DNA from: Lytechinus pictus
Taxonomy: Eukaryota
Direction of reading: 5' to 3'
Assembly (NCBI RefSeq): GCF_037042905.1
Contig: NC_087245.1
Location: forward strand, 4,838,001-4,902,000
Length of the DNA stretch: 64,000 bases
Shown here in pieces: positions 1 to 64,000 of this stretch. The notes under the pieces are model-generated. The model worked only from the letters and a program-made list of their open reading frames with translations. It was not told the DNA's origin and searched no databases. Both the position numbers and the translations under genes were made by a program. Position 1 is the stretch's first letter, and each line of letters starts with the position of its first letter.

Positions 1-2413
1 GAAAATTGACAGTACTATTCATCTGAACGACCAGCAATGACAAGAGAGGACAAGAGAGAATGCTGATACATTTTGAAAAGAGACAGATGAGAGGGGTGAT
101 GGAGAATGAATAGAGAGAGGGAGAAAGAAAGAGAGACAGTTACGGGAAGCGAGAGAGAGAGAGAGAGAGAGGGTAGGGGTGGGGTGGAGAGGGGCTTGAT
201 AGAGAATAGAGGTCAGTTTAGATACAAATGGGCCAGTGAGAGAAGGGGAACAGAATAGAGATTCATAAAAGAAAAAGAATGAGAGATGAAGGAGTAGGAG
301 GGGCGCAAAAGTAAAGTGAGGTAATGAAAGGTCAACATCAAATGGAGAAAAGTGAGAGAATAAGAGCAAAGATATGAGCACAAAAGGAAAACAGAGACAG
401 GAGAATTATACAACAACAATATTAGAGAATATCGAGAGAATTCAATAGGTAGTAACCACACAGGCACTATTACAGAAGACTTAGAAGAAAATAAAATGAA
501 AGTTGGGAAGACCAAGGAAAAACTGATGAAATAGTGGAGAGAAACAAAGTATGTCTAAATAAAAAGGAGATTTTCTGAGACAAATATTGGATATCATTGA
601 CAGGTGAAATATATAAAGCCAAGATAACCTAATAGTAAGTGGAATATGAATTGGTATGAGTACTATGACCCAGACATGTAAATGCACCAGTTCAAAATAA
701 TAAAACCTTATTTCAACCTCCTGCTGCCTGCTTTTGTTATTAGCAGCACCCAGGTTTGAGTTCATTTCCTGGTAAAACCTGTACTTATTTAAATCAATAT
801 TGAGATATGAAAGTAATTTGCATAGTTTGGTGCTTTCAACTAAAAACTTTGAGAATGCAAGATGGTTTATTATAACCTGAACATGTCCGGCCAGAGTTTG
901 AGTTTATAAACAAGTGTTGCACAGAAAATTTTGTGGGCATTACAGTACATGTATATGTATGTTGTGCAGGGAACTTATATTTTGAAATGGGTTAAAGGTT
1001 ACAGTCAGACCGCAGCTCGCGCGATAATGAGCATATTCACGGAAATTTATTCAGCGGCCCTCTAGCGGTCTCCGAAGGAAAACGTGCGATCAATTTGGCT
1101 TTATTTTCCCACTGAATTGGAGGGGCTGAAGTTATAGCTCTGTACTGGTCGCTAACTTCAGTTTACGTCGAAACGAATTGTGGTAAGTTATTCTCAAGAC
1201 CTTCATCTACACTTTGGTATATAATTTTCCATATTTCGACATTTTCAACCTACCATTTTTACCACTTTAATTGATGCTTATTTTAGTAATATTTTAACTG
1301 CGATTTTGTAGTCGGAATTTCACTTTTGGTTCCTGACTTTGCTACATAACCAAATTGTTTCGATCGGAGTTTTTTAGAAAGAAGAAAAGTCACTGTTCAA
1401 AATATGTCAGAACCAACTTGACGCAAACTCACCTTATATTTTAATTTTAGAGAAAATGATACCCTAAAAATCAAGAAATTTACGTTTTACCCGGAAGTAA
1501 CCTTCTCGTTCACTCCACGATGGCGCGAAATAATGCCAAAATTACGTTCGTCGCGGGTTGGTAGAATTTCGCCTTTTTTGTCTCTTCTACACACAGATCT
1601 GCATACTTGCTGACTCTGGCCTCTGCTTGCTACTTCATTCTGGGAGATTCCATCATGTACTATAATGGTCAGACCATGATTTGGACAAAGCCCTTTTTTC
1701 GTTTGCAAATTTTGGACTGATAATGATACAACAGAAAATTGATCAATATTGGAAACAAAAAAATTAGAGCACAGTTTTGGGGAGGACTAAGAATACTGAC
1801 TTGGACAGGAATGCAGCTTGACAAAAATAAAAATTCACAATTCAAAACCAAAAAACATTTTTAATGTTACTAATAGTACATTGCAAGAAACTTTCTACTC
1901 AATCACACATTCCAAAATTAAGGGTAAGTCCTTTGATTAAACACAAACATGTAGTTGATTTGCAATTGAACATAAGTTTCTTGCAATGCCCCATAATTAT
2001 ATTTTGTTCTCAAGCAACTCTATTATATGTTATCTAATGTGCTGAAGGTTAAGTGCCATGTATGTTCACAAATTTTTTTTTTCGAAAGGTATAATATATT
2101 TGTCCTTTTAAACGGTATTTGAATGTGGTTACGCCTTGTTTTTGTTTTCCACAGTAATTATTGCATATATGAACAGAAGTGAAATATTTGTTGTGAAGCA
2201 CTGTATGAATGTTGTGTGATCATGGAGCTATGGTGTGATGGTATTATAATTAATTCATCATTTTTGTTATAAGACTGTAAACCTGGTGGATGTGAGGGAG
2301 TGGCCTGGATGAAAGGAAAGTGAGCATGTGTCCAATTACTGATTTGCATATGTTTAGACAATTTTGTTCGTGGATAAATATTAATGTGCATTCCCTATTC
2401 CAAGCAAAGAGTA

Positions 2414-2950
2414 AAGGAGAAGTCCACCCCACCAAAAAATTAATTTGAATTTAAAGAAAAATAAAGTATTGCAGAAAATTTCATTAAAACTATGATTCAA
2501 AATTCAAAAGATTACTATTTTGACATTGAGAAATTTGCCTAATTTTATAAAACAATTATATGCTCATCTTGGTCAATGTGCAAATTACAGAACCGATTAT
2601 GTCACACGCACTCTAATTTATTGTGTATTTTTTTATTTGATACATGTACATGACATGTATATTTCATTTTAATTTTCATTAACAAATTTTTGAGAGGGAT
2701 TTTAATTCCTCCATTAACATTCGTAGTTTCCATAAATGTAACCTTTTGTGATTCGAGGAAGATTTTTAAGATCAAATTTGCTAAAATTTATATAATAAAA
2801 ATGCAACAAAAATTTAAAAAGTAATGTGATGTGAGTGACATAATCAACTCTATTTGCATACCATTGTTTTGTGTATATAACTGTTTTGTTTTAAAGAAGG
2901 GAAATTTCTGTATTTATTCAAATAATTTTTTGTTGATGTGCACTCGACCT
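2414..2950. mobile_element. Degenerate Kolobok-like MITE nested in the 1002-3827 element
   Basis: Starts AGGAGAAGTCCACCCC, ends GACCT+TTAA, and resembles the 4394-4993 copy internally. Confidence 0.55.
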
Positions 2951-3218
2951 TTAACTTACTTCCCTTCCCACCCCTGCCCAAATAAGTGTAATCAAGAACT
3001 TGAAAATCAAAAGCAGTGATTTAGAAGAAGTAAGAATTAATCATAGAGCTATTAATAGCTCCATGATTTAATAAATACAGGCCTAAATAGAACTTCTCAT
3101 GAAAGCAAAAAGAGAATAAGGCTGGGTAGGAACGATGAAGGAATATGATTTAAAGAAAAAGCATAAACATATCCCCATCACCCCCCCCCCAAAAAAAAAA
3201 AAAAAAAAACAACAACAG

Positions 3219-3290
3219 TCCGGCGGGTTCGAACCAGGGTCCTTTCACTCGTCAAAACATTGCGCTTACGCAATTTGCCATCGATCTCTT
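3219..3290 (-). other. tRNA-like Pol III promoter cassette (degenerate)
   Basis: Minus strand shows A-box-like TGGCAAATTGCG and B-box GGTTCGAACCC at tRNA-like spacing, followed by a long T run. The cloverleaf stems do not pair. Confidence 0.45.
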
Positions 3291-4010
3291 CCATACTACT
3301 TCCGGGTTTTTTAAGCTATATGAAATGTTGTAAGTCTGTGCGCCGCTGTTGACCAATCAGAACGCGTCGGTAATTCTACTGCAATTCCAATCATTTTGCG
3401 ATGGACATTGCCGTGGTTTTTTGTGGTTCCTGACTTTGCTACATCATGAAATTTCATAATTCTTTTTCAGTCGTAAAGAAGAATGTCTACGCTTTATATT
3501 GATTATAATATCAATTTGACGCAAGTGTGATTTCGATGCAAAAATGCGCTCTGTTTATTCACATATATTTCTTGAAAAAAATCATTTTTTCTAAGCTAAA
3601 TATCGGTCTTCAAAATACATTAAATGTGCATTTTATTTAGCTGATGAGAAATTTCAAAGTTTTATCTATAGAATAAGACCAATTTTGTGAGGAATAAACG
3701 ATTCTAAGAGCAAAAAACACCGATCGGAAAGTTCGTCTTCACAGCTCATTACGTATGCATAACCACGGACGGCTATGCATACCGCTGAATAAAATAGAGC
3801 ACTTTCGGACGGGCTGCGGACTGACTGGTTACATTTAATGTTAGATTAACCAAATGACATCAGCTGACTATTGCAAAAGCCAAGAAGACACAAAGTTTGT
3901 ATTAACAGCAGTGTGAATGAGGTCAAGGAAAATATCTATGGATTTGGTTCAGTGTGTTAAGTAAAACATGGTTGGTATTACCATAGAAAATCTTATAAAC
4001 CACAACTTAC

Positions 4011-4173
4011 CTTTCTCCCAACATATACTGGAATCCCAATAATAATAGCTGGAACAGCTATTCCAGCAATCAGTGCTATACCAACTGGAGCTCCTACTAG
4101 AGTCCCAAGCTGCCATAGGATCTTCTTCTTACGACTCCATGGCTTCTTACCCCAGAAAGTACATCCAGAGGGG
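4011..4173 (-). CDS. RNF19A: RNF19-like coding exon 4 (post-RING2 and first hydrophobic/transmembrane segment); gene continues beyond the window start
   Basis: Acceptor TTACAG| at 4174, donor AAG|GTAAGT at 4010. 163 nt. Encodes (S)[54 protein letters not shown], nearly the same as vertebrate RNF19A as I recall it. Confidence 0.95.
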
Positions 4174-4393
4174 CTGTAATCATAACAGATAATAACCAAG
4201 ATGTTGTCATGGTTATTTCAAATTTACAATGAAATCTAAGAAATAGAGTTATTCTATTAAATGCACTTTAGTAGGTCTATTCCTACAACACCAACCATTG
4301 TATATTGTATTAAAATACTTTTCTTTTAATACATGTACATTAATTCTTTCTAAAATATAGAGCATTTGGATGTTTATAATGTTTAGCACTTAA

Positions 4394-4993
4394 AGGTCAA
4401 GTCCACCTCAGAAAAATTTTGATTTGAATCAATAGAGAAAAATCAGACAAGCACAATGCTAAAAATTTCATCAAAATCGGATGTAAAATAAGAAAGTTAT
4501 GACATTTCAAAGTTTCGCTTATTTTTAACAAAATAGTTATATGAACGAGCCAGTTACATCCAAATTAGAGAGTCGATGATGTCACTCACTCACTATTTCT
4601 TTTGTTTTTTATTGTTTGAATTATACAATATTTCAATTTTTACAAATTTGACGATTAGGACCTCATTGCCTGAACCACAAAATGTTAAAATAATGGAATT
4701 CTACGTGTTCAGGGAGGAATACTTCATTTCATATGACAATGACGAGAAAATCAAAATATTTCATATTTCATAAAATAAAATACAAAAGAAATAGTGAGTG
4801 AGTGATGTCATCGGTTCCCTCATTTGCATACTGACCGGGATGCGCATATAACTGTTTTGTGAAATGAAGCGAAACTTTAAAATGTCATAACTTTCTTATT
4901 TTACATCCGATTTTGATGAAATTTTCAGTGTTATGCTCGTTGAATTTTTCTCTTTTTATTCAAATCAAGTTTTTGTTGGGGTGGACTTGTCCT
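4394..4993. mobile_element. Kolobok-like MITE, ~600 bp
   Basis: TTAA on both sides. Termini AGGTCAAGTCCACC / GGTGGACTTGTCCT with long imperfect inverted arms. An inverted near-copy lies at 48066-48656. Confidence 0.85.
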
Positions 4994-7167
4994 TTAATAA
5001 CAAGCCACTAAAATAATAAATCAAACATTCACATAAATGCACCCCAAATTGCTTTTAAAAATAAAAAAATAATACATGTATACAGGGAAATAACATATTA
5101 CTTCAATTACATTGTGAGGATGTGAGCCCTTTTTTCTACAATGTCTGTGTAATAGGATTAACTTTCAGGTTTTTAAAGACAGAATGTTAAAATTACCGGT
5201 ATTGCTTGGTCATGATTGTACAGGTTTTAGAAACATAATATTCTTAATATCTTATTTCATTCATTTCTTTATTCATTGACTACTCGGAACTTGGAAGGTA
5301 CTACAAAACAAGATAGAAACATATTTATTCTGTCTGTAATGCACACTTTATATTTTGTAAGCACTTGGAGAGTACAATTATTGTTATATTGTAAAGCGCT
5401 TTGTGCATGTTTACATGAAGAAGTGCTTTTTAATGTAAAAATGTATGTATGTACAGCATTGTGTCATTCTTCTATTATGCCTTTAGAATTCTATCATGAT
5501 TGACCATATTGCTGAGTCTCTGTGTAGACTGCAATGCTGCACAAAAAATACAAAACGCACCACAAAATATAAGTTTCATCTCATCAGCTGCAGTCCGACT
5601 TTGTGGTTAATCATGGTATGGACTGAATAATGTACATGTACAACTAAACATTTTTGTTGTTGTTGTAATATTACAGAGGCTCAATCATGCATTATGTACT
5701 TTCATATATATGCGTCATGCAATTCAAATGTTTACTTGCCCACATACATGTACACTAACAAGCAATAACAAGGATGTTTACATGAGACTGTGTCTCCTGA
5801 TGTGTACAGTAATATCAAGGAAGATGACTCAAATTGTGTGCCATAAATCCCCTAGGAAAGATTATTTTCACAGGACACATTCTTTTTTATGTGTTTTTCA
5901 GGTTATCATTTGAGTGTGTAATGTTTTGTCATTCAAGTTTTTAAACGGGATGTTTAAGACTCTAAAAAGTCAAACTATGAAAATCAGGAAGGTTTACAAC
6001 AACAAACAGCAGCTTTTAAACACATCAGCACACTTACATGTACATGTAAGTGTGCATACACACAGGCCTCCTTCATAATTTTCCTTCAAAACAGGAAAAT
6101 TTGTAAGAGATCATTTTCATTTATGAATTGTGTTGTTGACATTCACTGACTTTACAAAAGGAAAATAAACTTCCCTGGTTATTAATAGTCATGGCTAAAA
6201 ACAAATTATATATACAGTAGACAAGCAATGATTTATAAATTATTTTCATTCTACATATCACAGCAGAATCAAACAACTTTCTCCTTTATTCTTGTAGAAA
6301 GGTTCACTCACTACACATGTACATGTACACATGCAGTTTTAGTACCCCTAAAACCTTGCATGTTCAAAATTTCAACACAGAAAAACAATGATTAAAGTTT
6401 GAAATCCTGCTAGTCATTATACACAAACAAAGCACCCTGCAGAATTCAAATCTAAAATAAAAATGATTCATGCAAGATCTATAATAGGAAGGAAGTACAA
6501 GTGTACTTTAAGTTCAGTGTCAAATGATGATTGCTATGAGCCTGCTATAAAGGGCATTGGCAAGTACATTGGAAATAGCTTTGAACCATATGCTGCTGAC
6601 TGCATAAAAACAAATATTACATGTAGGGCTACATGTTTATTTACAGAAGGCCTAGATGTATTTTCCATCGGTGTTCATGGTATTCCTAAATACAACGGCA
6701 GTAGATTTTAGGCCTACTTTACGTCATTCCGCTTTTACAACCTTCTACCATGCACATCATATCATACATACATGTACATATGTAGTAGAGACCTTGCCTG
6801 GACATTTTGTTTCAAAATGGAAAAACAAGAAGTGCAGTGTACATGTGCCTCTTTTTTTTGAAAATCCTGTCAGTGAGCACTTTTAGAAATGTACGTCCAC
6901 ATAGTGGACTGGTACGAGATGACGTCATTTTTTAGCCTGCCATATGCCTCAGGTCCTCACACACGTCCACTATCAGAATCGAGAACCTCGCCACATCCAT
7001 TTTGCGGTTCTCCTAAATCATAGTGGACGTGTACGTGGGTGACGTCATTTTGACCGTTCAAGCCCAGCGTGAAGATCAACCTTTCCCTTTTAAAACACAG
7101 TTTTCAGTGACTTTTCACAAAATTAATGTAAGTTGTACGATGCACTATGTTTATCATATTTGGAATT

Positions 7168-9726
7168 GGTCAATTCCAGCGTAACGGACATGACGTTCAG
7201 ACAAATTTTTGTAATTCAAAGCTTTTTACAGTAGAATTAGCAGTCTTTTGATAATTGTTACTGAGCTTATCAGACACATTTAAGTATCAGTTACATACAC
7301 ATGAAATTTCAAATCGTTTCGTTGAACAGTTGCGGAGAAATCGCACTCTTTGTGAGCGTAACGGACATGACACGAAATGGACGAAGCATTCTTACCTCCT
7401 ATGGCTCATCGATATTCCTGTGAATTCTTAGAACGTATGCACCTGATGTTGGTGTTAATTTAACCTTAAGATCATGCTCTGTTCATAAAATGGTGTTTAA
7501 CAACAGTTTTGCAGCGCATTCTGCATTCATAGCTCAAAATGTAGCGTAACGGACATGACACATGAAGCGTAACGGACATGACAGTTTCGTCCACTTTTTG
7601 TAAGCGGATATCATTATGTTATTACAAGATATGGTACAAGTCTAATTGTTTACATGTTAAGGCTAGAGGTTAGAGACACACATCATAACTGGTAATCTGT
7701 AATATCTCCTATTATTTTGCAATTTGAGAGAGGGGCTTTTCGTACAATATTTATAAAACCAAAATTTTTTAGAAAAATGTCTTTAACACCAGTTAACAAC
7801 AGCTAATGAGTATTTTCCAGTTACTACAATCAGCCACACCTAATTAAAAGAGAAAAAGTTGATAGTAAAGATTATTTTTTATTCATGGTTTACTATTTGA
7901 CAATATACACTAGCGTAACGGACATGACACCCTTACAAAGTGAACTTCATCAGCACTTCTTAATATCAAAATGTAAGAAATATGAATAATGAATGTAATT
8001 ATGTAACAGCAAAGTACCTTTACTAACATTCTTATGAAAAACATGTACATATTATTGGCAGGTATTATTAATTTAATAGCTATAGACTACATGATAATTT
8101 TATATAGAATACAACATAGTACCACTACGGCACACTGAGAAGACCAAATCTCATTTTTTGTGAGAAGAAAACAAAATGTACCAGACCTGTATAAATCCAA
8201 GATGAACATATATTATGAAATGTATTTTGTGATAAAGAATGTACTAGTATTAATGCCAGTTTTAAGATTTTAAAAAATGATATAAAAAAGTATTTTAAAA
8301 TTTAATAGCAGTACCTGGAAACCAGTCTTTCATTATCGATTATGTATGAGTTGAAAGGTAATCGGAATGTTTGTAAATTGCTTCTGAGATTTTTTTTCAT
8401 TCAAAATAAATATCATCCTGAGTATAATCATCCTTTAATCAAATCTTGGATGTTCTAAATCTTACGATCTTGCTTGCTAACAAATGTGGCGACTGGCTGT
8501 ATCTAATTTTGTTGCCTTGTCTGCGCTGCTTGTGTACAAATGAAGATACATCATTCAAATCGTGATTATGGTTGACCAAAATACTATGACGACATAATTT
8601 ATTGATTGCACCACATTCCTTCCACGGCCCCTTTGCTTTGTGATATTGCAAAGAAGTGCCACTGTAGATTCATGGATTCATAGAGCTGCATCATGTAACA
8701 CAGATATCTGAATACAAACTTGTTTTTAAATGTGAGCCTGTGCCATCACTGAAGAAGTTGAGGTTGGTGAAAGTCAGATACTTTGAAGCAATATCATCAA
8801 TGATCTCATGAATTCACAAGTAGGAATTTCATCATGCTCCAAACTGTCAGCAAACACCTAGATAATCAATTGTATTGTTCAAACACAAATGATGCAGATT
8901 GTGATCTGAGTATGTTGCCAGATCTAGCAGCATCTTATCCTAATATTATGTGGCATACCGTTAATTCTCAGAAAAATATACCAGAACAAGAGCTGAACTT
9001 TCATCATTTACCAACTACTAAAAATAGCTTGAATAACATGCAGATTCTAGGAGTTATTACATCCAGCTATCCTCAAGCAATTGAGACTGACCTCAGTCTG
9101 TGACACTGAGCCTAATATTTTGTTTTTGTGAATGCTGCCTTTTGTCATATATAAGGCGTCATGTCCGTTACGCAAAGTGTCATGTCCGTTACGCCATTTT
9201 AAAGAAAATGAGAAGTGGTAAGGGAAAATGATTGCTACACATGGTAGGGGGTTTAATTCTAACATAGAATCTGAATCTGCAGTACCTTCAGACAAATTTC
9301 CTGTAAGCTGTGAAAACTTTAAGTGAAAAACGTAACGGACATGACACTGATAATGATAAAGAAATCACACAAATCTGAAGATCGATTTCTCTAAAATTGA
9401 TGAATGGCATAAAATTTAACGATGATTTTCTGTTGATGTAAACATTAATCAACTATTCAAAAGTTAAAAGACACCTCTGGGACCTTATTTGCTTTAAGTA
9501 GAGACAGGAAAGATGAATTGTTTAAAAATAGCCACAATTTTTAGATTTTGCAATTTACCATTCTATTTTTTTGATGATGGAAAAAACTACAAAATTTTGT
9601 CAATATTGCGATTTTTCTATTGGAAATTGAAACTTTATAGATTACTTTTTAAGAAAATATGACTGCTTAAGTGAGATCTGAAACTTCATTTTTTCTCTAA
9701 AGTGAACATTTTCCATGGAATTGCCC
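7168..9726 (-). mobile_element. Sola2-like DNA transposon, internally deleted
   Basis: TIR GGTCAATTCCA / TGGAATTGCCC, TSD AATT (7164-7167 and 9727-9730). Repeated CGTAACGGACATGAC motif in both orientations. Decayed transposase motifs inside. Confidence 0.8.
8450..8900 (-). pseudogene. Frameshifted Sola2-type transposase remnant
   Basis: Hand translation gives NFFSDGTGS-/FKNKFVF (~8712-8759) and WHFFAISQSKGAVEG (~8617-8661). These resemble the FSDGxxxQxKN and FFATSHGKGxxDG catalytic motifs I associate with Sola2. Boundaries approximate. Confidence 0.65.
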
Positions 9727-12298
9727 AATTGCTTTCTGACCTCCAAAATCTATAACGATATATATCCTAACTCGAGTAAAAAGGAATCAAAGCAAGTGAA
9801 AGGGCACATGTGCGCAAGTCGCACCTTCGCATCACCCGACCGGGTCGCCAGGCGATGGTACGCCAGATCTTCCGGGTCGGGCAGCGAGTCATGACCCGCT
9901 TGTACACGTACAAGTCGAGTGAAATCTAAAGTATTTGCAATTGTAGTGAACAAGGGCAGACGACAACGTTGACTCAAACAATCAGACGACTGCTACGTCG
10001 TTCTCGTTCACTGCTCAAAACAAGTTTCAAACTTTTTTGATCACATAAGCCTTATAGGGCTAAATGCTAATGGTTTTAGTTGCTTTCTTTTGTGAAACTA
10101 TTCCACTTTAATGTTCATGACATATCAAGTATAGCACAAAAAATCAAATGGATTGTCTTATCAAGGACTGGTCACACAAACACCTGACCTGACCTGGTTA
10201 CTCCACAGTTCGAAGTTTACTTAAGGGGTCAAGGTCACTTTATTGCAGGGTACTTCCAAAACAAATGGGAAAAAGTCTGAAGTTTGTAAACAGGCACTAA
10301 AAATTTCCAAGGCCTGTGGATTGTGCATTGTGGCAAGTCAATAGGACATCCACAGCCATCAAATTTGATAAATTGAAGTCCTCTAAAGTTACAGTATAAG
10401 AATTTGTATGTACTGTATATGATTTTCATTTTAAAGTTTTTGGTAACTTAAACTTGGATTCGCAATCAGATGATATGGATGTATTCCTGAATAGTTATCA
10501 AACCAAGAGAATAAAAGGGATATTTCATTAAAAGATGTGTAACTTGATGAATTGGTAGTTTCCTCTGAATGAATAGGAAAATACAGGTAAACAGAAAATA
10601 AGCCTACAGTACATGTATCTGAAAAGATTCATTTTGTGATTAATTCATACTGGTCACTGTAGCTATCAACATCTGGAAAGAAAAATTTGACTCAGCTCTA
10701 CTATCCTTATCTTGAATGAAAATTAACATCTATGTGCAGAAGATCATACCGTCTATTTACTGGGCTGAATTACATAGTATGACAATTGATTTAAAGAATT
10801 CCTAAACTCTTTGTATAATTCCATGCTTGCTTTAAGTTGCCTCAGTATGAGGACATGTTTACTCATTAGACTAATAATACAAAGTACAGTTCTATTGACC
10901 TTATGAGGGAAAAGCAAATATGGTGCAATGTTTGCATGTCAGAGTCCGGTCCAATACTGCACAGTCACTCTATACAGGCTTTAAAGAACAAGATACAAGT
11001 GGGTCCACTGATCACACCCAAATTTGCCTCATAATCCTTATACTTTGGAATTATCATTTAATACCAAAAGTGTGAATTAGACTAGCTTATTCCCTACATA
11101 ACCTGATAAAGATTTATGGGCTTGCAATTAGAATGCTAAAATATTAAGCCAACACAGTATATGAATATAAATTGATGACTTTAATCCTTGTTTGCACAAA
11201 TAGACAGAACAGCTCACCAGAAATAGATAAACTGAAAATGAGAGGAAGAGAAGGGAACACAAGCAAAAGCAAAATGAGACAGAGACAAAACAACATAAAA
11301 AAACCAAACTTAAGTTACAGAAAAGAAAAACATCCATATGCAAAGTGAAAGAAAAATTAATTTGAGAAAAGGGTAACAAAAGAAAGGGGGAACAAATTAC
11401 ATACTTATACATGTACACTGTCGGGAAGACATGAATTGTGAGAAACACACATGGAGAGAAAAGTAATCGATCTTTAAAGAACGCAAGAGATAGAGGCAGG
11501 AAAAATGAGGCTAGGCGAGACTAGAATGAGACAAAGCCAAGGAAAGAAAACGATGAAAGTGCATTTCTACAATGCAGCTCCAGAGATGTATCCATAGGGC
11601 TAAAGCATGCCATGGAATGGATAAAGAGCTTTGAGGTCACAAATCTTCCTAAAGCTTTGCATCTAACCTCACCATCTTATAAGATCATATTTCATCTTTA
11701 CAACTACCATAGGAAGCAGATGGTGACAAAGTTGATTAGGATCAGAGGACGAGGACGTATAATCCTTGATATCCTCTCTTGCATTTAGTTTCTCTAATTC
11801 TCAGATTTCACATCTTTTATTCTCTCAGGACCAGCTTAATAAAAAAATAAAATATGGATTTGTGACCTCTTTTGTGGGTAAAATAACTAGCTATGAATCA
11901 TATTTGCTACATGTATCCCCTAAGGATCACTGTTCGTGATAGAATGAAAATGAGAGGGGTATGTGTATTGAGACTACCCACACTAAACTAATAACTGATT
12001 GGTAACTGATACCAAGTCAAACGCAACTCAAGACAAAATAAGCCTATGTTAGTATGAAAATGTGTTTTGTATCTTTTCTAAGAAGTTGAACATTTTTTAA
12101 AAGTAGATCCTTTTATAGCAATTTCATGATAATCAATGTCATTATTCAGGGATGTCTGTCAGTTTTGGTCACTAGGCCTGAGGGCTGAAAAGGAACCAGA
12201 ACATATTAAAGCCCTATATGTTGTGTCAATTATAAAGTCTGAAATCAGTCAAAAGCCTGAAGACTGGCATCGTTGATTATTACCATCATTATTTTCAG

Positions 12299-12698
12299 CA
12301 GGGCTCCACACAAACCCTTTTATTCAACTGGTCCAACCTGTTCATGTCAAACCAGAACAAACCCAGTTTTCAATTTTTACTGGTCCAAACCTATAATTTA
12401 CTGGTCCCCCAAAATAAAGAAAAACATTTTAAAAAGACTTGATTTTATTTTGCTGTCTATTATTGGTTTTATTGCCCCCCCCCAAAAAAAAAAAAAAAAA
12501 AACCCATAAAAACAAACAGTACACACACACACAACATAATTCATGAGAGCCATTCTTTAAGAGGCAAATATCATTATTACAGTTTTATATATTTTTTTAC
12601 TGGTCATGCCAGATAGTAAATTTTGCTCTTCTGAAAATTTACTGGCTCGACAGCAACTTTAACTGGTCTGGGACCGTCAGACCAGTGCCAGTGTCGCC
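12299..12698. mobile_element. hAT-like MITE, short relative of the 56040-58135 element
   Basis: Starts CAGGGCTCCACAC and ends ...GGGACCGTCAGACCAGTGCCAGTGTCGCCC, homologous to the ends of 56040-58135. Confidence 0.6.
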
Positions 12699-13539
12699 CA
12701 ATGTTTTAAGCATCTTGAATCTATTCATCATGTTTATGTCTTTGTAATATCTCCATCCTTATTCTCCATTCCCAGTATTGTAAATCATTAAACTGATTTA
12801 ATTGATTAACTAATTGTATTTCTCCTGATTCACTCAGAATGAATCATACATATGATACTGATAAACAACACTAGTATAAAAAAATTCATTAAGCATTAAT
12901 TTGATTCTGACTAAGCTAATAATAATATGTCCTGATCCATGGTTGTGGATGTGGGTGTTTGAATAAGGAAGAAATTCAGAAGCTACAAATGTTCTCTCAT
13001 TTATCAATGACACAATAAAAGATAATTCTGAAGAGGTAAACAATTGCATGTACACTCATTGTATACACAGAGCATCTTGCTTGTGATGGTGTTTTTGCCA
13101 TTTCTGTTTTGGAATAAGCAACTGTAAATATTGTACTCATACTCATACTAATATTCCAGTTGATGCCTGACTTCTCCTGTCTCATGTGTATGTTCATTAT
13201 CTAATATTTTTTTGAACTTTTTGTTGTTTCATATATACAGATTCGATTTGGGTGCAGTTGTTAAGGTAATTTCTAAAAGGTCAACACTATTCTATTAAAA
13301 GTAACCAAGTTGAAAAGTAAAAGACTGGGGATTGATATGGACATTAGATCATATCAGCCAATGTTAAATTAATTATGTTGGTATGTCATGTAGTATTCTG
13401 TGGGTGTGTCCTCTAGTATACAACAAGTTTTATTTCATGACAGACAAATTTAATCAAGGAGCATACAACAATAAAGTCAATAAAGAGATCTCAATTCTTG
13501 GAATGAATTTGATTGTTTGTATCATTCTAGCTGTCTCAC

Positions 13540-13684
13540 CTGAGATAATGTAGATCTGATATCTCCTTCATACACAGCCAACAGAACTCAGCTCCACATA
13601 CAGCACATGTCATGTGGTTACATGAACCATCATCCAACTTGATGATCAATGCTGTACAACGAGGGCACTGTTTGATTTGATCCT
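13540..13684 (-). CDS. RNF19A: RNF19-like coding exon 3 (RING2); absent from the ORF track
   Basis: Acceptor TTGCAG| at 13685, donor AG|GTGAGA at 13539. 145 nt. Hand translation: [48 protein letters not shown](S). Confidence 0.95.
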
Positions 13685-14064
13685 CTGCAAAGGGCAAAAA
13701 ATATGATTATTCATTAGATATAAACATATGGGATCACAATCTTACTTGCAGCAGCATGATTTCAAAAGTCATACTGCAACACAGATGTTTTGATCTATAA
13801 TATGAATTCATAAATATTTATTTGGTCCACTACTGAACACCACATAAAGAAAAAAATACAAGAAAACATTCAAGTAGAGAAAAATTGATGGTGAATCAGA
13901 CAAAAAAGTGCTTTGTTCAGATGGAGCACAATGACACCCTGATATAATAGAAACAGGCACTAAAGGATAATTCATTATTAGTGCTGGACTTACACTCCTT
14001 TCATGGTTATTCAATATTTACTGATAATTTTCTTCATTCACTTTAAAATTGAAAATGAATTTTA

Positions 14065-15115
14065 AACAAGTGGAACGCCTCTGGCAGTCTCGCCTGCATT
14101 ACACGATTCGATATAGCAGCAATGCTGACTTTGAAAACAGCTAAATAATAATTATTCACAAAAGAAAATACTAATAAGATAACAAAATACTAAGTCCATT
14201 GACTCAACATGACCTTTGACCATGATCATGTGACCTAAGACATGTGCAAAACATACTTGATTACCCTTATGTCTATGTTTCATGAACTACATGTGTAGAT
14301 CCATAAACTTTAAAAGTTATGCCAATTCAACAAATACCCCCAACATGGCCAAAGTTCATTGACCTTAAATTACCTTTGATCTTGGTCACGTGACCTGAAG
14401 GGCGCACAGGATATTCAGGGATACATGGTTACTCTTATGTCAAAGTTTCATGAACTAGATCCATAAAATTTTAAAGTTATGATGACAATTCCAAAAATAC
14501 CCCAACATTATCAAAGTTCGTTGACCCTAAATGACCTTTGACCTTGATTGTGTGACCTGAAACTTGCACAGGATGTTCAGGGATACTTAATTGCTCTCAT
14601 GTCTAAGTTTCATGAACTAGATCCATAAACTTTTAAAATTAAGATGACAATTCCACAAATACCCCCAAAATGGTCAAAGTTCATTGACCCTAAGTGACCT
14701 TTGACCTTGGTCATGTGACCTGAAACTCAGGCAAGATGTTCAGTGAGACACTATTACCCTTATGTATAAATTTCATGAACTAGGTCCATATACTTTCCAA
14801 GTTATGACAACATTTCAAAAACTTAACCTTGGTTAAGATTTCGATATTGATTCCCCCAACATGGTCAAAGTTCCTATACCCTAAATGACCTTTGACCTTG
14901 GTCATGTGACCTCAAACTAAGGCAGGATGTTCAGTAATACTTGATTACCCTTCTGTCTAAGTTTCATGATCTAGGTCCATATACTTTCTAAGTTATGATG
15001 ACATTTCAAAAACTTAACCTTGGTTAAGATTTCAATGTTGACAACGCCACCGTTGCCGCCGTCGTCGGAAAAGCGGCGCCTATAGTCTCGCTCTGCTATG
15101 CAGGCGAGACAAAAA
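14065..15115 (-). mobile_element. Helentron-associated non-autonomous element (HINE/DINE-1-like) with internal tandem repeats
   Basis: Subterminal inverted repeats GTCTCGCCTGCAT (14087) / ATGCAGGCGAGAC (15098). Terminal hairpin GTCTCGC...GCGAGAC. A/T-run insertion site with no TSD. ~160-bp internal units containing TGACCTTTGACC. Confidence 0.75.
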
Positions 15116-15246
15116 CTAGAGTGAGAAAATTATAATAACCATGACAGTAAATGACATAGATAGTAAATAAAACCCTCAAAAAAATTCTTGAGGATGTCTG
15201 CACAAAGATATTTGAAATTTTGATAAATTGCTGTAGATATACTCAC

Positions 15247-15437
15247 GTGATGATGAACCTTGGCTGTAACTAAGTGATGTTTTACGAATGATTCCCATGC
15301 GTTGTTGTCTGGCTGCATCGCAGGTTTGGTTAGGGTGCCATATCTGCTTGCAGTGATAGCAGAAACTTGTTCCGCATCCCTGGCGCTGGCAGGACAACTG
15401 AGGGCAATTGGCACAACCAGTGGCTATTACAGCAAAT
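15247..15437 (-). CDS. RNF19A: RNF19-like coding exon 2 (IBR domain)
   Basis: Acceptor TATAG| at 15438, donor C|GTGAGT at 15246. 191 nt, phase-compatible with both neighbours. Encodes [46 protein letters not shown]...SYSQGSS. Confidence 0.95.
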
Positions 15438-16131
15438 CTATAATCAATCATTAAAAAATAAATAAACAAAAGTAAGTGTACATGTATATACAATGTACCA
15501 CAGATAGTACAATGTACTTCTACAACAAAGACATACTGTATGATAAAGTAGAGACTGAAAAGTGATTCTATAAAAATACAACAGACTACTGAACATGGAG
15601 TTTTTATTCCATCTGTATCTTATTTAGTGATTGAAAATGATATTCAAAGCATACATGAAGGCCTACTTGGTATCATTCAGAAGAGAGAAAATAGAAAAAG
15701 GAGAGAAGCAACATCTATTTAGAGGAATAGAGACAACAAAAGATATAGAGTGTAGAAAGAAATATCACTGAGACAGGGAGAGTGTCCTTCACCAGGATGA
15801 ATGCGTATAGAAAAATAGGAATAGACCTTTGAAGCAGGAGATAAAAAAAAGGAAAAAGACAGGGACAGCGAGAGAGAAAGAACTGAGTACATGTTGTATG
15901 TATAAAGAAAGTGTTGGTGGAGGGTGGATAATATGTAGGAGACTAGGTCTTGGCTGGTCGTTATTGTGCCCAATAAAGCAATGTAAAACATTCCTGCATG
16001 GGAAATGAACTTTTTAAATCCCTCTGAAATGCCATTCCAATTGCTCACATGCTCTGAAATAAATTGCATGTAATGTTGCTCTCATTTATTTGTATCATAC
16101 TTTAGAGTCTGTTATTGAGAAAATCACTCAC

Positions 16132-16688
16132 CCACAGTCTGGCGCCGGGCACCATCGACAATCTGGGTCCATCATGAGTAGTCTCCGTAATGTGAACTCC
16201 TCATATTTATTCATAAGAGCACTGTCTTGCAACACGAGTTTAATGTCATTCGGATGAAGAGGCTCTGCGCATTCAGGACATGCAATGTTCACTCGACTCT
16301 CTGTGATTTCAATCTTCAGGTACTGACGTAAGCACTCCCGACATGAGCGGTGGTCGCAAGTGATGATCTCTGGAAACTGTTCCTTTGGTCGTTCCATTAG
16401 GCACAGAGGGCACTCCATTGTGCCGGGCCCCTTCTTATTGGTGCTGTTGATGTAGGCTGCAGCACTTCGTGACCGTCCGACCTGTCGTGTGCTTCGTGGA
16501 GTGCCAAGCCCGCTATGATCCGAGTCGGTACTGCTCTTGCGCGGTTTGGATCGCCCTGACCAGAAGCGAAAGAACCCACCTCCTTGCTTTCTGTGCTTGG
16601 AGACAGTGGAATCTATGCTGTTGGCCTGTGAGCCTCCAGACTGTACTGATCGGGTGTCCATGTCCGTAGATTTCATTGTGAGTTGCAT
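16132..16688 (-). CDS. RNF19A: RNF19A/B-like RBR E3 ubiquitin ligase, first coding exon (N-terminus, RING1, start of IBR)
   Basis: Translation contains ECPLCL...[30 protein letters not shown]...[26 protein letters not shown], typical of RNF19. An in-frame TGA lies two codons upstream of the ATG at 16688. Donor GG|GTGAGT at 16132/16131, phase 2. Confidence 0.93.
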
Positions 16689-17237
16689 GAGTCAAACTCA
16701 ATTAAGAGTGAAACTTTAAAATAATCAGAAACTTTTAATCTAGCTTACATACACAAGAACGCCCAAATATCATTCCTTTCCAAAATGAAAACTGAATTTT
16801 TCCAAAAGAACTCCTTCCTCACCACCTTCACTCTGTCACCTGATCAATGTGATGTCACATGATCATCTCCTATGATGCTTCTACCATCCCCATTCAAACT
16901 CAAATACATGGTCATCTCCAAAATAAAAGAATTTTGTAATGGTAGCCGAGATCACATCCCAATAGCTTTCTCCTCCCGTTTTCCTCTCTTTTTTTACCTT
17001 GAAGGAATAGAAATGATGGGGGATACTCTAAGTCTTGGTGATCACTGATAGATGACTATGATAAGAGCAGAAAGGTACTCCAACCTCTAGTGGGAGATGA
17101 AACAATGCAAGACAAAATTCAGGTGTTTCCAATGGCTTTAGAGCAAGATGACTATCTATTGAGATGAATCGGTCTCTTCTTGTTTATCCACAGGATAGGG
17201 TACGAATGTCCAGCTCCTGCCCTTCTTCTTAAGTGCC
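16689..17237 (-). other. Probable 5' UTR portion of the first coding exon of the RNF19-like gene
   Basis: Strong polypyrimidine tract plus CAG acceptor (CTTTTCTTCATCTTTTTCATTTGTGCAG|) at 17238-17265 on the minus strand. Confidence 0.5.
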
Positions 17238-18235
17238 CTGCACAAATGAAAAAGATGAAGAAAAGATAGTAGTCAAATGTTAAGTATAGTAGGCAAAGTC
17301 ATGTAAAGTTCATTTAAAAAACATGATACATTTGTTTTTTATTTATGAAAAATATAGGGTGCCAGAAGAAAAGAACTCTAAAAGATAAGGGATAGGCATT
17401 CACAGGGAACACATACATGCTCACATGCATGGTCTGAATCAGAATGATACCATTAATGGGATAGCAGGTGCAAAGATTAATTGCATTTATAGTTGGCCAT
17501 AAGCTGTTTTGGATGCGATCGCAATGCAGGTGTTTTGCCATATTTCAAATTATTGCTTGTAATGATTTTGTCCCTTATGCTTCCATAACTTAGATTTGAG
17601 AAATAACAGGTCCTTCCAGACTGCTCGAGCCCTAACATCTCCTTCAATGTACATACATGTACATCTAGAGGTCTTAAAAAAAACACAAACAAATCAGGAT
17701 AGGCCTAAAGCATATCTTGTCATAAAGTCAGAGCAATATCTTTCCCGCAGAAATCATGCAAGCACCTTTTAATTACCAATCATTACATATCATCATAGAA
17801 AAAATATAAGGGATACATCTACATGTACATGTACAAGGAAAAGATGCCATGCAGACTTTTAACAAGTCGTCTAAATACATACAGATGCACAGTATATTGT
17901 TGTAGATTCTCATAAACCTTCATTCTAGGCACAATTCTAGTTAATTTTTCATTGTGGCTAGAGCAATGATGATAATATTGGGAAAATGACAATGATGTCA
18001 TAATCATTATATCACTTACGATTGAATCAAGTATGTTTTGAAAAGTTTTGAGATGCTTTCACTGTACTTTGTTGAAAAAGAATGTACCTGTACATTGTAT
18101 TTATTGATGCCATTCAATCATTAAGTCAAAATTATATTCACTGTACTTGTTGTTGTTGTTTTATTTGTGTTGATATCAAATTATAAATTGACCCATTCAG
18201 CCCTGCTGCAGGTCAATATATGTGCATATACCAAT

Positions 18236-21156
18236 GGGCATTTTCACCACAGATGGACACAGAGGCAAAAAAATAAAGTTGATATTCATGTCAAATGCTT
18301 TATGTTTTTTAATAAAACAAGACCTGAAGTTTCTGAGACAAAATTTTTTTCCGACTCTGGCAGCCATTTTTTATTTCAAAATGGCTGCCAAAGTATGGAT
18401 ACAAATTAGTGTTGAAAATAGTATATTGATACATATTTTGTTTTGACAGATTTTTAAAGAACAGGTTTGATCATGATGTTTTCGCCTTTGATTTAGCTTG
18501 CTATTATAACACTTTTTAAAATCCCACAGAAAGAAACACCAGTAATTCATTCATCTGATAAAAAAACATTGATGAAGTATGTGATATGGTATGTAATGTC
18601 AGTTACCGAAAACATGAACTTTTTTTTCTAATTTCCTGGAAAAGAGGATATATTATATGAAACTTGGTAGATTTCCTCTCTAGGTAACACCCCTCCCTTC
18701 TACACCAAAATTAAAGATTACCAATTAACAATGAAGCAATAGGGTACCATTAAATATATGTAATGTCAGTTACCAAGTGGAAAATGTAATGTCAGTTACC
18801 GAGATGTAATGTCAGTTACCATGATAAAACGTTGGTTACCAATATTGAAATGCAAATATGTGGTCAATTTTATGGTGAAGAAATATTGTATACTTGTTAT
18901 TTAACCCTAAGAAGACTGGAGGGGGGGGCTGATTCGGCCCCCCCCTCGACATTTTTCGCGATAAATCCAATGCTTGAATGTTTTTGACCGCGTCGCTAGC
19001 TGACTTTTTACCTTCAAGTCTCGAGCAACTTTTGAGACCAAAATTGTGACCCCCGGGTACACGGTTCCGAAATTACGCAACATTTTGTAAGTGCATGCAG
19101 ACCCAAAATTACTCAAAAACGTGAATTTGTGTACAAATCCAATGCAAATAGTGTTTTCAGCCAAAATTCATAAAATGTATCATTATTTTTCCTTTTACCG
19201 CTAAAATTAATTAATTTTATCTTGTATAGGGCCAAAATAAAGTCCCTGACAATTTCCATTGAAAAAACAATAAAAAAAAAAAAGTCCAAAAAACAAAGAA
19301 ATACATAAGAAATTTAGAAAACAATAGAATACATAAGAAAATAAATAAATAAATTTGATCAGATGCCTATCTAGAGTATGTGGAACAAAAATTAGCATTT
19401 TAGGGTCATTATTTTATTAATTAGATCAAACATGATTTTACGCATAAATTAGCATAATTAATCAGCAATGAGATTTTCTGCAGAATTTGATTTAATAGTT
19501 TTGTAGATAATGCCATGGGTAATGCGCGTGCCAATTTTCGTTGCGATCGCGCGATCGACGGCCGAGATCATAAAGGGGGGCTGAATCAGTTGAATTCCCA
19601 TCGTGCAAAAAAAAATTACTATGAAATTGTTTTGTACATGCACTTTACCAAGTACCTAATTGTTTGTATCAGACAATTTTTTGTTTGGTTTTCGGGGGGG
19701 GGGGGTAGGGGGTACTTTTCCCAACCTATTGCCTAAATCTGCAACATTTTTTAAGCTTAACATTGTGATGAAGGGGATTTCCAGGGTCCCTTTTTTAGTT
19801 TCTAGGATTCTTTTGAGCATTGCCTCGCTAAAAGTAAATTCCTGGATTTTATACCTGTTAGTAGTGTGGATGTGTGATACAATTTTGTTTTTGGTTTACA
19901 AGTATAGATGAAAAGTGAAATTTGACAGTTCTGATCAATGTTGCATGGATCTACTAAAACTGTGGTGTTTTTTTCTAATTTACAAATAGTTCAGTTTCAG
20001 TTTAGAAGCTGGAGTTTATTCTTTGTTGACAGCTTATAAAAGAAATTAGCAAAGAAAATGATTAAACAAATTATGAAGAGAATTGAAATCCAACAGATAT
20101 AAACAAGCATTGCTTGCACTGACCAGAATAGAAATCACTAAAACTACATGGCTGCATGAGATTTGGGGGAGGGGTACATGTAGCCTAGGGGAGGAGACCC
20201 TTATTCATTTTGCCTTTTTTGAGGGGAGGGGGAGGTTGGAGAAGGAAAAGGTTTAAAAAGTCAATATAAAACTGATGAATATATTATGGGTGTATAGTCA
20301 GAAAAATCCATGTGTACAGTCAATGCAATATTAAATTACTATAGGAAAACATGTAGCTGCTATGACCCACCCCCCCCCCCCCCGCGGGTAAGTAAAACAT
20401 ACATTTCTTATCTTTTGATAATTAAAAATGTGAAGTATTATGAAACTCTTATGATTTTAAAAAGCCTTACATATAAGTACCAAGAAAATTATGCCTTTGA
20501 AAATCATATAGCACTGGATACTGTTAATGTGTATTGTCAGTTACCGACAAGTAATGATAAAAATTTTCAAATAAAAAAAAGGAATTAAGAAAAAGAAAAA
20601 GTTTTTTCATTGAAATGTTTCTAAAAACTCAGGCATACTTCCACATCAAGCTCACTTTCATGTGAAGCCCTGCACAGAAGATACAATGCAATGATTCCAC
20701 ACATTTGACTTCCATGTGTTATCTCTATGGCAAATTAAGTGTAATGTCAGTTACCGTAATGTCAGTTACCAGCATGGTTGTGGAAAAATTATCATAGTCC
20801 CCAAAAGACAAAAACGAATTGTTTAATATTTTGACACATCTTAACCTAGTAACGGAGGTATATTTACATATTCAAATTATTTCTCTATCTACTCAGGGAC
20901 ATGAGGTATTTCAATTTTAATGAACACCCTGAAATTGCATGTCCTTTTGCGTAATGTCAGTTACCGACACATTTTTGCTTGCTGATGCGTGAAAAAATGT
21001 GGTTACATAGGAAAACTTAGTATCAGAGTATACAGCAAGGTTCACTTTATTAACTCTATCAAAAGCAAGCTCCCATCATTTGTTGTTTTAGAGATACACA
21101 CAATGGAAGGTGTGAAAACATTGTGCCGTGTAATGTCAGTTACCGTGAAAATGCCC
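18236..21156. mobile_element. Sola2-like non-autonomous transposon
   Basis: TIR GGGCATTTTCAC / GTGAAAATGCCC, TSD CAAT (18232-18235 and 21157-21160). At least eight copies of GTAATGTCAGTTACC. Confidence 0.8.
18905..19589. mobile_element. piggyBac-like MITE nested in the Sola2-like element, right end lost
   Basis: Starts TTAA+CCCT. The motif GGGGGGCTGATTCGGCCCCCCC recurs as GGGGGGCTGAATCAG near 19575. No closing AGGG-TTAA. Confidence 0.55.
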
Positions 21157-21389
21157 CAATGAATAAAAAATAAATAATATCATGGTAAATTGTATGTTTA
21201 CCCTTTATCACATATTTGTTGAAATCATTTTTTGAACAAAAATCCAAGCCTACATTGTACTATGTAGGCCTGCCTGTCCATTGTGTACATACATGTTCAT
21301 GTATTGTGTACGGGACTACGGGTATGTCTGTACTTTTTTCACTATGCACTGTACATAGAGGTTGTCTAAGGCAAAATGTGAGGCAATTA

Positions 21390-21940
21390 CCCGGGGGGGC
21401 CAGTTCCATTCACGAGTGGATACCATGCGCGACCATGGGGTCTCGAAAAGCACCCTAAACACGTAATTTCCATATTCTGAAAATGCACCCCTTAACAAGT
21501 TTTGGCGTGTGAAACCCTACCCTTAACAAGTATTGGAAACAAAACGATACTCTTGGCAAATATTCCCTGAAATGAACCCCTAAACAAGTACAGGAATGTT
21601 TTATTGTTACGGGTCCTTCGGTCGTCGGCTTTACCTAATTTGGTTTAGTACGACCCCATCTTCTACACCTCGCACAAATTGGACTCTAAACACGAAGTGT
21701 TGGGGCAAAAAGGACATCCTTTATAAAACATTTTAATTTTAATTTATCATCCCCGCAAATTCGACCCTAAACACGTAATTGTCCTAGCGAAATAGATACC
21801 CTTTTTTCATTATTTTTGTGTTTTTGACACCCTTATCACGTTACGTACGTAACGTGCCCTATCGTGAAAAAGACATCCTTTTTACGTGTTTTTTTGGTCG
21901 CGCATGGTATCCACTCGTCAATGTAAGTGGCCCCCCCGGG
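21390..21940. mobile_element. MITE family A (CCCGGG termini, 8-bp TSD), copy 1
   Basis: ~45-bp TIR CCCGGGGGGGCCAGTTCCATTCACGAGTGGATACCATGCGCGACC. TSD GGCAATTA on both sides. Confidence 0.9.
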
Positions 21941-23400
21941 GGCAATTATTAAAAATAAATCTACATGTTCATGAACATGGGCTCAGGTGTTAATCACTAA
22001 ACCTGTTAAATATTCTTTGAAGGTAATGCAAGCTATTGAAGGAAATTAAGTAATTTCACACCCCCAAATTACGAAACAAGGTCATGTCACATTAGCTGTA
22101 CATATATAATGTACATGTGCACCTTCTACTACGCGTGGCCATGGGAGGGGGGGGGGCATGGTTACTCAAATTTTATTTTGATGAAATGGGGGTCTAAGGA
22201 ACTGACTACAAGGTGTAAGATATATGGGGCTTGGGAACTAGGGTTATAAAACACAGGAAACTGCACAATAATTTTATGTGCCATGTAAAGAGAGCATGCT
22301 TAATTCAAAAATAAATTTAAAGAAAATAAAGAGAAGGAATGTTTAAAAAGTGATATCGGTTACAAAATGAAAATGTTGATTTGAAGTTCTGTATACAGAT
22401 TTAGTAGCAAAACTCTCCATATTTTTTTTTTTAAAGTGCATATTTCCACCATTGTCTCAAGCACACTATACGATCAGACTACGCTTTTTTCCTTTTTTAA
22501 AAGTTAAATATGAAAGTTGAAAGAAGTATAATTGTTTTATTTGAAATTTGGCATGATGTGATCAGAACTCTGGCATTACTGCAACAATTGTAGTTCAAGT
22601 AAAGTCCATATCGCCTTCAAGTCGCAGCTGATGATGATGTCATTGTGATTTGGAATTGTTATTGCTTTTATTCCTACAGGGAGGTTCAAAATTGCCTAGG
22701 ATTTCAATTTTAGAATTCATACCATAATTCAGAACTTTGCACTTAGAGAATTTTTAGGTAGAAATGTAATATCAAATGCTAATGCACTTTCTTTGAAAAT
22801 CGGCTCGCAATTAATTGAGGGCTTTAAAGCGCCAGGCTTTAAAGCCCACGCACACTGTGCCATCCATAATTACGATGCATTTTCAAAATAAATCACATTT
22901 TGCATTAAATATGAAAGTTCCAAGAAGTAAAACTTTTTCATTTGAAGTTTGGCCTAATGTTAGAATTAATAACATCATAATTTTACTTTGCAGCAAGCCC
23001 TGTGGTACTGGTAGGAGTAATGTCCAGATCATTTTCAATCACAGCCAATGATGACGTCATTACAATTTGGAACTGAATTTGCTTTTATTTCTACAAGGAG
23101 GCTCGAACTTGACTGAATTTCAGTTTATAGTCCTATCACTATTCTGAACTCTGATCGCTAAGATTTTATTGGTTGGAACGTTATATCAAAAGTTATTACA
23201 ATTTCAATGAAATTTGAATCGCAATGAATCAGTGTGTGCTGGGCTTTAGGTGCAACGTGTCTCCTTCGAGCTCAAGATCTAACTAGACAGCATTTTGAGA
23301 GATTTTGTGTACAGGTTGAATAGGTAGCGCAATAGAGATTGCAATAGATCATGCCATCTCGGTAATAAGAACAAGGTGATACTGATAGATGCACAATAAT

Positions 23401-23985
23401 CCTGGAGAGGCCACTTCCATTGACGAGTGGATACCATGGGGTCTCGAAAAGCACCCTAAACACGTATTTTCCATATTCTGAAAATGCACCCCTTAACAAG
23501 TACTGGCGTGTGAAACCCTTCCCTTAACAAGTATTTGAAACAAAACGATACTATTGGCAATTAGTATTCCCTGAATTGAACCCCTAAACAAGTACAGCGA
23601 CATTTCAATTGTTATATGTCACGGACGTCGGTCGTCGGTTTTACCTTTACCTACATGCATGTACATCATTGGGTTTAGTACATGTACAGCCCCAATGTGC
23701 ACCTCCCACACCTCGCGCAAATCGTATTCTAAACACGTAGTGTTGACTCTTAGGGCAAACAAAATAGTCTTAATTTGTTATACCCTCCGAAATTTGACCC
23801 TAAACATGTCCATGTAGCCTTCCTAGCAAAAAAAAGATACACTTTTATCATTATTTTAGTGTTTTTGACACCCTTATTACGTTGAGTACGTATCGTGCCC
23901 TATCTTGAAAAAGACATCCTTTTTACGTGTTTTTTTTGTCGCGCATGGTATCCATTCGTCAATGTAAGTGCCCCCCCCCCCCGGG
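23401..23985. mobile_element. MITE family A, copy 2
   Basis: Colinear with copy 1. TSD ACAATAAT on both sides. Confidence 0.88.
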
Positions 23986-25972
23986 ACAATAATGCTGAGC
24001 CTGATACTGAGAGCAAGATGAGCAGGGAATAATTTTGCTTTACAAATTTGAATAGCATTTTTGGTCAAAAGAGAAAAGCTCTCAACTATTAAGTAATGTA
24101 GTAAATGTACAGTAAAAATGTGTAAAAATATGCTATACAAAAAACTTTATGCATAGCAGTCTTTCAAAAATGTGGAGCAAATTGCAATGCGATACCAGGA
24201 AAATTATTCCCTGATGAGGGCAAATGTCCTCAAGGTCAAGGTGCTTTTAATATGACAGACCTCTACATGTATGATGACATGTATGTAGGCCTATATACAT
24301 GTTTACAATACAATATAAACAGGGAAACTTATCAACCAACCTATTATAGGCTACACAAATGAAAACTTTAATCAGTAATACTCCCACTCATGAAAAACAC
24401 ATTTACTTTCTACATTTACATATTGTAGGCCCAATTCATTAAAAAGATTTTAGGCCTAGTTCAAATGTTTGATACAGTGCATGAAGGCTACACTGTATGC
24501 CAATGTTAAGATTGTTTTTCATTGTAAATGTATGCAATGTTCATGTACATGTATGACCTTGAGAGGTTATGCTGGTAATTTTTATATGGTCTGTTTGCCA
24601 ATTTACATGTAAATCCAGCCAACCAGAAATCAAAGATAATTTAAGCATACATTGTTTTAAACTGAGTAAAAGCAAACAAACAGAAATTTGAATTAAATAA
24701 TATATCCTGAATGTATACAGAGTTTTCTTTTTTATGTGTTTGTTTAATGACATGACATGCACATTTAGGTGGTTATGCCAAGTTTTTCCCAAGGCTTTGG
24801 TCACATTTAAACGGGGACGAGCCAACAATATAATAACACAGGTATGTGTTTTCATGCGAAGATATATATTGGAAAAGATGTTGTGTTCTCTCCCCATTTT
24901 ATGAAGAAATTAAAGAACAAAGTAAAATATCATGAGGTTTTGTGTAGTATTTCTAAACATGTATCCCCTCTGCTATCCCATTATCTAAAATTGAAAAAAA
25001 AAATACTGCTGTTTATTTTTTTCTATCCTCACAAGAGGGACTTTATTTATTCATAAAATAGTAATTATTGAAATCCTATAAGAAACAATCACACAAAAAA
25101 TAAATAATCATGGATTAAGTCTTCAGTACACCGAGAAAAATTGGATACACACAAAATATGGCTTTATTCGATAAAAAATAATGAGCTCATTCTCAATGCA
25201 TGCCATTTTATAATGGCATTGGTTTTAATAATTTTAAGTTAAAAAAAAAAGCATGATTGTCTTTATCTTACTGACTTTTTAAGGCAAAACTACAGTGTAT
25301 AAAAAACTATTCTACCAATTGCGGATTTCCTGAATGCATGGTGCGTCTGAACAGAGTCTCAAGTGAAAAGACCAGGGTTAATTTGGCATTTGAGAGAATT
25401 TTTTTAGTTTATGGGAGAGTGGGTCAGTGGCATAATGAGCCAAGGATTTTTAGGGGGCCAAACATGGCATATGGAGTAATAAAAAAAATCAGAGCTGCAA
25501 GCAAGTGAGGCAACTGAGCAAAAATTGAACATAGAATTTCCTTTCCTTTATTTTTCTCAGCTTTGGTTTTATGAGACTACTGTACATGTAGGTACTTCGT
25601 ATTTGTAAGGACTAGATAAATAATGCAAGTGAAAATGAAAACGAAATATAATAAATCAAAATAAATTGTTTTGTAATGACACTAAGCCAATACCTAACCT
25701 CGGTAACATTTCCACTATGGTGGCCGTACAGCGAGCAGTTTTAACATTTCTTATACCAGCTACATACTGGTGGTTTAAATAAAGATTAATAAAATGGCTG
25801 TTTTTGACTTGCTGTATGGCTGCCACAGGGGAAATGTGACTGAGGTATAAGCCATTCCTACTTTTTGTTATCACTGGTCTGCTATTTATCAAAAGGATTC
25901 TGGATAACGGTGTACTGCTGTAATATTCCCTACGATGATGGGTTGAACACACTAAAGACAAGTATCACTTAC

Positions 25973-26137
25973 CTGGGGTGTGACATAATCCAAATGTTAT
26001 GAAATCCTAAAGTTAAAGTAGATCCATGGTATGATTCTGAAATTACAGTCTACACAAACTATTCACAATGATTACACCACTTCATCCAATACAATCAATG
26101 ACAACGCTCCAAAAAGCAAAGAGAAATCAACAATAAC
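25973..26137 (-). other. Candidate non-coding 5' UTR exon of the RNF19-like gene
   Basis: Consensus donor CAG|GTAAGT at 25973/25972. Possible acceptors at 26138 (TATGCAG) or 26569 (TCTTTTCAG). Splice signals only. Confidence 0.3.
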
Positions 26138-27468
26138 CTGCATAGAATTTCTGAAGAACAAGCGCCAGGAGACAGACAATATGTTTACCAGAGCATAGAC
26201 TCCATGTACATGGAATCAATCAGTCTAAGAAGAGGATCTTGTAGAGAAGTATGTTCGACAAAATACTGAGAATCAAGTCTTTTTTTGTTCCTTTTTCTCT
26301 TTCCCCCAAACCGCAGACATGTAGATGACCGCCCTACTACCCCCGCACACTGTGGGATGAATAGAACGAATGGAAACGTAGTTCTAGTTGCACTGTCACA
26401 CTGTACTGCTTTTCCATGGAATATCTGAATGCAGCAATGACGCACACTCTACATTTATGCAGTATCAGATTAACTACATGTCAATAGTCTGTTTTAAAGA
26501 CCCTATTACTGGAACTAACCGGATTGTCTCACTTTACGCTGCATGATATCATAGTCTCCTTCAAGCAACTGAAAAGATTATCAATTTATTTTTTTCATTA
26601 CTGATCATACTAGGGCCAGAGCAGATGAGCAGAAAATAAATAGAGAAAATGAAAACCTGTTCAAAAGAAATATGGACTTCAGATTTATCATGAATTTACA
26701 CCCTAGACTACATGTCATCGTGAAAGGGTTGTCATGAAGAGAAAATGCAATAGGTTATGTACATGATTCATTCATATTGCACATATAAACACACACGCAT
26801 ACACACCCATAGTGATATAAACAGATAGAACATAATGAGGACTAACTCGATATTGGAGATTTCCAGAAATCATCATGTCTAAAATGAAATTACACACAGC
26901 CCGATACAAAACTTTGTGAAAATGTTTAATGATTCATGTATCTATGGACCAGGAAGTATTACTGAAAAACATATACATGTACTCTGTAAACAGTAGAGGC
27001 TAATCCACCAGTTTACATGATTTTATGTATGCCATTTAATCTACAGTAAACCAAAATCCATGATGTACAGTACACCTATATACAGCAGATCCAGATGGAT
27101 TTGTACACAAAGATCAAACCAAGAACAGTGAATGTATTTGATAATCACAATATGAGAAAGGATGCTTCCATGTTTTTAACAAAATCTGTATCAAAGCAAG
27201 ATTGTGCCTAATAATAGGGAACATAAATTAACCTATGGTCATACTTTGCTGAACCAACATCCATGATCCCTTACATCATAATTAATTAAGTGATAAATCT
27301 GATAACAAGATTATCACCAAATATCTTCTTGATTTCAAAACTGACAGCCAACACACACTGCTCCAAGTTTTTAATTGAACATATTACAACTGAATATACT
27401 TAATGGTAAAATTTGATGAAATAGGGAACAAGAGCTGACTGGTTTAACAAATAATCATCTACAATTAA

Positions 27469-27937
27469 AGGGGACTTTCACCCTGACCAAAAAATAATTG
27501 TAAAAATAGCAAGAAATATAATAAAACAAATAAGTGGTGCAAGTTGAAGGAAAATCCATTTAAGATTTTAAAAAAAGTTGTAATTTTTTATTTGTGTCAT
27601 CATACATGTATGTGAGCAGCTTACCCATATATCGTGTACAGTAATAATAAGAAATAAATAAAATGTCATTTTCTCAAAAATTAAAAATGCTTTTCATTGT
27701 TATCTACAGACAAATGATTTCTTACCCACTCCTGAAAGAAAAAAACAATCAATCATCATGAACCATTAAAAAATTGAAATATATGTATTCTTTATCATGT
27801 GGGCAGCTGCTCATATATGACATCACAAATAAAAAAAATTAGAATTCTAAAAACTATCTTCGATGGAATTTCTTTAAAGCTTCACCAATATTTTTTTATA
27901 GTTTACAGCAAACTTTTCTTCAGTGTGAACTTCCCCT
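27469..27937. mobile_element. Degenerate Kolobok-like MITE
   Basis: TTAA+AGGGGACTTTCAC ... GTGAACTTCCCCT+TTAG, with inverted internal arms. Confidence 0.6.
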
Positions 27938-28093
27938 TTAGTGGGCCAACTAATTCAGATTTTTATGAAAAATGGGGAGGGGATTGGTCTGCATAGAATT
28001 TACACTCTCCTCCTCTTTCACTATCTTTTCTACCATTGGTCAATATCATTACAGCCAGAGTACTACATGTAAAATCAAGCTCCTTGGTAAAAT

Positions 28094-29217
28094 AACAAGT
28101 GGAGCGCCTCTGGCTGTCTCACCTGCATCGCGCGATTCAATATAGCAGCAGTGCTGACTTTGAAAACTACTATAAAATAATTATTCACAAAAACACCATT
28201 CATATAATGATACAATACTACGTTCATTGACATTTGACCTTGATCATGTAACCTAAAACTTGTCAGTGATACTTGATTACCCCTATATCCACATTTTATA
28301 AACTATATCTTTAAACTTTGAAAGTTATGACAGCAATCTAATAATTAACTCCAAAATGGCCAAAGTTCCATGACCTTAGATGACTTTTGACTTTGGTCAT
28401 GTGACCTGAAACTCGCATGAGATGTTCAGTGATACTTGATTACTCTTATGTCCAAGTTTTATGAACTAGATCCATACACTTTATCAGAATTATGAAGGTT
28501 ATTCAACAAATACCCCCAACATGGCCAAAGTCCATTGACCTTTGACCTTAGTCATGTGACCTGAAATTCGCACAGGATGTTCAGTGATACTTGATTACTC
28601 TTATGTCCAAGTTCTATTAACTAGACCAATAAACTTACAGTTATGTTGTTAATTCAACAAATACCCCACCATGGCCAAAGTTCATTGACCTTAAATGACC
28701 TTTGACCTTGATCATGTGACCTGAAACTTGCACAGATCCATAAACTTACAAAGTTATGATGGTAATTCAACAGATACCCCCAACTTTGCCAAAGTTCATT
28801 GACCCTAAATGACATTTGACCTTGGTCATGTGACTTGAAACTCCGGCAGGATGTTCAGTAGTACTTGATTAACCTTGTGTCCAAGTTTCATGAACTAGGT
28901 CCATATACTTTTTAAGTTATGATGTCATTTCAAAAACTTAACCTTCGGTTAAATTTTGATGTTGATTCCCCCAACATGGTCTTAGTTCATTGACCCAAAT
29001 GACCTTTGACCTTATTCATGTGACCTGAAACTCAGGCAGGACGTTCAGTAATACTTGATTAAGCTTATGTCTGAGTTTCATGAACTAGGTTCATATACTT
29101 TTTAAGTTATGATGTCATTTCAAAAACTTAACCTTCGGTTAAGATTTGGTGTTGACACCGCCGCCGTCGGAAAAGTGGCACCTATAGTCTCACTCTGCTA
29201 TGCAGGTGAGACAAAAA
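28094..29217 (-). mobile_element. Second HINE/Helentron-like copy
   Basis: Same termini and internal repeat units as 14065-15115. A third, decayed copy appears to start near 29757. Confidence 0.78.
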
Positions 29218-31167
29218 CAGGTATTTTTTTAAATCACAGGTTTCTTTTCACAACCTACTGCCTACCTAAAATCTGCCTCATTGGATAAGCTTTAACACTG
29301 CAGTTAATTAAGATTTTCCAGGGTTCTTCCTTTTGAGCAAGAGCCCTCATGAGTTTTGTTCCCCTGCACAGAAACCTCAATTATGATTGACTGTTAGCCC
29401 TAACAAATTTGGCAAAGTTCTACAACCCCTAGATAATGTGAACGGTATTCCATACATACATGTATGTACATGTAGATGTTAATACAGATAGTTCTGTTTA
29501 TTTTGATAGTAAGAAACCTTAAGAGGCAAAAAGAACAACCAAAAAGGAAGTATATGCTCCTAATCTCTGTTGATACAGATATCATGCTAATGATATCTCC
29601 ATAAGGATAAGGTTAATACACTTTCCTTTGACCTGACCATTATTTCATCCATGACCAGACCATGTATTGTATATTCCCAGCCCTTGGCATGTTGTTATTG
29701 TTTTTTTTTTTTTTGGGGGGGGGGTGTTTTTGTTAAGTACATTTATTGCCACTTGCTTAACAAGTGGAACATAGCAACAGTGTTGACTTTGAAAATAACT
29801 ATGTAAAAAAATGATTTTTTTTTTTTAAAGAGATAAAACACATTCATTTGATAATAAAAATGTACATGTAGATGTAAGTTGAATTCATCCGCCGGCTGAT
29901 ATTTGATACATATGAAAGTTTTATGAAATAGGGACTTACACTTTATCTTGAAAATTCAAAATCTACCTTGGTTAGGTTTAAAATATTGATAGCACAATAA
30001 GGTCAAAGTTAATTGGCCCTAAATAACCTCTAACCTTGATCATGTGGCCTATACCTCTACAAGATGATCAGAAAGACCCTGTTCTCATCTACTTTCTTCA
30101 ACTGGTTTCCCTTAAACCAGTGTAGGAAACCAGGTTAGAAGATCACTTTAATAAAAAGTACATGTCGATTCAAACTTTTTGGTTTACATTTTGTGACTAT
30201 TTGCAACATTTTTTTTTCAGACAAGAGGACACTGCTTCATGTAGCTTCAATTGGTAAACTCCTTTTTTTCTCCACCTTTGGTATACATTTGAAATACTGT
30301 ATCTTTGTACAAAACTGGAAAATCTGATAAAAGTCACATGAATTTTGATGGAATATACTGTAGGGGATTTTGACATTAATGTTTTGACTTTTGATCCTGT
30401 GATGAGGTCTTCAACAGTCTTGGATATGCCATGGTATTTCAACCTGACTTTCAATTCTGTGAACTTCGAAGTCCCATAGAAAAGGGAATAAGAAAACAAA
30501 CTTTGTTTGATGATGACAATTGACAATGATGCTGATGTTCGTCCTTCGCTTGCATAGACGAATACAACTTCACTAATTAACTAATTAGTTTTTTACTGTG
30601 TGGAGTGTGGACCAATAGCATCCTCAGTGTCAGAGGTTGCTGTCAAAAGCTTAATTTAATTACACAAGGAAACATCTCACATAATTGCAAAGGCAGATTA
30701 TCAAAATAAGTAAGGAGCATTTGATGAAGTCAGGATTCAGGAAACATGATGGCTCCAGAAACTTCATGATCAGCATGTGGAATGTAGAGGAATCTGCATG
30801 TGGCATTGATAAAACGTCACTGACATAAACAGTTCAATGACTTCATTCCCGGATGCTCACAGTTCCTTTTAACAAGAAAACAAGATTGTTTTTCCCGGGA
30901 TGGTGAAGTACAATTATGAAAAAAAGTTAAGAAAAGAAAAGAACAGAACATATTGTGATGGTATTCATATTATCATTGGTAACACCCTATTTCAAACCTT
31001 GCCATGCCATGTGAGATTTTAAAAGGGAACCTGAAAATTTTAATAGTGAACATATAAATATAAAGAAAGGCATTGTATATGGCACGCCCATAGGGAAACA
31101 ATTATATATATATTTCACTGGAAAAAAATATGTTTCTCTTCTACTAAACCATTTCACTCAAAGAAAT

Positions 31168-31522
31168 TTATATTTCACTTTTCAAAAAAATATATTTCAC
31201 TTTTCAAAAAAAATATATTTCACTTTTCAAAAAAATATATTTCACTTTTCAAAAAAATATATTTCACTTTTCAAAAAAAATATATTTCACTTTTCAAAAA
31301 AATATATTTCACTTTTCCAAAAAATATATTTCACTTTTCAAAAAAAATATATTTCACTTTTCAAAAAAATATATTTCACTTTTCAAAAAAAATATATTTC
31401 ACTTTTCACAAAAATATATTTCACTTTTCAAAAAAATATATTTCACTTTTCAAAAAAATATTTTTCACTTTTCAAAAAATAATATATTTCACTTTTCCAA
31501 AAAAAATATGTTTCACTTTTGA
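31168..31522 (+). repeat. 21-22-bp minisatellite (TATATTTCACTTTTCAAAAAAA)n in the left foldback arm
   Basis: Directly visible tandem array of roughly 15-16 units. Confidence 0.95.
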
Positions 31523-31981
31523 AAAGAATAATTTCACTTGTTACATTTTAATTTTGAAAGAAAACAAATCCTTTCACTTTTGTTGGATATCACATGCGGC
31601 TGCCGTATTAGACCGTACGTAAAATTCATCTATCTATCTATCTACCTACATGAAATATCTATCTATCTCTCTGCCTAATAAATATCTATCTGTTTAAATC
31701 TATCTATCTATCCATCTATCTGTCTGTCTATTTATCTATCTATCTCTCGAACTATTTATTTTTCTATCTATCTAACAATTATCTGTTTAAATATGTCTGT
31801 CTATCTATCTATCTGTCTGTCTCTTTATCTATCTATCTATCTATCTAATATCTATTTATTTATTTTAATATGTCTATATCTGTTTATTCATCATTCAATC
31901 TATCTATCTATATAATGATTTATCCGGCTGTTTAAATGTCTGTATATCTGTCTTAATTTCTATCTATCTGCCTATTTATCT

Positions 31982-32110
<129 letters not shown>

Positions 32111-35100
32111 CAGCTATCTATCTATATATCTATCTATCTATCTATCTTAAGTCTATCTGTTCAAAATATGTATGTCTATCTGTATGTCTACCTTTTATCT
32201 TTCAATCTAATGTCTATTGATCTGTGCAAATAATCATGTCTGTTTATTTGTCTGTTTATCTATTTAATATCTATCTACTAAATCTGTTAAATATGTTATT
32301 CTATCTGTCTATCTATCAATAAATATATCGATCTATTTTCTCTCTATCTATACATCTATCCATCTATTTATCTATCTGTGTATGTACGTATGTATCTATC
32401 TGTCTCTGAATCAGGGGCGGAAATCTCTCCCAAAAGGTAGGGGGGACACAGTGGCGGATCCAGCCTTCGCCAATAGGGGGGGCGGAAATTTGTTTCAGCC
32501 ATATTTTCCCCGATCGGCAGCTCGAAGAAGATTTTTGTTTGTTTCTTTGAAGGGGCAGTCCTCCTTAGTCACTTCTTAGCTTTTATCTATTTTCTCTCTA
32601 TCTATATATCTATCCATCTGTTTATCTATCTGCGTATGTATATATGTATCTATCTGTCTCTGAATCTATGTGTATATCAAATATAATATCATAATCACCG
32701 TTATCGGCATCATCATATTTGCCATCAATCATCAGCATCATCCTCCTCATCGTATTTTTTATCATCAATCAATATCTATCTAATGTCTATCTGTCTATCT
32801 ATCTAATACCTATTTATCTGTTTATATCTATCTATATATTAATCCCTTTTATTAATATATATCTATCTTCTATTGATCAATCCACCTATCATTTATCTCT
32901 CCAACCATCGATCTATCTATCTATTTATCTATCTTTCTTATACGTATCTGTTTAAATATGTATGTCTATCTGTCTATTTATCTTTCATACTTATATCCAC
33001 TCATTTGTATAAATAATTATGTCTGTTTATCTACGACCGACCACCTAATTCGTCCGCACGACGAATTAAAATCTAGTTTCTTTTTCACTTGTTACATTTT
33101 AAATCTGAGAGAAAACAAATCCTTTCACTTTTGTTGGATAACACATACGACGGCGGCTGCCGTATTAGACTGTACGTAAAATTCATTCCTCACGTAAAAA
33201 TCCATTCCTCTCGCTACGTAAAACATTTCACTCTTGTTGCAAAATTCATTTCACTCAATTGCAAAAAAATACGTTCCTCTTTTTTTTCGGCCTGTAGGCG
33301 GCGCACATCATTGTTGGCAGGACGAGGTAACAGAGATGGTTGCAAAATTTTCGCTGTGCTGAGGGGAGAAATCATGAATCCGGTTGCAACACACAAAGTG
33401 ACAAGGATATGGGGATACCAGCGAACCCAATTACGACACTTTCCCACGCGTGCCCGAGAATACACCGCGAGGTGGGCCCATGAACACAAAACATAAAGTT
33501 TGATTTTATTGCTGATTATGCACAATAGCCAGTGCAATCAGCTGTTGCATTCTGCCCTACGATCAATCACTAACGTTTTGTAGGCATGATATGAAGCATG
33601 AATAGCTCCACGCATGGCACTACACTATCTCCGGAGCTAAATGGACAAGGTGTTGAAATTTCCCTTTTCTCCATTCCGTCTGTCTTTTACTTCATTGACA
33701 TACGATAATCGCGATGATTGATGAATTGAAGCTTACAAAAGGCTACATTTCACTGGTCAACTCGCTTGTACTTCCGTTGCAAAACCAAATTCTCACCATT
33801 TTGTCACGGGCAGTGCTTCTTCAAACCAGACATAGGCGGTAAAGCATACATGACTGAATGGGTGAAGACGTCATCGCTTTCGGTGGACATTCTCGGCTAA
33901 CACCAAATTTTTAGGGTTGAGCGATGACGTCATCACTTAACTTCAGTCCCGTATACTCATTTTTCATGTCTGTTCAAAAGACGGTGAGGTACTGCCCGTT
34001 CTGAGAGTATATAGCATTGGAAAACCCCCCATTCATGTCTCGGACAAACTGGAGAGAATTTGGTTTTGCAGTGCAGGTACAAGCGAGTTGACCAGTGAAT
34101 TGTAGCTCTTTGTAAGCTTCATTTAATCAATCATTACGATCATCGTATATCAATGAAGTAAAAGACAGACGGAATGGAGAAAAGGGAAATTTCAACACTT
34201 ACCTTGACCATTCAGCTCTATAGATAGTGTATGTATAAAGTATTCATGCCCCATGCCTACAAAACGTATAGCCAGACCGTGATAAGGTTAGTGATTGATC
34301 GTAGGGCAGAATGCAACGGCTGATTGCACTGGCTATTAAATTGTGCATAATCAGCGATAAAATCAAACTTCACGTTTTGTGTTCATGGGCCCACCTCGTG
34401 GTGCATTCTCGTGCACGTGGGAAAGTGACGTAATTGCGTTCGCTGATATCCCCATATCCTTGTCATTTTGTGAGTTGCAACCGCTTTCATGATTTCTCCC
34501 CTCAGCACAGCGAAAATTTTGCAACCATCTCTATTTCCCGCCAACAATGAAGCGCGCCGCCTACAGGCCGAGAAAAAAGAGGAACGTATTTTTTGCAATT
34601 GAGTGAAATGAATTTTGCAACAAGAGTGAAATGTTTTTCGAGAGGAATGGATTTTACGTGAGGAATGAACTTTACGTACGGTCTAATACGGCAGCCGTCG
34701 TATGTGTTATCCAACAAAAGTGAAAGGATTTGTTTTCTCTCAGATTTAAAATAACAAGTGAAACTAGTCGTGCGGACGAATTAGGTGGCCTGTCGTAGAT
34801 AAATAGATAAACAGACATAATTATTTAAACAAATGAGTGGATATAAGTATGAAAGATAAATAGACAGACAGATAGACATACATATTTAAACAGATACATA
34901 TAAGAAAGATAGATAAATAGATGGATGGATGGAGGGATAAATGATAGGTGGATAGATTAATAGAAGATAGATATATATTAATAGATAGATATATATATAT
35001 ATAACAGATAAATAGGTATTAGATAGATAGACAGACATTAGATAGATATTGATTGACGAAAAAATATACGATGATGAGGAGGATGATGCTGATAATGATT

Positions 35101-35166
35101 GATGGCAAATATGATGATGATGATAACGGTGATTATGATATATTTGATCTAAACATAGATTCAGAG

Positions 35167-36924
35167 CATGGGCGGAAATCCCAGGGGGGACAGGGGGACG
35201 TGTCCCCCCCTACTCAAAATAGTAGGGGGGACACAATATCAAATGTCCCCCCTACTATTTTTGGTCTTTTATGATGGTAAGAAATACATCATTCTAAATC
35301 GAAATAAAACATGTATTTGGGGACGAGTTGGGACAAGATGACCTTACTTTTGGGATAACCTTTTTTTTTGCTTGTCAAATGTTCCCGCCCCTTGTCCCCG
35401 TAGGCGGACCAGGGGGCCGAGGGGCCCGCCCCCCCTCCCCCTCTTGGCGGAGCAAAAAAAAGAAAAAAAACGGAAAGAAAGAAGGAATAAAAGAGGGAAA
35501 AGAGAGGAGAAAATGAAAAGGACGACGAGTGCATAAAACAAGATGAGGGGAAGACTTGGAAAATAAAAAGAATCTTTCGTGCCACTATATATAACATTTT
35601 AGCTCTCGCTTCGCGCTCGCATTGCCTGTTAGGTGATTTACATATCTTGTTCAATATGGAGCTCGAATGTCAAGTTTGGAAGTCAATATACAAAACATAT
35701 TTCACCTTGGAAATCGAACTTTCATTATTTTGTGTGATTTACAAATTGATTTTTAAAAAGTGCTCTGTAAAAATGTCAGTTTTATGGTCTGAATATTAAC
35801 ATTTGCTGCTTGCCTTACAATTTTTCTACAAAGTGCTTGAAATATAAAGCTGAAATTGACTCTTTTTTCAGATCGGAGTATCAAAGTTTCATGATTTACA
35901 TGATTATAGATATAGATATTATGTATATAGAATGCTTAGATTTATAGGTCTAAATAATTTATGAAACACACGCGCGCATGTTTATTCAGATACTCAACTT
36001 GTTCTCTATTTAAATCATTATCCAGTTTCAGATCACAATATCAAAATATTTCTGCTCGCGCTTTGTGCTCGCATTATTAATGTGGGAAGACCCAATATTA
36101 CTCATCCTTTTGTACATCATGAACAGAGTGGCCCATTTTTAGGTCTAAATCTCGTTTTTTTTTCAGCTTGCGCTTCGTGCTCGCATTTATTGATTGTTGA
36201 AATATGTAACGCCTTCATGGCTAAGTGCAAGCAGTCCTTAACAGTTACCTTTTCAACAGGTACCAGTTCAAAACGTATATAAAAATTTTCTGCTCGCGCT
36301 TTGCGCTCGCATTATTATTACTCACTCATCCTTTTCATGATTTACAAAACATGAGTAGAGTGTCTCGTTCAGTAAATATTATAGGACTAAATCTCGAAAT
36401 TTTACGCTCGCGCTTCGCGCTCGCATCAATTGTTTACTTATATACCTATTCTGCTTGAGTTTCAATTCTTTAGGTGAAAATGTCAAAAAAAAATTAGCTC
36501 GCGCTTCGCTCGCATTATTTGATTGTTAAATGCTACTTTAACAGGTATCTTTTCCATCAGTTTATTTCTGCTCGCGCTTTGCGCTTGTAGTAATTATTAA
36601 GTTGCATACACATCTTTTTCAGGATAACAAACATTGCCCAGAATGTTCAAATTTAAGGAAAAAATACATAAAATTTCCAAAAAATTAGCTCGCGCTTCGC
36701 GCTTGCATCATATAAATAAGGATTATGATACTATATATTAATTTATAAGAATAAAGCTAAGAAGTGTCTAAGGAGGACTGCCCCTTCAAAGAAACAAACA
36801 AAAATCTTCTTCGAGCTGCCGATCGGGGAAAATATGGCTGAAACAAATTTCCGCCCCCCCTATTGGCGAAGGCTGGATCCGCCACTGTGTCCCCCCTACC
36901 TTTTGGGAGAGATTTCCGCCCCTG
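35167..36924. mobile_element. hAT-like non-autonomous element in the right foldback arm, probably carrying a nested element at ~35399-36886
   Basis: TIR CATGGGCGGAAATC / GATTTCCGCCCCTG, TSD ATTCAGAG (35159-35166 and 36925-36932). Internal repeated GCTCGCGCTTCGCGCTCGCATT motif. Confidence 0.82.
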
Positions 36925-37635
36925 ATTCAGAGACAGATAGATACATAGGTACATACACAGATAGATAAATAGATGGATAGATGTATAGATAGAGAGAAAA
37001 TAGATCGATATATTTATTGATAGATAGACAGATAGAATAACATATTAAACATATTTAATAGATATATATTAAATAGATAAACAGTCAAATAAACATACAT
37101 GATTATTTGAACAGATCAATAGATATTAGATTGAAAGATGAAAGGTAGACATACAGATAGACATACATACTTTGAACAGATAGACATAAGATAGATAGAT
37201 AAAGATAAATAGGCAGATAGATAAAAAGACAGATAAATCATAAGATAGATAGATAGATAGATTGATTGATTGATAAATAAACAGATATACAGACATATTA
37301 AAAAATATTAGATAGATATATAGATAAAGAGACAGACAGACAGATAGATAGATTCGTAGATAGATAGACAGACATATTTAATCAGATAATTATTAGACAG
37401 ATAGATAGAAAAATAAATAATTTGAGAGATAGATAGATAAACAGACAGACAGATAGATGGATAGATAGACATATTTAAACAGATAGATATATATTAGGCA
37501 GAGTGATAGATAGATAGATAGATATATCATGTAGGTAGATAGATGAATTCTACGTACGGTCGAATACGGCAGCCGCATGTGTTATCCAACAAAAGTGAAA
37601 GGATTTGTTTTCTCTCAAAATTAAAAAAAAATTTG

Positions 37636-37990
37636 TTGAAAAGTGAAATATATTTTTTTCAAAAGTGAAATATATTTTTTTGGAAAAGTGAAATATATTT
37701 TTTTGAAAAGAGAAATATATTTTTTTTGAAAAGTGAAATATATTTTTTTGAAAAGTGAAATATATTTTTTTTGAAAAGTGAAATATATTTTTTTGAAAAG
37801 TGAAATATATTATTTTTTGAAAAGTGAAATATATTTTTTTGAAAAGTGAAATATATTTTTTTTGAAAAGTTAAATATATTTTTTTGAAAAGTGAAATATA
37901 TTTTTTTGAAAAGTGAAATATATTTTTTTTGAAAAGTGAAATATATATTTTTTTCTTAAGTGAAACATATTTTTTTGATAAGTGAAATAT
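37636..37990 (-). repeat. Reverse-complement copy of the 21-22-bp minisatellite in the right arm
   Basis: (GAAAAGTGAAATATATTTTTTT)n. Confidence 0.95.
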
Positions 37991-38297
37991 AAATTTCTTT
38001 GAGTGAAATGGTTTAGTGGAAGAGAAACATATTTTTTTCAAGTGAAACATATATTTAATTGTTTCCCTATGAGCGTGCCATAATTGTATCATATAGACAT
38101 CCAGAGATCTTTTCACAATCTCCAGAAACACCTATTCATCTGAGCAGAAATACTGAGAAAGCCTTCGCTTGACAAAATAACCTAGAGCTAAACCTTCCCT
38201 ATGAACATGTTAGCTTTGGAAAAGATAGCTTCCATATATATCAAAGTCTGGTTGGGAGGGGGGTGGGGGGGTTCATAAAGACTTAGGTGCGACTTAC

Positions 38298-38715
38298 ACC
38301 CTGTTCAGACTGTACCCTGTTACCCGGGACATCCCCCCGGAAAATCGACAGTTTGGATGGTCTGGAGGATTGTCCCCCGTCTCCCGGTTCTATCCCCCGG
38401 GTTTTTATAAGGAAGATCGACCTTGGCTCATAATCCGAGATCGCGCACCTGTTTTAAACTAAGTGCGCATGCGCAAAATGTGGTGTCAAGAGAATTGCTT
38501 CCGCTCTAGTACTGTGCTATATAGTGCTCGGCTAGCTGCAAGTAATTGCATTTCCCGCGTTATCATGTGCGGGCGCGCCTTACGTAACCATGCCGATGAC
38601 CTAGCCCACTCATCCCCCGGTGCCAATCTCCCGGACACCGGGGGATGAATGGACGGTCGGTCATAAAGAGATAAGATTTCTCTCCCCCTTCCCCCGGGTG
38701 ACAGTCTGAACGGCC
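38298..38715. mobile_element. Harbinger-like MITE
   Basis: Imperfect TIR CTGTTCAGACTGT / ACAGTCTGAACGG, GC-rich interior, TSD unclear. Confidence 0.5.
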
Positions 38716-40002
38716 TGACAAAGTAGCATATAATACCGTAATGACTTATTAACTCTTTGTGAAAGTGAAACACCTCCCTGGAGTCCTGGACCCTGTCTTA
38801 CAAAGAGTTACAATTGATCAGATCAACTACAACTATGGAAAGCCAGCAACGTGAACATTTAAATAGATTTTAATTCGTCATGCGTCTCTATGATAAGACT
38901 TTATAAATGATGAAAGATTCAGCGAAATTGATACAGCCGATTTGGAGAAAAGTTGGCGATAAACATAGGTGCGGGAAAAAAAAAAAAAATGAATAAATAA
39001 AGAAAATTCTGACAAAATTAAGAGGTAATCTGTCAAAGACAGACCACCTAATTAATACTACACAAACAATAATCCATTTGACCCTACCATTCTTGAGCAG
39101 AGAGGTAAAAACTAACAGGCGGCCTTATTTACCCAACTCTCCCCTACATGTAGAAAACTTTTTTATTTCATGCATATGTAAATTAGTATAATTCATTCAT
39201 ATAAAATAAAATAACTACATTTTGTGGAATTTAGCAATGCAAATGCCATAGATTACTACCATAGATTTCTACCATCAGACAAATTTTCATCTTAATCTTA
39301 ATACAATACACAGCCGAAAGGTTTTGATCTCATCATCCTCTGACTTCTGACAAAACCAAGACACAAAATGTACCCGAGTGCAGAACTATAGAAGCAAGTT
39401 TTACCAGTACATGTAGTTTGTTGATTTTAACTCAGCACTTGGTGCATGCATAAAAAAAAAAAAATTTTAATCTGAAAGAGGTTGTATTGGAATAAAATGA
39501 CAAGTTCACATAGAGGCATACTATTCGGTTTACAATGTATGCTTTCGAAGGTCACGCGAATAGCTTGAATCAAACTCTTGGATTACCTAATACCTGTTCA
39601 CATCAGAGGATACTATTCGGAAATGCTGTATAGCTGCGTATAGTATAGTAAAGTATAGTATAGCATAGCATAGTATAGTATAGTTTAGTGGGAATCGAAC
39701 TTGATAGATTTTCGTGCAGCATATACCATCCAGTTTGGATGTGGCAGATGGTGCGCCGTGGTGAAATAAGGCATATTACAAATACATGTAAAATAGTTTC
39801 TTGGATATCATTTTATTGCAATTTCATAGCACATGCCATCATATTTAACTTATCCAGCACTTACAATGTCAGATGTCCTGCTCATTTTTTTTTACTGAAA
39901 GAACAATATCTCATGCATATTTTGCGTGATTTATGAGAGCTCCTCATTTTTCTTTCTTTTTGACCATGAAATGATTGAGGACTCAAGATCAGAATGGTTG
40001 AA

Positions 40003-40477
40003 CCCGGGGGGGGGGGGGGGGGGCCACTTACATTGACGAGTGGATACCATACACGACCTGGGGTCTCGAAAAGCACCCTAAACACGTATTTTCCATATTC
40101 TGACAATGCACCCCTTAACAAGTATTGGCGTGTGAAACCCCACCCTTAACAAGTATTGGAAACAAAACAATACCCTTGGCAAGTATTCCCTGAATTGAAC
40201 CCCTAAACAAGTACAGCGATATGTCACGGACGTCGGTTTTACCTTTACCTACATCATAATTAGTACAGCCCCACCTCCAACACCTCGCGCAAATCGGACT
40301 CTTAACACGTAGTGTTGACTGCTGGGACAAAAAATACATCCTTTAACCATTTTTGTCTTGTATACCCTCGCAAATTTGACCCTTAACACGTAGCTTTCCG
40401 AGCGAAATAGATACCCTTTTTTCATTATTTTAGTGTTTTTGACACCCTTATTACGTTACGTACGTAACATGCCCTAT
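40003..40477. mobile_element. MITE family A, copy 3 (right end truncated)
   Basis: Colinear with copy 1 until ...CGTAACATGCCCTAT. Confidence 0.8.
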
Positions 40478-42173
40478 AATTCAGCCATGTTTTGTGTATT
40501 TGACATGGTTGAATCATATCTAATCATTTACCAGTAATTATTCTTATAATAATTTGAAAATTACTAACTAACTAAATAAATGAATGAATGAATGAATAAA
40601 TAAATAAATGAAATAAATAAAATTTTAGTATTTGATGTGTAAAATCATAAGACTATGACTCAAATAACCCCATCTTGATCACCTATCCACATAATAGTAA
40701 ATACTGGTTATTAACACTTGTATTGAACAGAAGTTAAATAATTTACAGAGGTAATTTCTCTGCTTGAAGTTTATATTCCGAAACAAATTTATTCTCGAAT
40801 ATCAATAAATTATTGAGAAAGTGTTTTTTTTTTTTTTTTTTGAAACACAAGTTACTTCAGGAAGAGAAAAATGCTTACATGAATAAAAAAAAAAATCACG
40901 AAAATGATTTCATATATTTAATGATGGCATTCATTTCTTTTAATTTTCCCCATTTGAAATGAGAGAAGAGCCAAATCTTTTTTGTCTGAAGTATCCATTT
41001 TGACGGAGCCAAAGAATATTAAAGTATAGGACACGTGTGCCACCTAAATGTGACCCGCTATGCCTGTATAGTGTATAGTGAAATAGCGAATTTTAAGCGA
41101 ATACCGTATACTTCTATGTGAACTCAGCCGAAGTTATACAATATAGTCTGTACACCCTGTAATGTCGCAAAGTAAGGCACAAAACTACAAATTTAAATAA
41201 ATACATACTCTTTCCATTAGATTAGTTTTTTAATTCAACTCGTCAAGCTACATGTAGGTAATGATACAACAAAGGGAGACTGGTAGAGCTAAAATGTACA
41301 CGTACACACGAGTATGTACATGTGCACCAAAACCAATATTGAAATACAAATCCAGTTTTGCTCTATTCTTCACTTTAGGCCAAAGCAACTGACCTTTGAA
41401 AATCTAACTAGGCCAGAGAGAGTATGAAGATGGGCAATGGATGCAAGCTCATTTTAATTAAGGGGAGATCACAAAACAGAGAAAGAAAATGAGACATGGT
41501 TACAGAGAATTATCCACGATGGAGGAGAGAGAGAGAGATTGTACTAGAAAGACGTTCCATTTTTCATCAAAGAAATATCCGCCCACTCATCATCATCCTC
41601 CAATATAAGAAGTATAGATTTACTCAATACGATCCACAATTTGAAAGAACATCACTTGGAAAACACTTAATGTAAAATTCATCTGATGGACAATCTTGAA
41701 TTCTATTACTTTTTAATAGACTCGCACCTTCATTTGTTCATATTTCATTGCCACTAGTGCTACATGTATCACACTTTGGTCTGAAAATTATTACAAAATA
41801 GTTTCAAGATACATGTACATGTAGGCCTACGGAGTTTGCAGACTTACAGTAAACATATGTACATGACATGTATGTACAGTGCACATGGAAAATTCTGGCC
41901 ATGAAAAAACAACAAAGTGAAGAAAATACTGACCCGCAATGCGGGTGGGGGGGCACTTCTATATTGACGAGTGGATACCACACATGACCATGGTGTTTCG
42001 AAAAGCACCCTAAACAAGTATTTTCCATGTTCTAAAAATGCACCCTTTAACTAGTGTTGGCGTGTAACAAAACAGTGAGCACAGACAAGTATTCCTTAGG
42101 AACTTTGTGGACCAGTGGATTAGTCTTCTGACTTTGAAACAGGGGATCGTGGGTTCAAATGCTATCCATGGCG

Positions 42174-42530
42174 CACTGGTGTACCTAGGATTTTCCAGAA
42201 GGGGGGCAAATTTTTGGAGGATATAACGTCCGCAAAAAATTTGACAAGCAAAAAAAAAAAAAAAAAAGGTCTTCAACCACAAATAAAGGATTTCTTACCA
42301 CAAAAAAATTTGACAAGCAAAAAAAAAAAAAAAGGTCTTCAGGTCTTCAAAGAGGGGTACACATCTGTTTTTATTGCATTTTTACATTACAAATTATTAA
42401 TTTCGCTTCTCAAAAGGGGGGCACGTCCCCTGTATCAGTTGTGACTCGTCAGGGGGGGCAGGGATACGTCCCCTGCATGAGTTGTGACTCGTCAGGGGGG
42501 GCAGTGTGCCTACCCTTAGGTACGCTAGTG
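42174..42530. mobile_element. hAT-like MITE inside the SINE
   Basis: TIR CACTGGTGTACCTA / TAGGTACGCTAGTG, TSD CCATGGCG. Relative at 49280-49562. Confidence 0.85.
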
Positions 42531-42626
42531 CCATGGCGTGATTTCATTCAGCAAGAAATTTATCCACATTGTGCTTCACTCAACCCAGGTGTGGTGAATG
42601 GGTACCCAGCAGGATTAATTCCTTAA

Positions 42627-44085
42627 AGGGGAATCCAGCCTTTGGCATAAAATTTTGTGTCGGAAAGGAGAAAAATAAATAAAACAGAATGGTGAAAGTT
42701 TGAAAGAAATCGGACAAGCAATGAGAAAGTTATGGCTACATTAAAGGTCAAGTCCACCTCATTAAAATGTTGATTTGAATTAAAAGAGAAAAAAATCAGA
42801 CAAGCATAATAATGTTGAAAATTTCACCAAAATCGGATGTAAAATAAGAAAGTTAAGACATTTTAAAGTTTCACTTATTTTTCGCAAAACAGTTATATGC
42901 ACAATTTACATGCAAATGAAAGAATTGATGATGTCCCTCACTCACTATTTCTTTTTTTTTATTGTTTGAATTATACAATATTTCAATTTTTACAGATTTG
43001 ACTGACAATAAGGACCAACTCAACTGAACCATATAATGTTAAACAATGGTAATTCCACATGTTCAGTGAGAAATAAAACTTTGTTTCACAGAACAATGAG
43101 GAGAAAATTAGAATATTTCATATTTCTCATAATAAAATACAAAAGAAAAAGTGAGTGAGTGATGTCATCAGTTCCCTCATGTGCATACTGACCGGGATGT
43201 GCATATATGATATAACTACATGTATAATGTGAAATTAAGCAAAACTTTAAAATGTCATAACTTTCTTATTTTACATCTTATACCCCTTTCATAAACCCAA
43301 TAAAACATGTCCTCCAATTAGCCGCCTAAGAGTAATGCGGATAATTCAATAAAAATTGCGTTCACAAACTCCATAAATTATTTTTACGAGCGCCCGTCCT
43401 GAAAAAGGCGGATAATCGTCATGACAACTGGACACGCCCCCTCCAATGCGGTTGTGTTGGAAAAGGGTGAACTTGTGACCGCACCATGGCAATTATCCGC
43501 ATTATTTGAAAATACGTTCATAAACTCAAAATCTTGTCCCGATGCCGCTATTTATGCGGATAATAGCAGCATCAGAATAATGCGGATAACTCTTGTCCTC
43601 CTCTGATTTTACGACCAAATTATGCTGCTATTAGCCGCATAATTGTGTTTTATTGGGTTTATGAAAGGGGTACAATTTTGACAAGGGGCAAGGACAACTT
43701 TTCCATGTACATTATCAGGGATTTGTGGTTTTCTCCTAAGTACCCATTCCTCTGGGGCAGTAGTCAAAATGTAACCCAGGTAGCATATTGTTTTATGTCC
43801 TCATGAAAAAAAAAAAATTAAAATAAAACTTTTGAAAAAATGACATTTTAGTCATTTTATATATCGGAGTACATAGAAGAGTATTCCTTGCCTGACGTCA
43901 CTATGCTATCACATATGCGGCCAATTTGAAGTCTCCATGTGTGTAGTGATTGCCAATTTTGACAACTTTTAAAAATTCCTAAATTTCTTATTATTTGTCC
44001 GATATTTTTTAAACTTTCGCCTATCAACTTGTCTGATTTTTCTTTTTCCTCTGAAAACAAGTTTTTATTTGGGTTGGATTCCCCT
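42627..44085. mobile_element. Kolobok-like MITE inside the SINE, containing a second Kolobok-like copy from 42745
   Basis: TTAA+AGGGGAATCCAGCC / GGTTGGATTCCCCT+TTAA. Inner TTAA+AGGTCAAGTCCACC at 42741. Confidence 0.8.
43283..43670. mobile_element. TA-flanked MITE, innermost insertion of the nest
   Basis: 25-bp TIR CCCCTTTCATAAACCCAATAAAACA / TGTTTTATTGGGTTTATGAAAGGGG with TA on both sides. Confidence 0.8.
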
Positions 44086-45310
44086 TTAAATGCATGAGCG
44101 CTGAAAGGCAGCTCGAGCTAAAGCCGGGGTAATAGTAATAATAACGCGCCTTGGAATAGAATTTTTCTACATACATGTAGATGGCGCTATATAAATGCCT
44201 AGTATTATTATTATTATTATTACTTTGACCCCCTAAACAAGTACAGCGATAGTTTAACCATGGACCTACTAGCTTTTCTAGTATTTGTAATGCATGCACA
44301 TTTGTAATACAATTACATCATAGAAACAAACAAACAACTTTAATAATATCTAAGTTTGCAATTAACTTTTTATTTGACTTGACTTGATTCCATGAAGATG
44401 GGAAGAAATATCACGTTAATCAATTCCAGATATTTCATGATGAACTTTTATGAATACTTTAAAAAGGTAAAAAAATACATTGATAACTAACATCACTTAC
44501 TGATAGTCTGATCAGACATACAGTAGCCTACATAGTCTGATCAGACATGTCTTTAAACTTTAAAACAATCTATTCTCCTAGATCTGTGCATGTACAAACA
44601 AGTATTGTATAGAAATTATATTATTAAAGACATGTATTATTGAGCAGGCTTGTACTTGCACATAAAGACTAATATAATAATATGAACTTTGAGATCTAGA
44701 TGGATGATCAGTGAAGTCAGTACATATACATCGATGCATGTAGATAGTATTAGTGAACAGAATTGCTTGTCATGGATGTGATCATGTATGTCAGCATTTA
44801 AAAGTATTAGGCCTGGGTACTGTACCGCCCCATCTCCCACAGGACCCTAAACACGTAGTGTTGGTGTAAAAAGTACATCCATTATAATTAAAATATTTCA
44901 GTCTTTTTATACCCTCGCAAATTGGACCGTAAACACATAGCTTTCCTAGTGAAATATATACAATTTTTTCATTAATTTAGTGTTTTTGACACCCTTATTA
45001 ACATGCAAGATCTTGAAAAAGAGAACCTTTTTATGTGTTTCTTTGGTCACGCGTGGTATCCACTCGTCAATGGAAGTGGCCCTCCCCCCACCCCCCAGGC
45101 CCGCAATACAGAACATTTTGCATCTCAGGCAATAAATGGGTCTGTGAAAACACAGTTTGCACCTGAGGCACAAGCATTTAAATCATCCAGTTTGATAGGG
45201 ATGCACACATGCATGTTCATTTCATAATCAAATCTACATGATTCATGACCTTCCTATCATTTTCCTTTATTAAAATTCAAACTCAGCTTCTAGACATGGG
45301 TATATTATTA

Positions 45311-46343
45311 CAGAGATGCCAACTTTTGGAAATCAGAATTAGGGAGGATTTGCAACTGACACCAAATTATGTGCGCGTATCTCGAGCGCGGAGCGCTCGA
45401 CCCTTGCGGCCGGGGTCGAGGGCCCGCCTTAGGGCCCTGGAAGCTCTGGGTTTCTAGATGCTCTCTGGTGCAATCTGACCCTTATTTTGGAGCATTTCAC
45501 ATGTTTTTAAAAAAACATTGTTCCCACTTTTTTGACATAAAAATAAAAATATCAAATATGCATTTTACATGTAAAAAAAATGAGGGGACAATAGAAGAAA
45601 AGTACCTGTTCAACTATAATAATGAGGAATTATCCTCTTTATTATTATTAAAGCGCGGGTAACGTCTTCCTCCTCGCTGGTCCCTTGCTTGGTGAAATAA
45701 GTCAACAGGGTACTAGTGGAGCTCGAAGATCTCGTCTTCGCAATGTCCGTATGCCGTTTGCTCCCTACGTGCTTCCGAATATCATCACGACCTCCGTGCT
45801 CAACTTTAATGTCCACGCTGCAAATTGTGCAAAATGCATGGTAGATTCCTCTTTCCGACTTCCGAATACACGGGTACTGGAGACTGTATTCAGTCTTATA
45901 CTTCTGAGACCATTTCTTGGTCTTTTTTTTGTTGATTTTCCGCCATTTCGTGTCAATATCAACCCATCAATACGCCAAAATCACACACCGATATTCCATC
46001 GCACGACTCGACAAATCCAGCGGCCGCGAGCGCACACGCCGAAGCTAGCCGGGCCTACCGGCCTGGTGCACAGTGGATTCCCGTTGGGCATATCACATGC
46101 ACCAGCTTTTCGCTGCTCCTTATTTGTCTGCCTTTCACACAGAATTTAGTAGCAGCGAAACATAATGGAGTTACTACATGCTTAAGTCAGCAGACGATAC
46201 ATGTACTTCCAAGGAAGCTCCTTGATTTGATCAATGCAAAAAAAATCATAATTTCGGGAGGATAAGGATGGTAATCGTAAGGGCGGGAGTTGGGATGAAT
46301 TTTCGGGAGCCTCCCGATTTCATCGGGAGGGTTGGCATCTCTG
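45311..46343 (-). mobile_element. Internally deleted hAT-like transposon
   Basis: TIR CAGAGATGCCAAC / GTTGGCATCTCTG. 8-bp TSD TATTATTA / TAATATTA with one mismatch. Confidence 0.8.
45650..45946 (-). pseudogene. N-terminal zinc-finger fragment of a hAT-type transposase, frameshifted and truncated
   Basis: ATG at 45946 gives MAENQQK. After a +1 shift in an A8 run the frame reads KTKKWSQKYKTEYSLQYPCIRKSERGIYHAFCTICSVDIKVEHGGRDDIRKHVGSKRH (CxxC...H...H). Confidence 0.65.
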
Positions 46344-47654
46344 TAATATTATTTAAGTACACTACAGTACACTACGTTTTGCACAGTGTATTACTACGTA
46401 TGTAGTATAATACACTACTAATTTTAAAATTCTGACTGGGAACTACATGTACATGTATAGGCAATACATTATGAAACATAGAATTATGCATATTCTTTTT
46501 GCTTATAAACATTGCACAAAATATTCCTGCAAACTGAAAATGAAATGTATGTGTGCATAGCCCTATTTCTTAACAACTAACTACTGCAAAACTTAGTTTA
46601 AATTGTACAATGGTACAAAACCATACCAATTTCTTGTATTTCATTCAAACATGAATTTAGTGCTCTTCGCCAAAATCGTACATAAATAATTGGACTCTTA
46701 TTAGTGTACGTGATGAAATGAGTGCAATCATGACACACAAAATCTGCATAGTCCATGGTTTTGTACCATGGTACAACTGAATCCTCATTTGAAAATACAG
46801 GCCAAAGGGTTTATTTTCATTTCGTCCGATACCAATTCGTCCAATTGCCAACTCGTCTACTATCATTTGGTGTTCTCGCTACCACGCGTCACGGTTGGCG
46901 GGCGCCGACGACCCTGAAAATTTTCAGGGCAAATCCGCCAACCGTGAACTTCCCCGACAACCGTGGCCGACAACTGTAAAACAGGCCTAGATCCACACAA
47001 AAAAACTGAATAATATATTTAAATAAAAACAATCTGCTTTTCAGATCCTAAAATAAACTTGTCGATTATTTCTTCCACGATTTCTTCCTAGTCTACAACT
47101 GTAGACCCACATCTGCAGTGTGTGTATCACAGCTGATTCAAGGAGTCTGCATAGCAGACTAGGTCTACTAGAGCCTGCAGATCTGGGTCTACAACATGTT
47201 TGACCAATGTACACGAAACGTGTACACAAGGCGGAGCTTGCTGAAACCCTCCGTTGCCAGTAGATACCATGATTGACAGCAGATTTGTGGAAGTAGGGGC
47301 AAGAGAGGGATTAGGATCCAGCTGTTCTGACCATTTCTTATCTTGTGGAATTTAAACAAATAGGGTATACTCCTCTTTCACTTTTGGGGCTTGCTACATA
47401 CACATAGGATCCATATACATGCATAGATACATATATGAATGTACTTGAGTAGTCAGGAGATGGAATGGTTTGGATGATAGGTCCATGATGATACCAAAGT
47501 CTGTAATAGCTCCTGGTTATAATAGCATAGGGCATGTTTTGAAACATTTTTGTTACAGCAAGGAACGTGTATGGAACTAATACAGTATATGAATGTGTAG
47601 AAGATGCCCTGATCACCCCCCGGGTCTTTTATAAGTGACATGGAATAAACCTTG

Positions 47655-47995
47655 TCTTTTTCTCTCTTTCTCTTCCTTTCTTTCCTTTTTTTCTTTTTTC
47701 CTCTTTTCATTCTTCTTGATTTTTTTTTCTTTTCCTCTTTTCTTCTCTTTTGTTTTCTTTCTTTTTTCTCTCTTCTTTTTCTCTTTATATCTTCCTTTCT
47801 TTCCTTTCCTTTCTTCCTTTTTCTTTCTTTCATTTTTTCCTTCCTTTTTTTTTTCATTTTTATCTCTTTCTCTCTCTCTCTCTTTCTTTCTTTCATTCTT
47901 TCCCTTCCTCCTCCTTTCTTATTTTTTCTAATTTTATTTTCATTTTTATTTCATTTGCTCTCTCATTCTTCTTCCTTTCCTCCAATGTCCTGTTT
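47655..47995 (+). repeat. Pyrimidine-rich low-complexity tract
   Basis: Almost pure C/T sequence. Confidence 0.9.
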
Positions 47996-48065
47996 TTTTT
48001 AATGTTATTTATCATCCTACGTGTATCTTTATCATTTCTACAATATAATGGAACTGATTGATTAA

Positions 48066-48656
48066 AGGACAAGTCCACCCCAACAAAACTTGATTTGAAT
48101 AAAAAGAGAAAAATTCAACAAGCATAACACTGAAAATTTCATCAAAATCGGATGTAAAATAAGAAAGTTATGACATTTAAAAGTTTCGCTTCATTTCACA
48201 AAACAGTTTGATATGCACATCTCGGTCGGTATGCAAATGAGGGAACTGATGACATCACTCACTCACTATTTCTTTTGTATTTTATTATATGAAATGTGAA
48301 ATATTTTTATTTTCTTGTCATTGTCATGGTGAAATGAAGTTTCATTCCTCCCTGAACACGTTTAACATTTTATGCTTCAGGCAAAGAGGTCCTAATCATC
48401 AAATTCGTAAAAATTGAAATATTGTGTAATTCAAACAATAAAAAACAAAAGAAATATTGAGTGAGTGACATCATCGACTCTCTCATTTGGATGTAACTGG
48501 CTCGTTCATATAACTATTTTGTTAAAAATAAGCGAAACTTGGAAATGTCATAACTTTCTTATTTTACATCCGATTTTGATGAAATTTTCAGCATTGTGCT
48601 TGTCTGATCTTTCTCTATTGATTCAAATCAACATTTTTCTGAGGTAGACTTGACCT
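48066..48656. mobile_element. Kolobok-like MITE, inverted relative to 4394-4993
   Basis: TTAA TSD at 48062 and 48657. Termini AGGACAAGTCCACC / GGTAGACTTGACCT. Confidence 0.88.
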
Positions 48657-49043
48657 TTAATGAACCAAACCGTTTTCTAAAGTACAAAATAAGAAATTAT
48701 ATGAAATTTTAGCGTGCAACATTAACCTTATGTACTACTCACATAAGATATGACTTGTTCTCCGGTCTTTCTTATACCCTCTTTATTTCTTCCCCTTCCT
48801 TTCCTTCTTGTTATCTTTTCTTTCTCTTTCTCTCTTTTCTTCTTTTCCGTTCCTTCTTCTTACATCTTAATAAATTAAGTTTTGTTTGCCCTGCCATTAG
48901 CATTTAGTTTCACATTTTCTTTATAATTCTATTCTTTCGACTTCAATGTTTCCTTCTTCATTAAGCCTATTGTGAATGTAAAGATAAATTATATATATTT
49001 CATTTACAGATGAGATTCAGACATCCCCATTGCACATGAAATA

Positions 49044-49181
49044 CAGGGGCCGCGGAAGCGGGGGGGGGGTGACCCCACTTTCAAAGCCGTGTACATAATC
49101 GTAAAAATGACCATATGATTGTGATTTTTTGCGTCATCAGCCCCCCCCCCCCTACTTTGAAAACCATTTCCACGGCCCCTG
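49044..49181. mobile_element. Small MITE with 5-bp TSD
   Basis: TIR CAGGGGCCGCGGAA / TTCCACGGCCCCTG, TSD AAATA. Relative at 58550-58863. Confidence 0.8.
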
Positions 49182-49279
49182 AAATATACACTGTTCATCA
49201 TCACACCGGACACCTCGGGCCCACCCTGGATCCGCCTATGAAATGCATTTTTTTTTAGAAGAAGTAGCATACACTACAG

Positions 49280-49562
49280 CAGTGGCGTACCTAGGATTTT
49301 CCACAGGAGGGGAAAATTTGCCCGCCAAAAAATTTGACAAGCAAAAAAAAAAGAAAGAAAAGGTCCTCAATCGAAAATAAAGGTTTTCGTACCAGAAAAA
49401 ATATTGACATGCAAAAAAAAAAAGGCCTTCAAGTTTGTCAGGGGGGGGCAATAAAGGTCTTTCAAGCTCGTCAGGGGGGGGGCAGGGATATGTCTTTTGT
49501 ATGGGTTGTGGCTCGTCAGGGGGGGGGGCAGATTGCCCCCCCCCCCCGTAGGTACGCTAGTG
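49280..49562. mobile_element. hAT-like MITE
   Basis: TIR CAGTGGCGTACCTA / TAGGTACGCTAGTG, TSD CACTACAG. Confidence 0.88.
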
Positions 49563-49928
49563 CACTACAGCCAATATAACTGGTAAGCACATATTTAACA
49601 GACAACAACAACAAATTACCTACTTTCCACAATTCAAATCCAACAAATTAATATTTTGAAACAAAATAATTATCCTTCAAAGCAATGGGGCATAGTACAT
49701 GTAAGCAGTTTGCACTAATGAGTAAAGCATCAAGGCATATAGCTCCCGGGCATACCAATATGCAACTTTCACATCTTTGGCATCGACATTGCATGTGTTG
49801 ACAAAGCTAATTGTTTTCATATTCAGTTCATTCAGCAGGATTGGCTGATTTAAATCACGTTGATTTTAATCGCGATTTAAATCGCGATTTAAATCACTGT
49901 GATCATTTTTTTCAAATCATTGATTTAA

Positions 49929-50687
49929 AGGTCATATCCACCCCAGAAAAAAAGAGTTTAATTGAATAAACATAGAGAAAAATCAAACAAGAATAACGCT
50001 GGAAACTACATCAAAATCGGATGTAAAATAGTTTATGATAACATTTTAAAGTTTCGCTTATTTTTCACAAAACAGATGGGTGTTTTATAAAGCTGTTCGT
50101 AAGTTAAGAGCGACTTTAAGAACGATTTGAGATCCTTTCTTGTGGTAAATTGTATATACATTGGCGATGGTTTATCGCGTAAGAAGTGTTCACCAGTCGT
50201 TCTTTAAGTCGCTCTTAACTTGTGAACAGCTTTATGAAACGGCCCCCAGTTATAATGACAATTCAGTGATATGAAAATTAGAGAGTCGATGATGTCACTC
50301 ACTCACTATTGCTTTTGCATTTTTACTGTTTGAATTATACAACATTTCAATTTTTACGAATTCAACAAATAGGACCCTCTTGTTTGAACTACTAAATGTT
50401 AAAACAATGTAATCCCACATGGTCAGGGAGGAATGATTTTTTTTTCATAAAAATATTTCATATTTCACATAATAAAATACAACAAAAAAATGAGTGATGT
50501 CATCGCCATAATTTGCATACCGACAAGGATTTGCATATAACCACGGTTTTGTGAAATTAAGCAAAAATTTTAATCGTCATTACTTTCTTCTTTTAGATCG
50601 GATTTTGATGAAATTTTCAGTGTTATGCTTGTCTGATTTTCTCTTACTATTCAAAGCAGCTTTTTGTTGGGGTGCATGACTTTTCCT
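49929..50687. mobile_element. Kolobok-like MITE with a nested Harbinger-like MITE (50076-50246)
   Basis: TTAA TSD inside a host GATTTAAATC motif. The inner palindromic element is flanked by a CAG duplication. Confidence 0.75.
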
Positions 50688-51599
50688 TTAAATCATTTCC
50701 ATTGAAACATGTACAAATTATTTGGGATTTTTTATTGTTTGTGGCAGTTTTACTTTTTAAATTAAAAAGAAAAAGATTTTACCAACTTTATATCATGAGA
50801 ACAGGAATAAATCCTTCATATCTACTCAGAACAATTGAAATCAAATCAATGAAATCAAGTCAATCTTGCAAAACCAAAGATGAACATGTAGCCTACATTA
50901 TATGCGACCCCTACTCAACTTGTATGTATGAGTAGACTTTGTTAATAGTAAAACAAATTTCTTGTTTCTTTATGTCAAAATTCAAAAGTGTTTTAGAGGG
51001 CAGTTTTCAAGAAAGTAAAGGAACTCTGAACTTATTAGGCTGAATCTCAACATGATAGATTTTTGCCAGGATGGGTTATAACCATGGATCCTATACTAGA
51101 AAAAGCCTGTTCAGACATTCTGAGTAGGATTGTGCTTCATTCAGCCAGTTCACTGAAAAAGGTTCAGTAATTAAGTACATGTACATTTATTTTAAAATAT
51201 GTATGAATGTTCTTGGCAAAGGGCACTAACATGACTAAATCATAACAACTATACATTTTAGTGCCCTTTGCCAAAATGATTTATGTTTGTACATTTTTAA
51301 GTGAATATTTTGAATTGAGTACAATAAAAGTAAAAATCGGCAACGTCCCTGCTTACCCAATACACCGATATTTTAACATTTCTATTCCTTTACATGTTCC
51401 TGTATTCAAATAAATAGGCCGACACAGTAGTATAAGGGAACCCGTTTTCTTATTTTAGCAAGACTGCTGCTAAAATACTAGTTTTCCAGTTTATTGTAAA
51501 CGAAATCATTTAAATCAACTTGCAAGTTTGTCAAAACTTTGCAAGCCAATGCTTTGAAACAGTCAAATAGTTCCAACTATGGCTCAAAGAAGAACTTAA

Positions 51600-52197
51600 A
51601 GGAATTGTCCAGGCTGGAGAAATTATGATACATGTATCAATAAATAAAGTAAAATTCACAGAGTAAAATACTGAAATTTGATCAAAATCGGATAACAAAT
51701 AACAAAGTTATTGAATTTTAAAGATTTCTTTTCGATTATTCCGGTAAAACATTTCTAGGCATGTCTTCATGAATATCCGTTAGTTGGGCTTATGATGGCA
51801 TATCTCCACTTGTTCTTTTGATTATGATTATGTGAAATTAGGTTTATTAAAAAGGAATTTACCAAGAACTAAAAACAATTGAATTGGCAACTAATTAAGT
51901 ACATTAGTTATTTATTGCCGCAACTTATTTCATCATAATGGAGACACATTATTTACACATGTATAAAAAAAAATGAAACAATTATGATTTCATGTTATAA
52001 GAAAAAGGAAAGAGGGGATGTGACATCATCAACCCACCAAATGAACATTCATGACGATGTAAATATAACTGTTTTCACAAAATACTGATAAACTTTAAAA
52101 TACAATAACTTTGTTATTTGTCATCCAATTTTGGTGAAATTTTCATCATTTTACTCTATTTATTTAGATCTGAATATTTTCAGCCCGGTCCATTCCT
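51600..52197. mobile_element. Kolobok-like MITE
   Basis: TTAA+AGGAATTGTCCAGGCTG / CAGCCCGGTCCATTCCT+TTAA. Confidence 0.78.
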
Positions 52198-53152
52198 TTA
52201 AGGTTGATACAAACAAAAATAAATGCAGTCGGTCAAAGCTTTGAAAGCCAATGCTTTGAAACAGTCGTTCCAACTGTGGCTCAAAGAACAACTTGGGGTT
52301 GAAACAAACAAAAGATAAATGCAGTTTTCTTTAACATGTATGATCTTCAATCCTTGACCTGAAAATAAAATTTAAAAAATATATCTCTTTGGAGAACTTG
52401 AATCTCTGAGTCATGGAATTCTTCCAAATAAACTGATCCTCATTAAATACCAAGAGCTTTGAAAATGAGCACCAACTTTGCATGTTTGCAGCATTAGCTG
52501 TACCAAGACAGTTATGTACTTTAGACACAGCAGAAAATGTCAGCTTCTTTATGGCTTTAATATTTTCTACAAATTATATTTTGACTGGATTTGATTATGA
52601 AATAGTTAAGAATAATTTTGGTGGTGAAATGCATAATTTTAAAATTGATGTCAGTGTGAAGGGTTATATTTTGGGTGTTTGCACTTTGTTAAAAAAAAAT
52701 TTGTTAGAAAAAATCAGATTGAAATTTAAAAAAATCTGATTTAAATCAAATAGATCCGATTTAGGTTTATATAAAAAAATTGCCAACATTTTCATTCAGC
52801 ATACTTTTGAGTTTGAAAGTACCTGATTATCACATACATTATGGCTGGCATAAAAACACTTTTAATACAAAGGTGAACGAATGTTGCTGGGCATGACAAC
52901 TTACACAAGGCTAATTAAGGCTAATTAATATCAAACTGAGCTAACATAACAGTAAAACAGGTTGAATACAGTAGCATCGAGAAGTGACTACAAATACAAG
53001 GTCCAATCAAGAAACTATGGTTAGAAGTTAATTCCAAACAGGAACAAAATAAAACATAGCTATCATGTTTGATTAAAAGTATGATAGTTTACAAACTTAC
53101 AATCGTGAAATTTAAGATTTTCATTTTGTAAACTATCATATTTAATATTTAA

Positions 53153-53926
53153 AGGAGAATGAAACCCTTGAACCCAGCTGAATCCATATAAAAGAGAAAA
53201 ATCAAAGAAACATATTGTTGAAAGTTTGAGGAAGATTGAATGAATAATAAGAAAGTTATGAGCATTTGAATATTGAGATCACTAATGCCATGTAGATCCT
53301 CCCATTGGCAATGCGACCAAGATCTGTGATGTCACACACGTACAACTCCCTCATTACTTTAGTACTTATTTCACTTATATTCTCACTTTTATAGAGCCTA
53401 TCACAAGGTGAGGTGTTCTCTTTATGAGAGGACAAGTACAGAGGTTTCACAACATTATATCATTGATGAATCGTTTGTCATATGATTAGAATGAGCAAAA
53501 AGAGATGTTTTGGGGTATATTTTCAGTGTCCAAAACTGGACAACTCTCCCCTTTTGGACACTGAAAATGTACCCCAAAACATCTCTTTTTGCTCATTCTA
53601 ATCATATGACAAACGATTCATCATTGTTGTGAAACCTCTGTACTTGTCCTCTCATAAAGAGAACACCTCACCTTGTGATAGACTCTATAAAAGTGAGAAT
53701 ATAAGTGAAATAAGTACTAAAGTAATGAGGGAGTTGTACGTGTGTGACATCACAGATCTTGGTCGCATTGCCAATGGGAGGATCTACATGGCATTAGTGA
53801 TCTCAATATTCAAATGCTCATAACTTTCTTATTATTCATTCAATCTTCCTCAAACTTTCAACAATATGTTTCTTTGATTTTTCTCTTTGATATGGATTCA
53901 GCTGGTTTCAAGGGTTTCATTCTCCT
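53153..53926. mobile_element. Near-perfect palindromic Kolobok-like MITE
   Basis: TTAA TSD, ~380-bp arms with few differences, 16-bp spacer. Identical mirror ORFs at 53256-53450(-) and 53629-53823(+). Confidence 0.92.
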
Positions 53927-53959
53927 TTAAGTTCTGAATTTTATGAGAATGGTGTTTTT

Positions 53960-54746
53960 GAGTTTGATATTTTGGGTTTTAAGTACCATATGATAAATGT
54001 TTTAAGGAATACTGGTTTAATTTACAAACTTAAGCTTAGTTTGCTTCATAAAAATCTGATAACTTTATACCATTCCATGATTTTCTCTTATTTAAAATAT
54101 TGCAATACCAATGTAACCTCATATAAATTGGACTCAATATTAAAAAGATATGTTTAAGAATAATTACCTATTCTAATAGCACCATCCGCACCTTTATTTA
54201 ATAAGCGAGAACTCACAATATTTATCTATAAGTTCAAGAAGAGGTAGTTGTTACCCATGTAGTTTTCAGATCTTTTTCAATGCAATAATCAAGTTCATAA
54301 CCATAATACCCGTTCTTCCAATAAATTTCATTTATGGTCTATTAGGTCTATAGTCACGAAGCTGAGTTATGTAGGTCCCAAACGATGGAATGAGATTCCC
54401 CAAATAATAACTAATTCACAATTTATATATTCTTTTAGAAAACAGTATTCAAATTTTCTAGTAAATTATTATTAATTCTCACACATGATATCAATGCATA
54501 CTTGTAACGTATCTACCCCCCTCAACTCGTGTTTTTTTTCTCCTTTTTATATACACTATTAACTATAATGATATGATATTCTGTTTTGTATTAATATTGT
54601 TTTGTTTTTACTATGTTTTGGCGAGCCTCACATGTTTCTTATTACCTTCATGGGAAGCAACGCAATTTATTTTTATTATCTAATCACATTATTTGATGTT
54701 TCCTTGTATTTTTATCCTATTTGCGAAATAAAGATTGAATTGAATA
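53960..54746 (+). mobile_element. 5'-truncated, decayed CR1/L2-clade LINE fragment
   Basis: HMINVLRNTGLIYKLKLSLLHKNLITLYHSMIFSYLKYCN resembles the post-RT region of CR1/L2 ORF2. Ends with AATAAA+GATTGAATTGAA. Confidence 0.6.
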
Positions 54747-56039
54747 GAATATATATATAGAGCTATGATAAAACCATCCACTATTTTGGGCCATGGAGCA
54801 AGGTTTTGGCCATACATGCTGCTGCTCAGTGGAATGTCATACGTAAACACTGTCTGATGGCCTGAGCGAGGGTATTACATAATAACCCTGCTCATGGCTC
54901 TGTGGTTGAAGTAGGGGATTATCTATACTCCTCAGTGGTCATAAAATTTGGTTTACAGACAGATGAAGTTATCCAATGAAAGCTCTCTGAAATTTTGGGT
55001 GGGTGGGACCTATTTTGACCGTGGGAACAAGATTTCCAAAGAAGAAGCAGACTCTGAAATGGCTCGCTTCGCTCGCCCTTTCAGGCTGGTTTGCTTCGCA
55101 AACCAGCTGCAGATCCCACTTCACGAGCCATTCAGAGTCTGCATAGCAGACTAATTTCTTCCCGGGATTTCTTTGCTTCGCTACTATGCTGTATACGATA
55201 CGACCTCGACTCGAGGCCCAATTTAACTCTCTCTCTCTTATGTGGGAAGTGCGAAGATGTTTACCTCGCATTTGCGTATCGCATTGCTCTCATTATTTAC
55301 GTCTTTAAAATGGTAGTAAAATACGCTCAAAAATAAAGTGAGAAGAGAGGGGTACCGTGGGTTACTGGGTTGGGCAATGTAATTTAGATGTTACGAATTT
55401 CAGTTGATATTGTCATTTATTTTGTCAAAAGTAAAGTGTGTCAAAAAATAATATAAAAATTCGATCGAAATTTAGTTTCATCTCGTCCCAGGCCCCAGCC
55501 TTATTATAGCTACATCTACATGAATTCATTGAATGCATTTCTGATGACACTGCCGTAGAACGAATTGAGAAAATTATTAAAAGATCACGTTAATAATGAC
55601 AAAGCCACAGCCACATGAATGGATTGATATAATGTCCAACTCATTTACTCACAGCAAAATGATTATTCACATTTATATTCCAATTTTACTCCATAATTTC
55701 CAAAGTCTTGATCTCTACATCGATCTTTTGAAAGTGTTGATTAATTTCGCGACGGTGTGTCTACCAAGTTCTGTGTCACTGCACTAGCGCTCGCCATGGC
55801 CACATACATAATACAAATCGCACATGGCATCAAAATCTATCCGAGTCTTCCAAAATTATATGGGATCCAAAACCGATTTGAATGTTTTTTTTTTCTTCAG
55901 ATATTCATTGAATCTGTTATAATTTTCATAAGTAATAATCTTTATTAATTTTATTCACGCTTTTTATCATATTACGACTCATTTTTTAATGTGAGTTATA
56001 CGTACAGTGTATTTTCATTTGTATTGTTCTTTATTACTC

Positions 56040-58135
56040 CAGGGCTCCACACTAACCCTTTTTTTCTACTGGTCCAACCTATTCATGTCGGACCAGTAGA
56101 TACCCAGTTTTTCCATTTTTTACTGGTCCGAACCTAAAATCTACTGGTCCCCAAAATAAAGAAAACATTAAAAAAAGGCGTGAGTTTATTTTGCTGTCCT
56201 TTCTTGTTACCCCCCCCCCCAAAAAAAAAATGAAGGAATGAAAGACAAAAAGAAAGCAAGACAAAAAGAAACAAAGGAAGAAATAATAAAAGAAAGGAAG
56301 GAAGAACAAATAAAAGGTAAAGAAAGGATAGATGTGAAGGAAGGAAAAAAGAAAGAAAGAAAGAAAGAACAAAAGAAAAAAAGGAAAGAAAGAAAAAACA
56401 AAAGACAGAAAGTAATGAAAAAAGGAAAGAAGCAATAAAATAAGAAAGAAAGGGTATAAGGAAAGATGGAAAGAAGGAAAAAAGATAGAAAGAAAGAAAG
56501 AAAGAAAGAAAGGAAGAAAAAGGGTAAAGAAAGGATAAATGTGAAGGAAGGAAAAAAAGAAAGAACTGAAGAGGGAAAGGAAGGAAGGAAAGAAAGAACA
56601 AAAATAAGAAAGAAAGAACAAAAGAAAAAGAAGAAATAAAGGAATGAAGGAAAGAAGGAAAGAAATGAAGCAAGCAATATAGAAAGAAAGAACAAAAGAC
56701 AGAAAGAAGGAAAGAAGCAATAAAAAAAGAAAGAAAGGGTAAAAGGAGAGATGGAAAGAAGGAAAAAAGAAAGAAAGTATTGAAAGAAGGAAGAAATAAA
56801 GAAAGGTAAAATGATAGATAGAAGGAAAGAAGGAAGCAAGCAAGCAAGCAATAGAAAAAAGAAAGAAAATGTAAAATAGATGAAAGTAAGTAAAAAAAGA
56901 AAGACCGAAAGACAAAGAAAGGAAGGAATGAGGGAAAAAAAGAACGAAAGAAGAAAGGAAAGGAAGCAAGCAGTAAAAAAAAAAAAAAGTAAAAGGATAG
57001 ATGGAATGAAGGGAAAAAAGAAAGAACAGAAAGGAAGGAATGAATGAAAGAAAGAGAGAAAGGGCTGAAAGAAGGAAGAAATGGTAAAGAAAGGATGGAT
57101 GGAATGAAGAAAGAAACAAAGAATGAAGGAAAGAAAGGGTAAAAAGAAGGAAAGGAAGAAAGAAAGAAGAGATAAATATAGGATGGATGGACTCAAGAAT
57201 AAAAGAAAGAAATAAAAAAAGAAATCAAAAAAGAAATAGAGAAAAATGTTAAAAGGACAGAAAGAATGAAAGAACGAAAGACAAAGAATAATTAAAAAAG
57301 AAAGACAGTAACAAAAAAAAATAAAGAAGAGAGGGAAGAAACAAAGAAAGATTGAAAAGAAAGAAGGAAAGAAAGATAGAAAGAAAACAGAGGAAGAAAG
57401 CTAAAACTATCATAAATAAATTATCAGTTTCTTTTTGGCTCAAGTAAGATATAGCTACGAAAGAAACCAAGTGTATCAACACACACAAATGCATATGTGG
57501 GGCTATCATGTATTCAGACGATATCACTAGAAACCCGATCTCTTTGAACTAAAACAGAAGTGAAAATTTCTCCTTTTACTGCTTACAAATGACAGTTACC
57601 CCAATTTTTTGGAAATATGGACATTATAAGAGCTTTTCATTAGTGTGAAATGTGAATTTTGACCGTTCTGTGAGAGATTTCTGCCAGAGGTTTGCCAAGC
57701 TTCGCCAAGCTTCGTTCGTGCAGCCAGTAGAAAATTCACCATGTGGGCTGTGTGGCTGGCTAGCCATATGTACACTGTATGTTACCCTAGTAAAAATTGC
57801 ATGCGATTCATTCTGTGTGTATTCTGTGTGTGAATGACCAAATTTAACGGGAGGAAAATGGTTTGCAATTTGAGTCATGGAATATTTTTTATGTTTATGT
57901 TGGACTAGTGAATTTGACCATTTCTGGAAAAGTTACTGGCCCAACAATGGTTTTTATTACTGTTTATGTCGGACCCATAAATCTTGCTATTTTTTGAAAA
58001 ATTACCGGCCCGACAATGATATTTTCTTACTGGTCTTGTCGGACCAGTAAATCTTGCTATTTCTGAAAATCTACCGGCCCGACAGTGATTTTTACCGGTC
58101 TGGGACCGTCGGACCGGCGCTAGTGTCGAGCCCTG
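56040..58135. mobile_element. hAT/P-like non-autonomous element containing a ~1.2 kb purine-rich tract
   Basis: TIR CAGGGCTCCACACTA / TAGTGTCGAGCCCTG, 7-bp flanking repeat ATTACTC. Confidence 0.78.
56221..57400 (+). repeat. A/G-rich low-complexity tract
   Basis: (GAAA/GGAA)-like sequence that produces spurious F/S/L-rich ORFs on the minus strand. Confidence 0.92.
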
Positions 58136-58549
58136 ATTACTCTTTGCCTGCCAATTAGTCATTACAGTGAATGCTTCATGAATTTGTTGTACAATTGCTT
58201 AACAACTCCCGGTAACAACTACGATTTAAAATAAAATATTATTTGAAATTAATTTGTGTAAAGGAGAAAGAGAATAATGGGAGGTGGTCGTGGGCAATGT
58301 AAATGAAAATGATGGGATGTTTGTGACTTTGTGGGGGAGGGGATTGGCGAAAAGAAGTCAATGTTCGGAGCGAATTAAATTAATATTCTTTTATGGATGT
58401 GTCTACTGTGATTGTGGCTGCATAATCTTTATGGCGAGTGGAAAATCAACCCTTGGACTTGGTCGGGAGGGGTACGTGATTCAATAGATTTCAATAAAAG
58501 TACACATTCAACAAAGTGGAATTGACAATTCATTCACAGATATTCATTT

Positions 58550-58863
58550 CAGGGCCGCGGAAACAGGGGGGGGGGGCTGGGTGGGCTTCAGCTCCCCCAC
58601 TTTTTTTTTCCAAAACCATGTACAAAAACAGGACCACCGGGGGCCCGTTTCATCATCATTTTTGTCCGACAAGTTGTCAGACCTGACAACTTTTCTTGAT
58701 GTTGATTGGCTAAGAAGCATTGTTACTATGGTAACTGTCGGATGAAATGGGACTTGTCGGATAAAACGTCCGACAGGTCCTTACATGAAACGCTCCCCTG
58801 ATTGCGTTTTTTGCATGGTGGTCAGCCCCCCCCCCCACTTTCAAGACCTTTCCGCGGCCCCTG
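58550..58863. mobile_element. 5-bp-TSD MITE with nested Harbinger-like MITE (~58640-58797)
   Basis: TSD CATTT. Inner termini GGGGCCCGTTTCAT / ATGAAACGCTCCC. Confidence 0.75.
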
Positions 58864-58924
58864 CATTTCAAGTACGAATTATTGAAGTTGATATGTGTGA
58901 ACGTTTTAGAGGATATGTATTTCG

Positions 58925-59700
58925 TTTGCCCACGCCCACATGAGTCGCTAGTATAATTTGAATATCGCTGGATGAATTTTTCAATTTCACTTATGTCGTT
59001 ATATATGTTTTATATCGGAATTGTGTTTTATATATAGAGTTATCTTTACAACTCGTTAGCCTAATTACTGCGAGTGGATTATATTTATGAAATGAGTTGG
59101 AATGTGAACGAGACGCCCCAAAGCCGATGGCACGTGATCTAATTAGTATTCACTTTCTGGGTTGAGCCAATCATTGTGCTTGAAAACGGGTTTCCCCGAA
59201 TTCCCGCCTTGGAATGACTGTGTACCATGTGCGTGACCTGTTAACCTGTTGTATGAATGCGAATCAGCTGGTTTCGTGACCTCAAATATTCTTCATGTTG
59301 TTTACGCTGGATGGGGGCTATAAAAAGATCTTTCTGACTCTTTTTTTTTTCAATTTTAATAATCTGTTCGTGAATTTCTGTAACTTGAAAACTGATGCAA
59401 TTTATTGAATCACGTACCTCGATCTTCCCACTCATGGTGCAAGAAAATATTTTAAAAATTTTAAATCGCCAAAATATACATGTAAAGAAAGATTATTCAG
59501 CCGTCATCATCAGTAGTAGTATAGACATGTCTATAAATATGCATTCGCTTCGAATATTGACTTCTTCACCAATCCCACACACACGTACGATCTCAACATC
59601 CCCTTGTCATTGTCCACGCCACGACCCCTCCCCTTTCGCGCTCCCCCTTCGACCATCCTAGCTACAACCCTCCCCCCCCCCCCTCTTCCTCTCTTTCACA
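58925..59700. promoter_or_regulatory. Candidate promoter / first-exon region
   Basis: Apparently unique, relatively CpG-rich DNA with CCACGCCCAC, CACGTG, AGCCAATCA, GGGTTTCCCC and TCCCGCC motifs. Minus-strand donor GAG|GTACGT at 59418/59417. Confidence 0.4.
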
Positions 59701-59744
59701 CACGCTGTATTTGTAGGCCTACATAGTGCATTATTTAAAAATAC

Positions 59745-60138
59745 AAATCTGCTTTCCTGTCAATTAAGCTTTACTTTCAAAACATTTTAAATCGCAATTA
59801 ATTATAATAAGAACAAAATCGTAATATTAAAGTATGATGAATGACTAAAAATATTTCTCCCGCTCGTGATGGACACATTCATTATTTTATAGGCGAGTAT
59901 AGAACAATACAAATGAACATATAGGAATAATTGACAGTGAGTATAAATCTACTTTCCTGTCAATTAAGCTTTACTTTTAAAACATTTTAAATCACAATTA
60001 ATTATAATAAGAACAAAATCGTAATATTAAAGTATGATGAATGACTAAAAATATTTCTCCCGCTCGTGATGGACACATTCATTATTTTATAGGCGAGTAT
60101 AGAACAATACAAATGAACATAGCAATAATTGACAGTGA
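59745..60138 (+). repeat. Near-perfect tandem duplication with a 200-bp period
   Basis: AAATCT(G/A)CTTTCCTGTCAATTAAGC...AATAATTGACAGTGA occurs twice, at 59745 and 59945. Confidence 0.92.
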
Positions 60139-63100
60139 TAAACGAATCTTGATTGGATATTATTAGTATAAACATCATCAGCAGAAGTCTTAATTATGAG
60201 AGTCATAGTTTCAGTGAGTATCTGAAAACAAAACAAACATGCAAATTATATCGTCTCATGAATACCGATGCCCATTATTTGGAAGCCTCGGAAGTTTTCA
60301 ATCAAATCGTGGGTATATACAGAATATAGCTTTTACACAACACATTTATTCAACCCAGTTGTGTAATAAACCAAATGTTTTGAGGGGGCAAAACATAGCA
60401 AATTAGCAATGTGGAAAAATTTGTAAAAAGTCGCCAGCGAGCAAAGCGAGCTGGAAAAACAATTGCCTGTTGAAATTAAATTCTAATTATGTGATAGATT
60501 TTTCCATTAAATTCAGCAAATAACACATTTCATTGTTTCCATTCATTTCATTATACGTTGTCTCCTATTATTTCTTTTATTTCCTCTTGGGTGTGGAACC
60601 AAGACCTCCCCCCCCCCTCCCCCCGCGCCTGTACGCCAGTGATTGAACGTAAAGCTAAATGTAGGAAGGGCCCCTACAGGGTGCGCTATAGAGCTATATG
60701 AAGTTTATGGATGAAGAGCCCCTACTGTGTGGGGTCTGGGGCAAAGCCCTGGTAGCTCATTTGCATAAAATTTAGCAAGCTTATAGCACAATGTTGTATG
60801 CAGTCCATCTTTCTACCCGCTCTTTATTTTCAATCCTTGGCAGCCCGATCGTGTTATTGATTTTTTTTCTTTGTTTTCCAATTTAGCTTTTGACTATTTC
60901 CATTTGACTTTCATTTCCCACTATTGTTTGCCATTTTGTCATATTTTAATTTCCCATCATGCTAGTGCATTACATAGGCCTATTTCGGAATGATTTGTTC
61001 TTTCTAAAATGTTCTCCTTTCGTTCCTTTTCCCCGCTTTCCTTCCTTTTCCATTTTATAAAAATTCTTTGTTTTCTTTTCACTTTTCCCTTTCCTTTTAC
61101 TCCTTTTCTTTTCCCCTTTCCCTTTCTTTCCCCCTCCCTTTTCTCTTTTTCCTGTTTTTTTTTTTTTTTCCCGGTGAAATCCGCAAGGGGGGCAGCTTGC
61201 CCCCCTGCCCCCCTCCCCCACCGCCTGTTACGCCACTGGTCATGATACAAGAAAACACTGTGCAAATTCAATTTAGGGCTTTCAATAATTCTGGAATGAA
61301 CACATCAATCTATTTGGACATATATTCAGGGTTAATGAAAATCAATCATGAAGAACTAATTGGCAACTAATTGGCAATTCTAAAGGCTTGCTTGAACAAT
61401 ATTGGTCATATTAGATGTGCATGTACATATAAATGAGTAGGCAAAGTAATAGCAGTTTTTAACCAGTGCCCATCAGTGATTTTTTTTTACTGAGACAGGG
61501 GACCATTGAAATAAAAGAATGTTTACAAATTCAGTGTCACCTTACACCTAGGACCTTAACTAGTTTAAGAATCAAATCTATTTAATACAAGTGAATGTCA
61601 AAACTTCACATGATATCAAACTGCTACCTTCAATCAATCAGGTAAGACTAGTTAAGGGGGGGGGGTGAACTGTGTGTGGTCTTTCATTGGCTGTGTGTTA
61701 TAATTAAATACAGTCTTAAAATATAAGTTTTCAGATATCTACTACATGTAATACTACAGAGAACAAATTGACCTATAATTGTATTTGTATATGGAAACTA
61801 AAATGTTTTGAGAAGAAAAGTAATTGTTTTGCTACTTGGTATTATTATTGCGGTATAAATGTATTGATTAACATGTTATCATTTAAGTGAGTCTGTATAA
61901 CTAGACTACACAAGCATTATAGGTCAGGAAACTGGCCAGGTATAAAGTACACAATGTAGTTGAGGACTCGAGATGGCGTTATTGGTTCGTATCTGCTTTA
62001 AATAACTGATGTAAACATGAATCACCAAGCAGGATTTACCAATTTTCTTGCTAGAATTTTTAATGGCCCATAATGTTATGATATTGTTGCATTATGCATG
62101 GGTGCCGCCATATTTCCTTTGTTTATTCGTAACTCATAATAATCCACTGAACTTAGTTGCAAACAAAACAAAAATGCAACGATACATAATGTTATGGACA
62201 TAGGGTTATCTGGATGTACATGCCGGGTGTACACTGTACATGTATGTTGTAGTTACCCAATTCTCGCTACCCCAAATAGGAACAAAAATCTCATAATGCG
62301 CGAGACGAGATAATTATTGGTTCACTGTTTTGCAGGAAATTGTACTTTGATAGCAGCATGGATAGGGCACCAGAGGACCAACTGGTTCGACTCAGGCCTA
62401 TTAAACTTTACACATCATCTAGCAAAAGAAAAACTGATCCTGTGAATCAAAGATCTGAAATAATATTCTTACATGATCTCATTACATGTATCTCATGTTT
62501 TTAATATGTAGATTGAAATATACATACTATGTGCATTTTTAGGTAGGGCCTACTGGTAGACTAGGCATTTTCAGGCATTGTTCTCATCTACTTGTACAAT
62601 ATGTGCATAGTACGGTTTAAATGAATAAACCACTTCCCCCATTTACACTACTTGTCATTTAAAAAAAAAAAGGAAGACTTATTTCACAAGCCTATCATGT
62701 ACTAGTAATATGGACTCTGTCTGCCCTTGTACCTGTATATTGGAATGGTAGGCAGTATAGAAACCTTAATAATACCCAAGTCTGTAAATCAATGGTAGCC
62801 CCAGTAACAGTATTGATTTTATGATCCCTTGCAAGTTCTTTGACACAATCAGGTACATTGGATGTTTAGAATGGGGGGGGGGGGGGGGAGAAAATATGGA
62901 CTTTAACCTAATCTAAAATAAAGGCAGAGGGCAATGTGGGAGAGGTGGCCACTTTAGCATGCAAAAAAAAAAAATGATTAGTGAAATGTTTTTTACAAAT
63001 CTTGTTATTTTTTTCATCACAATTGTCTACGGCCTTCTGTCAAATGTATGCATTCATATTATTTGAAGTACTTCAGTTATTGCTCCATATATATGTATTT

Positions 63101-64000
63101 CCCTGTACTTTTCTTTCCTAGTAACCAGGGTTGTAATAAAAAAAACGTTTTTTTATCTAAAAAAACAAAACAAAAAATTATTATTTTAAAACGTTTTAAA
63201 TCATTTTTTCCACGAATTATGCAATTTTATTTAAATTGGTTAAACTATACAGTCTGATTCAAGTTCTTAATGCTATACATTTTTGGAGTAAGTACATGTA
63301 AGAGATGACTATAATTTTTGTTACTGAATTTCCAACAGAAAAGTTCATATTTCCCCCAAAATTACTAAATCATGGAAATTGAATGCCTAAGAAAAAGAAC
63401 ATTAAAGTTGACATTTTATAAGTTTATTCCACATACATATACATGTAGTCCCAGGGTATTTAGAGTATTGTTAAACTAGGGAAGGGGGCAAGAAAAATTT
63501 GCACAATGGAAGAGAATGACATAATCTATGGGGTTTCAGAGCTTAAACTCAATATGATTTATTTCATTTGAATCAATTGTGCCAGATTTCTTAAGTAGTT
63601 TGTTTACTTCTTTAAAAATTGTTTTTGAATAGAAATTATTGGCAATAATTTTCCAATCATTAACAAAAGGAACAAATAATGATAATACAAATTTTGGCGA
63701 GAATTCACAATTGGCTTTATACATGAAATGAATCACGTTTGTGCACAATTCGGGGTCTGACATGCACTTGTTGTATAATATCATAACAGCATACCGATGC
63801 ATGCATCCCAAAAATAGTCTTGAACAATATGGCGTGGCCCTGTCGTGTTTATAGATTTATCATAGAAATTGTTGAGGGGCCATTAAGGTCCCCTAGGATT
63901 GTTAGGGTTAAGGTTTGCTAGCTGATTAATTTATACTGTTTAACATACTTTTTTTCTTCATCTTTACAAAATGCAAATTTCACCTAATTTTGTGTGTACC

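Follow-up and report, generated by a model that had tools for sequence, protein, structure and literature searches.

The left arm of a foldback DNA transposon carries a 254-bp block that was copied from the mirror position of the right arm and that stops abruptly inside an insertion held in full by the right arm alone. The element lies within the window, by which we mean the whole stretch of 64 kb of DNA analysed here, and its features are collected in Table 1. Sequence was transferred from right to left, the transferred tract can be delimited to the base, its junction with the older left-arm sequence is legible, and a left-arm allele that is 254 bp shorter is present in independent sequence. 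There is a high probability that the observation itself is real. As to its origin, we consider it moderately probable that a break in the left arm was followed by strand invasion of the mirror arm, by copying that was aborted within the insertion and by end joining, which together make a repair-mediated duplication. This is a known type of DNA-repair error.

Table 1. Features of the foldback element and of the copying event, in positions of the window.
Feature	Position	Strand	Basis or remark
Host foldback (long palindromic, non-coding) DNA transposon, 7.0 kb	31081..38079	.	Self-BLAST and arm alignment; ends
Left arm, recipient	31081..33805	+	Self-BLAST, arm alignment; ATCT-rich block, inner unique part
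22-bp tandem array in left arm	31169-31539		
Central spacer, 237 bp	33806..34042	.	Self-BLAST match 32658-33805 vs 35166-34043
Right arm, donor, split by 1758-bp insertion	34043..38079	-	Self-BLAST, arm alignment
Complete insertion, 1758 bp, short outer element	35167..36924	.	13/14 terminal bases match
8-bp TSD ATTCAGAG, left of insertion	35159..35166	+	
8-bp TSD ATTCAGAG, right of insertion	36925..36932	+	
Nested element within insertion	35400..36887 (about)	.	7-bp repeat TGTCCCC on both sides
Copied tract, 294 bp	32290..32583	+	Ungapped diagonal vs 37046-36753; 2 substitutions (32388, 32569), no indel
Donor stretch of copied tract	36753..37046	-	Ungapped diagonal differences
Candidate converted lead-in upstream of duplication	32290..32330	+	0/41 differences; chance 0.075, weak
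New flank copy, right-arm type	32331..32411	+	1/81 differences vs right arm
Mirrored TSD at end of new flank copy	32404-32411		
Copied insertion end, 172 bp	32412..32583	+	171/172 identical to 36924-36753
Junction base, one T absent from donor	32584..32584	+	Filler, T-run slip or original left-arm base
Original left-arm flank, 5 private variants	32585..32666	+	Self-BLAST, ungapped diagonal
Empty target site in original flank	32658-32665		

The foldback element and its surroundings

Self-comparison of the host element gives arms of about 2.7 kb each. Both of its ends start with GG and are flanked by AT, and since a 7-bp direct repeat lies slightly outside these dinucleotides (31072-31078 and 38083-38089), the true length of the TSD is not fully settled. 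An AT TSD and a TIR starting with GG are shared with ISL2EU elements, but the bases next to the AT are T and A where ISL2EU has the target context A-AT-T, and the arms are far longer than the ISL2EU TIR range of 6-259 bp. Because target context and TIR length both disagree, we leave the foldback out of that group. A Pfam scan of two ORFs from the element gave no match and no transposase family. Other copies of the family are represented by many contigs in organism B and by a few variant contigs in the public run X1.

The insertion in the right arm is complete, as the first-pass annotation had it (35167-36924 with a TSD), and the 8-bp sequence ATTCAGAG is present on both sides. The one character that points to a hAT-like element is this 8-bp TSD, and the short TIR also fits hAT. 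The Pfam scan of one ORF from the insertion gave no match and no hAT transposase. A TSD of 8-9 bp has also been described for Merlin elements (PMC4482050), so that the TSD length is not exclusive to hAT.

Further features were noted in and around the foldback. Its left arm contains a stretch of some 130 bp of pure ATCT (31983-32110), far longer than the right-arm mirror and situated about 220 bp upstream of the copying event. A short piece of a separate high-copy repeat also lies inside the left arm (33036-33085), where contigs end loosely at 33035 in four of four runs and contig depth is much higher. Just to the right of the element, a GC-rich stretch includes a GC palindromic motif (38464-38475), which we take to resemble an NRF1 site. 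If this stretch is the promoter of the RING/IBR gene, the foldback lies in a 5' intron. The exon at 16131-16691 on the minus strand encodes a RING domain and the start of an IBR domain (Pfam), and its product is presumably an RNF19-like RBR ligase. Together with the repeat content, this exon marks the window as animal DNA.

Elsewhere, the window holds two arrays built from a related unit of 155-191 bp (14065-15116 and 28094-29218), a family of palindromic elements of about 600 bp (4390-4998, 42740-43277, 48060-48661 and 49925-50691), a separate hairpin whose 320-bp arms match at 97% (53135-53944) and, on the minus strand at 45613-45966, an ORF that looks by eye like a transposase zinc-finger remnant and has no Pfam match. 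A tandem duplication of about 200 bp with 96% identity (59742-60138) is possibly another one born of repair.

Copied tract, duplicated flank and arm divergence

The last background difference between the arms before the tract is at 32289. The tract that follows is composed of 122 bp of flank (the 41-bp lead-in and another 81 bp) and 172 bp of the doubly nested insertion, the latter running through 36 bp of the outer element's end and the nested TSD into the start of the nested element. A nearly identical fragment of about 175 bp (32412-32586) had been reported at this mirror site; its exact length is 172 bp, ending at 32583, with 171 of 172 positions identical. That it includes the nested-element junction, as had been claimed, is confirmed by contigs of other copies, which depart from the window at 32447/32448 and run on as the outer element's own sequence, so that the junction marks a true nested insertion. 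Elsewhere in the 64-kb window, on both strands, no site matches the 172-bp block at more than 95 of 172 positions, and the three-layer junction of foldback flank, TSD with outer end, and nested element occurs within the window in the right arm only.

Beyond the block the flank begins again, in accordance with the repeat of about 80 bp and the empty site at about 32658 that had been described earlier: the duplication measures 82 bp (32331-32412 and 32585-32666, with a period of 254), and the empty site is found at 32658-32665. Three diagnostic variants between the two copies had been named correctly (32353/32607, 32366/32620 and 32379/32633), and two more were found (32387/32641 and 32388/32642). 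The first copy differs from the right arm at 1 of 81 positions and the second at 5 of 81 (6.2%, equal to the arm background of 6.1%), which agrees with the original reading that the first copy is close to the right arm while the second has its own variants, and which identifies the first as new and derived from the right arm and the second as the old left arm.

The intact right arm indicates copying and not inversion or deletion. Simple rearrangements were rejected on geometry: deletion of a full left-arm insertion would not leave a second, differently diverged flank copy, and neither a simple or double inversion between the arms nor ends made by a transposase would leave an intact right arm together with two differently diverged flank copies. 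A route in two steps, in which the full insertion was converted into the left arm and the product then underwent non-homologous exchange with an empty left-arm allele, or alternatively a one-ended event driven by a transposase, would yield the same list of parts. We hold this to be extremely improbable, given that the second, diverged flank copy cannot arise by simple deletion, that identity in the arm alignment falls to background straight after the inner TSD, and that neither border of the 254-bp block coincides with a transposon end and no new TSD accompanies it.

Apart from the tract, 97 of the 1584 aligned sites distinguish the arms (6.1%; 93.9% identical), along with many indels, in counts that exclude the 22-bp array (15/353) and a poorly alignable microsatellite stretch (31816-32134). 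Against this background the tract, with 2 differences in 294 positions, stands out (Fisher p=1.2e-5), also when the most diverged inner part of the arms is removed (p=1.2e-4), and its identical run of 180 bp was reached in 0 of 10,000 permutations; with the flank part of the tract alone, the permutation result is borderline (p=0.052). The sharp peak of arm identity that had been predicted to end at 32586 was thus recovered, and it ends at 32583. Divergence is otherwise uniform at about 5.2% in five of six arm segments (p=0.84). The innermost 235 bp (33571-33805 vs 34043-34270) differ at 26 of 223 sites (11.7%), compared with 71 of 1361 (5.2%) elsewhere (Fisher p=7e-4).

The event had also been expected to show how the arms are homogenised, and this part of the first-pass annotation is not supported. 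Long identical runs are not in excess beyond the tract (longest 55 vs a shuffled mean of 64, permutation p=0.75), and the arms are 6.1% diverged. The event left the old flank in place and added an asymmetry of 254 bp, making the arms less symmetric, and true conversion is at most confined to the 41-bp lead-in (chance 0.075).

A shorter left-arm allele in an independent contig

Parts of the region are present in 12 of the 14 listed public runs, none of which covers half of it. Four runs (X1, X2, X11 and X12) were compared, all as contigs, in a comparison that omits the repeat-masked positions 32296-32409 and 32584-32663, so that the new junction and the middle of the shorter allele lie outside its coverage. 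A 456-base contig from X1 (record 1) aligns to 32151-32295 and 32664-32827 without gaps and with two differences in each piece; in the window, the two arms are separated by 10 substitutions over the first piece and by 7 substitutions and 5 gaps over the second. Being far closer to the left arm of the window than the arms are to each other, the contig represents the left arm. Between the two pieces it has 114 letters where the window has 368, and the difference of 254 equals the period of the duplication. This contig, of left-arm type on both sides, is the pre-event allele, as seen in one contig at a depth of 7.3.

Over seven pieces from six of the seven records listed among 37, 8 of 1165 sites differ between X1 and the window (0.69%), a figure that leaves out record 6, which is right-arm-like with 13 differences, and four gap letters of record 7. 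The divergence between the arms is about nine times this allelic difference, and the divergence between copy and donor (0.68%) equals it, which places the event at about the age of the allelic variation. All three of the X1 differences shown (32212, 32706 and 32707) have the right-arm letter. In X11, X12 and X2, family copies or relatives are present, and this locus was not found at high identity. A metagenome scan with a 21-base pattern of the site gave one match, which was rejected as unrelated and a product of chance, with only 22-23 bases shared.

An assembly artefact or a mixing of haplotypes, in which a left-arm contig crossed over to the other haplotype's right arm and was then reconnected, would be in keeping with a block that is missing from the sole independent sequence across the site (the X1 contig) and with a copy that diverges from its donor just as the alleles do; palindromes are moreover hard to assemble, and the junction is masked in four of the four runs compared. 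We regard this as very unlikely, however, as two switches would be required, the second of them without overlap, the copy departs from the assembled right arm and has the family letter at 32569, N is absent from the window, and the anatomy of the product is exactly that of a known repair class.

It is likewise highly improbable that the sequence came from a different genomic copy of the foldback, one that had inherited the same nested insertion, and not from the right arm present here. Other copies do exist (the contigs of organism B and the X1 variants), and a donor of this kind would explain both differences in the tract, which look derived on the right arm; at 32569 the loose-end consensus of X2 (13 contigs, agreement 0.64) has the left-arm letter, which suggests that the right arm may have changed at this site. 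Nevertheless, a right-arm allele accounts for the two differences equally well, and the element would need to have moved after gaining both insertions. Neither the window nor one metagenome scan yielded such a copy, the local arm lies just 4.2 kb away with 99.3% identity, and repair-mediated duplications have a strong preference for donors within 5 kb (824 of 1136 in the survey by Pace et al. 2009; PMC2671141).

Junction, proposed repair course and known systems

The two borders of the block are of different kinds. The left one stands at the exact mirror position, which indicates guidance by homology, and the right one is without homology. Past the last shared base, the donor reads ATTCT and the junction TATCT, while the right-arm version has a G before the flank, so the homology at the junction amounts to 0 bp plus one untemplated T, or to 2 bp (AT) given slippage in the run of T. 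Homology of 0-2 bp is not above chance in AT-rich DNA. The first-pass annotation had proposed repair templated by the opposite arm that was aborted and rejoined through ATCT microhomology; the copying from the right arm, the stop within the insertion and the rejoining where the old flank begins are supported, whereas the ATCT microhomology is absent. A candidate in-register TCT match at 32586-32588 was also rejected, as it predicts donor letters at 32584-32585 that are not found there. At a junction without clear microhomology, a preference for polymerase theta over other forms of end joining is not indicated.

In the repair course that we infer, a double-strand break in the left arm near 32331 would have been followed by invasion of the right arm of the same element, about 4.2-4.5 kb away and inverted, on the same chromatid, the sister or the homologue; the donor would thus be at this locus and not a daughter copy. 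Synthesis-dependent strand annealing (SDSA) would have begun, with some 250-290 nt synthesised, covering the 81-bp flank and then 172 bp of the insertion unique to the right arm. The new strand would then have been released inside the insertion. It would have failed to anneal with the other end by way of the 94%-identical flank and been end-joined to that end instead, using 0-2 bp of homology and adding one base, possibly by joining of the polymerase-theta type. The outcome would be a templated insertion of 254 bp and a duplicated flank without loss. The overlap of 81 bp offered a clean annealing site that was left unused, so the aborted-repair model must invoke chance or mismatch rejection.

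Replication could have given the same product through a template switch of either polarity, which we view as a doubtful though conceivable origin. A stalled nascent strand would have moved to the right arm and back, in a four-point switch of type 1-4-3-2; in the variant of opposite polarity, covered by the same joint assessment, the leftward-growing bottom strand would have folded back on the right arm, with mis-priming 172 bp inside the insertion and a return through long homology. The left arm has no net loss (254 being the duplication period), the site lies in ATCT-rich DNA close to the long stretch of pure ATCT, and pairing between the arms is feasible. The four-point model, as presented in PMC5453318, likewise yields a reverse-complement fragment from a nearby strand, by which local sequence is replaced or extended, the order fits 1-4-3-2, and this type accounts for 31% of those events there that are high-confidence. 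However, the model describes short-range switches within one fork, a scope that a jump of more than 4 kb and 254-294 bp of copied sequence would exceed. With rightward polarity the donor would lie ahead of the fork, which by geometry would make self-templating impossible, and the reverse polarity would need priming with 0-2 bp of homology.

Under aborted arm-to-arm repair, the locus is a natural example, apparently polymorphic, whose nested insertion records the donor, the direction, the tract and where copying stopped. It reveals no new mechanism, and upkeep of arm similarity by such copying is not demonstrated. The configuration can be used as a search pattern, whereby one-sided insertions are counted across foldback copies in haplotype-resolved assemblies, and such counts would indicate how frequent arm-to-arm repair is and how many finished events there are per aborted one. 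We also considered a broader proposal, unlikely in our judgement, that aborted arm-to-arm repair ordinarily builds the modular arms of this foldback family and that later complete conversion mirrors the captured DNA. Each aborted event would then leave a duplicated flank around captured DNA, the ATCT block being an older mirrored event and the 254-bp patch a first step that is still polymorphic. A segment of about 95 bp occurs twice per arm and brackets the 1.45-kb ATCT block (31546-31629, 33097-33186, 34665-34754 and 37543-37620), and the block ends in the short high-copy repeat piece (about 33036-33085). The bracketing segments resemble the duplicated-flank signature at a larger scale.

Our literature search, conducted at the level of titles and abstracts without supplements and with few subscription papers, returned no aborted arm-to-arm event in an invertebrate foldback. 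The closest comparison is with the repair-mediated duplications surveyed in vertebrates by Pace et al. 2009 (PMC2671141), of which the proximal ones average 162 bp and reach 619 bp, with microhomology, filler or deletion at their breakpoints. That survey dealt with insertions, 50 bp or longer, that break up a transposable element, and here 254 bp interrupt the left arm. The donor (36753-37046) is on the same chromosome and 4169 bp from the copy, within the 5 kb of the survey. The survey also calls for a donor present at a single other site of the genome; within the 64-kb window the copied block is unique. The breakpoint shows a 1-nt filler or 2-nt microhomology without polyA, and an empty allele is provided by record 1 of X1 (114 vs 368 letters, in one contig with its middle letters masked). 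[quoted passage not shown]

A second likeness is with aborted SDSA, in which synthesis primed by homology stops early and is end-joined, matching a flank of 82 bp that is present twice with the first copy of donor type. The Drosophila P{wa} assay counts aborted SDSA among its standard classes (PMC8951532), failed SDSA intermediates are reported to duplicate the copied sequence once end-joined, as in the tandem duplications of C. elegans helq-1 (PMC8654963), and the junction classes listed in PMC2895639 include insertions of 1-3 bp, microhomology of 1-3 bp and blunt joins. Those systems, as described, use sister or allelic templates in engineered assays or mutants, whereas here an inverted arm at an ectopic position is the template in a natural event.

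Palindromes of mammalian sex chromosomes, as characterised in PMC8981503, share with the foldback a non-reciprocal transfer between arms, but their arms are more than 99% identical, while those of the foldback are 93.9% identical and give no indication of further recent tracts. Neither identity above 99% nor an excess of long tracts, by which a palindrome maintained by conversion is recognised, is thus seen in the foldback. For Galileo (PMC3573991) and for Mutator homomorphs (PMC10401008), the sources propose that a broken TIR is repaired on the other TIR, with neighbouring sequence copied to the mirror position, as here. These proposals derive from finished, symmetric products, whereas the present event is unfinished, keeps both versions of the flank and concerns a different element family. 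With donor, direction, tract and stopping point all marked by the nested insertion, it backs the Galileo and Mutator proposal that the arms serve each other as repair templates.
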